This document shows, piece by piece, positions 1 to 64,000 of a stretch of 64,000 nucleotides of DNA (position 1 is its first letter; the number at the start of each line of letters is the position of its first letter). The stretch is from Gemmatimonadaceae bacterium (GTDB lineage: Bacteria; Gemmatimonadota; Gemmatimonadetes; Gemmatimonadales; Gemmatimonadaceae), in the NCBI GenBank assembly GCA_051859245.1, contig JBHYGA010000005.1:352001-416000 (forward strand). Reading direction: 5' to 3'. The position numbers and the translations under genes were made by a program. The notes below the pieces were generated by a model. It was not told the DNA's origin. It did not search any database and worked only from the letters and a program-made list of their open reading frames with translations.

Positions 1-1739
1 GGTTCCTGGAGAACTACTGGATCAAGAACAAGAATGCGATCAATCGCGGCAAGTTGGGTCCGATCAAGGGCTGGGTGATTCCCGCATCGCAGCATTCCAA
101 GCAGAACGCGGCCGACGCGGTGAATCAGCTCATGGACCAGGGGCTGGAGTTTCACGTGGCCGATTCGGATGTCACACTCGATTCCGTGTCGGTGAAAAAG
201 GGCGACTGGATTATTCGTGGCGATCAGCCGCTGCGCACGATTGCCGACATGTACTTTGCGGTGCAGAACTATCCCACCACGAATCCGTCGCCGTACGACG
301 ACACCGGCTGGACGTATCCGATGATGCGCAACATCATCGTGAAGGAAGTGAAGAATGAAAAGCTCTTCACTGCGTCCATGACCAAGGCGGCAGGCCATGT
401 CACCGCGGCTGGTGGTGTCTCGGGCACTGGCAACACGATTATTGTCGAGCACACCGGCGACAACAACCTGGTGCGGCTGCGCTACCGTTTGTCGGACGTC
501 GCCATGATGGCCGCTGAAGACTCATTCACAGCCGGCGGTCGCGCATTCGGTCCGGGTGCATTCATCATTCGCAACGCGAACCGCGCCCGCGTGGAACCGC
601 TGTTGCGCGAACTCGGCTTGTCCGCGTTTGCCGTAAGCGCCGCGCCAACGGTGAAGTCGCACGATCTCGATATTCCGCGCATTGGCTACATCCACAGCTG
701 GACGAATACACAGGATGAAGGCTGGGTGCGCGCGGCGTTAGATCACTACAACATTCCGTACACGTACTTCGGCGAAAACGAAGTGCGCAAGATTGCCTCG
801 CTCAAGCAGCGCTTCGATGTGATCCTATGGCCGCACGGCGGCAGCGTGGGTCAGGATGCGCCAACCACCGGCACGCCAATTCCGTACAAGCGCACCGCCG
901 AATATCCTGATCTCGGCTTCCCCGATTCCACGAACGATGTACGCGGTGGATTGGGTACCGATGGGCTTGAGAAGTTGCACGAGTTTGTGCGTGCCGGCGG
1001 CACGCTGATCACCGAAGGCGGTACGTCTGCAATATTCCCAACGTTCAGCCTCACGCCCGGATTGCGCACCACAACGGCGCCGGGACTCGTGAACCGTGGC
1101 ACACTGCTGCGCGGTGTCATTGCCGATATGAAGAGCCCCGTAGTGTACGGCTACAACGTGAATCAGTTGCCGATCTATTTCAGCGGCGGCACGCTGCTCG
1201 ACGCCGGTGCACCCACGATGGCTGAAGCGAAGCCCGTAAGCGACATCGATGTGTTCCGCCCGGGCAGTTCGGCCGCGTTGTCTGGTGCCGCAGCGGGTGG
1301 CGGCGGTATTGGTCCCGCCGCCCGTCGCAACAGCGTGTATCAGAACACCACGCCCATGGCCACGTGGGTTGAACACTCGCGCTGGAATCCCACGCAGCAG
1401 TGGCCCGCAAGCGCCATTGGTTCGGCACCGGGTGCCGCTGCGGGTGGTGCACGTGGTGGGTTTGGTGGCGGCGCTGGTGGTGGTATGATGACGCTCCCCG
1501 GCATGGCACCGCGTGTGATCGTGCAGTTCCCCGCCAGCCCGCGCGACATGCTGCTTTCGGGTGTGCTCGAAGGTGGCGAGCACTTGTCGAACCGTCCTAC
1601 CGTGATCAATCAGCAGCTCGGTGATGGTCACGTGGTCATGTTTACCACGCGTCCCTTCTGGCGCTGGCAGACGCAGGGCACGTTCATGATGGGATTCAAT
1701 GCGATCATGAACTGGAACGACCTCGGCGCCGGCAAGTAA
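1..1739 (+). CDS. M14 family zinc carboxypeptidase-like protein, C-terminal part (5' truncated by window edge)
   Basis: Frame is open from the window start (FLENYWIKNK...). YDDTGWTYP, DEGWVRAALD, GGTLITEG and RPFWRWQT motifs are typical of the C-terminal region of large secreted M14 proteins. The catalytic domain lies outside the window. Confidence 0.7.
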   Translation, partial: FLENYWIKNKNAINRGKLGPIKGWVIPASQHSKQNAADAVNQLMDQGLEFHVADSDVTLDSVSVKKGDWIIRGDQPLRTIADMYFAVQNYPTTNPSPYDDTGWTYPMMRNIIVKEVKNEKLFTASMTKAAGHVTAAGGVSGTGNTIIVEHTGDNNLVRLRYRLSDVAMMAAEDSFTAGGRAFGPGAFIIRNANRARVEPLLRELGLSAFAVSAAPTVKSHDLDIPRIGYIHSWTNTQDEGWVRAALDHYNIPYTYFGENEVRKIASLKQRFDVILWPHGGSVGQDAPTTGTPIPYKRTAEYPDLGFPDSTNDVRGGLGTDGLEKLHEFVRAGGTLITEGGTSAIFPTFSLTPGLRTTTAPGLVNRGTLLRGVIADMKSPVVYGYNVNQLPIYFSGGTLLDAGAPTMAEAKPVSDIDVFRPGSSAALSGAAAGGGGIGPAARRNSVYQNTTPMATWVEHSRWNPTQQWPASAIGSAPGAAAGGARGGFGGGAGGGMMTLPGMAPRVIVQFPASPRDMLLSGVLEGGEHLSNRPTVINQQLGDGHVVMFTTRPFWRWQTQGTFMMGFNAIMNWNDLGAGK

Positions 1740-1769
1740 AGCGCACGCTCGTCGCATTCCGTCACGCGA

Positions 1770-1810
1770 GCGCCCCGGATACCTTGTGTATTCGGGGCGT
1801 TTGTGTGTTC
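1770..1810 (+). terminator. Rho-independent terminator
   Basis: GCGCCCCGGATAC-loop-GTATTCGGGGCGT stem followed by TTGTGTGTT, 30 nt after the stop codon. Confidence 0.7.
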
Positions 1811-1826
1811 ACGATTCTCTCGCACC

Positions 1827-2288
1827 ATGACTGCAACAATTTTTCAGCTGTCGCGATCAAACGGCGGGGTGCCGAAACTTGCCGTACCCGAAGTCATGAT
1901 TCGTACGGCCGGACTCGAAGGTGACTGGCAGTTGAATCGTGTGCACCACGGTGGTCCGGATCGCGCCGTGTGCCTGTTCCCCATTGAGACGATTCAGACG
2001 CTGCAGGCCGAAGGGCATCCGATTGTGCCTGGCAGCGTGGGTGAGAACATCACGACCGTTGGTTTGCACTGGGAACTCGTCGTGCCGGGCACACAGCTGC
2101 TGCTCGGCGATCGCGTGCTGCTCGAGATTGTGAGCTTCACCGTGCCGTGTCGTACCATTCAGCGTGCATTTGCCGACGGAAAGTTCGGTCGCATCTCGCA
2201 AAAAACGCACCCTGGCTCATCGCGGGTGTACGCGCGCGTGCTGGCCGAGGGTGTCGTTCGTGTTGGTGATCCAGTCGTGCTGGTGTGA
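1827..2288 (+). CDS. MOSC domain protein (YiiM-like)
   Basis: GGVPK, HHGGPDRAVC, GENITT, PCRTI and VLAEGVVRVGD motifs. Confidence 0.9.
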   Translation: MTATIFQLSRSNGGVPKLAVPEVMIRTAGLEGDWQLNRVHHGGPDRAVCLFPIETIQTLQAEGHPIVPGSVGENITTVGLHWELVVPGTQLLLGDRVLLEIVSFTVPCRTIQRAFADGKFGRISQKTHPGSSRVYARVLAEGVVRVGDPVVLV

Positions 2289-2318
2289 ACATCATGCTTC
2301 TGCCAAACGAGATCCACT

Positions 2319-3134
2319 GTGAGTGACGACAACGAATACGTACTGGGCACGCACGACGACGAGTTACGCCGGCTCGGCTTTCAGCACCAGGTGTGGGCTG
2401 AGCAAACGGCCAGGCTGTGGGAGGCGGCACGCTTCGCACCTGGTGATCGTCTGCTTGATCTGGGAAGTGGACCGGGCTACGCCACGGTAGACTTGGCCCA
2501 GCGTGTTGGGCGCGATGGGTCGGTAGTCGCCATCGATATGTCACGACGCTTTCTCGGCGCACTGGAAGCGCTGGTCGCGGCTCGTGGATTGCACAACGTG
2601 CGGTGGCAGGAGAATGACGCGGCGACACTCGATATACCTGATGCGACCATCAATGGCGTGTTTGCACGATGGCTGTTGTGCTTCACGCCGGATCCTGGCG
2701 CGGTTGTGAAAGAAGTCGCGCGCGTACTGGCTCCCGGCGGGCGGTTTGCCGTACTCGACTATGCCAACTACGAAGCATTGTCGATGGCACCGGCGAGTGA
2801 TGTGATCGACCGAGTGCTGCACGCGACGGGTGAATCGGTACGGGTTCGCGGTGGCACGTTTGCCGTAGGACGTATGCTGCCGCGCTACATGCATGACGCC
2901 GGGCTCGAGGTGGAATATCTTGAGCCGGTTGTTCGCATTGCGCGGCCTGGGAGTGCGTTGTGGTCGTGGCCCGAAAGTTTTTTCGCCAACTACTTGAGCA
3001 CGCTCGTGCAGATGTCACTCATCTCAACACAAGATGCGGCTGATTTTCAATCGGTCTGGAAGGCGCGCAGTGCCGATCCCGCGGCGTATCTGATTACACC
3101 GACAATGGTGTCGGTGGTTGGCGTCAAGCGGTAG
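2319..3134 (+). CDS. Class I SAM-dependent methyltransferase
   Basis: LLDLGSGPG motif I, AIDMS, RVLAPGGRF. Confidence 0.9.
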   Translation: MSDDNEYVLGTHDDELRRLGFQHQVWAEQTARLWEAARFAPGDRLLDLGSGPGYATVDLAQRVGRDGSVVAIDMSRRFLGALEALVAARGLHNVRWQENDAATLDIPDATINGVFARWLLCFTPDPGAVVKEVARVLAPGGRFAVLDYANYEALSMAPASDVIDRVLHATGESVRVRGGTFAVGRMLPRYMHDAGLEVEYLEPVVRIARPGSALWSWPESFFANYLSTLVQMSLISTQDAADFQSVWKARSADPAAYLITPTMVSVVGVKR

Positions 3135-3145
3135 GGGATCGTTTC

Positions 3146-4129
3146 GTGGTGAAGCGAGTGCGCGCGCAACAGGCGGATCTGTTCGGTGAGCCAGACACTG
3201 CGCGCATTGCGCCGGCTGTTGTGGAAGCGGAGCTGGTGTCGCTCGCGTCGCGTCTTCCGTCGCTGTTGCGGCTCGGTACATCGAGCTGGGCGTTTCCAGG
3301 ATGGCGCGGTCTGGTGTATGCTACGCGAGAAACCGCGACGCGGCTCTCGCGCGATGGTCTGCATGCGTACGCACAACATCCGCTACTGCGCGCGGTTGGC
3401 CTGGATCGCACCTTCTACGCGCCGATCGCTGCGTCGGAGTTCGCGGAGTACGCGAACGATGTCCCAACCGAGTTTCGCTTTCTCGTGAAGGCGCACGCGG
3501 CCGTCACCACCACGGATCGTCAGCGCGCGATCGGTGAGATCACGGATACACCCGTGTTTCTCGACAGTACGTACGCGACCGAGCGCGTGATTTTACCCGC
3601 CGTGGAAGGACTTGGCGAGAAGCTTGGCGTGCTGTTGTTTCAGTTTCCACCGCTGGCGCTCCCGCCCAAACGTGCCGCAGCATTTGCCGAACAGCTGCAT
3701 CGTTTCCTGAGCGCGCTTCCGCGTAATGTACCGTACGCGGTGGAGATTCGAGACAGCTCGCAGCTTACGCACGACTACGCACAGGCGTTGCACGATGGCG
3801 GCGCCACACACTGCTACACAGCGCATCCGCGCATGCCGAGTGTGTTGGAGCAGTGGCAGGTGCTCGGTGATGCTGTGCGAACAGCGGGGCCGGTGGCGGT
3901 GCGTTGGATGTTGCGCACGGACCAGCAGTACGAAACAGCGCGGGAAGAATACGCGCCTTTTGATCAACTCGTCGCGCCTGACATTACACGTCGCGCCGAG
4001 GTCGCGGAGCTGCTACAAACGCTATTCGCGGAGCGAAAGCAGACAATCGTGATTGCCAACAACAAAGCCGAGGGATCAGCGCCGCGCACACTCACCGAGC
4101 TGGCGCGACTGATCGCGACCGAGCAATAA
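3146..4129 (+). CDS. DUF72 domain protein
   Basis: RLGTSSW, DRTFY, FLVKA, LFQFPP, YAVEIR and NNKAEG motifs. Confidence 0.9.
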   Translation: MVKRVRAQQADLFGEPDTARIAPAVVEAELVSLASRLPSLLRLGTSSWAFPGWRGLVYATRETATRLSRDGLHAYAQHPLLRAVGLDRTFYAPIAASEFAEYANDVPTEFRFLVKAHAAVTTTDRQRAIGEITDTPVFLDSTYATERVILPAVEGLGEKLGVLLFQFPPLALPPKRAAAFAEQLHRFLSALPRNVPYAVEIRDSSQLTHDYAQALHDGGATHCYTAHPRMPSVLEQWQVLGDAVRTAGPVAVRWMLRTDQQYETAREEYAPFDQLVAPDITRRAEVAELLQTLFAERKQTIVIANNKAEGSAPRTLTELARLIATEQ

Positions 4130-4174
4130 GGTGAAATCCTGCGCTGAGCGGCGCTGAACGCCCTCGGTGATCTG

Positions 4175-4840
4175 CTATCGCCGATTATTGGCCAAAAGCA
4201 CCGGCGCCATCAAGATGAAATTCGGCGTGGCGGCAATCGTCTGTACCGACGTACCAACCTGCAGCACAAGATCAACTTCACTGGCGTCGTCTGCGACGAC
4301 CACAAAGCTGGCCGTGGGAATCTTGATTTTGGTGGCGTCGGCTCCTGGAATGCGAAGCGGATGCGCCGTACCGGCGGCCCACGTCCGCTGCCCCACGTCG
4401 ACGGCTTGCGTAAACGAAATGGTGGCGTCCGTCACGTGCAGTCGAAGATTCTTGTACGTACCAGCCGGCAGGTCGCCAACCGGAAGTGTGAGCGCGTTGT
4501 CGACCGACGTTGGCAAATCCATCAGGTCCAGCGACACGGACGGAGCAATCGGAAAGCGCACCCACGCAGATTCGTCGTTCTCATCGCCGTTTACACGCAG
4601 CGCGGAGATTTCAATCAACGACACGCGAATCTCGTCGATGTTGCTGCGATCAACACTGCCTTGCGCCACTTGAATATTGGGTGAGACGCTCGCTGCAGCA
4701 GCGGACTGACTCAGGCGAAGTTGCAGCGTGCCGGTGTCACCTTCGCCAGGTGACACACCGTCATCGCCGCATGCAATCAAGGAAGTCGCCAGCAACAGCG
4801 TGGCGAGCGGACGCACAAAAGAAGGCCGGGCAACGGTCAT
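4175..4840 (-). CDS. DUF4382-like lipoprotein
   Basis: Lipobox LIAC, DLMDL...LPAGTY.NLRL pattern. Confidence 0.7.
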   Translation of the reverse strand: MTVARPSFVRPLATLLLATSLIACGDDGVSPGEGDTGTLQLRLSQSAAAASVSPNIQVAQGSVDRSNIDEIRVSLIEISALRVNGDENDESAWVRFPIAPSVSLDLMDLPTSVDNALTLPVGDLPAGTYKNLRLHVTDATISFTQAVDVGQRTWAAGTAHPLRIPGADATKIKIPTASFVVVADDASEVDLVLQVGTSVQTIAATPNFILMAPVLLANNRR

Positions 4841-4962
4841 AGAATCTCCAGAAGATTGGTGAACTGCATCAATCTGCCAGAAACATGACGCGTCTGCAGT
4901 GACGCACGTATCACAGCCGCAGCATTATCTGTACGTTCCGTGACGCCACACACACATCCGAA

Positions 4963-5385
4963 CTAGAGTTTGTGCGTTGAGAGCAGCAAGCTGGTTTCCG
5001 AGTTGCCAACGCCTTTGATCGTGCGAATGCTTCGCAGCGCGGCGTCGAATGTTTCCAGACTATCCGTTCCCAGTTCTGCCACAATGTCCCAGCGACCGTT
5101 TGTGGTGTGCAGCGCGCGCACTTCAGGGTAGCCACGCAGCGCGGAAATAATCGCGTCAGAACGGTCGCCTTCAACACTGATCATCATCACGGCGCGCACG
5201 CGCTGCGGCTCCGCTTCCGGCGTGGTGCGCACCGTGAAGCCAAGCAACACGCGCTGCTCGAGCAACCGGTCGATTCGGTTTTGCACCGTACCTCGCGACA
5301 CGCCGAGCTGGTCGGCGAGCCGAGATACCGGGAAGCGCGCGTTCTCGCGGAGAAGCGCAATCAGTCTGAGGTCGGTGCTATCCAT
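4963..5385 (-). CDS. Lrp/AsnC family transcriptional regulator
   Basis: MDSTDLRLIALLRENAR HTH, TTNGRWD ligand domain; divergent from rocD. Confidence 0.95.
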   Translation of the reverse strand: MDSTDLRLIALLRENARFPVSRLADQLGVSRGTVQNRIDRLLEQRVLLGFTVRTTPEAEPQRVRAVMMISVEGDRSDAIISALRGYPEVRALHTTNGRWDIVAELGTDSLETFDAALRSIRTIKGVGNSETSLLLSTHKL

Positions 5386-5394
5386 ATCCAGTGT

Positions 5395-5460
5395 TGGCAA
5401 AATGTCATCAAGTACTGACATAATGTACAAACAATAGCAACATTATGCTAATTTATGCAG
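5395..5460. promoter_or_regulatory. Phased CA-WWW-TG boxes, putative Lrp-family operator array
   Basis: AT-rich island with CAAAATG (5398), CATAATG (5419) and CATTATG (5441), spaced 21 and 22 bp. Confidence 0.55.
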
Positions 5461-5560
5461 CTTGTTGCTGGCAGTGGATCTGTGGCATTCTCTAGGGGTC
5501 TGGATGTTATGCCGTGAGCGACACGGCGTCGTCGTCCTGTTCCTGTATCTGGAGCCTAGT

Positions 5561-6775
5561 ATGTCGACTCTCCTGGCCGAGCACACCAGTGAAGAACTGA
5601 TTGCCCTCGAAGCCGAGTGGGGCGCGCGCAACTACCGTCCGCTCGATCTGGTCATCGCCCGCGGCGACGGCGCGTGGGTGATGGACGTGGAGGGGCGCAG
5701 CTATCTCGATTGTTTGAGCGCCTATTCCGCGGTGAACCAAGGGCATTGCCACCCGCGATTGCTCGCCACGCTCACGGAGCAGGCGGCGCGTGTGACGCTT
5801 ACGTCGCGAGCGTTTCGCAATGAGCAGTTGCCGCTATTCTGTGAGGAACTCGCGCTGCTGTGCGGCATGGAGATGGTGCTGCCCATGAACACCGGTGCGG
5901 AGGCAGTGGAAACGGCGATCAAAGCGGCGCGTCGTTGGGGTTACACCGTCAAATCCATTCCGGCAGACGCCGCGCAGATCATTGTCTTCGACGGCAACTT
6001 TCACGGACGGACAACCACCATTGTTGGCTTTTCGTCTGACGCGGCGTACCGCGACGGGTTCGGTCCATTTGCCCCGGGCTTCGTACGTGTGCCGTTCGGC
6101 GACATCGACGCTGTGCGCGCTGCCGTGAACGCGAACACCTGCGCTGTATTGTTCGAGCCGATTCAATGTGAGGCGGGTGTGATCATGCCACCCGACGGTT
6201 TTCTGCGCGACTTGTCCGCGCTGTGCGCGGAGCAGAATGTGCTGCTGATTGCCGACGAGATTCAAACCGGACTCGGGCGCACCGGACGTTTGTTCGCGTG
6301 TGATCATGAAGACGTCACGCCCGATATGTACGTGCTCGGCAAGGCGCTGTCCGGCGGCTTCTATCCGGTCTCGGCCGTGGTCTCAAGCCGCGAAGTGCTG
6401 GGCGTGTTCGGACCGGGAACGCACGGCAGTACGTTTGGCGGCAATCCGCTGGGGTGCGCGGTGGCGCGAACGGCGATGCAGGTCATGCACGACGAAGGCC
6501 TCGTTGAGCGCTCCGCCGACCTTGGCGCGTGGTTGCTTGAGGAGCTGCGCACGTTGCAGCATCCACACATTGAGGCCGTGCGAGGTCGCGGACTCATTCT
6601 GGCCATCGAGTTGAACGTGCCGGCGCGTGCCTACTGTGAAGCGCTGATGAAGCGCGGCGTATTGTGCAAGGAAACGCACGACACGGTGATTCGCCTGGCG
6701 CCTCCGCTGGTGGTTCGGAAAGAGGATCTGGCCTGGGCGGTGGAGCAGTTGCGGGCGGTGTTCAGCCACGCGTGA
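5561..6775 (+). CDS. rocD: Ornithine--oxo-acid aminotransferase
   Basis: LSAYSAVNQGHCHP, FHGRT, DEIQTGLGRTG, GKALSGG, HGSTFGGNP; GGAG RBS before ATG 5561. Confidence 0.95.
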   Translation: MSTLLAEHTSEELIALEAEWGARNYRPLDLVIARGDGAWVMDVEGRSYLDCLSAYSAVNQGHCHPRLLATLTEQAARVTLTSRAFRNEQLPLFCEELALLCGMEMVLPMNTGAEAVETAIKAARRWGYTVKSIPADAAQIIVFDGNFHGRTTTIVGFSSDAAYRDGFGPFAPGFVRVPFGDIDAVRAAVNANTCAVLFEPIQCEAGVIMPPDGFLRDLSALCAEQNVLLIADEIQTGLGRTGRLFACDHEDVTPDMYVLGKALSGGFYPVSAVVSSREVLGVFGPGTHGSTFGGNPLGCAVARTAMQVMHDEGLVERSADLGAWLLEELRTLQHPHIEAVRGRGLILAIELNVPARAYCEALMKRGVLCKETHDTVIRLAPPLVVRKEDLAWAVEQLRAVFSHA

Positions 6776-6925
6776 GCGCTTGCGGTGTGCCCCGTATTTG
6801 TGCGGCTGGAAGCCGTGGCGCGTAGCCGATAACTTTGCTGCATACGCCAGAGCGTCATGGCGTGTCGCGCGGTCTCCCGTTTCGGGTTGACGGCTTTGCA
6901 TCTCGTCTTTTGTCCAATACGGATT

Positions 6926-7312
6926 ATGACTCGTCTTCGCCAGATGTTTACCGCGGCCACTGCCGTTGTTGTGCTTTCTGCGACCGTGGCTGCTGCTCAG
7001 CAAGCGCTGCACGATCTGACGGGCAAGTGGGCGTTTGCCGTGGTTACGGAAAACGGTACGGGTACACCGGCCGTGGTGCTCAAGCAGGACGGTGAAAAAC
7101 TCACCGGCACCTACGAATCGCGCATGATGGGTTCGCGCGCTTTTAACGGCACGATCAAGGGAGACTCTGTGACGCTCACGCTCGAAGCCAACGGCGCCGA
7201 TGGTGTGGCCCTGGTGTTTCGCGGCGTGGTGGTCGATAAAGACAATCTCAAGGGCAACGTTGACTTTGGCGGCATGGGTAGCGCCACCTTCACCGGAAAG
7301 CGCGAGCAGTAA
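6926..7312 (+). CDS. Secreted hypothetical beta-rich protein
   Basis: Signal peptide (VAAA-Q), DLTGKW...LKQDGEKLTG...FTGKR pattern. Confidence 0.7.
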   Translation: MTRLRQMFTAATAVVVLSATVAAAQQALHDLTGKWAFAVVTENGTGTPAVVLKQDGEKLTGTYESRMMGSRAFNGTIKGDSVTLTLEANGADGVALVFRGVVVDKDNLKGNVDFGGMGSATFTGKREQ

Positions 7313-7346
7313 GCGCGTACCGCAATCGCGCACCACGCCTCTTACA

Positions 7347-7592
7347 ATGCCCACGTTTGACTTCACCTGTCGTGCGTGCGCGCATGGCTTTGAACTCTTC
7401 CTGCGAAGTAGCGACGTTCCGCAGTGTCCGGCGTGTTTATCAGCCGACGTGGAAAAGCGCTTCTCGGTTCCGCTGCTGAAGACATCAGGCACGCACGATC
7501 GCGCGATGCAAGCCGCGAAGCGGCGCGACAAGGTGCAGGGCACCGAACGCATGGTCGAGCAGGCGAAATACGAAGCCAGTCACGACGATTAA
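7347..7592 (+). CDS. FmdB family zinc-ribbon protein
   Basis: MPTFDFTCRACAHGFE...CPAC.S. Confidence 0.9.
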   Translation: MPTFDFTCRACAHGFELFLRSSDVPQCPACLSADVEKRFSVPLLKTSGTHDRAMQAAKRRDKVQGTERMVEQAKYEASHDD

Positions 7593-7640
7593 AAAAGCGG
7601 CGCGTACACAGGATCGTGTACGCGCCGCCTTTTGTTTTAT
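7591..7640. terminator. Bidirectional Rho-independent terminator
   Basis: A6-GCGGCGCGTACAC-loop-GTGTACGCGCCGC-CTTTTGTTTT between convergent genes. Confidence 0.9.
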
Positions 7641-7647
7641 TCCCGTG

Positions 7648-9543
7648 TCAGCACGAAAGACACTTGAGACTGTTCTTTGAGCCGAGCTTCATGAGTAACG
7701 CGACCGTTTCAAGAAACGGCGGAACGCGTTGTACGGGTCCGTTGGCCATGTCGGCGGTAGTTTGCCCACGACGGCTCAGCAGCGTAACGTCTGCGCCCTT
7801 GCTCACCAGATATTCAATGAGTGCGTTGTCACCACGCGCCGCTGCATGATGAACGGCCGAGTAGCCGTTCATATCGCGCATGTTCACATCAACGCCGAGC
7901 TCCTCAACGAGGTACTTCACCGCCGGAATCCACTCGCCTGGCGCGTGCCGGTGTGAGTTGGCCGCGAACCCCTCGCCGTAGCCTACACCCGAGGCCGCGT
8001 GCAGCGGAAACACGCCAGGTCCGCCTACAGGCACCGGTGGCAAGCCCGATGGATCCACACGCGGTCCCGCGTCGTCAGCGGGCGCGTCTTCTGTGCGAAT
8101 GCGCCCAGAGGGCTTGAGCGTGGGCAACGTGTGGTCGGCACCGTACTGCTTGAGCAGACGCATGGCGGGCACATCGAGACCGTACGCTGCGCGCCAGAAC
8201 GGCGTTGCGCCAATGGTATTGACGCCCAGCAGATCAAAGTTGTACGACATGAACCACAGATGTTTGGTCAGTCGTGCGTTCACATCAGCACCGGCGTCGA
8301 GCAGGGCTTTCATGAGCTCGAGATGCGTGGTGTGCTGCTGCGCCTGTGCGGTGGGCTGCGGATACAGTGACTTGGCAGCCCACTGAATATTGATCGTCGC
8401 GTAGAGCGGCGTGGTCCCCGCGCTCGATGCGAGCTTCGGATCTGCGCCGCGGCTCAACAACACCTTGGCAAGATCGAAGCGACCATTAATGGTGGCCATC
8501 AGCAGCGGACTTGTTTTGTCTCCGCCGCTGACGTGATTGATATTCGCGCCCGCTTCGAGCAAGGCCATCACGGAACGCTCGTGTCCGTCGCGCACCGCAA
8601 AGAGCAACGGGGTGAGACCCCCTTTGCCGCCAATCAGCTCACCGTACGACAGCGCACGTCCTTCGGCCGCTGTTGCCGCGCGCGACGCAGAGTCGCCGCT
8701 GCTGGGCGCACTCGTGCTGCGTGCGGCGTTGCCGCTCGCAGCCGGTCGATCGGACTGTTCACCACTGCGTGCAGCCGGTCGCGCATTTGGCTCGGCGGCG
8801 CGCGCTGCTGGCGGTGTCGCGCGGGACGCTGGCGCCGGTGGATTGTTCACGGCCTTGAGTGCCGCCACACGGCGCGAGCGCAGTGTCAGTGCGGCGCGAT
8901 CCGTACGTTCACGCTCGGCCATATCCTCGACCTTGGAACTGGCCTCGATATCAGCGCCGGCAGCGAGCAGCACGCGAATCGCGGCGACACGATCATACGC
9001 AGCCGCCCACATCAACGGCGTCTGTTCATAGGCGGCGTCAAGCGCGTCAACCTTGGCGCCCGCCGACACCAGGTGCGTGACCGTCATGGAATCACCGTGG
9101 CCCGCCGCGAAGTGCAGCGCCGAGGCGCCGCCACTCGTAGTCACCGCCGAGTGATCCGCGCCGCGCTCGATCAACACCTTGACGGCATCAGCGCGCCCCG
9201 CGCGAGCGGCCAGGTGCAGTGGTGTGTAGTTGCCATTGCGTGTGACGGCCCCAACACGCGCACCGGCAAACGTGAGCATCTGCACGGACTGCGCATCGCC
9301 ACGCGACGCCGCCCAATGCAGCGCGGTCATGCCGTCGGCGTGGGCTGCGTTCACATCGAGCCCTTCGCGCAACAACGAACGAATCCGTGCACTGTCGCCA
9401 ACCATCGCTGCATCCGCGATTGGCGAGTCGCTGTATCGCGCGGCGGCAACTGGTTCCGTATACGGCGTGGCCGCGGTGAGCAGCACCGCGACGAATGCGG
9501 TGCAGGCCACTTTTGTGATGCTCCACGCACGTGAGGTAATCAC
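7648..9543 (-). CDS. Exported ankyrin-repeat protein ending in CxxC
   Basis: Multiple G.TALH.AA/TPL repeats, hydrophobic N-terminus, C-terminal KCLSC; GAGGT upstream of GTG 9543 (start uncertain). Confidence 0.85.
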   Translation of the reverse strand: MITSRAWSITKVACTAFVAVLLTAATPYTEPVAAARYSDSPIADAAMVGDSARIRSLLREGLDVNAAHADGMTALHWAASRGDAQSVQMLTFAGARVGAVTRNGNYTPLHLAARAGRADAVKVLIERGADHSAVTTSGGASALHFAAGHGDSMTVTHLVSAGAKVDALDAAYEQTPLMWAAAYDRVAAIRVLLAAGADIEASSKVEDMAERERTDRAALTLRSRRVAALKAVNNPPAPASRATPPAARAAEPNARPAARSGEQSDRPAASGNAARSTSAPSSGDSASRAATAAEGRALSYGELIGGKGGLTPLLFAVRDGHERSVMALLEAGANINHVSGGDKTSPLLMATINGRFDLAKVLLSRGADPKLASSAGTTPLYATINIQWAAKSLYPQPTAQAQQHTTHLELMKALLDAGADVNARLTKHLWFMSYNFDLLGVNTIGATPFWRAAYGLDVPAMRLLKQYGADHTLPTLKPSGRIRTEDAPADDAGPRVDPSGLPPVPVGGPGVFPLHAASGVGYGEGFAANSHRHAPGEWIPAVKYLVEELGVDVNMRDMNGYSAVHHAAARGDNALIEYLVSKGADVTLLSRRGQTTADMANGPVQRVPPFLETVALLMKLGSKNSLKCLSC

Positions 9544-9553
9544 TGGCGGCACC

Positions 9554-10945
9554 TCAGTTGGCGGCGGCAACAAAGTTGAGCGCGTCGGTGCTGTCACCGA
9601 AGGAACTCACATCGTTCATACCCAGCGTATGCATCATGCTGAGCATGGCATTCGCCATCGGCGTACCATCGGGCGCCTTGATGTGCAGGTTGCCAGCCAG
9701 TCTTCCCTGCGACTTGCCAAGCAGCACCAGCGGGCAGCGCCGATGATTGTGCAAGTTCGAGTCGCCCATGGGCGATCCGTAAATGATCATCGTTTTGTCG
9801 AGCATGTTGCTGTCACCGTCCTGCAAGTCTTTGAGCTTTTGCAGGAAATACGGCAGCATGCCCACGTGGTACTTGTTGATCATCTGGAAATCTTTCACGC
9901 CACGTTCCGTGCCACCGTGATGCGAGGCCGGGTGGAACGGCTTGTCAGTGCCACTCTCCGGATAGGTGCGAGCCGAGCCATCGCGTCCCATCTTGAAGGA
10001 GAACACACGCGTGACATCGGCGGCAAACGCGAGCGCCTGAATGTCGAACATGAGTTCCACGTGCTCCTTGAAGGAATCCGGTACACCTGCGGGTGCTTCC
10101 GGCAGCTCGCGCGGATCGCCACTCATGTTGCGCGCTTCCACGCGCTGAATGCGACGCTCCACTTCGCGAATGTCATCCAGGTACCGCGCGAGACGATGAC
10201 GATCTTCCGGGCCCAACTCAGCGCGCAGCGATGCCATCTGGCCGGTCATGAAGTCGAGAATGCTTCGGCGCGTGCGCCGACGCTCCGCGCGCTCGGCCGA
10301 GCTGCCGCCAACGCCAAACAGTTTTTCAAACGCCACGCGTGGATCACGGATCACAGGCAACGGATCGGTGGGTGACGCCCAGCTGATGGAGTCCGTGTAC
10401 ACACATGCGTATCCGTAGGCGCAGCCGCCCGCTTGATCCACATTTTCAATGCACAGCTGCAATGACGGAATCGGTGTGTCCTGTCCGAACCGATTCGCGT
10501 AGAGCTGATCAAGCGATGTGCCCACCAGCACATCCGATCCTTCGGTCTGCTTGGGATGCTGGTGCGTGAGGAACGTGGCGCTCGAACGGAAGTGATCGCC
10601 GCCGATTTCCATGGGCGAGGTGGGCTCCGCCGCACGCACATCGGTGTTGCTGATAATCGTGAGATATTCACGCCACGGATCGAGTGCCTGCAGCGCTGTA
10701 GGCGCCAGATCAAACGCGCGTCCGGTCGCCGCCGGCGACCACATGTTCAGCGACGCGCCCAGCTCGTTGCAGCCCGCGGCGCCGTGCACCATTTCGATCG
10801 CCACCAATCGGGGCGCATCAGTGGCGCTGCGCCAGGCACCGCGACCGGTGGGCAACATCGCATCGAGATACGGCAGCGCAACGGTTGCGCTCATGCTCTG
10901 CAAAAAACGTCGACGTGGGATCGCCTTGCCGCTCAGAAACTCCAT
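9554..10945 (-). CDS. DUF1552 domain protein (Tat signal)
   Basis: RRRFL...VALPYLDAM leader, SLDQ, ISWAS, SPMGDSNLH motifs. Confidence 0.9.
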   Translation of the reverse strand: MEFLSGKAIPRRRFLQSMSATVALPYLDAMLPTGRGAWRSATDAPRLVAIEMVHGAAGCNELGASLNMWSPAATGRAFDLAPTALQALDPWREYLTIISNTDVRAAEPTSPMEIGGDHFRSSATFLTHQHPKQTEGSDVLVGTSLDQLYANRFGQDTPIPSLQLCIENVDQAGGCAYGYACVYTDSISWASPTDPLPVIRDPRVAFEKLFGVGGSSAERAERRRTRRSILDFMTGQMASLRAELGPEDRHRLARYLDDIREVERRIQRVEARNMSGDPRELPEAPAGVPDSFKEHVELMFDIQALAFAADVTRVFSFKMGRDGSARTYPESGTDKPFHPASHHGGTERGVKDFQMINKYHVGMLPYFLQKLKDLQDGDSNMLDKTMIIYGSPMGDSNLHNHRRCPLVLLGKSQGRLAGNLHIKAPDGTPMANAMLSMMHTLGMNDVSSFGDSTDALNFVAAAN

Positions 10946-10975
10946 GATCTGGCTCCGTAGAGAACGCTGCGCTGC

Positions 10976-13501
10976 CTAGCGGCCGCGCGTGCTGGGTGAA
11001 GTCGCTGCTGCAGTATCCTGGCTCACCGTTGCGGCGAGCCGGCGGCGGAATGGGTCACTCTTAACCACGCCAACGATGAACTCGTGCATTTTGTAGTCAC
11101 GCGCTTTGGCCGTCGCTTCAATGCGCCGGATTGCTGGCTGATCGAAGTACTCAACGCGTCGGCCAATGGCGTACGCCATCAGATTCTGTGTGAACGCCCG
11201 AACAATTGGTGTCGGACGCTTGAGCAGTGCACGCTGTAGCTCGGCAGGGCTGGCGATCTTTGTGCCGTCATAGAAATCGCCACGCGTATCAAGCGCTTCG
11301 CCATTCTCGCGAATGCGCCAGCGACCCGTGACATCGAAATTGTCGAGCGCGAGTCCAATCGGATCGATGAACTGATGACACGACCGACATGACGCGTTGT
11401 CGCGGTGCATTTCCATGCGCGCACGCGTGGTCAGGAATCGTCCGTCTTCAGACGCCTTGGTTTCTTCAAAGTCGGGAATGTCGGGCGGCGGCGGCGGAGG
11501 CGGCGAAGCCATCAACACTTCCATCACCCACTTGCCGCGCAGTACCGGCGAGGTGCGGTTCGCGTGCGACGTGAGCGTGAGGACACTTGCGTGCCCCAGC
11601 ACACCGGTGCGCGTGGAATCCGGATACATCACCTTGCGGAACTCGTTGCCCACCACACCCTGAATGCCGTAGTGCCGGGCGAGCGCTTCGTTCATGAAGG
11701 AATAGTTTGCGGTCAGCAGCTCGAGCATGCTGCGGTTGTCGCGCACCAATCCAAAAAAGAACAGTTCGGTCTCGCGACGCATATCATCGCCGAGCTGCTC
11801 GTGAAAATCGGGGAACTGCAACGCATCGGGATGCACTTTGGAGATGTCTTGCAGACGCATCCACTGTGCCGCAAATCGCGTAGCCAACGCCTCGGCGCGC
11901 GGGTCACGCAACATGCGTCGCGTCTCGCGCTCGAGCACCACGGAGTCGGTGAGTACGCCACGGCGTGCCAGTGCAATCAGTGCCGAATCCGGTGGTGCGC
12001 CCCAGAGAAAGAACGACAGGCGCGTGGCCATGTCTTCGGAAGATACCAGGCTCGGCGCACCCGCTTTGCTGCCGGCTGGCACGCGCTCCATGCGGAAAAT
12101 GAAGTGCGGGCTGGCGAGCACCGCTTCAAGCGCGGTGCGCACACCGGCTTCGAATCCGCCTTCCGCTGCTCCGTCGTCGTAGAACTCCATCAACGATTGC
12201 AGGTCGCCTTTTGACACGTCACGACGATACGCGGCGCTGGCCAGACGTTTGACGATCTGCTCGGCGCACGGACGCGCTTCGTTGGGCGATGTGGGGCGGC
12301 AGGTGAAAATGCGTCGGCGTAGCGGCGTGTCGGAAACGCCGGTTGGATTGAACGGCCCGGTGACCACGAAACTCTGCAAATGCGGGAGAATCGTGATGCC
12401 GTGCTGCAATCCAATCTGTGTATCCGCAATGCTGTGACCGATGGGTGAGATCACATCGTTCACCGGACCTTCAAACTGCCGCACGAATGTGACGGCAACA
12501 CGATGCTGTCCCGCACGAAGTGGAACCGCCGGTGTGCGCACATCCATGCCGTTCGGATCAGCCTGCGACATGCCGCGATCAATGTCGAGCAGTGCGACCC
12601 GCGCACCATCTACGGAGACTTCGATTTTTTCGTCGAAGGGTGCCGTTTGCCCGTACAACTGGCCCGTTGGCGTCGCGTGCAGCGTAATCGTGAATGCGTA
12701 TTCGCCGTCGGCCGGGAATGTGTGCATCACGGCCACACCGCCGCGCGTGCCCTGCGGAGCGCCAGGCAACGGTTCAAGCTGCGACGCGAGACGCGGCACG
12801 CGATACGCGCGCGACACTGTGCTTGCCGTCGGATCACCAACCGCCAGTCGACTGATTTCGCTCGCGGCGTCGAGATACGCATCAAGCACCGTGGCGGATG
12901 GCGTTTGTGCGTCGGCGATGTTGTCAAAGTTTGCGCTGCGTGTATCGAGCGGTAACCATGACTCGGCGTTCACTTGCAGTCCGAGTAACTCGTACACCGA
13001 GCGCTCGTACTCTGCGCGATTCAGTCGCTGAAACGCACGAACGCCGGGATTGGGGTCGGACTTGGCGCGTGCATCCATCACGCGTTCAAGCGAAGTCGCC
13101 AGTACATCGAGTGTGTCACCACCCGGACGGCGGCGCCCTGGCGGTGGCATCATGCCTGAGCGCAGCTTGCCGATCATCTTCTCGGCAACGTCTGGCGCCG
13201 CCGATGCAACGGTATTGAGATCAAACGCGGCCAGCGACAGGTTGCCCTGTTTGCGCGTCTCACTGTGGCAGTTCAGACACGTGGCTTTGACAACCGCGGT
13301 CAGCTCATCATTTGAAATGTCGGTTGCTGGACGTGCGATTGGTTCATGCGCGCCTGAAATGTTCGTTGCTGGACGCGCGATCGGTTCATGCACGCCCATC
13401 GGTCTCGCGTGCGGAGCACCTTCGGCGACATCGAATCCGGCCACGGTATACCCGAGCACGGCGAGTAACGCACCAGCACCTGCAACGGCCAATGACTTCA
13501 T
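10976..13501 (-). CDS. DUF1592/1588/1595/1587/1585 domain c-type cytochrome
   Basis: CLNCH and CRSCH heme motifs, RLNRAEY, RLSFFLW, TSPVLRGKWV, NFDVTGRWR. Confidence 0.9.
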   Translation of the reverse strand: MKSLAVAGAGALLAVLGYTVAGFDVAEGAPHARPMGVHEPIARPATNISGAHEPIARPATDISNDELTAVVKATCLNCHSETRKQGNLSLAAFDLNTVASAAPDVAEKMIGKLRSGMMPPPGRRRPGGDTLDVLATSLERVMDARAKSDPNPGVRAFQRLNRAEYERSVYELLGLQVNAESWLPLDTRSANFDNIADAQTPSATVLDAYLDAASEISRLAVGDPTASTVSRAYRVPRLASQLEPLPGAPQGTRGGVAVMHTFPADGEYAFTITLHATPTGQLYGQTAPFDEKIEVSVDGARVALLDIDRGMSQADPNGMDVRTPAVPLRAGQHRVAVTFVRQFEGPVNDVISPIGHSIADTQIGLQHGITILPHLQSFVVTGPFNPTGVSDTPLRRRIFTCRPTSPNEARPCAEQIVKRLASAAYRRDVSKGDLQSLMEFYDDGAAEGGFEAGVRTALEAVLASPHFIFRMERVPAGSKAGAPSLVSSEDMATRLSFFLWGAPPDSALIALARRGVLTDSVVLERETRRMLRDPRAEALATRFAAQWMRLQDISKVHPDALQFPDFHEQLGDDMRRETELFFFGLVRDNRSMLELLTANYSFMNEALARHYGIQGVVGNEFRKVMYPDSTRTGVLGHASVLTLTSHANRTSPVLRGKWVMEVLMASPPPPPPPDIPDFEETKASEDGRFLTTRARMEMHRDNASCRSCHQFIDPIGLALDNFDVTGRWRIRENGEALDTRGDFYDGTKIASPAELQRALLKRPTPIVRAFTQNLMAYAIGRRVEYFDQPAIRRIEATAKARDYKMHEFIVGVVKSDPFRRRLAATVSQDTAAATSPSTRGR
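13313..13396. repeat. 42 bp tandem duplication (2 copies, 37/42 identical) in the N-terminal linker of the DUF1592 protein
   Basis: TGAAATGTCGGTTGCTGGACGTGCGATTGGTTCATGCGCGCC / TGAAATGTTCGTTGCTGGACGCGCGATCGGTTCATGCACGCC; encodes HEPIARPAT(N/D)IS twice. Confidence 0.9.
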
Positions 13502-13723
13502 CCCGAGGATCTCCGGGGCACGGCGGGAGGGCGAACGAGGAGGGAAGGGCCCGCAAAGGCCCAGCGTAACTTGCGGCTCAGTACTGCAGACAGCAACACA
13601 TTTTTACGGATTCGTACGGAGCGGCCCTTGCTCAGCCGCGCGCCGACGTCTCTTATTGGGCGACCCCAGTCCGAGTAACCGTCACAGCACCGGTTGCCTC
13701 TGCCCCCTTTGCACAAGAACGCC

Positions 13724-14710
13724 ATGCGTAACGCCTTGTTGATGACGGCCTTGCTCACCGTATCGTTGACGTCTGCCCGTACTGAGCTGCCCGCGCAGGC
13801 TCGTCTGAATCCGGTGGTGGAGTTGCTGGAGAAGCAACAGCCGGTGTTTGGCCTTTACGCCCCAGCCAATCGTCGCGTGCGGCCCGGCGGTCCACCGATT
13901 CCGCCCGACTCGCTGCGCAGCATGGACCAGCTGGCGATCGAGGCGCTGGCCGCGAAAGGTGCCGATTACATCTTTGACGGCACGATGGAGGGCGACTTCG
14001 ATGGCGGCTATCGCAGCTTCACGGAGTTCGCGGCGGGCATGGCGAAGGCGGGCAATCTGCAAACATCTCCCACCCCCAGATTCCGCGCGCCGCTGTTTGT
14101 GAAGACGCCCGGTTTCGCCGCGAATCCCGCGCTCGCCCGCGAACGCATTGCGAAGCAACTCAATCTCGGCGTAAGCGGCATCGTGTTCGTTGATGTGGAG
14201 ACGGCCGCTGAGATGCGCGAGGGGATCAAGGCGGTGCGGTTTGCATCGGCCGGTGGTACGCGTCCCGACGCGGTGGGCGACGCACCCGCGCGCTGGGGCA
14301 TGTCGGAAGCTGACTACAAGCGCAAAGCCGATGTGTACCCGCTGAACAAGCAGGGCGAACTCATCACGTTTGCCATTGTGGAGAGCAAGGAAGGCCTGGC
14401 GAACATTCGCGAGATCGCGGCGGTGCCGGGCATCAGCGTACTGTTTCCCGGCGCTGGCACGCTGCGCGGTGTCTTTACGTCAACCGATGCATCTGGTCAG
14501 CGCGTGTTCGACGAAAAGGGCTGGGAAGCCGCGATTCAATCGGTGCTCTCGGCGTGCAAGGAGTTCAAGGTGCCGTGCGGCTATCCGGCTGGTCCGGCCG
14601 ACATTGAAGCCCGCATGTCGCAGGGCTTCAATGTCTTTGTGATCGGCTGGGGGACGCCCGGCTTCAAGGCCGTTGAGTTAGGACGGGCCAAGGCCGGACG
14701 TAACTGGTAG
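13724..14710 (+). CDS. HpcH/HpaI aldolase/citrate lyase-family protein with signal peptide
   Basis: LGVSGIVF.DVETAAE, AIVESKEGLANIREIAAVPGI, ACKEFKVPCG; N-terminal signal-like segment. Confidence 0.75.
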   Translation: MRNALLMTALLTVSLTSARTELPAQARLNPVVELLEKQQPVFGLYAPANRRVRPGGPPIPPDSLRSMDQLAIEALAAKGADYIFDGTMEGDFDGGYRSFTEFAAGMAKAGNLQTSPTPRFRAPLFVKTPGFAANPALARERIAKQLNLGVSGIVFVDVETAAEMREGIKAVRFASAGGTRPDAVGDAPARWGMSEADYKRKADVYPLNKQGELITFAIVESKEGLANIREIAAVPGISVLFPGAGTLRGVFTSTDASGQRVFDEKGWEAAIQSVLSACKEFKVPCGYPAGPADIEARMSQGFNVFVIGWGTPGFKAVELGRAKAGRNW

Positions 14711-15127
14711 CTTCAACAGAATTGCTTTGGCGCTAGCCGAGTCGGCGCGAAACTCGTTCGCGCCAGCCGGCGCCTTGTTGAGCTGCAGCATGTAGGCAAG
14801 CACGTCTTCGTACTGCTGCTGCGTGAGTGTGCCCGGCGTTTCGTCGGGCATTGTGGTGCGGACATTCTCGTACAAATCAAACAGCGATCGTCCGTTCCAC
14901 TCGCCGTGGAAGTCTGCGTTGGTGAAATCCTGCGGCTCGTGGCACTCACTGCAGACTTTCTTGAAGACCGTGAGTCCGCGTTCCGCCTGCGCGGTGGTGT
15001 ACGCGCCTACAGTGTCCGGAGCGAATGAGGCCGCGTGCGCTGGGCGAACGCGTGCCGGTGCATCGGTCAGCGCAATCGTGGCCGTGGCCAGCGCTACCGC
15101 CGTCGGGAGCAGAAGTTTGTGCAGCAT
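14678..15127 (-). CDS. Monoheme c-type cytochrome
   Basis: Signal peptide, YTTAQAERG, CSECH, TMP axial Met. Confidence 0.9.
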   Translation of the reverse strand: MLHKLLLPTAVALATATIALTDAPARVRPAHAASFAPDTVGAYTTAQAERGLTVFKKVCSECHEPQDFTNADFHGEWNGRSLFDLYENVRTTMPDETPGTLTQQQYEDVLAYMLQLNKAPAGANEFRADSASAKAILLKLPVTSGLGPS

Positions 15128-15229
15128 GCTTCGAAAGTGACGAGGTGCAGTGGGCAGGGCAAGGGATAGCCAACGCCGGCTGAGTCATCCCGCAATTCGT
15201 GGGACGATCCAGGCTACCGAACCGACCGT

Positions 15230-16369
15230 TCAGGACATCGCAAAGCGACCGGCGCCGAACAGGGGGTGCGGCTGTTGCGCCGGATCCGTGACCAGATCGG
15301 CCACTATCTCCCCGATCACCGGTGCAAACTTGAACCCGTGTCCTGAGCAGGCGCTCGCAACAACGACATTGTCGTGTGCGGGGTGCCGGTCGAGCACAAA
15401 GTGTTCATCCGGAGTCTTGGTGTACATGCACGTCACCGTCTGGACGAGCTCGCCGTTCGCACTCGGCAAGAAACGATCGAGCAGTGACCGCATGTACGCG
15501 ACCTCGCTTGAGTGCACATGGCGATCAATGCCGTCGGCCGTCGTGCTATGACCAGAGCCGTGCAGCGCCACCTTGATGCCGTCCCCCGTATCGGGGAATC
15601 CGTACCACACGCACTCGGGCTCGGTATCAAAGAGGAACACCGGAAATTGTTCGGGCGAAAAAAGGTTCGCATGGGAGGCTGGCCGAAACCAGAACAGCAC
15701 GTTTCGCTCCACCACCAGCGGCACGTGCATTCCGTGCAGCTGCGCGGACGCCCACGGTCCGAGGGCCAGCACCAAGTGCTTCGCCGTTCGCGTACCTCTC
15801 GATGTGATCACCGTGACACCGCTGCTGGTGGCACGCCATGACTGCATCTTCTCCTGCGTTGCGATCGTGGCGCCAGCGCTCGCGGCGGCGCCCAGCATGC
15901 TGTGGATGCACGCTTCTGGATCAAGCACGCCTGCTCGCGGTTCAAACACGGCGACCGTATCAGACGGGGCGGTGAACGCCGGCGCTCTCACTTGCAGTTG
16001 CTCTGCACGCAGCAATTCGTGCGGCAGTGCATGGGCCAAGGCACTGGCGAGAGCACCTGAAACCAGTGCGCCATGCCGCGGACCGAGCATCAAGCCGCCC
16101 GTCTCGCGCAGGAGCGCCGTACCGCGCGCCCGCTCTAGTGCCCGCCACACCGTATACGCACGCTGTACGAGCGGCACGTACTGCGGATCTTCAAAATACG
16201 CTTCGCGAATGATGCGCGAGCGACCGTGCGACGAGCCCAATGCGTGCGGTGGTGCGAACTGATCGAGGCCAAGTACACGATGTCCGCGTTCGGCCAGTTG
16301 CCACAGTGCCGCGCTGCCAGCAGCGCCAAGCCCAACCACGATCGTGTCCCAACCGTGCGTGGCAGACAT
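15230..16369 (-). CDS. solA: N-methyl-L-tryptophan oxidase / monomeric sarcosine oxidase
   Basis: GLGAAG FAD motif, GSSHGRSRIIR, CMYTKTPD, CSGHGFKFAP. Confidence 0.9.
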   Translation of the reverse strand: MSATHGWDTIVVGLGAAGSAALWQLAERGHRVLGLDQFAPPHALGSSHGRSRIIREAYFEDPQYVPLVQRAYTVWRALERARGTALLRETGGLMLGPRHGALVSGALASALAHALPHELLRAEQLQVRAPAFTAPSDTVAVFEPRAGVLDPEACIHSMLGAAASAGATIATQEKMQSWRATSSGVTVITSRGTRTAKHLVLALGPWASAQLHGMHVPLVVERNVLFWFRPASHANLFSPEQFPVFLFDTEPECVWYGFPDTGDGIKVALHGSGHSTTADGIDRHVHSSEVAYMRSLLDRFLPSANGELVQTVTCMYTKTPDEHFVLDRHPAHDNVVVASACSGHGFKFAPVIGEIVADLVTDPAQQPHPLFGAGRFAMS

Positions 16370-16379
16370 GTGATGGCGA

Positions 16380-16967
16380 TCAGCGTGCGGCGCGAGCGGC
16401 TCGCGCACGCGTTGTGCTCTTTCGTCGCGTCGGACGCTTGGCGACGTGCCGCGCGGCAAACACGCCGGCAGCGAATCCACCGGCGTGTGACTGCCAACTT
16501 ACCCCCGATTGCCCGGGCAGCACACCGAACACCAGGCCGCCCCACACACCGGCCACGAAGAGGCTCACCAGAATCATGCCGACGCGCCGCGCAAACCAAC
16601 CGTGCGAGAGCAGGAATCCGAGATAACCAAACACGACGCCACTGGCGCCGATGTGCACGCTGCGCGGCGCGCCAAACATCCACGCCGCGAGACCAGCGCC
16701 AAGCACGCTCCACAGCGTGACTGTAAGGAACCGTCGATCATCGGCGAACAGCACCAGAGCGCCGAGCACGAGCAGTGGCACCGAGTTCGACATGAGATGC
16801 GCAACGTTGCCGTGCAGTACCGGTGCAAGCGGAATACCACGCAAGCCGTTCAGCGTTCGCGGCACCACACCAAACACGGCAAATGAGCCGGGCAGCACGG
16901 CGTCGACCGCGAGCACCATCCAGCACAACACAACAAACCCGACGAGTAGCAACGCGTGCTGCTTCAT
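16380..16967 (-). CDS. Rhomboid family intramembrane serine protease
   Basis: HLMSN, GASG, SWQSHAGG. Confidence 0.9.
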   Translation of the reverse strand: MKQHALLLVGFVVLCWMVLAVDAVLPGSFAVFGVVPRTLNGLRGIPLAPVLHGNVAHLMSNSVPLLVLGALVLFADDRRFLTVTLWSVLGAGLAAWMFGAPRSVHIGASGVVFGYLGFLLSHGWFARRVGMILVSLFVAGVWGGLVFGVLPGQSGVSWQSHAGGFAAGVFAARHVAKRPTRRKSTTRARAARAAR

Positions 16968-16974
16968 GCCGTTG

Positions 16975-17427
16975 TTAATCAAGGAACCGATCGGCTACGC
17001 CAGGTGCGGGCAGCATGCACATATCGCGACGACCAAACCAACGGTAGCGATTGCGGGCGATGTAGTCGTACACCGCATCGCGCACGAAGCGCGGCACGAT
17101 GCGCGCAAGCGAAAGCAGCGACCACGGCAGGCCGAGCGACGCGGAAATGCGCAGTGCAGCATCGGAGCGCACATGAATACCGTCGGCGTCGAGCAGCACG
17201 ATGCTGTCGGGCATGATCGCTGGTGCACCATTGGCAGACAGCGCACTGCGCGCCGCATCGGACTGTAACGATGCAAAACGAAAGTGTGCACGCTTGTCGC
17301 GTTCAATCACCCATGTCACCGCGCCGTTACACAAGTTGCACACGCCATCGAACAAAATCACCGGCGCCGCTGGCGCAGATGTTGATGTTGTTCGAAACGC
17401 GGGATCGTGCGGTTGCGTAGTGGTCAT
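16975..17427 (-). CDS. DCC1-like thiol-disulfide oxidoreductase (DUF393)
   Basis: FDGVCNLC, FASLQS, ARNRYRWFG. Confidence 0.92.
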   Translation of the reverse strand: MTTTQPHDPAFRTTSTSAPAAPVILFDGVCNLCNGAVTWVIERDKRAHFRFASLQSDAARSALSANGAPAIMPDSIVLLDADGIHVRSDAALRISASLGLPWSLLSLARIVPRFVRDAVYDYIARNRYRWFGRRDMCMLPAPGVADRFLD

Positions 17428-17570
17428 GACATGGCAGCCTGAGGTCAATCGCAAACCCTTTACTCAGTACGTCAAAGCTAGCGGAAAGTTGCCGCTTGTG
17501 ACATGTGCTGGCTGGCCGTCTCTGCCTGCACCGCTCGCGAGCCTGTGGTTCGACACATAGAATCCCTCTC

Positions 17571-18125
17571 GTGCTCATCATTTATCTCTGGATGTTCGTT
17601 GCCGCCGGTGTTTCACTGCTGGCGCTGCTCTGGTTTGGTTCCGTAGACGACGACGGTCTCGCCCCGGAGAGTGATACCGGGCTGGCCGGCCTGGCCGCCG
17701 CATTCCTGTCGATTCGTGGCATGTTGGCGGCGATGACACTGGCCGGGGCCGTGGGCGCGTTTTTGCTCGGCGTCGCGCTCGTGCCCAAACTCGTGTCCGT
17801 GGTTGGCGCGCTGATCGGCGCCGTGGTTGGTGCGCGCGTGTGGCGCGTTGTATTGCGCAAACTCCGGTATTTTGATCGCGATCACGGCGTGTCAACCGAC
17901 GCGTTGCTTGGTCGAGAAGGTACGCTCACTGTCGGCATCGCCAGCGAACGTGCGCCCGGTGTGGTACAAGTCACGCTTGGCGGATTGTCGCAAGAGTTCA
18001 CGGCGCTGCCGGAAACCGATGGCATTCTGCAGGAAGGTTCGCGCGTAGTCATCGTGCGCATCGAGTCGCCGTCCACCGTGGTGGTTGGTCCGAGTCCATA
18101 TCCCGAACATCCTTCTGCCAAATGA
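17571..18125 (+). CDS. NfeD-like membrane protein (C-terminal OB fold)
   Basis: TM helices plus LLGREG...G.VQV...GSRVVIV; directly upstream of flotillin. Confidence 0.8.
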   Translation: MLIIYLWMFVAAGVSLLALLWFGSVDDDGLAPESDTGLAGLAAAFLSIRGMLAAMTLAGAVGAFLLGVALVPKLVSVVGALIGAVVGARVWRVVLRKLRYFDRDHGVSTDALLGREGTLTVGIASERAPGVVQVTLGGLSQEFTALPETDGILQEGSRVVIVRIESPSTVVVGPSPYPEHPSAK

Positions 18126-19864
18126 CGATCATGCCTTTTTCTCTCGCGCTTCTGCAGGCTGCTGATCCCGAGATTTCGCTCGACGGTGTGCTGTCGGCCA
18201 TTCTCGGCGGCGGCAGCATTGTGTTGATCATCGGTCTCTTTGTTGGTCTCGGCCTGTTCTTCGCGTCGCGCTACAAAGTGTGCCCAACGAATCGGCTGCT
18301 CGTGATCTCCGGTGCGACATCGCAAACCAACGAACACGGTGACACGCTACCCAAGGTGATCGCCGGTGGCGGCACGTTTGTGTGGCCAATTATTCAGCAA
18401 TACAACTTTCTCGATCTCGCGCCGTTCACGTTGAAGGTCGCGTTGCAAGACGCACTCTCCGCCGAAACAATTCGTGTGGCGGTGCCGAGTGCGTTCACGC
18501 TCGCGATTGGCAACGCGTCGCCGCACAAGGAGAACGCCGCCACGCGTCTCGTTGGCAAAAACGAAGAAGAGATCAAAGGTCTCGCCGCCGAAACGATCGT
18601 GGGTACGCTGCGGCAGGTGATTGCGGTGATGACGATCCAGGAGATCAACTCAAACCGCGACGAGTTCCGTCGCAAGATTGAGAGCACGCTCGTTCCGGAA
18701 CTCACCAAGCTCGGCCTGTCGCTGCTCAACGTGAATATTCAGGACTTGCGTGACGAGTCCGGCTATCTCGATGCGCTTGGCAAGAAGGCCGGTTCCGAAG
18801 CCACACAGCGCGCGCTCGGCGACGTGGCTGAGGCGGAGAAAACCGGTGCGATTCGCGTGGCCGAAGCACAGCGCGAGAAGGACGTGATCGTGGCCGCGCA
18901 AAAGCGCGATCAGGTCATCGGTGTGCAGGAAGCACAGTTGGCGCAAACCATGCGTTTGGCCGAAATGACGCGTGAGCAGGACGTGCAAACGCGCACGCAG
19001 GAAACCCAACGCGATCGTGAAGTGGCCACGCTCGATCGTGAACGTCGCATCGCCATCTCGGAAGCGAATGCCGCGGCCGTGGCTGGTGAAGCCGTGGCCG
19101 AAGCACAGAAGCGTGTGCGCATTGCCGAAACGAATGCGGACGCCGTGAAGGGTGAAACGCAGGCCAAGGCGCAGGTGGCGGAATCCGAAGCCAATCTCGC
19201 GGTCACCGCCGCCGAAGCGCGCAAGCGCGCGGAGTCGGCGCGTGCGATCGCGGACGGTCAGGTCGCCGAGGCCACGGCCAAGGCGCGCGAGGCCGCGGCA
19301 CTTGCCGAGGCCAGGCAGATCGAAGCCTCTGAGCGTGCTCGGTTGGAGGCGCCGGCCAAGGCGGCGGCGGCCACAGCGATTGTGTCGGCCGAAGGCCAGG
19401 CCCAGCAGGTCACGATTGCCGCCGAAGCCGCGGCGACAGCCGTGAAGGCCAAGCTCGAAGCGGAAGCCGACGGTCAGTACGCGTTGCTCTCGCAGCGCGC
19501 ACGCGGCCTCAAGGAGCTGGTGGAAGCGGCCGGAAGTCCGGAGCAGGCGTTTGCTCTGTTGCTGGTCGACATGGTCCCAACGCTGGTCGAAAAAGCCGCC
19601 GAGGCGGTGAAGGGGGTGAATGTGGAGAAAGTCATCGTGTGGGACGCGGGCGGCGGTAACGGGGCAGGCGGTGGCGTGAGCCGCGTGACCCACGACCTCG
19701 TTCGCTCCGTGCCGCCCGCGATGGATCTGATCCGTCACGTCACCGGCATTGAACTGCCCGGGTTGGGCAAGCTGTCGCCCGACATGGCGGCCAAGCTTTC
19801 TGCATCGCTCACCCCCGAGCAGGCTGAGGTGCTGCTCGCCGCAACCGATCGCGGCGAGGCATGA
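18122..19864 (+). CDS. Flotillin / SPFH family protein
   Basis: GGGTFVWPIIQ, ALSAETIRVAVPS, NVNIQD..DESGYLDALG, Ala/Glu-rich coiled coil, EKVIVWD. Confidence 0.92.
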   Translation: MTIMPFSLALLQAADPEISLDGVLSAILGGGSIVLIIGLFVGLGLFFASRYKVCPTNRLLVISGATSQTNEHGDTLPKVIAGGGTFVWPIIQQYNFLDLAPFTLKVALQDALSAETIRVAVPSAFTLAIGNASPHKENAATRLVGKNEEEIKGLAAETIVGTLRQVIAVMTIQEINSNRDEFRRKIESTLVPELTKLGLSLLNVNIQDLRDESGYLDALGKKAGSEATQRALGDVAEAEKTGAIRVAEAQREKDVIVAAQKRDQVIGVQEAQLAQTMRLAEMTREQDVQTRTQETQRDREVATLDRERRIAISEANAAAVAGEAVAEAQKRVRIAETNADAVKGETQAKAQVAESEANLAVTAAEARKRAESARAIADGQVAEATAKAREAAALAEARQIEASERARLEAPAKAAAATAIVSAEGQAQQVTIAAEAAATAVKAKLEAEADGQYALLSQRARGLKELVEAAGSPEQAFALLLVDMVPTLVEKAAEAVKGVNVEKVIVWDAGGGNGAGGGVSRVTHDLVRSVPPAMDLIRHVTGIELPGLGKLSPDMAAKLSASLTPEQAEVLLAATDRGEA

Positions 19865-19949
19865 CGTAACCCAACAGCGCTCCGGCTCGTCGTATATGGC
19901 CGTCACCTGATGTCGCGGTGGCGGCCCGACCTTGAACGGAGCGCTGTGC

Positions 19950-20219
19950 ATGTCCCTTTCCTTTGCCAGGGCCACCGAGCCCTGGACCCCCGCCCTTGTA
20001 CCGCGTCAGTGGTGGTACGTCGCGCCAAGCACCTCAAGCCCCCAGGGCACGCCTGCGGAAGGACCGTGGACGCTCGCGCACGTGCAGCAGGCGATCACAG
20101 GTGGCGCGATCGAAAGCTCTCGCCTGGTGTGGACGCCGGGCATGGCGTCGTGGTCGCCGGTGGGTCATCAGCCCGAGTTTGCCTTCGATTTTTCGCCGCC
20201 GCCGTTGCCCGCGGCGTAA
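19950..20219 (+). CDS. Stand-alone GYF_2 (DUF4339) domain protein
   Basis: WWY...GPW...G.I....LVWTPGMASW....PE...PPPLP. Confidence 0.8.
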   Translation: MSLSFARATEPWTPALVPRQWWYVAPSTSSPQGTPAEGPWTLAHVQQAITGGAIESSRLVWTPGMASWSPVGHQPEFAFDFSPPPLPAA

Positions 20220-20254
20220 CGGCCAGACGTGAAGCTCGTTCCGTCACCACGCGC

Positions 20255-21049
20255 GTGAGCCTTCGCCTGCAGCAGGTGCATGTGCGCTGTGCGGGATGCG
20301 GCGCGCCGGCTGGCGATCCGTCGCTCACGCGATGCAGTTACTGCACGCTGGTGTTCGGGCAGCGCGCGTGTCCGAGCTGCCATTGCCGCATGGCGCCCGG
20401 CGTCACGTTCTGCCAGTGGTGCGGTACCGGTACGATTACACCGGCTGCTGAGCACTCCACGCTGTTGTGTCCCTGCGGGAACGCCACGTTGCAACACCGG
20501 GCGATTCCCGTTCCACCTGGCACCGTTGGCGGCGCGATGTACATCGCTGACTGTCCGGTATGCACTGGCATGTGGCTTTCGCGAGAATCGGTGGAACGAC
20601 TTGTCGCCAGTCATGCCGACGACGCCATCGTGCTCGCGCTTGCGCCGGGAGTGGGAGCGGCCGTTGCCTCACGAGCGAAGAGCGTGACCGAAACAAGCGT
20701 GCGCTACAGAAAATGCCCCGAGTGCAGCGGGCTCATGAATCGCGTGAACTACGCGCGCATCTCGGGCATCGTGGTTGATGTGTGCAAGTCGCACGGCACA
20801 TGGTTCGATGCGCATGAGTTGCCAGCGCTGCTCGACTTCGTACGGCGCGGTGGCCTTGATGTGGCGCGCAAGCGAGAAACTGTTGCGCTCGCAGACGAAC
20901 GTCGCCGACTTGAGCGAGAGCGCGCGATCCGCACGCAAACGGAGCACATGCGCGGGGATCGGCGCGCAGTGTGGCTGCTCTCGGAGCGTGGTGATTCGCA
21001 TCGCCCGAGTTTATTCTCGTTGCTCGGCGACCTGCTCAACAAATCGTGA
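20255..21049 (+). CDS. Multi zinc-ribbon protein (double zinc ribbon + zf-TFIIB-like)
   Basis: CAGC, CSYC, CPSC, CQWC, CPC, CPVC.GMWL, CPEC, DVCKSHGTWFD; start uncertain. Confidence 0.8.
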   Translation: MSLRLQQVHVRCAGCGAPAGDPSLTRCSYCTLVFGQRACPSCHCRMAPGVTFCQWCGTGTITPAAEHSTLLCPCGNATLQHRAIPVPPGTVGGAMYIADCPVCTGMWLSRESVERLVASHADDAIVLALAPGVGAAVASRAKSVTETSVRYRKCPECSGLMNRVNYARISGIVVDVCKSHGTWFDAHELPALLDFVRRGGLDVARKRETVALADERRRLERERAIRTQTEHMRGDRRAVWLLSERGDSHRPSLFSLLGDLLNKS

Positions 21050-21076
21050 GCAGGATCGCCGAGCCACAACCGAGTA

Positions 21077-21763
21077 TTACGGAGCCTGCTTCTTCATGGC
21101 AAAGTCGTACTCAAGGCGAATCGTGTCGTTCACGCTTAGCACCACACGCACACGCGGCTGCGTGAGCTGGAACTCGGCAAAGGTGAACGATGTCGCGGCT
21201 GTACCCGTGAGTTGGTCCCCTGCCACATTCGCCGTCACGTTCCACGTGCTCGGGCGCGTAACGCCTTTCACAGTGAGATCGCCGAGCAGCTGAAACTGCA
21301 CGCGGCCGCTGGTTGGCAGCGGCGACGGCAATCCGCGAACACCGGTCACCGCCAGTCGCGTGGTGGGGAACGAATCGGTCACCAACAAGCGCGACCGCAC
21401 GTAGTTGTCGCGTCGCGCTTCATCGCTGGTCAGGCCCGCGAGTGTGACATCAAAGCTGGAAGTACCGCGCACTACAGCGCCCGATTTATCGAGCGCAATC
21501 GTGCCGGTAATGGCCGACGTCTCACCAACGGCATCGTTGTCGAGTTCGCGTCCAAGCAATCGCTCGCGCACGCGATACCGTGCCTTGCTGCCTTCCGCGA
21601 CCGTGACGTATTTCACGGCAATCTGTTGCAACGGAGCGCGCGCTGGTTCGGCCGCGTGCGCCTCCTGCGTTTCCGTGGTCGCGCGCGGCGACCACGGTGT
21701 GAGACTGAGCACGCCGGCTACGGCGGCGCCAATCGCGAGTGATGTAACGCGGGGATTGATCAC
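21077..21763 (-). CDS. YceI family lipid/polyisoprenoid-binding protein
   Basis: SKARYRVRE, LTSDEARRD, GDLTVKGVT. Confidence 0.9.
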   Translation of the reverse strand: MINPRVTSLAIGAAVAGVLSLTPWSPRATTETQEAHAAEPARAPLQQIAVKYVTVAEGSKARYRVRERLLGRELDNDAVGETSAITGTIALDKSGAVVRGTSSFDVTLAGLTSDEARRDNYVRSRLLVTDSFPTTRLAVTGVRGLPSPLPTSGRVQFQLLGDLTVKGVTRPSTWNVTANVAGDQLTGTAATSFTFAEFQLTQPRVRVVLSVNDTIRLEYDFAMKKQAP

Positions 21764-24462
21764 TGCTGGTTCTCCATAGTGACCGGACCCTTCGCGTCTT
21801 TCTTGCCATCGTTCTTGACGTACTTGTCAAGCCACGCGACCCAGCGGCCCCACTGATCAAGGACCGTCTCCTTGGCAATCGGACCATGATCTTCGTAGGG
21901 ATACATGTACAACGAAACGTTCTTACCCAGTCCCTGCAGTGCGTGGAACAAGCGCTCCGAGTTGATCGGCGCGGTGCCAACGTTCTGGTCATCGGTGCTG
22001 TGGTAGAGCAACAGCGCGCCGTTCAGTTTGTCGGCATACAGAAATGGCGACATTGCAAGATACGTTTCGCGACCCTGCCAGAAATCGCGACGCTCACTCT
22101 GGAATCCGTTGGGTGTGAGCGTGCGATTGTAGGCGCCGTCACCCGCAATACCGGCTTTGAAAAACGGCGTGTGCACCATCGCGTTCACGGCACTGAACGC
22201 GCCGTAGCTGTGCCCGCCAATACCGAGGCGATGGCGGTCCACGATTGCCAGCGTGTCGAGCGCATCGATCGTGGCGGCCAGATTGTTGCGCAGATCGGCC
22301 ACGTAGTTGTCGTTCGGCTGCATGCCATCGCTGGCAAAGATCGGTGCATCCGGCTCAATGAGTGCGTAGCCCTGCGTGGTGATAAACGCCATGCTGCGCG
22401 GTGCGAACGTTGGGAAACGACGTGACGCCGCACCAGCGGGTGCGTTGGCCTGACGATCGTACTCCGCCTGATTCTGATACTCGCGCGGATAGAACCAGAA
22501 GAGTGCGGGCAAACGCGTGCCTTCTTTGTAGTCAGCCGGCAGCGTGACACGCACATTGAACGTGTAGCCGTCGGCCCGACGCGCAACCACCGTGCGCTTC
22601 TGCAGCGATGACAGCTCCGGGAACAGATCGCGATTGTTCGTGAGCTGACGTGCGGTCTTTGTGGCCACGTCAAGCACAAACGACTGCGGCGGTGTGGTGG
22701 CTGACTCGCGGTTCACAATGGCGCGCGTAAAGTCGTCATCAAGCGCAGCGCCGATCGACTCCGAAATGTCGCCGCTGCTCTCATACACACGCGTGCGTTC
22801 GCCCGTTTTGATCGCCACGCGATCCACCCATACGCGCGGTGAGCGACCGGTCGTGGTATCGGGTGTTGAGCCCTGCAGAAACACCGACTGACCATCGCTT
22901 GATACCATCACGCTTGGCGCACCACGGCGACCGGGCTTGCTCATGAGCGTTGCGGCGCCGGGCGCCGCGGCAGCAGCGCGACCGCCTGCAGGTGCCGCAG
23001 GACGCGTTGTATCTGCACGGGCCGCGCTGTCAGCGCCACGTCCGCGGCGCGGCGCAACGATCGTGTACTTCTTGTCGGGCTCGTCAACAAAGATCGCAAG
23101 TTCCGTTGTGCCGCCGGTGCCGGTTTCTGACACAAACAGAATCTTGCCATCGTCGGAGAATCGGCTGTTCGCAATGCGATTGCTGGTTTCGTAGACGACT
23201 TTCTGGCTCGTGCTGTCGAACGGCGGCAGCCAGTGCACCAGCCGGTCCGCGCGACGCGCGAGCGACGCCGAGTCCGTACGCGCGGCAGGTGCCGCACCCG
23301 CGCGAGCGGCAGGCGCTGGCGCGAGTTGCGCGAACAACAAGCCGGCTTGTGTGGGGTGCCACTGCAGGCTGCGCTTGGCCGTGTCATTGCCAGCGCCGCG
23401 CGCGGCGGGTGTTGTCGGACGGGCGGGAGGATTGTCGGGATCGTCAACCGCTTCGCCTTCACGCAGTGGACGCTTGGACAGCTGCACCAGCGATTTGCCG
23501 CTCGCGTCGATCACGTTTTCTGTTTGTCCAAAGCTCGCGACCGGCAACAGATACGAGAACGGTTCATCGAGCGACGTGACGCGGAAATGCTGTCCATCAG
23601 GAGACGCGCTCAGCGTGCGAATCATTTGCGGTGCGCCGATTTTTTTCACCGCGCGCGAACGCACATCGATCACTGCCAACTGACCCGTGGAGTAATACGT
23701 TAACAGCGTTTTGTCGTACGGCGTGGTGAGCAGACTGGCGTAGGTGCGCGTCTTCAGTTTGTTGTTGTCATTCACGCGCACAATCGGTTCGGTGGCGACG
23801 GCTGGCGGCGCGGGTTCCGCACCGCGACCATCGGGCACCAACACCGCGACAATGCTCCGACTGTCTGCGGTCCACTCCATGTTCGTCACGTGCGTTGCAA
23901 GCAGCGGGGTGCGCGTGAGCGGGCGCGAGCGACCCGTGGCCGGATCGGCGAGGTAGATGTGTGTGGCGTTGTCGAACAGGGCCATGAAGGCGATCGTGGT
24001 GCCGTCGGGCGACCACGCCGTGGGCCCAACGCGCGCACCGGTTGGGATATTCACACTCACGACCTTGCCCGTCTCCCAATTGCGTAGCTCCAGACCAGCG
24101 CTCGAGCGCGTGGTCAACGAGCGCGCCCGGCTGGCGACACGATCCACCTGAAATCCGCCGAGATTGTGGTATGGCTTGCCCATCGCCGCGAGCGACGGCA
24201 GGCCATCGCTTACCGTGCGCAGAAACCACTGACGGCTGCCCGGGTTCGGGGCGCTGAAGGTGATGTTCTGTTCACGGGGCGCAGTCACCAGCTTTTCCAG
24301 CGCTGGCGGCGGGGTGATGTAGCGTTCCGCGTTGATCGCTTCATCGAGCTGCGCCGTGTTGCTGGTGGGCTTGTTCTGCGCGAGCAGGAGGCTCGCGGGG
24401 AACGAGATCAGCATCGCGAGGGCAGTGTAGCGGACCAATCGGCGTGGGGCTGGTGCGGGCAT
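21760..24462 (-). CDS. S9 family (prolyl oligopeptidase-like) serine peptidase
   Basis: GHSYG nucleophile, YNRTLTPNGFQSE, DQNVGT, PYEDH; signal peptide and beta-propeller region. Confidence 0.92.
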   Translation of the reverse strand: MPAPAPRRLVRYTALAMLISFPASLLLAQNKPTSNTAQLDEAINAERYITPPPALEKLVTAPREQNITFSAPNPGSRQWFLRTVSDGLPSLAAMGKPYHNLGGFQVDRVASRARSLTTRSSAGLELRNWETGKVVSVNIPTGARVGPTAWSPDGTTIAFMALFDNATHIYLADPATGRSRPLTRTPLLATHVTNMEWTADSRSIVAVLVPDGRGAEPAPPAVATEPIVRVNDNNKLKTRTYASLLTTPYDKTLLTYYSTGQLAVIDVRSRAVKKIGAPQMIRTLSASPDGQHFRVTSLDEPFSYLLPVASFGQTENVIDASGKSLVQLSKRPLREGEAVDDPDNPPARPTTPAARGAGNDTAKRSLQWHPTQAGLLFAQLAPAPAARAGAAPAARTDSASLARRADRLVHWLPPFDSTSQKVVYETSNRIANSRFSDDGKILFVSETGTGGTTELAIFVDEPDKKYTIVAPRRGRGADSAARADTTRPAAPAGGRAAAAAPGAATLMSKPGRRGAPSVMVSSDGQSVFLQGSTPDTTTGRSPRVWVDRVAIKTGERTRVYESSGDISESIGAALDDDFTRAIVNRESATTPPQSFVLDVATKTARQLTNNRDLFPELSSLQKRTVVARRADGYTFNVRVTLPADYKEGTRLPALFWFYPREYQNQAEYDRQANAPAGAASRRFPTFAPRSMAFITTQGYALIEPDAPIFASDGMQPNDNYVADLRNNLAATIDALDTLAIVDRHRLGIGGHSYGAFSAVNAMVHTPFFKAGIAGDGAYNRTLTPNGFQSERRDFWQGRETYLAMSPFLYADKLNGALLLYHSTDDQNVGTAPINSERLFHALQGLGKNVSLYMYPYEDHGPIAKETVLDQWGRWVAWLDKYVKNDGKKDAKGPVTMENQQ

Positions 24463-24603
24463 GGGCAGGCTTGCCTGGGAAGGATGGATCGGGAGAAACG
24501 GACGGCACTCCCGACGATGGGGCCGGTCGTTCGCTGACGCAACCGGGACGAACGGGGAAACCAGCGCGGGGAGTCTGCGTATTGTACGCATCCCCCTTAC
24601 CAG

Positions 24604-24807
24604 GTGCTGTCCATGATTGCTTCCCTGCTTCGGCTAGTTGCGCTTCGCCCCTTTCTGGGCATGGCGATTCTGGGCGTGCCAGTGCTCGCCCTGATTGCCC
24701 TTGGACTGCTGACGGTCGTGGCGTTCAAGGTGATGGTCGCGCTGATCATCCCGGTGTCCGTGGTACTGCTGGTGCTCTGGCTCCTTCGACGAATGAAGCG
24801 TGCCTGA
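24604..24807 (+). CDS. Small membrane protein
   Basis: 67 aa, two hydrophobic helices, basic C-terminus. Confidence 0.6.
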   Translation: MLSMIASLLRLVALRPFLGMAILGVPVLALIALGLLTVVAFKVMVALIIPVSVVLLVLWLLRRMKRA

Positions 24808-24843
24808 GTAGCATCGGCGAGCGCTTTCGGCGACCATTCGGGC

Positions 24844-25485
24844 ATGCCTCATTCGCGTGCCCGTTGTCTCATGTTTTTGCTCGCCACATCGCTGTGCTTC
24901 GTGGCTCCGGCTCTCGCCAGCCGTCTGCACGCACAGCCCGTTCAGCCCACCGGTACGGTCTTCCCACGGTACGCGGGCTCGCGCGCCGAAGCCGAAGTTG
25001 ACCGCCCCCATGAGTTTTACGTGAGCACCGTGGGTTGGATTCCGCTCGGACGCGTGCTCTGGTCGTCCGGGAGCGATCAAGTCACGCCCTCGCCCAAGGT
25101 GTGGCCCAAAGACCTTGAATCCTACGGTCGTCGCTTTATCACGCGATCGGCGCAGCTGGTTATCATCGAGGCCGTTCGCCACAGCTCGGCCGCCGCGCTC
25201 GATCGCGATCCCGTGTACGTGCGCTGTGCGTGTGAAGGCGTTGCCTCTCGACTCCGGCACGCCACGCTCGGCGTGGTGACCGATTTTGATACCAAGGGCC
25301 AGCGTCGCATCGGATGGCCGCGGTTCGCGGGCGCACTCGCCGGCGCGCTCGCGTTGGGACAGCTGCAGCCCGAGCAAAACAAAACCGGCACGATTGCACT
25401 GCGAACCGGATTAACGGTTGCCGGCGCACTCATCGGCAACACGATGCTTGAGTTCGACATGATGCCGGGCGGCAAGCACGACTAG
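24844..25485 (+). CDS. Hypothetical exported/membrane protein
   Basis: Signal-like N-terminus, DP.Y.RC.C.G..SRL.HA motif. Confidence 0.6.
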   Translation: MPHSRARCLMFLLATSLCFVAPALASRLHAQPVQPTGTVFPRYAGSRAEAEVDRPHEFYVSTVGWIPLGRVLWSSGSDQVTPSPKVWPKDLESYGRRFITRSAQLVIIEAVRHSSAAALDRDPVYVRCACEGVASRLRHATLGVVTDFDTKGQRRIGWPRFAGALAGALALGQLQPEQNKTGTIALRTGLTVAGALIGNTMLEFDMMPGGKHD

Positions 25486-25657
25486 TCGGTGTTCCCGGGC
25501 AACTCCCCTGGTTTCGCGCGCCGTTTTTCGGAACTCGCGACGGCGCAAAGGGATATGTTTACCACGTGAAGTGCGCGGGTCTGTTTCCGTGCTTTCACCT
25601 CGTGGCGTCAACGGAAGAGACTCCACGCCAACTATCACGGCGGTACGAACGCGCAGG

Positions 25658-26095
25658 ATGGATTTCATGGATAATACGAACGACACGGGCACGACCATCA
25701 ACGACCTTGCGATCGTGCTGCCGAAGCTGGATGCGGCGCGCAACGATCTGCTGGCGTTGCACCGGGTGCTGCTGCACGCGGAACGCGTGCGCTACGAAAA
25801 AGTGTTCGGACGCATTCCAGGCAACGGCGCGTTTCTGCAGCTCGCGATGAATGACCCGTGGTTCACGTGGCTTCGGCCAATGATGCGGCTCGTGTCAGAA
25901 ATTGACTCGCGTCTGCTGGATCGTGGGCAGCCGCCGCTGTCCGCTGAAGAGGCGTCACAGTGGCTTGCCGACGCGAATCGTTTGCTGCGCCCGGATGCGG
26001 AAGGTTCAGGCTTTCAGCAGGAGTTCCAGGCGCTGCTGCAGGACTCTCCGGAAGTAGCAGTGATGCATCGGCAGTTGGTGAAAGAGCGCGACTGA
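25658..26095 (+). CDS. Conserved hypothetical helical protein
   Basis: LL.LH..LL..ER..YE...G.I......LQL...DPWF.WLRP pattern. Confidence 0.7.
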   Translation: MDFMDNTNDTGTTINDLAIVLPKLDAARNDLLALHRVLLHAERVRYEKVFGRIPGNGAFLQLAMNDPWFTWLRPMMRLVSEIDSRLLDRGQPPLSAEEASQWLADANRLLRPDAEGSGFQQEFQALLQDSPEVAVMHRQLVKERD

Positions 26096-26118
26096 GGGCG
26101 TGCCGCTTAGGTTGCGGT

Positions 26119-26535
26119 ATGCTGTTTCACGCCCTGCTGTTGCTCTCACTCTCGGGATTCGCCATGTCGCAGCGCTCGCTTCCGCCATGCCCGGATACAC
26201 CGAACTGCGTGTCGACGGAGTCCACACGATCATCGCAGCGCATGGAGGCGGTGCCATTCCGGGACGATCCCGCGTCAGCGCTGGCGCGGGCTCGTGCGGC
26301 CCTGCTCGAAGAATCGCGCACCACGATTGTTGCGGAAGACGCGGGCTGGCTGAAGGCCGAAGCCAAGAGTTTTCTGTTTCGTTTTGTGGACGACGTCGAG
26401 ATTCTCGTGGATGCGTCGGCTCGAGTCTTCCGGTTTCGTTCCGCCTCACGCGTGGGAAAGAGTGACCTCGGCGTGAACCGCAAACGGATGCAACGAATCA
26501 GCGAGCGGCTGCGGCAGGATTCGGGGTCCAGGTAA
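26119..26535 (+). CDS. DUF1499 domain protein
   Basis: CPDTPNCVS, FVDDVE, RSASRVGKSDLGVNRKR. Confidence 0.92.
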   Translation: MLFHALLLLSLSGFAMSQRSLPPCPDTPNCVSTESTRSSQRMEAVPFRDDPASALARARAALLEESRTTIVAEDAGWLKAEAKSFLFRFVDDVEILVDASARVFRFRSASRVGKSDLGVNRKRMQRISERLRQDSGSR

Positions 26536-28693
26536 GCCCACCGTACCACTGGCGGCCGGTAAAGCCCGGCCAACCGGCGCCAAGCTGACGGTTCGCCACG
26601 TTGTCCACACCGATGGACAGATCAACACCGGCGCCAACGCTGCGGGCCGCGCGCAGATCAACTCGTGTAAACGCGGGTTGAGTGGACGTGACCACACCAC
26701 TCGCATCGCGCTGCAGCGGCGTGTCACCCGTGTAGAGCAGTGTGGCTGACACACGCGCCCCCAGCAGCTGGCCAGCTGACGCAGACATGCGACCCGACCA
26801 ACGCGGGCGTCCGAGCAATACGCGCGTGGTCAGCACGTCACGTGCATCAAGGTAGGCCACGCCGCTTTCCAGGCGCACTCGACCCGAGGTGAAACCACTC
26901 TCCAGTTCCACACCACGGGTCCGAGCAGACGCGACGTTTCCGTAGGTGTACACGCCCGCGGCTTCCGCCTCAACAAACTCAATGAAGTCGCTCAGTCGAT
27001 TCTCGAATCCGCTGGCGCGCACATACGCACGATCGGCGGCGTACTCAACGTTCAACTGCGCGCTTGTGGACGTCTCGGGGCGGAGTAACTCATTGCCACG
27101 CACCGCATATCCCGCCTGCGCGTTCGCGAACGACAAATACATCTCCTTGAAGTCCGGCGCACGAAACCCGCGGCCAACCGTGGCGCGCACGCTTAAAGCA
27201 TTTACTGGCCGCCAGAGTGCAGCGACACGCGGCGTGGCGTAGTTGCCCCACTGCTCGTTCCACGTAAACCGTACGCCCGGAGTCACCGTGAGCGAACGAC
27301 CGCCCAACGTGATCTGCGCGAACGGTTCTGCGGCGTTAAACGCGCGCCGCAACGAGTCGATTCGATCGGCCACAATCGTCTCGCGTCGCAGCTCGAGGCC
27401 AGCATCAACAATCGCGCCCGCCAGCGGCCCGCTCCATGTGAGCTCAAGCTCCGTCAGTTCCTGGCGATCACGCTCACCGGCATCACTCTGTGGCTGGTCG
27501 AGCGTGCTGGAACGCGCCAGGTGATCAAAGCGCGACCGATACACGAGGACGCCGGCACGGTGCGAGCCCTGCTGCCAATGCGCGCCCAATCGTGCGGATT
27601 GCTGATCGCGATCGGCAAATCGAAACAGCTGCCCGGTGCGATACCGCTGCTGTTCGCCAATGAGCAAGGCACTCGACTCGATGCGCCACGCATCTGAGAG
27701 TTGCACACGCAGCTGCGGCGAGACTTCCTGTCGCTGCGCAAATGTTCCGACATCGCTGGCGACACCAGGCGCCAGCTGCAGTGAACGGATGCCCACGTCG
27801 ACACCGCCACGCACACGATCGGTGCCGGAGAGCAGCGACCCGCTCAGATCCATGCGTCCGCGACTGCCGCCAATCATTTGCAGCGACGCATCCGTGCGAT
27901 CGCCCGAGGCGCGTCGCGTGACAAGATTAATCACACCGCCCATCGCGTCCGAGCCATACAGCGTGGACTGCGGGCCCTTGATGACTTCAATGCGCTCGAG
28001 GTTCGCCGTTGGCAGACGAGACAGATCAAGATTGCCATTGATGCGTCCAACCAGCGGCTGTCCATCAAGCAGAATGAGCACGCGGTTGGTGCCCAGGCCT
28101 TGCAGTTGCACGCCCGCGCCCGCCGGCAGTCCGCCTTCGAGTTGCACGCCCAGCTGTTCCGTCAGCACACTCGCCACATCAGTGGCGCCGCTGCGTTCAA
28201 TCTCCGCACGCGCAACAATCTCAATCGGGACCACGGCGTCTTTCAGTCGCTGCTCACGACGCGCCGCGGTGATGACCGTGGCGTCGAGTTGCAGCGCCAG
28301 CGGCGTCAGTGCAACTCGTGCGGCATTCTGGAGCGATGCGTGCGCACGCGCGCTGATCCGTGTGGTTGAGGGTGCAAAGCCGAGGCGTCGTACCCGCAAC
28401 ACAGCGGTCGCGTCACCAGCCGGGCGAGTTCGCAGCGTGAAGGTGCCGTCACTGCCGCTGAGCGTCTGCACCGTGTCTGCCGATTCGCCGTAGGCAACGA
28501 CTGCCACCACCAGGGCCTCGCTGACCGGCTGACCAGATCGCGCGTCGGTCACGACGCCGTGAACCACTGGCGAAGCGGCGCCTTGCGCGAACAGCGTGTG
28601 CGGTGGCAGCAGGCTGAAAAGCAGTGCGGCAAGCGCCACGCTGACCCGGTGCGAGGCTGTATATGAACGACGGTGCGAAGCGCGAAACGGCAC
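26498..28693 (-). CDS. TonB-dependent receptor (CirA/HmuR-like)
   Basis: N-terminal carboxypeptidase-regulatory-like domain, plug VLILLDG...ERIEVIKGPQSTLYGSDAMGGVIN, GFRAP, LRPE, terminal aromatic strand. Confidence 0.93.
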   Translation of the reverse strand: MPFRASHRRSYTASHRVSVALAALLFSLLPPHTLFAQGAASPVVHGVVTDARSGQPVSEALVVAVVAYGESADTVQTLSGSDGTFTLRTRPAGDATAVLRVRRLGFAPSTTRISARAHASLQNAARVALTPLALQLDATVITAARREQRLKDAVVPIEIVARAEIERSGATDVASVLTEQLGVQLEGGLPAGAGVQLQGLGTNRVLILLDGQPLVGRINGNLDLSRLPTANLERIEVIKGPQSTLYGSDAMGGVINLVTRRASGDRTDASLQMIGGSRGRMDLSGSLLSGTDRVRGGVDVGIRSLQLAPGVASDVGTFAQRQEVSPQLRVQLSDAWRIESSALLIGEQQRYRTGQLFRFADRDQQSARLGAHWQQGSHRAGVLVYRSRFDHLARSSTLDQPQSDAGERDRQELTELELTWSGPLAGAIVDAGLELRRETIVADRIDSLRRAFNAAEPFAQITLGGRSLTVTPGVRFTWNEQWGNYATPRVAALWRPVNALSVRATVGRGFRAPDFKEMYLSFANAQAGYAVRGNELLRPETSTSAQLNVEYAADRAYVRASGFENRLSDFIEFVEAEAAGVYTYGNVASARTRGVELESGFTSGRVRLESGVAYLDARDVLTTRVLLGRPRWSGRMSASAGQLLGARVSATLLYTGDTPLQRDASGVVTSTQPAFTRVDLRAARSVGAGVDLSIGVDNVANRQLGAGWPGFTGRQWYGGLTWTPNPAAAAR

Positions 28694-28902
28694 GGAGATG
28701 AACGAAGGAGGAAGTCGTCGGCGTCGCCTCGAAGGCGCCAGCCGATGTGTTGATAGAAAGACTCACCCGCGCGCGCCGCTGTACAACGTGCGAGAGATAC
28801 GGGGGCACTCACTCCGAAACGGTACGCATCCGCGAATCGCGTACTATTACGGAGGCCTGGCTGTGGCGTATCTTTCCCCTCTACCTCCCACCTCCCTATC
28901 AG

Positions 28903-30519
28903 ATGCGCAATCGTCGCAGCTCCGTCGTGATCGCCAGTGCCGCAGCTGCCCGAACCGTTGCTGGGGCCGCGCTCATGGCGCTCGCCGTTGGCACGAGTGG
29001 CGGACCGTTGGCCGCGCAGACGGCAGACTCGCTCGATGTACTGATCGTTGACGGACGCGTCATCGATGGCTCGGGTGGTCCGACGCGAAGCGTCGATGTG
29101 GGAGTGCGAGGCGACCGCATTGTGTTCCTTGGCTCGGCGCCGAGAACGGCGAGACTGACCGCACGTCGTTTGATCAACGCGCGTAGTCTGGTTGTGGCGC
29201 CCGGTTTCATTGATCCGCACGCGCACGTGTTGCTCGAGCTTGGTGATCGGAATCAGAGTGGACTGCCCGGCTATCTGCAGCAGGGCGTGACCACGGTGAT
29301 TACCGGTAACGACGGTGGCGGCCCTGAACGTGTGACTGAAACGCTGTCGCGGTGGGTGCAGAACGGACTCGGTCCGAACGCCGGCGTGCTCGTTGGACAC
29401 GGCACCGTGCGCCAGCGTGTGTTGGGTATGCGAGACGCAGCGCCCGCCGCCGCGGAGCTCGACAGCATGCGCACGCTAGTTCGCACCGCGATGCAAGGCG
29501 GCGCGCTCGGTCTGTCCTCGGGTCTGTATTACGCGCCCGGAAGTTTTGCCACGACAGACGAAGTCGTGGCGCTGGCGCGAGAAGTGGCGCCGTTCGGCGG
29601 TGTGTACGACACGCACATGCGCGATGAATCCAGCTACACGGTGGGATTGCTGGCGTCGCTGCGCGAAGCGTTGCGCGTGGGTCGCGAAGGAGGCGTGCCG
29701 TTACATGTGTCACACATCAAGGCGCTCGGCGTTGATGTCTGGGGCCGAAGCGACAGCATCGTGGCGATTGTTCGCGCCGCACGCGACGCCGGTCAAATGG
29801 TGACCGCCGATCAGTATCCGTATCTTGCGTCCGGCACCGGTCTCGGCGCCGCGATGTTACCGCGCTGGGCCGAAGCTGGCGGGCGCGATTCGTTGGTGCG
29901 GCGACTGACAGACAGTACGATCTTGCCCAGGCTTCGCGCCGAGATGACGGAGAACCTGCGCCGTCGTGGTGGCGCACAATCATTGTTGCTCACATCAGCG
30001 CGTGATACCTCGCTCACCGGGCGCACGCTGGAAGCCATCGCCACGCAGGAAGGCACCGATGCGGTGTCCACCGCCATTCGGATTCTGCTCCGTGAATCGC
30101 CAAGCGTGGCCTCGTTCAACATGACGCAGGCCGACGTTGATGTGCTGGCGGTGGAACCCTGGGTGGTCACGGGCAGTGACGGATCTGGCGGACATCCGCG
30201 CAAGTTCGGTGCGTTTCCCAAGGCGATGCGCGATTTTGTCATGGATCGCTCACTCATGACCATGGAAACGTTTGTTGCCAGGTCAAGCGCCATGACGGCA
30301 CGCATTTTTGGATTGGCCGACCGTGGCCTGATCGCCGAAGGGCAGTTCGCCGATCTGATCGTGTTCGATCCGGCCACCGTTCGTGATCGTTCGACCTATG
30401 TCGATCCGCAGTTGCCCGCGGAAGGCATGCGGTGGGTCTTGGTAAATGGACAGATCGTAATTGAGAACGGGGCACCCACGGCGGCTCGTCCTGGGCGCAC
30501 ATTGCGTCCGACGCGATGA
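28903..30519 (+). CDS. N-acyl-D-amino-acid deacylase family amidohydrolase
   Basis: PGFIDPHAH, THMRDE, SHIK, DQYPY.AS, SDG..HPR.FGAFP, ADLIVFDP. Confidence 0.9.
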   Translation: MRNRRSSVVIASAAAARTVAGAALMALAVGTSGGPLAAQTADSLDVLIVDGRVIDGSGGPTRSVDVGVRGDRIVFLGSAPRTARLTARRLINARSLVVAPGFIDPHAHVLLELGDRNQSGLPGYLQQGVTTVITGNDGGGPERVTETLSRWVQNGLGPNAGVLVGHGTVRQRVLGMRDAAPAAAELDSMRTLVRTAMQGGALGLSSGLYYAPGSFATTDEVVALAREVAPFGGVYDTHMRDESSYTVGLLASLREALRVGREGGVPLHVSHIKALGVDVWGRSDSIVAIVRAARDAGQMVTADQYPYLASGTGLGAAMLPRWAEAGGRDSLVRRLTDSTILPRLRAEMTENLRRRGGAQSLLLTSARDTSLTGRTLEAIATQEGTDAVSTAIRILLRESPSVASFNMTQADVDVLAVEPWVVTGSDGSGGHPRKFGAFPKAMRDFVMDRSLMTMETFVARSSAMTARIFGLADRGLIAEGQFADLIVFDPATVRDRSTYVDPQLPAEGMRWVLVNGQIVIENGAPTAARPGRTLRPTR

Positions 30520-30582
30520 CCGCTAGCGCGTGCGGTGCACACGGCGCAGGTTACGCGAATGTTGACGCCTGCCACTGAGTAA

Positions 30583-31083
30583 ATGATCACCATCCGCACC
30601 GCGACTCCGGCGGACGTGCCACTGATCCTGCGATTTATTCGCGGCCTGGCCGAGTACGAGCGACTCGCGCACGAGTGCGTCGCGACGGAAGCGTCGCTTG
30701 AGCGCACACTGTTTTCCGACAAACCATCGGCTGAAGTGATTCTGGCCTTTGTGGGTAACGCACCAGCCGGATTTGCACTGTTCTTTCACAACTACAGCAC
30801 GTTTCTGGCGCAGCCCGGATTGTATCTGGAGGATCTCTTCGTCGATCCGGCGTTTCGCGGTAACGGCGTGGGGCGTGCGCTGCTGGCGCGTCTCGCAATG
30901 ATTGCCGAGGCGCGGGACTGTGGTCGCTTTGAGTGGTCAGTGCTCGACTGGAACACCGACGCGATACGTTTCTACGAGAAGCTTGGTGCGCGTGGCATGA
31001 CAGATTGGACTGTGCATCGCGTTACGGGAGACGCGCTGCGTCAACTTGCGGCTGAGGGACGGGCAAATGTCGGATCCACGTGA
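30583..31083 (+). CDS. GNAT family N-acetyltransferase (diamine acetyltransferase-like)
   Basis: LAEYE, YLEDLFV, RGNGVG, VLDWN..AIRFY. Confidence 0.92.
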   Translation: MITIRTATPADVPLILRFIRGLAEYERLAHECVATEASLERTLFSDKPSAEVILAFVGNAPAGFALFFHNYSTFLAQPGLYLEDLFVDPAFRGNGVGRALLARLAMIAEARDCGRFEWSVLDWNTDAIRFYEKLGARGMTDWTVHRVTGDALRQLAAEGRANVGST

Positions 31084-31954
31084 AACGTCGACGCTTTCGC
31101 GTCGTGAACTGCTCGCTTTGTTCGCCGCGGCAAGTGCCGGCGCGATTGCACTGCCACGCGTGGTATCGGCGCTCGAGCGCCGCGCCGATACGCTCGCGGG
31201 CGTGCGCGCCAGACCACCGATTGGCTTGCAACTGTATACGGTGCGCACGCTCATGCAGCGGGATTTGCCGGGTACAATTGCGGCACTCGCAGCGGCGGGT
31301 GTTCGCGACGTGGAGTTTGCGGGCTACTTCAACCGGTCGCCGCAGGATCTCCGGGCTCTGCTCACGCAACATGGCATGTCCGCGCCTGCTGCGCACGTCC
31401 CGATTCCGAACAGCGCAGCTGGCTGGACACCGGTGTTCGATGCGGCCGAAGCGTTGGGGCACAAGTGGCTGGTGATCCCATGGGTTGGCAATGATGTGCG
31501 CGCGTCGCTTGATGGCTGGCGAAAGCTTGCCGAGCAGCTCAATCAAGCGGCCGTAAAGGCTGCGCCGCGCGGCATTCGCATGGCGTATCACAATCACGAT
31601 TTCGAGTTTGCAACGACCGAAGGTCGCGTGGCTTACGACGTCTTTGTGGAGCGACTTGACGCGAAGCTGGTGGATCTCGAACTCGATCTGTATTGGGCGG
31701 TGAAAGCCGGTCAGGATCCGGCGGCGATGTTTGCAAAAATGCCGGGACGCTTTCCGCTTTGGCACGTGAAGGATGCCGGTCCGCCACCGGAACGCGCGAT
31801 GCTTGATGTTGGTGCAGGCACCATCAACTTCGCCGCGCTCTTTGCGATGAGCGAAAAATCCGGGCTCAAGCACGCGTTCATTGAACACGACAACCCGAAG
31901 GATGCGTTGGCCAGCGTGCAGGCCAGCGCGGCCGCGTTGAAAAAGATACCGTAG
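31067..31954 (+). CDS. Sugar phosphate isomerase/epimerase (AP endonuclease 2 TIM barrel), Tat-exported
   Basis: SRRELL leader, GLQLYTVR, YHNHDFEF, ELDLYW, HVKD, IEHD. Confidence 0.9.
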   Translation: MSDPRETSTLSRRELLALFAAASAGAIALPRVVSALERRADTLAGVRARPPIGLQLYTVRTLMQRDLPGTIAALAAAGVRDVEFAGYFNRSPQDLRALLTQHGMSAPAAHVPIPNSAAGWTPVFDAAEALGHKWLVIPWVGNDVRASLDGWRKLAEQLNQAAVKAAPRGIRMAYHNHDFEFATTEGRVAYDVFVERLDAKLVDLELDLYWAVKAGQDPAAMFAKMPGRFPLWHVKDAGPPPERAMLDVGAGTINFAALFAMSEKSGLKHAFIEHDNPKDALASVQASAAALKKIP

Positions 31955-32040
31955 CACGCACGGTCTGCAGCGAACCCTCCTCGTCTCCCTCCTTTGTCAC
32001 TTCGTCCGGCGCACTGCCGCGACGACCAGCGAATGACTGC

Positions 32041-33735
32041 ATGCAAGTAGCGCAACCTCGCACGACATACGATGTCGCCATTGTTGGTTCCGGTGCCGGC
32101 GGCGCGACCGCGGCGTACATGCTGACCAAAGCCGGCGCGAACGTGATCGTGCTCGAAGCAGGACCGTGGTGGGACAACACCAAGGATTCTGCGATGCTCA
32201 AAATGCCGTACGATTCGCCGCGTCGCGGACGCGCCACCACGGAGCGGCCGTTCGGCGAATGGGACGCGTGTCTCGGCGGCTGGGAAGTGGATGGTGAACC
32301 GTACACTGTGGCGCAGGGATCGCAGTTCCGCTGGTGGCGCGCGCGCATGCTTGGAGGCCGCACGAATCACTGGGGACGCATTTCGCTGCGATTTGGTCCG
32401 GATGACTTCAAGCGCAAATCGATTGACGGGCTCGGCGACGACTGGCCCATCAGCTACAACGATCTGGCGCCGTGGTACGACGAAGTCGACAAGTTGATTG
32501 GCATCTTCGGGAGTCGTGAAGGATTGCCCAATCATCCGGATGGAATTTTTCACGACGCACCCGCACCGCGGTGTTACGAGCGTAAGGTGATGGAGGCGTC
32601 GAAGAAACAGGGTGTCACCTGCATTCCGGCGCGTCTGTCGATCATTACCAAGCCGCTCAATGATCGCGCGCCGTGCCACTACTGCGGTCAGTGTAATCGT
32701 GGCTGCATGACGAACTCCAATTTCTCGGCGCCAAACGTGTTGCTCTTTCCGGCGCAGAAAACCGGCCGGCTTGACATCATTACCAACGCGATGGCGCGCG
32801 CGGTCAGTGTTGGTGACGATGGACTCGCGAATGGCGTGAGCTACATCAACAAGGCTACCGGCCTCGATGAGCATGTGAGCGCAAAGATCGTGGTGCTCGC
32901 CGCATCAAGCTGCGAGAGCTCGCGCATTTTGCTGAACTCAAAGTCATCGCATCATCCGCAGGGCATCGCCAACCAGAGTGGTGTGGTGGGCAAGTATCTG
33001 ACCGATACCACGGGCACCGATGTGGCGGGTTTTGTGCCGTCCATGGCAAATGCGCCGTCGCACAACTGCGATGGTGTTGGTGGTGGACACATCTACATGC
33101 CGTGGTGGCTCGACAACAAGAAGCTGGACTTCCCACGCGGATATCACATTGAAGTGTGGGGCGGGCGGGGCACGCCAAGCTACGGATTCATGGGTGGCAT
33201 TCAATCGTATCCCGACGGTGGTGGCTATGGTGCGGCGCTCAAGGACAGCTACCGCAAGTACTGGGGCACCACGATTGGTTTCTCGGGACGTGGCGAGATG
33301 GTGCCCAACGCCGATTCGTACTGCGAGCTTGATCCGACCGTCACGGACCAGTACGGAATTCCCGTGTTGCGTTTCAACTTCAAGTGGACGGACTACGAGT
33401 ACAATCAGGTCAAGCACATGCAGGAAACGTTCCGGTCGTTGATTGCCGAAATGGGTGGTGAAGTGTTTTCTCGAATGCCCACGCGTGAACAGGGATACGG
33501 CATTGCGACCGGTGGCGCGATCATTCACGAACTCGGCACCGTGCGCATGGGGTCAAGCGCGAGCAACTCTGCACTCAACTCGCAGTGTCAGGCGTGGGAT
33601 TGCAAAAACGTGTTTGTGGCGGACGGCGGCCCGTTTGTGAGTCAGGCCGACAAGAATCCCACGTGGACGATCATGGCGCTCGCCATGCGAACCAGTCAGT
33701 ACATCATGGATCAACGCAAAGCGGGGGCGCTCTGA
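32041..33735 (+). CDS. GMC family FAD oxidoreductase (glucoside 3-dehydrogenase-like catalytic subunit)
   Basis: GSGAGG, LGGRTNHWGR, CHYCGQCNRGC Fe-S motif, HELGTVRMG, NPTWTIMALA. Confidence 0.92.
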   Translation: MQVAQPRTTYDVAIVGSGAGGATAAYMLTKAGANVIVLEAGPWWDNTKDSAMLKMPYDSPRRGRATTERPFGEWDACLGGWEVDGEPYTVAQGSQFRWWRARMLGGRTNHWGRISLRFGPDDFKRKSIDGLGDDWPISYNDLAPWYDEVDKLIGIFGSREGLPNHPDGIFHDAPAPRCYERKVMEASKKQGVTCIPARLSIITKPLNDRAPCHYCGQCNRGCMTNSNFSAPNVLLFPAQKTGRLDIITNAMARAVSVGDDGLANGVSYINKATGLDEHVSAKIVVLAASSCESSRILLNSKSSHHPQGIANQSGVVGKYLTDTTGTDVAGFVPSMANAPSHNCDGVGGGHIYMPWWLDNKKLDFPRGYHIEVWGGRGTPSYGFMGGIQSYPDGGGYGAALKDSYRKYWGTTIGFSGRGEMVPNADSYCELDPTVTDQYGIPVLRFNFKWTDYEYNQVKHMQETFRSLIAEMGGEVFSRMPTREQGYGIATGGAIIHELGTVRMGSSASNSALNSQCQAWDCKNVFVADGGPFVSQADKNPTWTIMALAMRTSQYIMDQRKAGAL

Positions 33736-34322
33736 TGGAACGGCGCGATATGCTCAAGCTGATGGCCACGTTACCACTGAGTACGTGGTCACTCGCATCC
33801 GATGATGTCAGCGCGGCTGCTGATCGAACGGCCGAGATTTTTCTGGCGGATCAACCGGAACCGTTCAAGCCCGCGTTCTTTAACGCGCTTGAGTGGCGCA
33901 CCGTGCGAACGCTCGTGGACATTGTGATTCCACGCGATGATCGATCGGGCAGTGCAACCGACGCCGGCGTACCGGAGTTCATGGATTTCATCATGGTGGA
34001 GTACACCGGCAATCGCGCGCGCATGCGCAGCGGACTGGGCTGGTTGAACGCCGAATCCCGCGCGCGCCACGGCAAGCCGTTTCCTGACATCACAACGGCA
34101 GAACAAACGGCCATTGTTGAAGACATTGCGTGGCCACGTCGTGCAAAGCCGGAACACGCCGCGGGTGTGCAGTTCTTTAACGCATTCCGCGATCTCACCG
34201 CCACGGGATTCTTCACGAGCCTTGTTGGTATTCGCGATCTTGGATATCAGGGCAACATGCCGCTCGGCGCGTGGACGGGCTGCCCACCGGAAGTGCTGGC
34301 CCACATTGGAGTGAACCCATGA
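33735..34322 (+). CDS. Gluconate 2-dehydrogenase subunit 3 family (Tat hitchhiker subunit)
   Basis: MERRDML leader, IP.D..SGSATDAGV.EF.D, T..GFFTS..G..DLGY.GN. Confidence 0.9.
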   Translation: MERRDMLKLMATLPLSTWSLASDDVSAAADRTAEIFLADQPEPFKPAFFNALEWRTVRTLVDIVIPRDDRSGSATDAGVPEFMDFIMVEYTGNRARMRSGLGWLNAESRARHGKPFPDITTAEQTAIVEDIAWPRRAKPEHAAGVQFFNAFRDLTATGFFTSLVGIRDLGYQGNMPLGAWTGCPPEVLAHIGVNP

Positions 34323-35551
34323 GTGATCGGCTCGGCATTGGCTTTATCGGATCGGGATTCAACACGCGATTCCACATGCAGGCATTCCGCGGCGTGCGCG
34401 ATGCCGATGTGTTGGGTGTCTGGAGTCCGAACCCAAAGAACGCTGCGTCAGCTGCGAAGTTTGCCCGCGAGCTGGATGTTGGCGAGTGCCGCGCGTACAA
34501 GAGTATCACGGCGATGGTGGCCGATCCCGCGATTGACGCCATCTGGCTGAACGGCCCGAACCACGCGCGTATCGAGAACGTCGCCGAAATCGTGGAGGCA
34601 GTGCGCAGCGGGAAGGGCACGCTTCGCGGGATCGCGTGTGAAAAGCCACTCGGTCGTACCGTGGCCGAAGCCAAACAGTTGCTCAAGATGGTGGAGTCGG
34701 TTGGCATCAAACATGGTTATCTCGAGAATCAACTGTTTGCGCCGCAGGTGGTTCGTGGACATGAACTGCTGTGGAAGCGGGGGGCCGCCACCACGGGCCG
34801 TCCGTATCTTGCGCGCGCGGCCGAAGAACACAGCGGTCCGCACATGCCGTGGTTCTGGAACGGAGCGATGCAGGGCGGCGGCGTACTGAATGACATGATG
34901 TGTCACTCGGTGTTGGTGGTGCGTCATCTGCTCACGGCGCCGGGTGAGCCGTTGGCCACGCTCGTACCGCGTCGCATTACCGGGCACATTGCGTCGCTCA
35001 AGTGGACGCGGCCGGCGTACGCGAAAGAGCTCAAGAAAACGATGGGCGTGGATTACACCAAAACGCCGTCGGAAGACTTCGCGAGTGTCATGATTGAGTT
35101 TGAAGGACCGGATGGTCGCACCGTGATTGGTGAAGCGACCACGAGCTGGAGTTTTGTTGGACCAGGTTTGCGTCTGTCAGCTGAGCTGCTTGGACCCGAG
35201 TACTCCATGCGTTGGAACTCACTGGAGTCGGGGCTCGATCTGTTTTTCTCTCGCGCGGTGTCAGGCAAGGCCGGCGAAGATCTGGTCGAAAAGCAGAACG
35301 CAGAAGTCGGGCAGATGCCCGTCGTGGCGGACGAAGCGGTGGCCTACGGTTACGAGGCCGAAGACCGACACTTCGTGCGCGCGTTCCTTGGCAAGGAAGC
35401 GCCCAAGCTCACGTGGCACGACGGCCTTGAAGTGGTGCGACTGCTGATGGTCGCGTACCAAAGCGCCGAACAGGGAAAGACACTCACGTTCCCTTCGCGC
35501 GGGCTCGACAGTTTCGTGCCGGCCGTCGCGCGAGGGACGTGGAAGCCGTAG
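34319..35551 (+). CDS. Gfo/Idh/MocA family oxidoreductase
   Basis: GFIGSG, CEKP, GGGVLNDMMCH. Confidence 0.9.
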   Translation: MSDRLGIGFIGSGFNTRFHMQAFRGVRDADVLGVWSPNPKNAASAAKFARELDVGECRAYKSITAMVADPAIDAIWLNGPNHARIENVAEIVEAVRSGKGTLRGIACEKPLGRTVAEAKQLLKMVESVGIKHGYLENQLFAPQVVRGHELLWKRGAATTGRPYLARAAEEHSGPHMPWFWNGAMQGGGVLNDMMCHSVLVVRHLLTAPGEPLATLVPRRITGHIASLKWTRPAYAKELKKTMGVDYTKTPSEDFASVMIEFEGPDGRTVIGEATTSWSFVGPGLRLSAELLGPEYSMRWNSLESGLDLFFSRAVSGKAGEDLVEKQNAEVGQMPVVADEAVAYGYEAEDRHFVRAFLGKEAPKLTWHDGLEVVRLLMVAYQSAEQGKTLTFPSRGLDSFVPAVARGTWKP

Positions 35552-35560
35552 CGGCGAGCG

Positions 35561-35767
35561 TTAGCGTTTGGGCACCGGGCACGTGTTGATACCAAGCAAC
35601 GAATACAGCGGACACGTGCCCGCAAGTCCCGTGAGCAGCGGCACTATGCCGAGCAGCCCCCACATGGTTTTCGGTCCTGTGAAGTAGAGCGAAAGAAGAC
35701 CGATACCCAGCGCAACACGCACCACGCGCTCAATGGGGTGCTCGTTCATGCCGAAAAAGTTTGCCAT
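35561..35767 (-). CDS. DUF2892 (YgaP-like) membrane protein
   Basis: NE..IER..R, PLLTG..G.CPLY..LGINTC. Confidence 0.92.
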   Translation of the reverse strand: MANFFGMNEHPIERVVRVALGIGLLSLYFTGPKTMWGLLGIVPLLTGLAGTCPLYSLLGINTCPVPKR

Positions 35768-35838
35768 GGTCGGGTCCCTTGGAGGAGTGAGTCTGTTTCG
35801 CCTGCTGCCCAACGGATGCACGGAGCAGGCGAAAGGAT

Positions 35839-36123
35839 TCACCCGTGTTTGGGATCGGTGGCAATCGCGCCGGCCACGCGCGCACGAAGTTGCGCTAGGG
35901 CGTCGTCTCCCAGCGGTGGAGTGGTTGCGGCGTGACCCTCGCGCAGCGCCGTCAGCACGGTCGCCACGTCTGCACCAAAGCGGGCGCACGTTTCACATTC
36001 GGCCAGATGCGCTTTCACCGCGTTCACACGCGCGTCGGACAGCAGACCGTCGAGAAAATCAGAAAGGTCCGCGAGCACATCTCGGCAACGTAGCCCGGCG
36101 ATCACACGATCCAGATCAGGCAT
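35839..36123 (-). CDS. zf-HC2 anti-sigma factor (soluble)
   Basis: C..V...LSDFLDG.L...HLAECETC (HxxxCxxC); no TM helix. Confidence 0.88.
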   Translation of the reverse strand: MPDLDRVIAGLRCRDVLADLSDFLDGLLSDARVNAVKAHLAECETCARFGADVATVLTALREGHAATTPPLGDDALAQLRARVAGAIATDPKHG

Positions 36124-36724
36124 ACAGGCGCTCCTTTGCCGACGGCGGCGGTGTATCCCGTTCCAGTTCACGTACTGCCGCGGCAAGGCGAAGTCGTGCG
36201 CGATGCAGTCTGCTTTTCATGGCGGGCAGTGTCAGATTGAGTGCCAGCGCGGTTTGTTCGCCGGAGAGCTCTTCGATTTCACGCAGCAACAGGATTTCGC
36301 GATCTTCCGAAGTGAGCATCGCCAGCGCCCGCGTGACCAATTCGTGCGCGTCCGCAGCGGCTCCTCCATCCGTTCGTCCCCATCCGGCACGGTCGGCAAT
36401 GCTTTCCATCGACTCTGCAGATTCGAGCGGTGCCCAATGCGATTGTTCACCCACAGCGCGTCGTTGTGATTGACGCACCGCGTTGCGCACAATGGTGAGC
36501 AACCACGACCTCACGCTGCCATCGCCGCGATAGTTCGCTGCCGCCCGCCACGCCGACACAAACGACTCTTGCAACACATCATCGAGTTCCGCACCGCGCA
36601 TTCCCAGCGACAGCGCAAAGCGGTGCAGGGCCTCGGCGTGCGCGGTTACGAGGCGGTCGAACGCGGTGGTGTCGCCCGCAGCTGCGGCAGCAAGTAGTTG
36701 CTGATCAGCGTCCTGGGACGTCAT
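36116..36724 (-). CDS. ECF RNA polymerase sigma factor
   Basis: DDVLQESF, SWL..I.RN, REILLLRE..ELS..., MKSRLHRAR. Confidence 0.93.
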   Translation of the reverse strand: MTSQDADQQLLAAAAAGDTTAFDRLVTAHAEALHRFALSLGMRGAELDDVLQESFVSAWRAAANYRGDGSVRSWLLTIVRNAVRQSQRRAVGEQSHWAPLESAESMESIADRAGWGRTDGGAAADAHELVTRALAMLTSEDREILLLREIEELSGEQTALALNLTLPAMKSRLHRARLRLAAAVRELERDTPPPSAKERLYA

Positions 36725-38408
36725 CAAGCGGCCTTGCATTGACACCCAACGCGGCCAGCCGCCGCATATGCACTACGAGTCGCGAGCGAAAGTCTGTGAA
36801 GTTCTTGAGCGACGCTGGTGTCCACACCACTTCAGCAAGTGCGGAGAGTCGCGGGAACGCCATGTATTCCACGTGACGCGGCGTCTTCATGTATTCTGTC
36901 CACAGTTGCCCCTGCGCGCCAAGAATATGTTTGGCTTCGGCTGCATTCAGCGACGCCGGAACGGGCTCGTACGCGTACACCGTATCGAGCGGAAGAAAGC
37001 CACCAAATGCGCGCGGCTCTTTTTTCAGATCGCGCGACTGGTAGTAGTCGAGATACGTGTGCGAGGTTGGTGCCATGACCACATCGTGCCCTTCGCGCGC
37101 CGCAGCAATGCCACCCGCGGTGCCACGCCATGACATGACGGTGGCATTCGGTGCGAGTCCGCCCTCGAGAATTTCATCCCATCCGATAAGGCGGCGGCCT
37201 TTTGACGTGAGGAACGTATCCATGCGCCGAATGAACCAGCTCTGCAACTCGTGTTCGTTCGCTACGCCAAGTTCGCGCATGCGCGCCTGAACGCGCGCGC
37301 TGGCCTTCCACTGCGTTTTGGACGCTTCATCGCCGCCCACGTGAATGAACGGTCCGGGAAAGAGGCCCATGACCTCGGTTAGCACATCCTGCATGAAGAG
37401 AATGGTGCTCTCTTCCACGTTCAGAATGACATCGCTCACGCCCCATACCTGATGCGGTGCAAACGTGCTGTCGGGGTACACGCCAAGTTCCGGATACGCC
37501 GCGATGGCGGCTTGCGCGTGCCCGGGCATCTCGATTTCCGGAACGATCGTGATGTGCCGCTCCGCAGCGTACGCCACCACTTCACGAATATCCTGCTGTG
37601 TGTAGTGACCGCAGTGACGGATGCCGTCAAACACCTGTTTTTCGGGATCGGTGTAGTACGCGCCGTGCATCGTTTGCTCGCGGCATCCGCCCACCTGCGT
37701 CAGCTTCGGATACTTGAGAATCTCAATGCGCCAGCCCTGATCTTCCGTGAGGTGCCAGTGAAAGGTGTTGAGCTTGTGCAGCGCCATCAGATCAAGGTGA
37801 CGCTTCACATAGTCGACCGGCATGAAGTGTCGCCCAACATCAAGATGCGAACCGCGCCACACAAAGCGCGGCCGATCAACAATGCGCACCGCCGGAGCCG
37901 TCCATGCAACACCCGCCACCTTGGCCGATCGCAAGATTTCCGGCGGCAACAACTGCTTGAGCGTTTGCGTGCCGTAGAACAGTCCTGTACCGGTTGACGC
38001 GCGAACCATCACGCGCTCGCGCGACGCCTCAAGCGTGTAGCCTTCGCGGCCAAGTGAATCGAGTGAGGCGTCACGAATGAGCGCGATCACGGAGCGTGCA
38101 CCGGTGCGCGGCGCGCCAACGCGCACCGTCAGCGCGTAGCCGGTGGCCGGTGTCAGCGATCGCGCAAACGCGTGCGCGATCATGGAGTCGTTCGCGCTGA
38201 CCGCGATCTCCGTGGCCGGGCTGAGTGTGAACTCGCCCGTTCGTGGCTCCAACAGCACAGGACGCGGAATGATTGTGTACCGCGCGCTCGTGTCCTGCGC
38301 CGCGAGCGGCATCGACACCAGTCCGAACACGGTGCACAGCAGGCGAATAATTGGCAGTGCGCGGCGGTCAGTCACAGCGAGTCGATCCAGCCTTGGTAAG
38401 CGAATCAT
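36705..38408 (-). CDS. Beta-N-acetylhexosaminidase (GH20)
   Basis: HLDVGRHF, HWHLTEDQGWR, EIEMPGH, HVGGDE, QLWTEY, FPRL. Confidence 0.95.
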   Translation of the reverse strand: MIRLPRLDRLAVTDRRALPIIRLLCTVFGLVSMPLAAQDTSARYTIIPRPVLLEPRTGEFTLSPATEIAVSANDSMIAHAFARSLTPATGYALTVRVGAPRTGARSVIALIRDASLDSLGREGYTLEASRERVMVRASTGTGLFYGTQTLKQLLPPEILRSAKVAGVAWTAPAVRIVDRPRFVWRGSHLDVGRHFMPVDYVKRHLDLMALHKLNTFHWHLTEDQGWRIEILKYPKLTQVGGCREQTMHGAYYTDPEKQVFDGIRHCGHYTQQDIREVVAYAAERHITIVPEIEMPGHAQAAIAAYPELGVYPDSTFAPHQVWGVSDVILNVEESTILFMQDVLTEVMGLFPGPFIHVGGDEASKTQWKASARVQARMRELGVANEHELQSWFIRRMDTFLTSKGRRLIGWDEILEGGLAPNATVMSWRGTAGGIAAAREGHDVVMAPTSHTYLDYYQSRDLKKEPRAFGGFLPLDTVYAYEPVPASLNAAEAKHILGAQGQLWTEYMKTPRHVEYMAFPRLSALAEVVWTPASLKNFTDFRSRLVVHMRRLAALGVNARPLDDVPGR

Positions 38409-39103
38409 TGATGCACCGGTGATGTTGAGATGCGCGCATCGGCCCAGCCTTGGAGCGCCGCGGCAGTTCGCGCAAAATCTTCCGGATCGGTGGCGCGCGC
38501 ATGCACTGCACGAAGCGGCGCGGCATCGAGCAACGCTCCCACGTTGTGCGAGCGAATGCCGCCACCCGCCATGATGGTTAACTGCGATCCGGCACGTTCT
38601 TGCAAGCGTGATAGCATGCCTGCGCCCTCAAGCGCAGACTTTTGGCCGCCCGACGTGAGCACGACCTGTACACCGAGTGACATGAGGGCGTCTATCGCGC
38701 GCAGTTGATCACGCACCTGGTCGAACGCCCGATGAAACACCACCGGAGTGCTGCCTGCCACCTCGATGAACGCGCGTGTGGTTTGGATGTCAATGTCACC
38801 CGCGTCCGTGAGCGGTCCGATCACAATCGCGTCCGCTCCTGCGCCAACTGCAAGCTGAATATCACGCCGCATGATGGCACGCCATGCGTGGTCGACTACA
38901 AAATGCTCGGTCTGCGCACGAATCATCACGTGTACCGGTACGTGCACTGCGGCCTTGCACGCCTCAAGTAGTCCGAGGCTTGGTGTAGTGCCTCCGTCGC
39001 CGGGACCGCAAAGCTCCACGCGATCCGCGCCCGCCGCGACGGCCGCGCACGCTTGCGCAACCGTCGCAACACACGCTTCAAGCTGTGGTCGCACTGGCCG
39101 CAC
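38405..39103 (-). CDS. cutC: CutC family protein
   Basis: [37 protein letters not shown]. Confidence 0.9.
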
Positions 39104-40301
39104 GCGGTCTGAACAACAACAGGAAGAGCACCAGCACAACCGCTGCCATGGCTGCCGGTACCTGCCAGATCGCCGTCCAGTCGTGACCCTCACCAACCCG
39201 ATTCGCCTCCACAATCTGGCCGGCGCTGAACGAGCCAATGAAGTTACCCAGACCAAACGTGACAAACGCGAGAAAGCCCTGCGCCGACGCACGGATCGCC
39301 AGCGGCGCTTGCTGATCCACGTAAATCTGTCCCGTCACGAAGAAGAAGTCGTAGCACACGCCGTGCAGGAGAATGCCAATGTACAGCAGCGCCATGCCCG
39401 ATCCCGCATCGCCGTACGCAAAGGCGAGATATCGAAGCGCCCACGCGGCCATACCGATCAGCAGAATCTTCTTCACACCAAAACGCGAGAGGAAAAACGG
39501 CAGGGCGAGCAGGAACGCCATTTCCGACATTTGCCCCAGCGTTTGCATGGCCGCCGGCTTCGCCACGCCCAATTCGTTCAGGAACGGATTGGTAAACGCA
39601 TAATAGAACTGCAGTGGAATGCAGAGCAGAAATGAGCCCACCACAAACATCAGAAACGATCGGTCGCGCAGCATGGCGAGCGCGTCGAGGCCAAGGACAT
39701 CACGCGCGGTCACTGCCTTGCCAACCGAATGTGGTGGTGTGTGCGGCAGCATGAAACAGAACAGCCCCAGCACGAGTGACGCCGCCGCCGCAATCTGCAT
39801 GGGCTGCGCGGTGCTCTCCACGCCGAGCCATCCAACGAGCAGTCCGGCCACAATCCAGCCCACGGTGCCGAGTACACGTACGCGCGGAAAGTCTCGCGCG
39901 GCGTCGGGCAAATGGTCAAAGCTGATCGAGTTGCTCAGCGCCAGCGTGGGCATGAAACACAACGCATACGCGAGTAGCAGCGCGTAGAACGAACCAAACG
40001 TGGTTTGTGTGGACGCGAACCAGAGCAGGGTGCCGCCGAGTAAATGCAACACCGCCAACACACGCTGCGTGGGGAAAAACCGGTCGGCCACCATACCCAC
40101 AAAAAATGGTGAGACAATAGCCGCCACCGCGTTGGCGCCGTACGCGAGTCCGATCTGACCGCCGTCAAACTTGAGCTCGGTGCCGAGCCATGTGCCCATC
40201 GTGACCGCCCATGCGCCCCACACGAAGTACTGCAGGAACATGAGCACCGACAATTTCACTCGGGTTCCGGAATCCGCCGCGCGCGCGACTGCGGCGCTCA
40301 T
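39078..40301 (-). CDS. MFS nucleoside:H+ symporter family permease (NupG/YegT-like)
   Basis: [40 protein letters not shown]. Confidence 0.92.
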
Positions 40302-40625
40302 GTGAGCACCACCACGCGTGACTGTGTCCACGCACCAAGCAGCTGGTGACGACCGTTGGAGAACGGGTGCCGCGGCAGGCCGCCCGTTCCGCGGGGGGAC
40401 AAGCGCGAACACGGGCGCAACGTGGTGAGAAGGCGCGATTTCATCGAGGAGGGCGCAGGTGGGAGGGAAGGTGCCAGCGCGAACGTACCGCACCGCGCAC
40501 GTTGACTCAAGCGGCGATGCGCGCCAATTCGTCCCGGACGCCCTGCCGCCGCTGCCGACAGGCTAATTTGCTGTGCACAGTGGCACGAAGGTCTCTGCCG
40601 TCCCTCCCTCAAGCGGTGTGAAGCG

Positions 40626-41030
40626 ATGGATCACTCACCAGGTTTTCTTGCGCACGTCGAGTCGCGACGTGATCGCGTGGTTGAACGCACAGTGCCCGAG
40701 GCGCGTGAGCTCATCGCGCACACTCCCGGCGCGCGCTTGATCGATGTGCGCGAAGACAACGAGTGGGCGGCAGGACACGCCGCTGGTGCTGAACACCTCG
40801 CGCGCGGCGTGCTCGAGCGCGATATCGAACGCATGGTGCCCGACCCGGCCACACCGCTGTTTTTGTATTGTGGCGGAGGCTATCGCTCCATTCTTGCGGC
40901 CGCGACGCTTCGCGAAATGGGCTACACCAACGTGACGTCAATCGCGGGCGGATGGCGCGCCTGGGAAGAATCCGGAGCGCCGGTTGATCGCATGGCGGTG
41001 GCGGGCGAGGCGCAAGCGGATGGCCAGTAG
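40626..41030 (+). CDS. Rhodanese-like domain protein
   Basis: IDVREDNEW..GH..GA, YCGGGYRS, GGW.AW. Confidence 0.92.
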   Translation: MDHSPGFLAHVESRRDRVVERTVPEARELIAHTPGARLIDVREDNEWAAGHAAGAEHLARGVLERDIERMVPDPATPLFLYCGGGYRSILAAATLREMGYTNVTSIAGGWRAWEESGAPVDRMAVAGEAQADGQ

Positions 41031-41418
41031 TTCCGCTGGAGACAAGGCCGCACCCGTCACGGCAACGCCCACGACCGCCTCACCGCGCCGACGCGCGTTG
41101 CTCACCACCGGCATGCTCATGCTGCTTGGCGTGATGCCAGGCATGGGAATTTCGGGCGGACTCATGCTCGGTATTGCAGATCGATTTTTCATCGCCTTCA
41201 ATGGCGGCACGGCGCTTCGGGCTATCGGTGAAACGGCGTGGCCGCTCTCGCTCATTGTGACCGTGTTGCTTCCGCTACCGCTGCTGCCGGTCTTGAGCTG
41301 GGTGTCGCGCTGGAAGGCGGGTGGTGTTGGCACTCGACTGTTCGCGGTGCTCGGCGTGTTGTTCCTGTGGGGATTGCTGCTCGCGGTTGTCGGACTGGCA
41401 ATTGCGATTCGTCGCTAA
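41020..41418 (+). CDS. Hypothetical membrane protein
   Basis: Three hydrophobic segments, overlapping the rhodanese stop. Confidence 0.6.
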   Translation: MASSSAGDKAAPVTATPTTASPRRRALLTTGMLMLLGVMPGMGISGGLMLGIADRFFIAFNGGTALRAIGETAWPLSLIVTVLLPLPLLPVLSWVSRWKAGGVGTRLFAVLGVLFLWGLLLAVVGLAIAIRR

Positions 41419-41455
41419 CGCGCGTTCACGCACGATGCTTCTGCGGAGGTTTCGA

Positions 41456-41971
41456 ATGTTGATGCCTGGTTTTGGATGTGTTGTACGACGTGCGCTTGCG
41501 ATCGCGCTACTCGCGCTCGGGAGTGCATTGCCCGCCACCGCACAGGGATTGTTGAACTCAGACGATCCCCGTCACGCCGAAATACTTTCTGTGGTGACAC
41601 GGTTGTTCGACGGCATGCGCATGAGCGATACCGCCATGGCGCGTACGCTGTTTCATCCGGATGCGCAGCTGCTCACCACCACCATGCGTGAAGGACAGCC
41701 GTCAGTCTCCCGCGACTCGGTTGCTGCGTTCCTGCGCAGCATTGGAACGGTGCGTGCAGAAAAGCTCGATGAGCGCATCAAGAATCCACGCGTGTTGCTC
41801 GACGGTACGCTTGCGGTCGTGTGGGTGGACTACGATCTGTTTGTCGGCTCACGATTCATTCATTGTGGCGTGGACGCGTTTCAGATTGCGAAGGTCGGCG
41901 CCCGCTGGCAGATCGTCTCGCTGGCCGACACGCGGCGTCGCGACGGCTGTTCACCACCGCCCGCCAACTGA
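41456..41971 (+). CDS. NTF2-like family exported protein
   Basis: GGAGGT RBS; LFDGMR..D, DERI, A.VW..Y, HCGVDAFQ, W.I...DTRR. Confidence 0.8.
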   Translation: MLMPGFGCVVRRALAIALLALGSALPATAQGLLNSDDPRHAEILSVVTRLFDGMRMSDTAMARTLFHPDAQLLTTTMREGQPSVSRDSVAAFLRSIGTVRAEKLDERIKNPRVLLDGTLAVVWVDYDLFVGSRFIHCGVDAFQIAKVGARWQIVSLADTRRRDGCSPPPAN

Positions 41972-41982
41972 ACGTGGACGCG

Positions 41983-42600
41983 ATGATCAGTGCGGAATCG
42001 CTGATCGCATTGGCAGTGGGACTCGGTCTCGCGGCGGCCGCGGGAATGCGTGTCTTTCTTCCGCTGTTCGTGCTCGGCGTGTCGGGCGCCACTGGTGTGG
42101 TGCCCTTGGCCGACGGATGGTCGTGGGTGTCGTCGCCCGCAGCGCTGATCGGACTCGGCACGGCGATGGCACTGGAGATCGGAGCGTATTACATCCCGTG
42201 GCTCGACAATGCCCTTGATGTGATCGCGACTCCTGCGGCACTGATCGCCGGCATGATCGCGACCGCGTCTGTGCTGATCGATGTGCCACCCATGCTGAAG
42301 TGGGCGATTGTGATCATCGGCGGTGGTGGCATGGCCGGATTAACACAGGGGGCAAGTGTGCTGGCGCGTGCAAAATCGAGCGCGCTTACCGGTGGGCTCG
42401 CCAATCCAGCGGTGTCGACGGTGGAGTGGATGGGCGCACTCGTCATTGCCTTGCTCGCCGTGCTGGTCCCGATCGTGGCGCTACTCCTGGTCGTTGCGCT
42501 GATCGTGTTTGTTGTTCGACGCACCGGCCGATTGCTCTTTGGCAAACGAGCGCGTCCACGTACGCCGGTCACTGTTTCTTCCGATACATCGTCTCGTTAA
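41983..42600 (+). CDS. DUF4126 domain membrane protein
   Basis: GLAAAAGMRVFLPL, YYIPWLDNALD, TGGLANP.VST.E. Confidence 0.9.
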   Translation: MISAESLIALAVGLGLAAAAGMRVFLPLFVLGVSGATGVVPLADGWSWVSSPAALIGLGTAMALEIGAYYIPWLDNALDVIATPAALIAGMIATASVLIDVPPMLKWAIVIIGGGGMAGLTQGASVLARAKSSALTGGLANPAVSTVEWMGALVIALLAVLVPIVALLLVVALIVFVVRRTGRLLFGKRARPRTPVTVSSDTSSR

Positions 42601-42620
42601 CTCTTGCTTCGTTCATCGCC

Positions 42621-43148
42621 ATGAGCACCGATTCACGCTATCCCATTGGCAAGTTTTCCCGACCGCCGCACGTGTCAGCAGAGGAGCGACGCGCGCTCGT
42701 GCAGCGCATGCAGGCGCTTCCGGCGCGGTTGCGCAGTGCGGTGAACGGGCTCAGTGCCGAGCAGCTCGAGACACCGTACCGCGACGGAGGATGGACGATT
42801 CGGCAGGTCGTGCATCATATCGGCGACAGTCACGCGAACTGTCTGATGCGTTTCAAGCTCGGGCTCACAGAGCAGCGTCCGACGATTCGGCCGTACGAAG
42901 AGAACGACTGGGTGCGCACGCCAGACGCGCAGTCACTCACGCTGGATGACCTGCTGCAGTTTGTGGATGTCTTGCATGTCCGACTGCACGCGATTGTCTC
43001 TTCACTCGACGAGCACACCGGTGCGCGCACAATTGTGCATCCGGACAGCGGTGAGCAAACGCTTGATCAGCTGCTCGCGCTGTACGCATGGCATGGTGAT
43101 CACCACGTGGCGCACATCGCGAACGCGCGCACGCACCACGGATGGTGA
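42621..43148 (+). CDS. YfiT/BstA family DinB-fold thiol S-transferase
   Basis: RYPIG.F, TPYRDGGWTIRQVVHH..DSH, YAWHG.HH.AHI. Confidence 0.9.
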   Translation: MSTDSRYPIGKFSRPPHVSAEERRALVQRMQALPARLRSAVNGLSAEQLETPYRDGGWTIRQVVHHIGDSHANCLMRFKLGLTEQRPTIRPYEENDWVRTPDAQSLTLDDLLQFVDVLHVRLHAIVSSLDEHTGARTIVHPDSGEQTLDQLLALYAWHGDHHVAHIANARTHHGW

Positions 43149-43193
43149 CTGGGCGGGCGATGTTCGTTCGCTCAACGCGCGCTGCCAGACGCG

Positions 43194-45224
43194 TTACGGC
43201 GTACCGGTTACGAACGTCGCCCGATTTCCTACCGCAGTGACACTGCCGGTGCGCGACACGCCGCCGGTCACGCCGAACAGATACGCCATGGTACCCGACT
43301 CGATCGTGCGCCAGCGATCGCCGTCGTAGCGCAACACGGTTCCGCTGTCGCCTACGGCGTAGACTTCGGTTGGACTGCGGCCCCAGATACCACGCAAATC
43401 ACGTGTGGTGGGAGACGGCATGGACGTCGCGCGTTGCCCATCCCATCGCAGCAACACACCACGATCTCCAATGACGAACACATCGTTTGCCGACGAGCCC
43501 CACACGCCGCGCAGAATCACCGATGTTGATGTGGGCTCAGGCTTCCATCGCTCACCGTCGTAACGCAGCAGGAGTCCGGTGTCGCCAACGGCGAAAACAT
43601 TGGAGCCGTCGGCACCCCACACCGCACGAAGGAAGCGTTGCGTACCACTGGGTTGCTGCAACCAGCCGTTACCAGACGAGCGTAGAATGCGACCGCCTTG
43701 TCCAACAATGACATGGTCGTTTTCGCCGAGCGTCCACACACTGCGCAACAGGATTGGCACGCGCTCACCTTCCACTCGCCACGAGGTGCCGTTGTAGCGC
43801 AAAATCGCACCCGTATCACCAACGGCCACGATGTCTGTTGGACCACTGCCGCTAATGCCGTACAGGTCGTTCACCTCCGGTACTTCGAGCCATTCAAAAC
43901 CGCTCGCTGTTTGGTGACCGACCGAACCACCGAGTCCAACAACAAACAGGGAACCGTTCGCAAATGCGGGTTGCCACGCGGACACCAGCACCGCGTCGAG
44001 CAGCTCCACGACCGGACGCGAACCGGCACGGTAGCTGAGCAGCGCATTGTACCAGCCCGCCATGCGAACGCCGCCCGGCTCTACGCTTGACGGTCCGACC
44101 GCGCGCAAGTTCTGACCTGATCCAATACCAATCGACTGCCACGTCGCGCCATCAAACTTCCAGAAGGCGCCGGCATTACCCGCGGCGTACACTTCGGTGC
44201 CCGAGCGTCCCCACACCGCGAACAGATTCGAACGATTCGGGGTGTTCATGGGGCGCCAGTCATCGCCGTCCCAGCGAATCACCGTTCCTTGTGTGCCCAC
44301 CGCAAATGCATCGGTGGGCGACGCGGACCAGACGCCGAGCAAGAGTTGTTGCGTGGGTGATTCGAAACGCTCCCAGAGCGTGCCGCGATTGCGCAGAATC
44401 ACGCCGTTGTTGCCCACAGCCCACAAGTCTGTGCGACTCGTGCCGTGCACCGACCAGATCTCTTCATTGGTTGGCGTGGCCTGCACGCTCCACAGTTGTC
44501 CATCCCAGCGCGCAAGAAATCCGCCGTCGCCGCTGGCGTACACTTCATTCGCCGAGAGACCCCATACACTCAGCAAGGTGCGTGGCATGATGGGGTCGAC
44601 CAGCTCCCACGTGGTGCCGTTGCCGCGCATGAGCAACCCACCAGAGCCGACCGCCCAGATTTCGGTGGGGCTCGCACCCCAGATGCTGACGATGATTTCT
44701 TCGGTCGGCACGGGCACGATCGTCCAGGCACCACCACCCACCGATTTCAGCATGGTACCGGCCGTACCGGCGGCCCAGGCGGTGCCGGCGCCGTCATCCC
44801 AGAGCGCGAGCAGCGAGGCGTCCGCGTTGCCTTGCCGGATCACTTCCCAGCGAGCGGCGCCGGGTGCGAGCGCGGTCACGCCTACGGTCATGGCTACGCG
44901 AATCCCATTTACCTCCACCGCAATGCGCGCAGCACCCTCAGCGATCGCGACCACTTCGCCACGCGCGTTCACCGTGGCCACAGCCGGTGCATCGCTTGAC
45001 CACTCGGGGCTGATCGTGCCGACTACCGGTGCGCCCGTGCTATCACGCACGTCAAGGGTGAGCTGGCGTGTTTGACCTGGCTGCAGGAATGTGGAGGCCG
45101 GCACGATGGCAACACTGGCCACCACTGGCGCGTCGGGCGGCGCCACCGGTGGAGCTTCATCGCACGAAATCAAAACCAGCATGGCCAGCGCGAGCGCGCC
45201 CGACCGAAGAAACGCAGACGTCAT
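43194..45224 (-). CDS. Lipoprotein with Ig-like (Big_2) domain and about 14 beta-propeller repeats
   Basis: Lipobox LISC, WSS..PAVATV...G.V, repeated L..VWG.S..DV.AVG..G.IL.YDG..W. Confidence 0.85.
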   Translation of the reverse strand: MTSAFLRSGALALAMLVLISCDEAPPVAPPDAPVVASVAIVPASTFLQPGQTRQLTLDVRDSTGAPVVGTISPEWSSDAPAVATVNARGEVVAIAEGAARIAVEVNGIRVAMTVGVTALAPGAARWEVIRQGNADASLLALWDDGAGTAWAAGTAGTMLKSVGGGAWTIVPVPTEEIIVSIWGASPTEIWAVGSGGLLMRGNGTTWELVDPIMPRTLLSVWGLSANEVYASGDGGFLARWDGQLWSVQATPTNEEIWSVHGTSRTDLWAVGNNGVILRNRGTLWERFESPTQQLLLGVWSASPTDAFAVGTQGTVIRWDGDDWRPMNTPNRSNLFAVWGRSGTEVYAAGNAGAFWKFDGATWQSIGIGSGQNLRAVGPSSVEPGGVRMAGWYNALLSYRAGSRPVVELLDAVLVSAWQPAFANGSLFVVGLGGSVGHQTASGFEWLEVPEVNDLYGISGSGPTDIVAVGDTGAILRYNGTSWRVEGERVPILLRSVWTLGENDHVIVGQGGRILRSSGNGWLQQPSGTQRFLRAVWGADGSNVFAVGDTGLLLRYDGERWKPEPTSTSVILRGVWGSSANDVFVIGDRGVLLRWDGQRATSMPSPTTRDLRGIWGRSPTEVYAVGDSGTVLRYDGDRWRTIESGTMAYLFGVTGGVSRTGSVTAVGNRATFVTGTP

Positions 45225-45383
45225 GCGTAGAGCCTATGGGGAGGACACGCGACAGGCAACCGCTTGCCGCTGGACACGTTGTTTCCTTAGTTACGCGCAC
45301 GACGACTGCCGCCGGTTTGCGCGCGCGGCACACGTTCTGATGGCAACGCTCGCCACCGCACTCACCTCGCCGGACCACGCGCC

Positions 45384-47384
45384 ATGCCTGTAATACCCTA
45401 CGAACGCTCGCTGTACTTCAGACTCGCCTCATCACGCGTTGTGCGAAATGTCACAGGCGCGTTCGCGGCCGTCATCGCTGTTGCGGGATCGTTGCTTTCG
45501 GCTCCCGTCGCGAACGCGCAAGCGGCGCGGCAGCCGGCGCCGCAAGCCGACGTGTTCCTCGTCTCGCTCACACGTTCGGCTGAGCGCTGGCGTGTTGGCG
45601 TGCCCGCCAACGTGACGCGGTACGCGGGTTACGACAATCAACCGTCGTTTGCGCCCGATGGACGGTCGCTTTTTTACACGCGTGCCGACGCGCAGGGGCG
45701 CAGCGATATCTGGCGCGCGGACTTTAATACGGGCCGGATCGCGCCGGTTCGCGAAACACCGGAGAGTGAGTACTCGGCGTTGCCCACAGCGAATGGCGAT
45801 GCGCTGACCGTTGTGCGTGTTGAACTGGACTCGGCGCAACGCTTGTGGCGCGTGCCGCTTGATGGCAGCGCCGCAACGGTGTTGGTGCCCGATGTGAAGC
45901 CGGTTGGGTACTTCGCGTTCCCCACCGACAGCACCATCGCCATGTTCGTGCTCGGTTCACCGGCCACACTGCAAACGGCCACGATTGGCGTGCCCGGTAC
46001 ACGTACGCACGCGCGCAACATCGGGCGTTCGCTGCACCGCATTCCCGGTACGCGCCACATCAGCTTTGTACAGAAAGGCGGCGAGCGCTGGTACATCATG
46101 CGTCTCGATCCTGAACGCGGCACACAGGATACCATCGTGGCAACGCGACCGCGCCGCGAAGACTACGCCTGGCTCGATTCCACAACACTCGTGATGGGCG
46201 ACGGGTCCGCGCTCTTCACGTACACGCTTGGTACGGCAGACTGGGTACCGCTTGGCGATTTCTCGTTCGCCAATATCTCGGACATCTCTCGACTGGCGGT
46301 TGCGCGGCCCGCGAACTCGCCGGCGGGTACGAGCGCCAATGCGCGTGCGCCGCAATGGTTGGCGGTCACGGCCGTGCAGCGTGTGCCCGCCGCGAACGCT
46401 GCCAGCGCTTCGGCCGCGCGGGAGCGTGTGGTGAGCGCGGCCGATATCAAGCGCGATATCTTCATCCTCGCTGCAGACTCCATGGAAGGGCGTGGTACCG
46501 GCACACCCGGCGGAGATCGCGCCGCGCGCTGGCTCGCCAATGAGTTTCAGCGTGCGGGTCTGCAACCGGCTGGTGATTCCGGGTCGTTCCTGCAGCGTGT
46601 GCCGCTCATGCGGGCGCCTGTGCTCACTCCCGGTGCGCCGGCGCGGTTACGACCTGTTGCGTCATGGGCGGCGTGGGATACACTCGCAGCCGATCAGCGG
46701 CTTTCGGCCGCCAATGTGGTTGGTGTGATTCCCGGCAGTGATCCGGCACGACGTGATGAAGTTGTGCTCGTGACCGCGCACTACGATCACACGGGCATCG
46801 GTCGCCCCGTGAATGGTGACTCCATCAACAACGGTGCCGACGATGATGCATCGGGCACGATCGGATTGCTTGAACTGGCGCGACACATGGCGCGCGGCGC
46901 CAAGCCTGCGCGTACGATTGTATTTGCCGCGGTGACCGGCGAAGAAGTTGGGTTGATTGGTACGCGCTGGTACGTGAACAACCCAGTCCGTCCCTTGGAC
47001 AAGACCATTGCCAATCTCAATCTCGAAATGATCGGACGCCCCGACTCGCTGACTGGTGGCGTGGGCACAGCGTGGCTTACTGGCTATGAACGCAGCACGT
47101 TTGGTGATCTGCTTGCGGCGGCGGGTGTGCCAATCGTACCCGATCCGCGTCCGGCGCAACGGTTCTTTGAGCGCAGTGACAACATCGATTTTGCGCGACG
47201 TGGCATTCCGGCGCATACCCTGTCCACGTTCAACTTGCACACCGACTACCACACAGTGAATGACAGCCCGGATCGCATTGATACCGAACACATGGCGCGC
47301 GTGATTGACGCGGCGCTTATTGCGCTGCGAACGCTGGCGAATCAGCCGGGCATCCCCACGTGGCATCCGGGTGGGCGCCCCTGA
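45384..47384 (+). CDS. TolB-like beta-propeller fused to M28 peptidase
   Basis: GYDNQPSF.PDG N-terminal half; AHYDH, NGADDDASG, GEE.GL.G, RSDN, DYH C-terminal half. Confidence 0.85.
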   Translation: MPVIPYERSLYFRLASSRVVRNVTGAFAAVIAVAGSLLSAPVANAQAARQPAPQADVFLVSLTRSAERWRVGVPANVTRYAGYDNQPSFAPDGRSLFYTRADAQGRSDIWRADFNTGRIAPVRETPESEYSALPTANGDALTVVRVELDSAQRLWRVPLDGSAATVLVPDVKPVGYFAFPTDSTIAMFVLGSPATLQTATIGVPGTRTHARNIGRSLHRIPGTRHISFVQKGGERWYIMRLDPERGTQDTIVATRPRREDYAWLDSTTLVMGDGSALFTYTLGTADWVPLGDFSFANISDISRLAVARPANSPAGTSANARAPQWLAVTAVQRVPAANAASASAARERVVSAADIKRDIFILAADSMEGRGTGTPGGDRAARWLANEFQRAGLQPAGDSGSFLQRVPLMRAPVLTPGAPARLRPVASWAAWDTLAADQRLSAANVVGVIPGSDPARRDEVVLVTAHYDHTGIGRPVNGDSINNGADDDASGTIGLLELARHMARGAKPARTIVFAAVTGEEVGLIGTRWYVNNPVRPLDKTIANLNLEMIGRPDSLTGGVGTAWLTGYERSTFGDLLAAAGVPIVPDPRPAQRFFERSDNIDFARRGIPAHTLSTFNLHTDYHTVNDSPDRIDTEHMARVIDAALIALRTLANQPGIPTWHPGGRP

Positions 47385-47424
47385 TCCGTTCGTGTTCGCG
47401 TGTGTGCTCATTTGAGAACGCGGC

Positions 47425-47468
47425 AAAAAAAGCGAGGCGCCATGACGGATTGTCATGGCGCCTCGTTC
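47425..47468 (-). terminator. Rho-independent terminator (minus strand, possibly bidirectional)
   Basis: 15 bp stem GCGAGGCGCCATGAC/GTCATGGCGCCTCGT with A7 on the left (U7 on minus strand). Confidence 0.9.
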
Positions 47469-47486
47469 ACATCTGTGCGGCAAGGA

Positions 47487-48248
47487 TTACGGCTTGACGA
47501 GCGCCTTCACGGCCGGCGGCAGGGCAAACGCTTCATCCTTCACGGCGTTGAACGTGATGTCGCTGAAGGTCATCGTGATGTCGTTACCCGCCTGTGACTG
47601 CGCCATCTTGGTGGGCATCTTCACCGGACCGAACTGCTTGTAGTCCGACATGACCGCGTTGATTTCGATTTCACCCATTGGAGACACGGCGGTGCTCTGC
47701 GTGCCAATGCGGAAACCGTTCGCCACGGAGAAATACTCAAAGCTCGGACGACCAACCTTCCGCACCATCTTCACTTTGTACGCGTCTTCACCGGCGAACT
47801 GCGTTTTCTCAACCACTTCGATGCTGGTGAAGTTTGCGGCGTCGAACACGCCGAATGATTCACCAAAGCCCGACTGCGCCTTGCGTGTGGCGAGTTCTTC
47901 GCCTTCTGCCAAACGCGGACCCTGCATTGGGTTGTTCTCCCAGCCAATCTCACCGTTGAAGCCCTGCTGGATTTCGCCAAGGCCCGGAATCGTCATGGTC
48001 ATGGCCATCTTGTTCGGACGTGCCAGTGACAGCGACAGCTCCGCGGAGATGCCCATGGCCGCCAGTTCAAGCTGGCCCTTCTGCTGCACGGACGTGAGCG
48101 CCGAAATCGCGGCCGCTCCGCCGATGGCCTGCACGTGACGATCGATCACTTCTTTGGCTGACGGGAGCGCCTGCGCGCCGACCGCCGCAGGAAGCGTGAT
48201 CGAGGTCACCGTAAATGCGGCGACAAGTGCGCGCGTGAGTTGCTTCAT
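47487..48248 (-). CDS. Exported protein, LolA-like / outer-membrane lipoprotein-sorting fold
   Basis: Signal peptide, A.EVI..HV.AIGG, GFNG..GW, SDYK..G.VK.P. Confidence 0.65.
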   Translation of the reverse strand: MKQLTRALVAAFTVTSITLPAAVGAQALPSAKEVIDRHVQAIGGAAAISALTSVQQKGQLELAAMGISAELSLSLARPNKMAMTMTIPGLGEIQQGFNGEIGWENNPMQGPRLAEGEELATRKAQSGFGESFGVFDAANFTSIEVVEKTQFAGEDAYKVKMVRKVGRPSFEYFSVANGFRIGTQSTAVSPMGEIEINAVMSDYKQFGPVKMPTKMAQSQAGNDITMTFSDITFNAVKDEAFALPPAVKALVKP

Positions 48249-48348
48249 GAATGCTGCTCCTGGAGAATGGTCGACGCGCCAGCTGAATCGCTGACGCGCG
48301 TGAACGGTGTGCCGGTCGTGCCACACCGAATTCGTGAACATATCTACA

Positions 48349-49761
48349 CTACGGCGTGATGCGTGGTCCGGTTACACGCGGCGGTTTCGGTGCCGTCGCG
48401 GCCCAGCGAAGCGCCGCGTCAAGCGCCGGATCGCCGCCACGCAGAAACGCATCGCGGGTGAGACTGATACTCTCGTCGGGCGTCACACCGCCGCCTTCCG
48501 CGCGTCCGCCACCCGGTGAGAGAAAATCGGCGATGGCGTGATACAGGATGTCGCCGTTCGGCAATCGCTCAGCCACGGCCGGCAACGCCTGCCCAGCCGT
48601 TCGGCTGCCAACGATTCGTGCGCGGCCAAGTGACTGCAGGCCGCCCGCGAAAATTTCACTCGTGCTCACCGAGAGCTCGTCAACCACGATGGCCATCGGT
48701 CCATCAAAGGGCGAGACGCGCTCGTTCGCCGTGTTCACACGACGCGGATTGATCGCAAACTTCACGTCTTGTGCACGTGTTTTCATGATGCCAACAGGGA
48801 TCACCGTATCAACGAAGTGGCCGGCAAAGCCCATCGACATGCCCGCAACGCCGCCAAAGTTGCCGCGGATATCGAGAATGATGGCATCGCTGCTGCGCAA
48901 CGAATCCATGGCCACATCAAACTCACGCGCGAGCACGGGCATCCAGATATTGAAGCGAATGATGCCGATAGTTTTGCCGCTTTCGGTGCGACGCTCCCAA
49001 TCCAGGTTCGACATCATGGCGGGAAGATTCCCGAACTTCACACTCGTGCCCGGCACCGCAACGCGCGTCATGCTGAGTGTCTGTTCACGCTGCGCACCGT
49101 CTACAAACGTTGCGGATGCCGCAGTGCCCGGCGCACCGCGCAACGCACCATCCGCCTGACTGAAGGCAGCGAGGGCAACTCGTCGCGGATCGAGGTCGAG
49201 CGGAACGCGGCGGAATCGCGCTTCAATGGAGTCACTCCCGATCCGGCGAATCAACCAACCCGGTCGCACACCGGCCGCGAACGCCGGACCGCTGCTGTCA
49301 ACGTGTGTGACCACAAGCTGAGAGTTCAACCAGCGTACGGTGAGACCAACGTGTCCTTCGCGCGATGATTGCGCATTCGTTGACGCGCTCTCGACCACGT
49401 CACTGACTTCCTGCGGAATAATTGAAAAGTGCGATTGTTTGAGTGCGCCCACCATTTGCTGCAGCACACTGCGGAGTTCCGCACGCGTCTTCGCAGCCTC
49501 CGCACGCGGGCGGAGCGAATCGCGCAGCGCGCGCCAGTTCACGCCGTTGTAGGTGGTGTCCCAATGCGTCCGGGCAATGATCGTCCAGGCCGAATCAAAG
49601 GTCGGAAGCGCCAGCGTCGCCGGTGGCTCGGGCGCGCTGGGCGGAACGTTTTCGCGAGCCGGCTCTGGCCGCGTTTCCGGGGCCGGGGTTGACCGGCAGG
49701 CCGAGAACGTGGCAGCGGCACAGAGAAACGTCAGAACGGCGCGGGATGGCAGCAGGGTCAC
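48349..49761 (-). CDS. S41 family peptidase (PDZ) lipoprotein
   Basis: Lipobox FSAC, PDZ segment, ILDIRGNFGG, SVSTSEIFAG, VGSRTAG. Confidence 0.9.
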   Translation of the reverse strand: MTLLPSRAVLTFLCAAATFSACRSTPAPETRPEPARENVPPSAPEPPATLALPTFDSAWTIIARTHWDTTYNGVNWRALRDSLRPRAEAAKTRAELRSVLQQMVGALKQSHFSIIPQEVSDVVESASTNAQSSREGHVGLTVRWLNSQLVVTHVDSSGPAFAAGVRPGWLIRRIGSDSIEARFRRVPLDLDPRRVALAAFSQADGALRGAPGTAASATFVDGAQREQTLSMTRVAVPGTSVKFGNLPAMMSNLDWERRTESGKTIGIIRFNIWMPVLAREFDVAMDSLRSSDAIILDIRGNFGGVAGMSMGFAGHFVDTVIPVGIMKTRAQDVKFAINPRRVNTANERVSPFDGPMAIVVDELSVSTSEIFAGGLQSLGRARIVGSRTAGQALPAVAERLPNGDILYHAIADFLSPGGGRAEGGGVTPDESISLTRDAFLRGGDPALDAALRWAATAPKPPRVTGPRITP

Positions 49762-50024
49762 GGGCGGCGGGGTTGGGACGGCAATCGTTCGGCGGGCGTG
49801 CGCGGTTCAGCGGCCGGTCGCAGACGGGTCACAGCCGGGCGAAGCCCTCGCGACCGGTCGCGGCGGTACATTACCATGCATCAGGACGACGGAGGTCACC
49901 CGGAGGTTCCATCAGTCGGGCAGATTTTGCCCCGACGGAACGTACGGCTGGCTGGTTCACAATAGTTCCCCTGACGCGACGCGACTGGCGCGGCGCGACG
50001 ATTCATAGCAGACACGCCCCTCTC

Positions 50025-51164
50025 ATGACCACTCGTTTGCACGCGTTACGTGACGCTGGCACCGCGCCCTGGCTCGACTACATCGAGCGTTCCATGCTGT
50101 CCTCTGGTGAGTTGGCGCGACGGATTCGCGACGACGCCCTCATGGGCATGACGTCAAATCCGACCATTTTTGAGAAGGCGCTCGCTGATGGGTCGGTGTA
50201 CGACGCCGAGCTCGCGTCGTTTCCGGCGGACTGGACGGACCGCGCCTGTTTTGAACAGCTCGCCACAACCGACGTGCAAGCCGCCTGCGACGCATTCGAA
50301 GGCGTGTATACGTACACCAACGGCGGCGACGGGTACGTCTCGCTGGAGGTTGGTCCGGACCTGGCGCACGACGCGGCGGGAACCGTGGCGGAAGCGCATC
50401 GCCTCTGGAAGGCGGTGAATCGCCCGAATCTCATGATCAAGGTGCCGGGCACCGAGGCCGGCGCGGAAGCAGTGAAAACGTTGATTGCCGATGGTCTCAA
50501 TGTGAACGTGACGCTGCTCTTCAGCACGGCCGCTCATGCGCGCGTGATTGACGCGTATCTGGATGGGCTTGAGGCGCGACATGCGGCTGGACACAGCATC
50601 GATCGCATCGCCTCGGTGGCCAGCTTTTTTGTGAGCCGCGTGGATGCCGCCATCGATGCAACGCTCGCGAAGCGAGCCGCCGCCGCAGAGCCGTCGCAGC
50701 GCGCCGCGATTGAAGCGTTGCTGGGCAAAGCGGCGATCGCCAACGCCAAGCAGGCGTATCGGCTGTTTGCGGAGCGTTTTAGCGGCGCGCGTTGGGAAGC
50801 GCTCGCAGCCAACGGCGCGCGCGTGCAGCGTCCGCTGTGGGCGAGCACGAGCACAAAAAATCCGGCCTATCGTGATGTGCTGTATGTGGAAGCGCTGATT
50901 GGTCCGGACTCAGTGAACACGCTGCCGCCGGCCACGCTCGAGGCATTTCGTGATCACGGCGAAACGGCTCGTACCGTCGACACGGGGCTTGACGAGGCCG
51001 ACGCGCAGATCGCGGCGCTTTCGGCCATGGGTGTCGATCTGACCGCCGTGACGGATCAACTGCTGGCCGAAGGGCTCGCGTCGTTTGCCAAGTCGTTTGA
51101 AACGTTGCTGGCGGGGCTCGCGCAGAAGCGAGCCGCACTCTCCGCGTCGGGGGCAACCGTATGA
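50025..51164 (+). CDS. tal: Transaldolase
   Basis: GMTSNPTIF, VSLEV, MIKVP, NVTLLFS, SFFVSR, LWASTSTK. Confidence 0.95.
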   Translation: MTTRLHALRDAGTAPWLDYIERSMLSSGELARRIRDDALMGMTSNPTIFEKALADGSVYDAELASFPADWTDRACFEQLATTDVQAACDAFEGVYTYTNGGDGYVSLEVGPDLAHDAAGTVAEAHRLWKAVNRPNLMIKVPGTEAGAEAVKTLIADGLNVNVTLLFSTAAHARVIDAYLDGLEARHAAGHSIDRIASVASFFVSRVDAAIDATLAKRAAAAEPSQRAAIEALLGKAAIANAKQAYRLFAERFSGARWEALAANGARVQRPLWASTSTKNPAYRDVLYVEALIGPDSVNTLPPATLEAFRDHGETARTVDTGLDEADAQIAALSAMGVDLTAVTDQLLAEGLASFAKSFETLLAGLAQKRAALSASGATV

Positions 51165-52663
51165 TGGACGACGTGATCAACATTGAACGCACGGGGCCGG
51201 AAACGGCCACGCGTGCCGCCGCTGACACCACCACGAGGTCGGTGTCGAACAAGCGCCGGATTTTTCCGCGCACCAAGATTGTGTGCACGCTCGGCCCGAG
51301 CAGCAATACGCCGGACAGGATTCGTGAACTGATTCAGTCCGGGCTCGATGTGGCGCGCATCAACTTCTCGCATGGTACGCACGAAGCGCACGCTCGCACG
51401 ATCAGCGACGTGCGTCGTGTGGCGGCGGAACTTGGTCGTGCGGTGGCGATTCTTGGCGATCTGCAGGGACCACGCATTCGCATTGGTGTGCTGCCGGAAC
51501 CGATCGAGTTGATTGAAGATGAAATGATCGTGCTGGCGCCAGACACGCACGCAGCAGCCGGACAAATTCCCGTCACGTACCACCTGCTCGCGCAGGACGT
51601 GTCGCCCGGCAAGCGCATTCTCATCAACGACGGCCTGATCGAAGTGGCCGTCACGGCTATTGATGGCGACGCCGTGCACTGTCGTGTGTTGCACGGCGGA
51701 CGGCTGAGCAGCAACAAGGGCATGAACTTGCCCGGTGTGCACGTCTCGGCGCCTTCGCTCACGGAAAAGGATCGCGCCGATCTGGTGTTTGCGGTGGAGC
51801 ATGATCTTGACGCGGTCGCGCTCAGTTTTGTGCGCGTTGCGGCAGATATTCAGGAGCTGCGTGCGCTTGTGCCCGCGCACATGATGCTCGTCGCAAAAAT
51901 TGAAAAAGACGTCGCGCTGCAGAACATTGAAGAGATTCTCGCCGCATCTGACGCCGTCATGGTGGCGCGCGGAGATCTCGGTGTGGAGCTGCCGTTTGAG
52001 GAAGTGCCGATCGCGCAAAAGCGCATCATTGCGTTGGCCAATCGCATGGGTCGGCCCGTGATCACGGCAACGCAGATGTTGGAGTCCATGATCACGCATC
52101 CGCGCCCCACACGCGCCGAAGCAAGTGACGTGGCCAACGCGATTCTCGATGGGACGGATGCGGTCATGTTGTCGGCGGAAACAGCAGCCGGTCAGTATCC
52201 ACGGCTCGCGGTTGAAGCGATGCGTCGCATTATTCTGGAAATTGAGTCCAGCCCGCGTCCGCCGTACGCGCAGCGCATTGAGCATCGATCGGAGGGTGCG
52301 GTGAACACCGAGGCCGCGATTGCTGCGGCGACCACCGCGGCGGTGCGCATGTTGCAGGCACCTTTGGTGGTGGTGTTTACGAAGAGTGGATTCAGCGCGC
52401 GTATTGTGTCGTCGCATCGTCCGTCGGTGCCGATTCTTGCGCTGACCGATGAACCGCGTGTGTGTCGTCAGTTGTCGCTGGTGTGGGGCGTGATCCCGCG
52501 CCTCGTGCCAACGGCGCGTGGCTACGATCACATGGTGGCCATGGCGATGCGCGACGCGACCGACTTGAATCTTGTCATTCCTGGCGACCGAGTGGTGGTC
52601 ACCGCCGGTGCGCCTTTCGACGTGCCAGGTACGACCAACTTGCTCAAGGTCGAGGTGGTGTGA
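51161..52663 (+). CDS. pyk: Pyruvate kinase
   Basis: TKIVCTLGP, RINFSHG, AKIE, MVARGDLGVE, ATQMLESM, PTRAEASDV. Confidence 0.97.
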   Translation: MMDDVINIERTGPETATRAAADTTTRSVSNKRRIFPRTKIVCTLGPSSNTPDRIRELIQSGLDVARINFSHGTHEAHARTISDVRRVAAELGRAVAILGDLQGPRIRIGVLPEPIELIEDEMIVLAPDTHAAAGQIPVTYHLLAQDVSPGKRILINDGLIEVAVTAIDGDAVHCRVLHGGRLSSNKGMNLPGVHVSAPSLTEKDRADLVFAVEHDLDAVALSFVRVAADIQELRALVPAHMMLVAKIEKDVALQNIEEILAASDAVMVARGDLGVELPFEEVPIAQKRIIALANRMGRPVITATQMLESMITHPRPTRAEASDVANAILDGTDAVMLSAETAAGQYPRLAVEAMRRIILEIESSPRPPYAQRIEHRSEGAVNTEAAIAAATTAAVRMLQAPLVVVFTKSGFSARIVSSHRPSVPILALTDEPRVCRQLSLVWGVIPRLVPTARGYDHMVAMAMRDATDLNLVIPGDRVVVTAGAPFDVPGTTNLLKVEVV

Positions 52664-52676
52664 TCGCGAGGCGGGC

Positions 52677-53459
52677 GTGATTGTCACGCTCCTTGGTACC
52701 GGTACGAGTTTTGGCGTGCCGCAAATTGGGTGCACATGTCGCGTGTGTCGCAGTACCGATGCACGCGACAAGCGCACACGGTGCGCGGCATTTGTACAAA
52801 CGTCTCGCGGTACGCGACTGCTGATCGATACGCCGCCTGAACTGCGCTTGCAGCTCGTGGCGGCGGAAATCGATGGTGCCGACGCGGTGCTCTATACGCA
52901 TGAGCACGCCGACCATATTCATGGTATCGATGACCTGCGCGCGCTCAGCGTGCGGCATCGCGGCGCGCTTCCGCTCTACGGGTCGGCGGACACACTGCAG
53001 ACCATTGCGGCGCGATTCCCGTACGTGGTGGATCCAAGTATGCGACCGCTGCCGGGAACAACCAAGCCGGAAGGCACGCTGCACGAAGTCACGCCCGGCG
53101 TGGAGTTCTCCGTGGGTGATGCGCGAGTGCTGCCGCTCGCCGTTCCGCACGGCCGCTCCACCGTGCTGGCGTATCGGATCGGGCGTTTCGGGTACGTGAC
53201 TGATGCAAAAACCGTATCGGACGACGTCATCGATGCGTTGCGTGGTGTGAATGTGCTGGTGTTGAACGCGCTGTTTCGCACGCCACACCCTACGCATCTC
53301 TCGATCCCTGAAGCCATCGACGTGGCACGACGCGTCGGCGCGCCGCGCACGTTGTTCACGCATTTGACGCACGATCATCTGCACGCCGAGTTGTTGGCGG
53401 AACTGCCAGAAGGCATTGCGCCCGCGTACGACGGGCTCACGCTCACCATACCCGATTAA
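52677..53459 (+). CDS. MBL-fold metallo-hydrolase (PhnP/lipoate-metabolism-associated type)
   Basis: LGTGTS.GVP..GC.C.VC, THEHADHIHG, THLTH, AYDGL. Confidence 0.9.
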   Translation: MIVTLLGTGTSFGVPQIGCTCRVCRSTDARDKRTRCAAFVQTSRGTRLLIDTPPELRLQLVAAEIDGADAVLYTHEHADHIHGIDDLRALSVRHRGALPLYGSADTLQTIAARFPYVVDPSMRPLPGTTKPEGTLHEVTPGVEFSVGDARVLPLAVPHGRSTVLAYRIGRFGYVTDAKTVSDDVIDALRGVNVLVLNALFRTPHPTHLSIPEAIDVARRVGAPRTLFTHLTHDHLHAELLAELPEGIAPAYDGLTLTIPD

Positions 53460-53485
53460 GTCTCACGCTTTTTCCGTATCCCGCC

Positions 53486-54880
53486 ATGACGCTTTCGATC
53501 GACTTCACGAATATGATGGCTGGCGCGCTGCCTGATGGCGTCGGCATCACGCCAGAGCAGTGGGCCGAAGGCGTCGCGCGCTTTCAGACGGCGCACGCAC
53601 GGGTGCAGGCGCGCTACGCTGCCGGAACGCTCGGATTCATTGATCTGCCAGCCGACGCGAAAGCGACGGAAGCAACGTTGGCCATGGCGCGTCGATTTGA
53701 CGGCGTGATTGACGATGTGTTGCTGCTTGGCATTGGTGGATCGGCGCTGGGCCCGATCGCGCTCCGCAGCGCTCTGCGCGCTCCACACTGGAACGAGCTG
53801 TCGTCTGAGGCGCGCGGTGGAAAGCCACGCCTGCATGTGCTCGACAATGTGGATCCGGTCACGATCACGGCCACGCTCGCGCGACTCGATCTCGCGCGCA
53901 CACTGGTGCTGGTGATCTCGAAATCAGGCGGCACCGTAGAGACCATGGCGCAGTATCTGATCGTGCGAGAGGCGCTGGAGCGGGCGCTCGGCGAGAGCGG
54001 CGCGCGGGAACACATCGTGTTCATCACTGATCCCGAAGTCGGTGCGCTCCGCGCCGTCGCTCAGGAAGAGGGCATCGCCACACTCGAAATTCCGTCCAAC
54101 GTTGGCGGACGATTCAGTGTGCTGTCACCCGTTGGCATGCTGCCGGCCGCACTGATTGGCGTCGATATTCGCGGCATCATGAACGGTGCTGCGGCGTTGG
54201 CGTCGCGTTGCAGTAGCGCGGATCTTGCCAGCAACCCGGCCGGCATTTTTGCCGTGTTGCAGTGGCTCGGCGATACGCAGCACGGCGCGCGTGTGCAGGT
54301 GCTCATGCCGTACGCCGACTCGCTGCGGGAAATCGCGCTCTGGTTTGTGCAGCTTTGGGCCGAAAGTCTTGGCAAGATTCGCGCTGATGGCGTGAGCGTT
54401 GGTCCAACGCCGCTGCCGGCGGTCGGCGCCACAGATCAGCACGCGCAGGTGCAGCTGTTCATGGAAGGACCGCGAGACAAAACGGTCACGTTCATTCGCG
54501 TGGCCGGTCGAGAGCAGTTGGGCACCATCCCATCGCGACACGCTGGTCGGCCTGAACTCGGGTATCTTGGTGGGCAGACGCTTGGACGACTGCTCGAGAT
54601 TGAACGACAGGCCACCGCCGGAGCGCTCGCCGCTCGAGGTCGCCTCAATTGCACGATTACTGTGCCGGATGTCACGCCGGAAACGGTGGGCGCGCTGCTC
54701 TATCTCTTCGAAATGGCGACCGCCTACGCTGGCGAGCTTTATGAAGTGAACGCCTTCGACCAACCTGGTGTAGAGTTGGGGAAGCAGTTCGCATACGCCA
54801 TGCTTGGTCGTGCCGGCAGCGAGGACGCGCGGCAGGAGTGGGACGCCCTTCCTCGTCCCGACCCCCGCTGGCAGATCTAG
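53486..54880 (+). CDS. pgi: Glucose-6-phosphate isomerase
   Basis: GIGGSALG, ISKSGGT.ET, GGRFSVLS, QLWAES.GK, DQH, FDQPGVELGK. Confidence 0.95.
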   Translation: MTLSIDFTNMMAGALPDGVGITPEQWAEGVARFQTAHARVQARYAAGTLGFIDLPADAKATEATLAMARRFDGVIDDVLLLGIGGSALGPIALRSALRAPHWNELSSEARGGKPRLHVLDNVDPVTITATLARLDLARTLVLVISKSGGTVETMAQYLIVREALERALGESGAREHIVFITDPEVGALRAVAQEEGIATLEIPSNVGGRFSVLSPVGMLPAALIGVDIRGIMNGAAALASRCSSADLASNPAGIFAVLQWLGDTQHGARVQVLMPYADSLREIALWFVQLWAESLGKIRADGVSVGPTPLPAVGATDQHAQVQLFMEGPRDKTVTFIRVAGREQLGTIPSRHAGRPELGYLGGQTLGRLLEIERQATAGALAARGRLNCTITVPDVTPETVGALLYLFEMATAYAGELYEVNAFDQPGVELGKQFAYAMLGRAGSEDARQEWDALPRPDPRWQI

Positions 54881-55027
54881 GCCGGACTGCGGCGCCGGAC
54901 TTCCCCTCGGCGCCCATTCTGTTGAACTTGCACGTCTGACTACTCACTCCGGCGCGGTGCCGGATCGCTCCACCATGGCCGGTGCTCACCGGCGACAATC
55001 GGCTGCGTTGCGCAGCACCTGAGGAAT

Positions 55028-56452
55028 TTGATGACGCAGCAGACCCTTCCATCCACGCAGCTTTTCGGCGGCGCTGTTTCTGTTGTCGACGGCGTGGTGC
55101 ACGTGCATGACGCAAGCGCGCTCGCCAGTGCCGACATGGATCAGCTGGTGCACGCCGCCGTGTTCGGTGAGCCAGTGGATCGCGAGCAGGCGCGGTGGTT
55201 GATCTGGGAGATTGGTCAGGCGGTGGGCGTACGTCCTGCGTCAATCCATGACTTGTACATCGCGCGCGGACGCGGCGAGTGCGGTGGATTCACCGTGCCC
55301 GCGATCAACGTGCGCGGTGCGTCATACGACACGGCGCGCGCAATTTTTCGCCAGGCCAACGCGCTCGATGCCGGTGCGTTTTTGCTGGAGATCGCGCGTT
55401 CGGAAATCGCGTATACCGATCAGCGCCCGGCGGAATACGTCACCGTGATGCTTGCCGCCGCGATGCGCGAAGGATTCCGCGGACCGGTGTTCATTCAGGG
55501 TGATCACTTTCAGGTGAACGCCAAAAAGTTCGCCACCAATCCCGAAGGCGAAGTGGATGCGGTGCTGCAGCTGGTCCGCGAGGCGGTGTCGGCCGGTTTC
55601 TACAACATTGATGTTGATACGTCGACGCTTGTCGATCTCTCGCAGCCGAACCTCGACGAGCAGCAGCGACGCAACTATGAGCGCTGCGTGGAAATCGCGC
55701 TGGTTGTACGCAAGGAAGAACCCAAAGGCGTCACGATTTCCATTGGTGGAGAGATTGGCGAAGTTGGCACAGAAAACTCCACGCCCGAAGAGCTCGAAGC
55801 GTTTATGGACGGCTTCAACCGCACGCTCGAAGCCAAGGCACCGGGCACGGTTGGACTCTCCAAAATCAGTGTGCAGTCCGGCACATCGCACGGTGGCATT
55901 GTATTGCCCGACGGATCCATTGCCGATGTGAAGCTGGATCTGGATACGCTGGCAACGCTCTCGCGCATGGCGCGTGACAAGTACGGCATGGCGGGCGCCG
56001 TGCAACACGGTGCGTCCACGCTCACCGATGCGGCGTTCTCCAACTTTCCGAGCACGGAAACGGCAGAAATTCATCTCGCGACGAATTTCCAGAACATGCT
56101 GTTTGATTATTTGCCGGCCGAGTTGCGGGCGGAGATTTACGAGTGGTTGCTCGAGAATGCGAAGGACGAGCGCAAGGCAACGGATTCCGACGAGCAGTTT
56201 TTCTACAAGACCCGCAAGAAGGCTCTCGGGCCGTTCAAGCGGCAGCTGTGGGCGTTGTCTCCAGAGGTGAAGACAGCGCTTGGAAAGGCGTACGACGAGA
56301 AGTTCGCCTTTCTGTTCCGGCAGCTTGGCATTGCAGGGACGCGTGAGATTGTCTCGCGCTTCGTCACACCGACGGCCCTGCGCCGCAAGATGCCCGTGGA
56401 CGGCGTGCCCTCCGTGGCCGCCGCTCCCGACGATGCGGACCTTAGTGATTGA
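55028..56452 (+). CDS. Class II fructose-bisphosphate aldolase family protein
   Basis: PAIN, QGDH, GEIGEVG, GTSHGG, QHGAST, EIHLAT; sits in the tal-pyk-pgi cluster. Confidence 0.85.
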   Translation: MMTQQTLPSTQLFGGAVSVVDGVVHVHDASALASADMDQLVHAAVFGEPVDREQARWLIWEIGQAVGVRPASIHDLYIARGRGECGGFTVPAINVRGASYDTARAIFRQANALDAGAFLLEIARSEIAYTDQRPAEYVTVMLAAAMREGFRGPVFIQGDHFQVNAKKFATNPEGEVDAVLQLVREAVSAGFYNIDVDTSTLVDLSQPNLDEQQRRNYERCVEIALVVRKEEPKGVTISIGGEIGEVGTENSTPEELEAFMDGFNRTLEAKAPGTVGLSKISVQSGTSHGGIVLPDGSIADVKLDLDTLATLSRMARDKYGMAGAVQHGASTLTDAAFSNFPSTETAEIHLATNFQNMLFDYLPAELRAEIYEWLLENAKDERKATDSDEQFFYKTRKKALGPFKRQLWALSPEVKTALGKAYDEKFAFLFRQLGIAGTREIVSRFVTPTALRRKMPVDGVPSVAAAPDDADLSD

Positions 56453-56464
56453 ACAGGAGACAGC

Positions 56465-56956
56465 ATGGGACGATACGACGACTACGATGACGATGATCGC
56501 GTGGTGATTGTCGAGCGCGATAGCGGTGGAGGCAGCGGATTGGGTGCGCTTCTGCTCGGTATGGCGATCGGTGCCGGCGCGGCTCTCCTGCTGGCGCCGG
56601 AATCTGGCGAGGCCATGCGCGCTCGCATCCGACGCGAAGCCAAGCGCGCCAGCTCACGCGCGCGCGAGTTTGTGGACGAAGTGTCAGAAGAAGTTTCTGA
56701 GACGGTCGGGCGCACGCGCGAAACCGTGGGTCGCAAAGTGGGCGAAGCTCGCGGTGCTGTAGAAACGCGCGCGCGGGCGGTTGGGGACGCGGTAGATGCC
56801 GGCCGCGTCGCGGCGCGACAGGCCAAGGTGGAGTTGGAGCGCGCGGTGCAGGAGACCAAGCGTGCGTACGAAGATGCGCGTCGGACGACGCGTGTTGCCG
56901 ACGACATTGAACCGGTTGCTGACCACGACGCCGCCGAGAATCCAGGCACCGCCTGA
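56465..56956 (+). CDS. YtxH domain protein
   Basis: G..IGAGAALLLAPESG...R followed by coiled coil. Confidence 0.9.
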   Translation: MGRYDDYDDDDRVVIVERDSGGGSGLGALLLGMAIGAGAALLLAPESGEAMRARIRREAKRASSRAREFVDEVSEEVSETVGRTRETVGRKVGEARGAVETRARAVGDAVDAGRVAARQAKVELERAVQETKRAYEDARRTTRVADDIEPVADHDAAENPGTA

Positions 56957-56981
56957 CGTCGACGGGTGGCGCACGTTTTTC

Positions 56982-57896
56982 GTGCGCCCCCGTGTGGCAA
57001 TATTCGCGGACTACGCGCGACGTGTATACAACGGGCTGGCCAACGACAACGCATTCTTCCTTGCGGGCGGCGTTGCGTTCAGCCTGTTGCTTGCGCTCGT
57101 GCCTTTTGTATTGTTGCTCGTGGTCGGACTCACCTTTGCCTTTGGTCGCAGCCCGGAAGACGCCGCGGCCACCGTGGTCGATCTGGCCACGCGATTCCTG
57201 CCTCGCGACGCGTTTGAGTTCGGTGCAGTTCTTCGCACCATCGTAGACGACGTACTCCGCACGCGCGGCGCGGTGGGCATTGGCGCCGCGCTTGGTTTTG
57301 TCTGGACGAGCACCCGTCTGTTCGGTTCGTTGCGCGCGGTCCTGTCGATTGTGATGGATCGCAATGAGCGCGGCATCGTGGCCGGCAAACTCTTTGACGT
57401 ATTCGCGGCGGCGGCCGCCACGCTGCTCGTGGTCGTGTGGGTGATCATTTCCACCTATCTCTCGATCGCCACAGACACCGGAACGTCGCTGCTCGCCGAC
57501 CTTGGTGTTCGCATGGAGACGCTCGGTACGCTGACGTACATACTCGGCCGCGTGATCGGCTTTTCGCTGATCGTCTTTACGTTTTATGCGATGTATCATG
57601 GGCTGCCGCGCAACCGACATTCGCGCGCCGCCGCATTTACAGGGGCCGTTGTCGCAAGCATCCTGTTTGAAATCGCCCGCTATCTGTTTGCGTTGCTCGT
57701 GGTGCGCTTCGCACCCGGCTCGCTCTATACGGGAACGATCGCGGTGATTGTGTCTGTGGTGTTCTGGGTGTACTACGCGGCGCTCTTGTTTCTGGTGGGC
57801 GCCGAGGTGGCGCAAGCCCATGAGCAACGTCGCGACGAACAACGCGCCGCGGTCAAAATGACGCGCGCTCCCGCCAAGTCAACGAGAAAATCCTGA
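56982..57896 (+). CDS. YihY/BrkB family membrane protein
   Basis: AGGVAFS.LL...P, LFEIA.YLF, YTG.IA....FWVYY.A..FL.GAE; start approximate. Confidence 0.88.
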   Translation: MRPRVAIFADYARRVYNGLANDNAFFLAGGVAFSLLLALVPFVLLLVVGLTFAFGRSPEDAAATVVDLATRFLPRDAFEFGAVLRTIVDDVLRTRGAVGIGAALGFVWTSTRLFGSLRAVLSIVMDRNERGIVAGKLFDVFAAAAATLLVVVWVIISTYLSIATDTGTSLLADLGVRMETLGTLTYILGRVIGFSLIVFTFYAMYHGLPRNRHSRAAAFTGAVVASILFEIARYLFALLVVRFAPGSLYTGTIAVIVSVVFWVYYAALLFLVGAEVAQAHEQRRDEQRAAVKMTRAPAKSTRKS

Positions 57897-58954
57897 TGGT
57901 TTCCAGCAGTGCGTCCGTGCTTGATTTGCGCAGTGATACGGTCACGCAGCCTAGTGCGGCCATGCGTGCGGCCATGATGACGGCGATGGTCGGTGACGAT
58001 GTGCTCGACGGCGATCCAACCACACGCGCGTTGGAAGAAGATGTCGCAACGCGACTGGGGAAAGAGGCCGCGCTCTTTTTTCCGAGTGGGACGATGGCCA
58101 ATCAGGCGGCGATCTGGGTGCACACCGAGCCTGGTACCGAAATCCTGGTGGATGCGGACTCGCACATTGTGCATTGGGAACTCGCCGGTGCGGCGGCACT
58201 CGCGGGTGTACAGCCCCGCATGGTGCGCGGCGACGCGCCGGTGATGACGGCACAGGATCTGGAGCGCGCTGTGCGTCCACCGTCGTACGACGCGCCGGAA
58301 GCATCGCTCGTGTGCGTGGAAAACACGCACAACGGCGCCGGTGGGCTGATCACGCCACTGCACGAGCTGCGCGCCATGTACGCGATTGCACAATCGCTCG
58401 GCGTTCCGCTGCACATGGATGGCGCACGACTGTGGAATGCACACATCGCGTCTGGAGTCAGTCTGGCGGAGTTGGCGTCGTGTGCGGATTCTGTCATGGT
58501 GTCGTTTTCAAAAGGACTCGGTGCACCCGTGGGGGCCGCGCTCGTTGGTACGCATGAGGTAATCACGCGCGCGCGTCGGGCCCGCAAACGGTTTGGTGGC
58601 GGCATGCGGCAGTCGGGCATTCTCGCCGCGGCCGCGTTACACGGACTGCAGCATCATCTGGCCGACCTGGCGCATGATCATGCCAACGCGCGCACGCTTG
58701 CGATGGCGCTGGATGGCGTGGAGGGCGCGCGCGTGGTGCCACCCGATACCAACATTGTGATGCTGGATCTGCCGCTGCCGTGTGCTGCCGCGATTGTGAA
58801 CGACGCCAAAGCACACGGCATCCGCGTCTCGGCGTGGTCGCCAACGCGTATTCGCGCCGTCGCGCACCGGGACGCCGCAGGCAGCCGCATTACCGAAGCC
58901 GCCCCGATGCTCGCCGAAGTGGTGGCTCGGGTCATCCGAAGCGCGCGTCCGTAG
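57896..58954 (+). CDS. ltaE: Low-specificity L-threonine aldolase
   Basis: DLRSDTVT, PSGTMANQ, ENTHN, HMDGARLWNA, SKGLGAPVG, GGGMRQ. Confidence 0.93.
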   Translation: MVSSSASVLDLRSDTVTQPSAAMRAAMMTAMVGDDVLDGDPTTRALEEDVATRLGKEAALFFPSGTMANQAAIWVHTEPGTEILVDADSHIVHWELAGAAALAGVQPRMVRGDAPVMTAQDLERAVRPPSYDAPEASLVCVENTHNGAGGLITPLHELRAMYAIAQSLGVPLHMDGARLWNAHIASGVSLAELASCADSVMVSFSKGLGAPVGAALVGTHEVITRARRARKRFGGGMRQSGILAAAALHGLQHHLADLAHDHANARTLAMALDGVEGARVVPPDTNIVMLDLPLPCAAAIVNDAKAHGIRVSAWSPTRIRAVAHRDAAGSRITEAAPMLAEVVARVIRSARP

Positions 58955-58964
58955 TCAAGCCCGC

Positions 58965-58993
58965 TTGTCTGCGCGCGCGGCAGTGCCTATCCT
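58965..58993 (+). promoter_or_regulatory. Sigma70-type promoter of ffs
   Basis: TTGTCT-17 bp-TATCCT immediately upstream of the SRP RNA. Confidence 0.7.
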
Positions 58994-58996
58994 TCA

Positions 58997-59100
58997 GGTG
59001 TCCCGGGTCCCGAAGGGCGCGAGCCCGCCAACTCCGCCAGGACCCCGAAGGTAGCAACGGTACGTGGTGTCTAACGTCGCTTCGTAAGACCCGGGGCATT
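58997..59100 (+). ncRNA. ffs: Signal recognition particle 4.5S RNA (small SRP)
   Basis: Closing stem GGTGTCCCGGGTC/GACCCGGGGCATT; domain IV CAGG-ACC-loop-GGT-AGCA; canonical position upstream of dnaX. Confidence 0.9.
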
Positions 59101-59260
59101 GCGCCGGTGCAGCTTAGCCCTCCCTCGTGGAGCGGAGAGCGCACCGGCGTTGTAGTTTTCGCGAACCTGCCGCGCGTCTTCATGCGGCACGCCGAGCTCC
59201 GACGAGGCGCCGCAAGGCGACCTCGCAGCCGTTTCCCCCGCGCCGACTCCTCTCGCGTCT

Positions 59261-61033
59261 ATGTCGCTCGCTCTCGCGCGAAAATATCGCCCCACAAACT
59301 TCGCGTCGGTTGCGGTGCAGTCGCACGTGGCCAACACACTGAAGGGCGCGATCGCGCGTGATCGGGTCGCGCACGGCTACTTGCTGTGCGGTCCGCGCGG
59401 AACGGGGAAAACCACGCTGGCCCGCGTGCTCGCGATGGCGCTGAACTGCGAAACGCTGAGTGCACAGCGGCGTGCCGGCGAAGCAAACGATGGTGAGCCC
59501 TGTGGGCACTGCACGAGCTGCTCGCGGATCTGGAGTGGCAGCGCGTCGCTCGACGTGGTAGAGATCGACGCCGCGTCCAATCGTGGTGTAGACGACGCGC
59601 GTGAACTGCGCGAGCGCGCCATGTACGCACCATCAGCGGACGATCGGTACAAGGTGTACATCGTTGACGAAGCGCACATGCTCACCAAGGAAGCGTGGAA
59701 TGCGCTGCTGAAAGTGCTCGAAGAACCACCACCGCGTGTGGTGTTCGTGTTCGCGACCACCGATCCGCAAAAAATCGCGCAAGCGGCCGCGCCGGTGCTC
59801 AGTCGCCTGCAGCGCTTTGATCTCAAGCGCATCGGGCCGGGTGAAATTCGTGAGCGACTGGCGCATGTGCTGCGCGCCGAAGGCGTGTCGTTCGACGAAG
59901 ACGCGCTCGGAATGATCGCGCGCGCCGCCGACGGTGGATTGCGCGACGCGCTGTCGCTCACCGATCAAGTGTTGTCGCTCGGGGATACCAGCGAAGTCAC
60001 GGCCGACCGCGTGCGCACCGCACTCGGACTCGTGCCGGAAGAAGAGTTCATTGCACTGCTCGACGTGATCGCTGACCGCCGCGCGGGTGATGTGTTTACG
60101 CGCGTGCAAGCGTTGGCTGACGGTGGCGTAGACTTTGCACAAGTGCTGTCTGGATTGGCCGATGTACTGCGCGCCACACTGGCGCTGGTCCTCGGCGGAA
60201 CGCCACCGGAAATTTCGGAGACGCTGCGACAGGCGCTGGACAGTCGCATCGGGCGTTTTACCGCGCCTGATGTCCTGCGCATGTTGCACGCGCTGCTCGA
60301 AATTGAACCACAGTTTCGCAAGAGCGGGCAGCCGCAGTTGTTGCTGGAATCACTGCTCGTGCGATTCGCACTGTTGGATCGCACGGTGGACCTCGAGGAA
60401 GTGCTGCGCGGGTTTGATACCGGTGAAGATCCGCCGGCTCGTCGCACGGCGCGTGCGCCGGAACCCAAGGGTGCGTCGGCGTACAGTGTTGCGCCCGCGG
60501 CTGCGGCGGCGCTGACGCGTGCGGTGGCGCCAGTGCCATCAGCGCCATCAGCGCCATCAGCGCCGTTGGTGACGTCGCCCACAGTTCCGGCACCATTGCC
60601 TCGCGCAACGCACGCTGCAGCTGCGAAGCCAACGCCCACACTCGACGCGGTGCGAGCGCAGTGGAACGCGGTGGCAGATGCGGTGCGTTCCGCTGGTCGG
60701 GGCATGCTCGCCGAGTCGGTGCGTCGCGTGCGACCAACTGCGCTTGATGACACCGGCATGCTCACGCTCAATCACGATCCGGGTGACGATACGTTTTCTA
60801 CCTCGGTGGAAAACGGACGTGAGATGTTGCTCGGTGTGATTGCACAACTGATCGGTCCGGTGCGTGCGCTGCGATTGCAGAGTGATGGTAATGGCGCGTC
60901 CGTGTCGAGTGCGTCGGCTGGCCGGCGTATTACCACCCAGGACGTGAAGACGGAAACGCTTGATCGCCTCGCGCAGCGTGATCCCTTGCTCGCCGCGGCG
61001 GTAAAGGCACTCGATCTCGAATTGCTCGACTGA
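59261..61033 (+). CDS. dnaX: DNA polymerase III subunit gamma/tau
   Basis: LARKYRP, GPRGTGKTT, zinc Cys motif, EIDAASNRGVD, DEAHML, LEEPP, G.LRDALS. Confidence 0.97.
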   Translation: MSLALARKYRPTNFASVAVQSHVANTLKGAIARDRVAHGYLLCGPRGTGKTTLARVLAMALNCETLSAQRRAGEANDGEPCGHCTSCSRIWSGSASLDVVEIDAASNRGVDDARELRERAMYAPSADDRYKVYIVDEAHMLTKEAWNALLKVLEEPPPRVVFVFATTDPQKIAQAAAPVLSRLQRFDLKRIGPGEIRERLAHVLRAEGVSFDEDALGMIARAADGGLRDALSLTDQVLSLGDTSEVTADRVRTALGLVPEEEFIALLDVIADRRAGDVFTRVQALADGGVDFAQVLSGLADVLRATLALVLGGTPPEISETLRQALDSRIGRFTAPDVLRMLHALLEIEPQFRKSGQPQLLLESLLVRFALLDRTVDLEEVLRGFDTGEDPPARRTARAPEPKGASAYSVAPAAAAALTRAVAPVPSAPSAPSAPLVTSPTVPAPLPRATHAAAAKPTPTLDAVRAQWNAVADAVRSAGRGMLAESVRRVRPTALDDTGMLTLNHDPGDDTFSTSVENGREMLLGVIAQLIGPVRALRLQSDGNGASVSSASAGRRITTQDVKTETLDRLAQRDPLLAAAVKALDLELLD

Positions 61034-61059
61034 CGCTCACCTTTCGGCTACCATTCATC

Positions 61060-61377
61060 ATGGCCAACATGTTCAACTTCATGCAGCAAGCCCAGCAGAT
61101 GCAGGGCAAGCTGGAGCAGCTGCAGCAGGATCTTGCGCGTCGCACGGTGAGTGCATCGGCGGGCGCAGGTATGGTGACGGTGGAGTGCGACGGCAAAGGA
61201 CAGCTGCGTCGCGTCAAGATCGATCCGAGCATGTTCACCGCGGGTGACGTGGAAATGCTTGAAGATCTGATCGTGGTGGCTGCGGCCGAGGCGCAGAAAA
61301 AGGCGGCCGAAGCGGCGCAGGAAGAAATGGGCAAGCTCACCGGCGGGATTGATCTGCCGTTCAAGCTGCCGTTCTGA
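61060..61377 (+). CDS. ybaB: YbaB/EbfC nucleoid-associated protein
   Basis: MQQAQQMQ, GAGMVTV, D.EMLEDLI..A; between dnaX and recR. Confidence 0.95.
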   Translation: MANMFNFMQQAQQMQGKLEQLQQDLARRTVSASAGAGMVTVECDGKGQLRRVKIDPSMFTAGDVEMLEDLIVVAAAEAQKKAAEAAQEEMGKLTGGIDLPFKLPF

Positions 61378-61392
61378 TTCTGCGAAGCGCGC

Positions 61393-61980
61393 GTGTCTGC
61401 GATTGACGATCTCACGACCGAGTTCGCCCGACTTCCTGGTGTCGGTCGGAAAACGGCGCAACGTCTCACGTATCATTTGCTCAAGCAATCGGCCGAGCAA
61501 AGTCGCAGACTCGCGCAGGCGCTGATCACGCTCGTTGAGACGGTGCGACCGTGTTCGCGCTGTTACAACCTCACCGAAGCCGTACTCTGTTCGCTGTGCA
61601 CCGACTCGCGTCGTGATCCGACGTTGGTGTGTGTGGTTGAAGATGCGTCCGACATTGCCTCGATTGAACGTGCGGGTGAGTTTCGAGGGCGCTACCACGT
61701 ACTCGGCGGTCGTCTTTCACCGCTCGACGGTGTTGGTCCCGATGATCTCACGATCGCCCGTCTGCTAGCGCGCGTGCCCGAAGACGAGATCCAGGAAGTG
61801 ATCATGGCCACCAATCCTTCGCTCGAGGGCGAGGCCACCGCGCTGTACATCCAACGCCTGCTCGCGCCGCTGGGTGTTCGTGTCACGCGCATCGCGCGCG
61901 GGCTGCCAGTGGGCGGGGATCTTGAGTACGCCGACGGCGTCACAATCGCGCAGGCGTTGCAGGCGCGGCGGGAGATGTAG
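61393..61980 (+). CDS. recR: Recombination mediator RecR
   Basis: LPGVGRKTAQRL, C4 zinc finger, YHVLGG, EGEATA, G.PVGGDLEYAD. Confidence 0.97.
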   Translation: MSAIDDLTTEFARLPGVGRKTAQRLTYHLLKQSAEQSRRLAQALITLVETVRPCSRCYNLTEAVLCSLCTDSRRDPTLVCVVEDASDIASIERAGEFRGRYHVLGGRLSPLDGVGPDDLTIARLLARVPEDEIQEVIMATNPSLEGEATALYIQRLLAPLGVRVTRIARGLPVGGDLEYADGVTIAQALQARREM

Positions 61981-61986
61981 GCGGGC

Positions 61987-62179
61987 GTGCTCCTAATGCG
62001 GGGGGAACTGCGGCGGGAAGGACACGAAAGCACGAAGGAAACAAAGAAGAGCAACGGCAACGGATTTTGGGGAAACAGCAAAAAACGCTGCGGCTGCAAT
62101 TTTTCAAATGCTTTGCTGTTTTCGTGTCCTTCGTGCTTTCGTGTCCTTCCCGCCGCAGTTCCCCCCGCATTAGGCGCAC
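61987..62179. repeat. Long inverted repeat (~190 bp hairpin; 48 bp perfect arms 61992-62039 / 62127-62174) with internal CACGAA repeats
   Basis: CCTAATGCGGGGGGAACTGCGGCGGGAAGGACACGAAAGCACGAAGGA is the exact reverse complement of 62127-62174; pairing extends imperfectly inward and outward. Confidence 0.97.
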
Positions 62180-62186
62180 CTCGCCT

Positions 62187-62615
62187 TCAACGCTCCTCAG
62201 CCGGATACCCGTTCACAACGCGCCGCACGACTTCACGAAATGTCGGTGCGCCAAAGTTGAGAAGCAGCCCAATCCTCAGGTTCATCAGGCGCGCGTACGT
62301 GAGCGTTTGTTTGATGTGAGCCGCCGCGGTCTGATCGGCGACCTTCACCTCAACGATCAGTATGCCATCGACTACGAGATCGGCGCGAAATCCGCCCTCG
62401 AACAACTGGCCTTCGAAGTAAAAGTCCACCGGAAGCTGTCGCTCCACCCGACAGCCTCGCCGCTCCAGGGCATGCGCGAGCGCGCGCTCGTAGACGGACT
62501 CAAGCATGCCCGGGCCGAGGGCGCGGTAGAGGTGGTAGGCGGCGTCCACCACGAGAGCGGCGAGGACCTCTGGGTTCGGGGCAGACGGGGCAGGGCGAGC
62601 GGGCACGGGCGTCAC
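62187..62615 (-). CDS. GxxExxY protein (PD-(D/E)XK nuclease superfamily)
   Basis: LGPGMLESVY signature, RADLVVD..LIVEVK, Q.LTY, GLLLNFG. Confidence 0.95.
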   Translation of the reverse strand: MTPVPARPAPSAPNPEVLAALVVDAAYHLYRALGPGMLESVYERALAHALERRGCRVERQLPVDFYFEGQLFEGGFRADLVVDGILIVEVKVADQTAAAHIKQTLTYARLMNLRIGLLLNFGAPTFREVVRRVVNGYPAEER

Positions 62616-62723
62616 TCCACGGGAAATGGGGCCCAGAGAACAGGGGCGCCGGTTTACATTACGACGGCCCCGTCGTCAGGTCGTCATCACCCCGAATGAA
62701 TCCGTCCCTTTTGCCGTCGTTCG

Positions 62724-63002
62724 ATGCGTCGTAGTCGGTCCCCGATCTTTCTGCTGTCCGCCGGGCTCGCGCTTGGCTTTCTCGTTGGAGCCGGGGCCTG
62801 GAGCGCCCAGCTCAGCCGCAGCCGCAAGGCACTGTTTCACGCGCGGCCCACGCGCCGGATGGCCGCAATCAGTTACCTTCGGGCTCGGCCAAGCGTTGAT
62901 AGTGTGCGGCTGCTACGTGACTATATCGCGTGGGAAGCACATCCCATGCTGCGCCGTCGAGGGCAGCGGGCGCTTCTGCGTGTGGAGCGCGCGCTGCACT
63001 AA
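62724..63002 (+). CDS. Small hypothetical protein with N-terminal TM helix, upstream of mglB
   Basis: Hydrophobic N-terminus, LF...P.RR.AA..YL...LLRDY..WE; co-oriented with mglBA. Confidence 0.7.
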   Translation: MRRSRSPIFLLSAGLALGFLVGAGAWSAQLSRSRKALFHARPTRRMAAISYLRARPSVDSVRLLRDYIAWEAHPMLRRRGQRALLRVERALH

Positions 63003-63043
63003 GCGTTTTTTGTTCTGAGACTCGGACTTTTCGGAGCCACAGT

Positions 63044-63532
63044 ATGCCCGTTGGCGCGTCGACCTGGTCGTTCACTGAAGACGACTTCGGGGCTATTACC
63101 AAGATTCTGCAGAGCTTTTTGTACGACGCCAAGGCGCGCTGTGCTCTGCTTGTGGACCGCTCCGGTCAGCTCGTGGCCACCGTTGGTGAGCCACCCAACT
63201 TTGACGCGACCGCCTTCGCCACACTTACGGCTGCGGATTTCAGCGCCAATGATCAGCTGGCGCGCCTAATTGGTGAAAGCGATTTCAAAGTGCTGTTTCA
63301 CCAGGGCGAACGCGAATCCATGTATCTCGCCGACGTCGCCAAGCGTGTGATCCTTGTCGTGCTGTTCGACAATCGCACAACGCTTGGTCTGGTCCGTCTC
63401 AAAATGAAAAGTGTGGTCGACGAGCTCTCGCGCACCTTCGAGTTGGTGTTCGCGCGTGGCACCGGCAGTCAGATCGCGCCGCCGGGGCTGCTCGCTGGCG
63501 CCGAAGACGAGATCGATCGCTTGTTTTCGTAA
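63044..63532 (+). CDS. mglB: Roadblock/LC7 protein MglB (GAP of MglA)
   Basis: ALLVDRSGQL, LARLIGE..F..LFHQGE, FDNRTTLGLVRL, EDEIDRLF. Confidence 0.93.
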   Translation: MPVGASTWSFTEDDFGAITKILQSFLYDAKARCALLVDRSGQLVATVGEPPNFDATAFATLTAADFSANDQLARLIGESDFKVLFHQGERESMYLADVAKRVILVVLFDNRTTLGLVRLKMKSVVDELSRTFELVFARGTGSQIAPPGLLAGAEDEIDRLFS

Positions 63533-63544
63533 GAGGGACACGCG

Positions 63545-64000
63545 ATGTCGATGATCAACTACGCGTCCCGCGAAATCAATTGCAAAATTGTGTACTACGG
63601 CCCGGGACTCGGTGGCAAGACCACCAATCTCGAGTTCATTTACGGCAAAGTGTCGCCGAGTACGCGCGGCAAACTGATTTCGCTCGCAACGGAAACAGAA
63701 CGCACGCTGTTCTTTGATTTCTTGCCGGTTGACCTTGGTACGATTCGCGGTTTTCGCACGCGATTCCATTTGTACACCGTGCCGGGCCAGGTGTACTACA
63801 ACGCCAGCCGCAAGCTCATTCTCAAGGGCGTCGATGGCGTGGTGTTTGTGGCCGATTCGCAGAGCGACCGCATGGAAGCGAATCTGGAGAGCATGCAGAA
63901 TCTGTACGACAACATGTCGGCGTACGGCTATGATCTCACGCGCATGCCGTTTGTGATTCAGTACAACAAGCGTGATCTCCCGAATGCGTCGCCACTCGGT
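63545..64000 (+). CDS. mglA: MglA small GTPase (3' truncated by window edge)
   Basis: Translated by eye: [29 protein letters not shown]...ERTLFFDF...TVPGQVYY...QYNKRDL. Confidence 0.96.

Follow-up and report, generated by a model that had tools for sequence, protein, structure and literature searches.

A GxxExxY nuclease gene beside one copy of a dispersed tandem-unit hairpin family behind recR in a Gemmatimonadaceae bacterium: a possible REPIN-RAYT-like partnership

In the genome of a Gemmatimonadaceae bacterium, an intact gene of the GxxExxY family lies antisense between recR and a 92-aa ORF that precedes mglB- and mglA-like genes, and it adjoins one copy of a dispersed hairpin family, here named F1. 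Genes of this family are linked to such hairpins, gene-less hairpin copies with a conserved loop are dispersed within the genome, the repeat families are private to species or species pairs, and the association recurs across phyla. The gene and its hairpin family very probably constitute one co-inherited system, and there is about an even prospect that the locus is a node of a REPIN/RAYT-like gene-repeat system in which a PD-(D/E)XK nuclease takes the place of the Y1 transposase.

The locus between recR and the mglB-like gene

The stretch analysed, hereafter the window, comprises 64,000 nt (C5:352001-416000 of the genome G000, which is 4.7 Mb in size and 99.9 % complete), and coordinates are positions within it unless a contig address is given. 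The features that matter here are as follows.

61393..61980, plus strand: recR (Pfam Toprim_4, RecR_HhH, RecR_C and RecR_ZnF)
61984..62182, no strand: F1 palindrome, a gene-less 'form A' copy (inverted-repeat search and folding)
61987..62045, plus strand: left arm of the palindrome, purine-rich, with the outer core GTGCTCCTAATGC and then tandem 8-9-nt units at about 62021-62046
62121..62179, plus strand: right arm, pyrimidine-rich, with the direct repeats TGTTTTCGTGTCCTTC and TGCTTTCGTGTCCTTC at 62117-62149
62187..62615, minus strand: GxxExxY/PDDEXK_3 gene #1, intact, 142 aa (Pfam, NCBIfam and alignment)
62616..62723, plus strand: native sequence upstream of the small ORF that precedes mglB
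62724..63002, plus strand: conserved 92-aa ORF with no family assigned (tblastn)
63044..63532, plus strand: mglB-like Roadblock/LC7 gene (Pfam)
63545..64000, plus strand: mglA-like small GTPase gene, truncated by the window end (Pfam)

Pfam matches agree with the neighbours named in a preliminary description of this DNA, namely recR, the mglB-like Roadblock/LC7 gene and the mglA-like small GTPase gene; the names dnaX and ybaB are read from the ORF list only. The 92-aa ORF has zero Pfam or NCBIfam matches and is matched by tblastn in the loci of 24 of 29 relatives (12/12 within the genus and 12/17 outside it), and outside the genus it comes directly after recR. In the native region before it, the stretch around GTTTACATTACG (62652-62663) is retained in relatives both with and without the insertion, as judged by comparing the intervals by eye. 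The statement that transposases and integrases are lacking stands for the searches made, and for these only: there is none among the five proteins run against Pfam, and Y1_Tnp (PF01797) has 0 matches in the whole 99.9 %-complete genome.

The product of GxxExxY gene #1 scores far above the cut-offs of PF13366 PDDEXK_3 (E 3.3e-33, 115 bits, cut-off 22) and TIGR04256 GxxExxY (E 3.6e-33, 114.4 bits, cut-off 35), and its translation contains GMLESVY and the stretch ADLVVDGILIVEVK. Across 71 aligned homologues, this protein included, E36, Y39, D76, E86 and K88 are invariant, and it retains all of the invariant columns; with the catalytic residues E36, D76, E86 and K88 present and both family models matched, the earlier reading of an intact 142-aa GxxExxY ORF with a D..E.K motif was borne out. 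An AF2 model (pLDDT 91.6) predicts a PD-(D/E)XK fold, and the structural matches of the model are all PD-(D/E)XK nucleases, including the BpuSI nuclease domain (Z 8.2), Cas4 SSO0001 (4ic1; Foldseek E 9e-4, VIA-align Z 7.8) and Hjc (2wiw, Foldseek E 1.7e-3; 1gef, VIA-align Z 6.4), Z values of 6-8 being middling for this aligner and supporting the fold only, not functional equivalence. The archaeal Holliday-junction resolvase Hjc and Cas4 are like the modelled protein in their PD-(D/E)XK fold and similar size, but a sequence match to solved chains is absent (a PDB sequence search gave 0 matches at E<=1), and a common fold does not imply a common function. A homodimer prediction scored 0.00, which counts neither way on dimerisation. 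PF13366/TIGR04256 is a large family spread over bacteria, archaea and viruses. For the function of the GxxExxY family, the relevant entry of a PD-(D/E)XK survey reads 'Unknown' (PMC3424549).

The F1 palindrome occupies the gap between the stop codon of recR, which is separated from the left arm by 6 nt, and that of the nuclease gene (62187-62189), which lies 7 nt from the end of the right arm. Its architecture runs from a non-periodic outer stem through a tandem-unit stem to a 75-nt loop; the arms are 59 nt each, 95 % complementary and 75 nt apart, and in its inner half each arm consists of 8-9-nt units in tandem (CACGAAAG, CACGAAGG and others) of the form RCRCRRAG. The large palindrome reported at this place was therefore recovered, with a length of about 195 nt, and the '48 bp arm' then given for it corresponds to the perfect core, not to the full arm. 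RNA folding gives -147 kcal/mol for the minus strand and -154 kcal/mol for the plus strand (z -17.9 and -17.3, respectively; 0/200 shuffles as good). Neither strand of 61984-62182 showed a terminator-like site and a T-run is absent, so that a plain intrinsic terminator was rejected as a reading of the hairpin. An Rfam scan of 61300-63100 (E<=1) returned no rRNA match and only far-sub-threshold matches, to plant and animal miRNA precursor models and to the sRNA models mcr7 and isrG; matches of this kind are typical of any long hairpin.

F1 and the other hairpin families of the genome

The preliminary description had seen the hairpin as the private partner of the adjoining nuclease gene, a view that gave way once the copy number of the arm was determined: the 59-nt arm has 40 matches at about 22 loci in G000. 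Eight of these loci are tail-to-tail hairpins of about 190 nt, of the type found at the recR site, and about ten are head-to-head, with the arms in reverse order around a loop of about 25-50 nt; there are also a few singlets. Besides the copy at the recR site, six of the tail-to-tail hairpins align over almost all of the 206 nt, including the loop, with 81-91 % identity, and such near-full-length copies elsewhere imply that the unit in which F1 multiplies has no gene. Most F1 copies lie outside genes, about 2-30 nt from a stop codon, several of them between convergent genes, as far as crude GC3-based ORF calling can place them, in keeping with the earlier suggestion that these hairpins land at gene 3' ends. 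The genome has 30 occurrences of the outer core GTGCTCCTAATGC, almost all of them within F1 arms. The outer motif GTGCKCCTRRTGC was considered as an independent REP targeted by F1 and rejected, there being only 30 copies, nearly all in F1 arms.

A genome-wide scan returned 51 palindromes with arms of >=28 nt, an identity of >=85 % and a span of <=450; once three runs of N are set aside, 48 long palindromes are left. They form three main families, F1, F2 (units GCAGAGAC; about 15 loci) and F3 (units like GGCCGAAA and GGCCAAAT; about 18 copies), plus a small F4 with 2 copies. The genome has two PF13366 genes and one gene of PF05635, the four-helix-bundle '23S rRNA IVS protein', and all three have a palindrome within 5-130 nt, one family per gene: GxxExxY #1 adjoins F1 (at 5 nt by the palindrome scan, 7 nt when measured from the arm end), F2 lies 130 nt upstream of GxxExxY #2 (C5:417025-417385, beyond the window), and the PF05635 gene is flanked by F3 on both sides. 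For a 400-bp interval placed at random, the probability of a palindrome no more than 300 bp away is 0.0115, which makes that of three of three about 1.5e-6. GxxExxY #2 has an in-frame TAA at codon 55 and, on that reading of its sequence, is probably a pseudogene; F2 has its approximately 15 loci despite this TAA in the neighbouring gene.

Among 40 relatives, F1 is present in one other genome only, G002, of the same genus. For 11 of the 15 F1 loci of G002, the orthologous position in G000 is also filled (flank identity 77-90 %), and the remaining four are either reduced to outer remnants in G000 (two) or rearranged (two); the copy behind recR is common to both genomes, and the G002 contig terminates within that palindrome. 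With 11 of 15 sites also filled in G000, the F1 family is, on the evidence of these shared positions, old, like REPIN populations. The comparison of these 15 loci revealed no clean recent F1 insertion or empty site, and because the two differing sites resemble internal deletions, no insertion boundary or target-site duplication can be read from them. G002 has no PF13366 match, though F1 is present; given that its contig ends in the palindrome behind recR, the GxxExxY region is simply unassembled. When metagenome contigs from four runs were aligned to the window, coverage was heaped over the palindrome, as a repeat would produce, and contigs of about 90 % identity from one soil run extended from the right arm into GxxExxY #1; among the contigs of the four runs, none joined across an empty site.

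Occurrence across the genus, the order and other phyla

Outside the genus, recR and mglB-mglA lie close together with no GxxExxY gene between them in 17/17 loci (one from the unpublished genome G021). Within it, the gene is found between recR and the small ORF in 8/13 genomes, four have an interval that is short, empty or differently filled, and one (G010) has no recR in the locus examined. The eight recR-site alleles are 50-61 % identical to GxxExxY #1, with flanking RecR and MglB proteins that are 82-91 % and 91-96 % identical, respectively, across the genus loci; in a tree of 109 GxxExxY proteins these alleles form one clade (SH-aLRT 98), and another clade unites four alleles from a second occupied site, which lies downstream of mglA. 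Repeated independent insertion at the recR site, a candidate prompted by the 50-61 % identity, was rejected on the ground that the eight alleles are one clade. As read from this single clade and from the F1 copy behind recR that is shared with G002, the recR-site gene entered once, is old and vertically inherited, evolves fast and has sometimes been lost. The picture of a recently landed mobile module, which the preliminary description had favoured, was accordingly given up.

Every relative with the recR-site gene has a purine-rich tandem-unit palindrome alongside it, as seen by eye, the sequence of which varies by species and the position of which is 3' of the gene in some relatives and 5' of it in others. 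The palindrome families are unevenly distributed over the genus: F1 has 56 matches in G000 and 50 in G002, with no more than 1 in any of the other 12 members; the G006 palindrome has 27 in G006 and 42 in G004, with 2 in G000, 2 in G005 and 5 in G002; that of G011 has 33 in G011 and 16 in G009, with 0 in G000, G006 and G003; and that of G003 has 61 in G003 and 0 in G013, G005, G000 and G011, these figures counting both strands and both arms, so that loci number roughly a third to half of the matches, and the relatives in such counts not being independent samples. In all four allele groups tested, the expanded family of a genome is the one that adjoins its recR-site gene, which amounts to a private repeat population per species or species pair, one member of which sits at the vertically inherited gene. 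Together with the three of three genes in G000, this pairing upholds the earlier claim that hairpin and GxxExxY gene are linked non-randomly, in the manner of REP/RAYT. Pairing of a gene with a family would arise from co-inheritance alone too.

Of 30 PF13366 loci in the order to which G000 belongs, 20 have inverted tandem-unit arms at the gene according to two automated scans (a count that takes in one locus of the unpublished genome G021 and several recR-site loci), 13 with arms that bracket the gene and 7 with complete palindromes beside it; none was found in the far flanks, which make up about 70 % of the sequence. For a wider set from public genomes, the best 80 were taken from among 594 relatives; these 80 are 41-57 % identical to the query, a sample that represents one subfamily and includes Chloroflexota, Desulfobacterota, Alphaproteobacteria, Verrucomicrobiota, Planctomycetota, Acidobacteriota and Bacteroidota. 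Bracketing was scored by aligning the 160 nt upstream of the gene to the reverse complement of the 160 nt downstream (score >=30), with placements shifted by 1-3.4 kb in the same loci as controls (n=630). Inverted arms bracket the GxxExxY gene in 58/76 testable loci versus 1/630 control placements (Mann-Whitney p 1e-34), a result that confirms the earlier suggestion that periodic purine-rich palindromes accompany GxxExxY genes in other phyla. The best arm period is 8 nt in 45 of the 58 bracketed loci; many of the arms open with TCAC and continue with three GCRRAGRC-type units, and the upstream arm, read on the coding strand, is purine-rich in 44, pyrimidine-rich in 9 and neutral in 5. A gene between arms is the commoner layout elsewhere, and at the recR site the gene adjoins a complete hairpin. 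Some cross-phylum loci have a complete hairpin on either side of the gene, and the recR-site locus resembles the right half of that layout.

Genes of PF05635 are bracketed in the same way, in 28/30 loci from the same 41 genomes versus 1/54 controls, and a nuclease is thus not the sole type of protein found in such a position. Their arm units are varied and mostly of 7 nt, whereas those of GxxExxY genes are 8-mers of the form RCRCRRAG; a distinct arm class for each protein family argues for a protein-specific relation and not for a generic cassette with arbitrary cargo.

Candidate mechanism, rival readings and known systems

A mechanism that could underlie these patterns would begin with a single-copy, vertically inherited and fast-evolving GxxExxY gene encoding a small PD-(D/E)XK nuclease, next to one copy of a non-autonomous hairpin population (F1, with its roughly 22 loci) with which it would co-evolve. 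The nuclease would recognize its own family's tandem units where these are folded into a hairpin or cruciform, extruded or single-stranded; cutting at the units would drive or maintain the copying of hairpins, and host repair or replication would perform the joining. That the nuclease acts directly on the hairpins in this way is plausible, at slightly short of an even chance on what the sequences suggest. The non-enzymatic four-helix bundle of PF05635 occupies the same type of cassette, with F3 at about 18 copies, an observation that speaks against a hairpin-acting nuclease; proteins of this kind in like cassettes mean that nuclease activity is not obviously needed for repeat spread. Also weighing against the proposal are the place of GxxExxY #1 beside a complete hairpin and not within one, the age of F1 and the lack of a clean recent insertion among the sites compared, the roughly 15 loci of F2 next to a gene with an in-frame TAA, and the fact that co-inheritance alone would yield the gene-family pairing; the invariant catalytic residues and the absence of a Y1 transposase from the genome speak for it. 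In its broadest form the proposal is more tentative: GxxExxY nucleases may be the trans-acting partners of a very widespread class of tandem-octamer hairpins and so make up a second, mechanistically distinct REPIN-RAYT-like replicator, with the PF05635 '23S IVS' cassettes as a sister system that has its own arms, and with nuclease and units co-evolving into private species populations.

REPIN-RAYT systems consist of hairpin-forming doublets of REP sequences and a REP-associated tyrosine transposase (PMC3116915; bioRxiv 10.1101/2022.05.22.493013). The likeness to F1 is as follows: dispersed extragenic inverted doublets occur head-to-head and tail-to-tail along with singlets, a genome holds several families, each beside one specific single-copy gene, and the gene and many of the repeat sites are largely vertically inherited here, with repeat populations that are private to species. 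In contrast to REPIN-RAYT, with its Y1/HUH transposase, the protein here is a PD-(D/E)XK nuclease of about 140 aa in a genome from which PF01797 is absent, the stems are built of tandem 8-9-nt units and not of a REP core, the gene lies within the hairpin in many genomes, and mobilization of the repeats is putative.

The most probable of the rivals sees an IVS-like RNA cassette, in which a stem cut by RNase III insulates or regulates a selfish gene between host genes and the nuclease has a role, such as defence, unrelated to hairpins. ORF-bearing intervening sequences of 23S rRNA, such as that of Coxiella burnetii with S23p, consist of a small ORF within long-stem arms and are regarded as selfish, and the one in Coxiella is reported to be excised by RNase III (PMC4990558). 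The locus shares with them a small ORF and inverted arms, and PF05635, the family of the 23S IVS ORFs, is flanked in G000 by its own F3 and is bracketed likewise in the 28/30 loci; the purine-rich arm upstream on the coding strand in 44/58 loci is a bias that fits a strand-specific, transcript-level role, and a hairpin that is no plain intrinsic terminator, its T-run being absent, accords with the same idea. Differences are equally clear, in that the locus is not in an rRNA gene but between recR and a protein-coding ORF, the ORF belongs to the PF13366 nuclease family and not to the PF05635 four-helix bundles, and the gene stands outside its hairpin, many dispersed copies of which are gene-less. 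With GxxExxY #1 in that position the stem cannot excise the gene's mRNA, conserved-loop, gene-less copies have multiplied to about 22 loci, an RNA insulator does not predict a private family matching the gene-side copy in each species, and the differing arm units of GxxExxY and PF05635 cassettes point to protein-specific arms; on balance we regard an IVS-like cassette as unlikely.

It is less probable still that the hairpin is a host-useful 3'-end element, that is, a REP-like mRNA stabilizer or terminator serving the convergent recR and GxxExxY genes, with closeness to the latter due to common descent at a permissive site. The position of most F1 copies some 2-30 nt from stop codons, several of them between convergent genes by the crude GC3-based ORFs, and the conservation of 11/15 sites between G000 and G002 are what such an element would lead one to expect, but it has no terminator-like site at the palindrome to point to, it does not explain why 3/3 cassette-type genes have a palindrome when there are only 48 genome-wide, and it leaves cross-phylum bracketing and private-family pairing unaccounted for. 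Homing, in which the nuclease would cut gene-less hairpins and repair from a gene-bearing copy would spread the gene into them, has in its favour the existence of PD-(D/E)XK homing endonucleases and the gene-in-loop and gene-less forms with common arms seen in many genomes; one gene copy per family against about 20 gene-less copies, and recR-site alleles that make up a single old clade, render it very improbable. MITEs and similar small palindromic repeats (Correia, ERIC, BOX) are short, non-coding, palindromic, intergenic and multi-copy, as F1 with its inverted arms is too. F1 differs from these repeats in having arms of tandem short units and a tie to a nuclease gene family across phyla; no related autonomous transposase was identified for it, and the two differing G000/G002 sites look like internal deletions. 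As a last rival, F1 might be viewed as an unrelated miniature repeat that happened to land beside an unrelated small gene, and about 21 other F1 loci have no adjoining GxxExxY gene; the joint probability of about 1.5e-6 within the genome, the 58/76 against 1/630 across phyla and the pairing in 4/4 allele groups together make mere coincidence barely credible.

A literature search found no published account of an association between GxxExxY genes and hairpins, and literature naming GxxExxY, PF13366 or the TIGR accessions yielded nothing on function or repeats. With its own tandem-octamer hairpins, this orphan family gains a concrete candidate substrate and a REPIN-RAYT-like role that can be tested, for which G000, which combines an intact gene, a pseudogene and three to four repeat families, can serve as a model system. 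Hairpins of the F1 type also break short-read assemblies, as at the G002 contig end inside the palindrome. Should the nuclease prove to act on the hairpins, it would become clear how a common class of intergenic palindromes arose, the REPIN-type idea of a 'replicator within genomes' would gain a second enzyme class, and hairpin repeats would be linked to the long-puzzling ORF-bearing intervening sequences of rRNA.

Dispersed palindromes and the borders of variable regions

Among the long palindromes dispersed through the host genome (G000; contigs C1, C4, C5 and C8 below), those of family F1, one copy of which adjoins the GxxExxY gene between recR and mglBA, have arms that mark the borders of variable regions. 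A 4.2-kb stretch (C1:125547-129794) that is missing from the congeneric genome G002 (compared with its locus L187) starts directly next to a single F1 arm, and on contig C37 of G002 (locus L177) two direct F1 arms enclose a 1.4-kb stretch, the G000 counterpart of which (C8:51207-53777) has different content. At C4:977669-977829 and C1:790820-791028, where G002 carries full elements, G000 has only F1 remnants. Each remnant is either a single outer motif or a small hairpin formed by the outer part, as if the palindrome had undergone internal deletion. At C4:359689-359760, the F1 outer motif GCGTGCGCCTAATGCGG is repeated in tandem (four to five 17-nt copies), immediately upstream of an F1 hairpin. 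In the genome scan, runs of approximately 100 Ns at C1:1149614, C4:931925 and C5:641309, representing masked or withheld sequence, gave false palindromes.

A third palindrome family, F3, with approximately 18 copies genome-wide, accompanies the sole gene in G000 for a PF05635 ('23S rRNA IVS protein') four-helix bundle:

C1:950464-951360, PF05635 gene and F3 palindromes

The F3 palindromes, each of approximately 220 nt, lie on either side of the gene, and across the order, inverted tandem-unit arms bracket 28 of 30 PF05635 genes.

A second GxxExxY gene

A second gene of the GxxExxY family is situated 1.0-1.4 kb past the end of the window:

C5:417025-417385 (L077:1501-1861), minus strand, GxxExxY gene #2

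One of its neighbours is an ORF for a membrane protein, located downstream of mglA, and the other is the next plus-strand ORF. Codon 55 is an in-frame TAA, and the gene is likely a pseudogene. An F2 palindrome with units GCAGAGAC lies 130 nt upstream of its start. Four relatives (G001, G007, G009 and G011) also have a GxxExxY gene at this second site.

The recR-mglB interval

In the congeneric genome G010 (locus L040), the 1.2 kb on the upstream side of the small ORF and mglB contain other ORFs and no recR; therefore, this site either has been rearranged or holds different content. The small ORF is as follows:

Window 62724-63002, plus strand, 92-aa ORF between recR and mglB

The stretch immediately upstream of this ORF is conserved with and without the GxxExxY insertion. 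The ORF has no match in Pfam or NCBIfam; tblastn matched it in the recR-mglB interval at 24 of the 29 loci from relatives, including 12 of the 17 from other genera. It may represent a component, not yet described, that partners the mglBA module.
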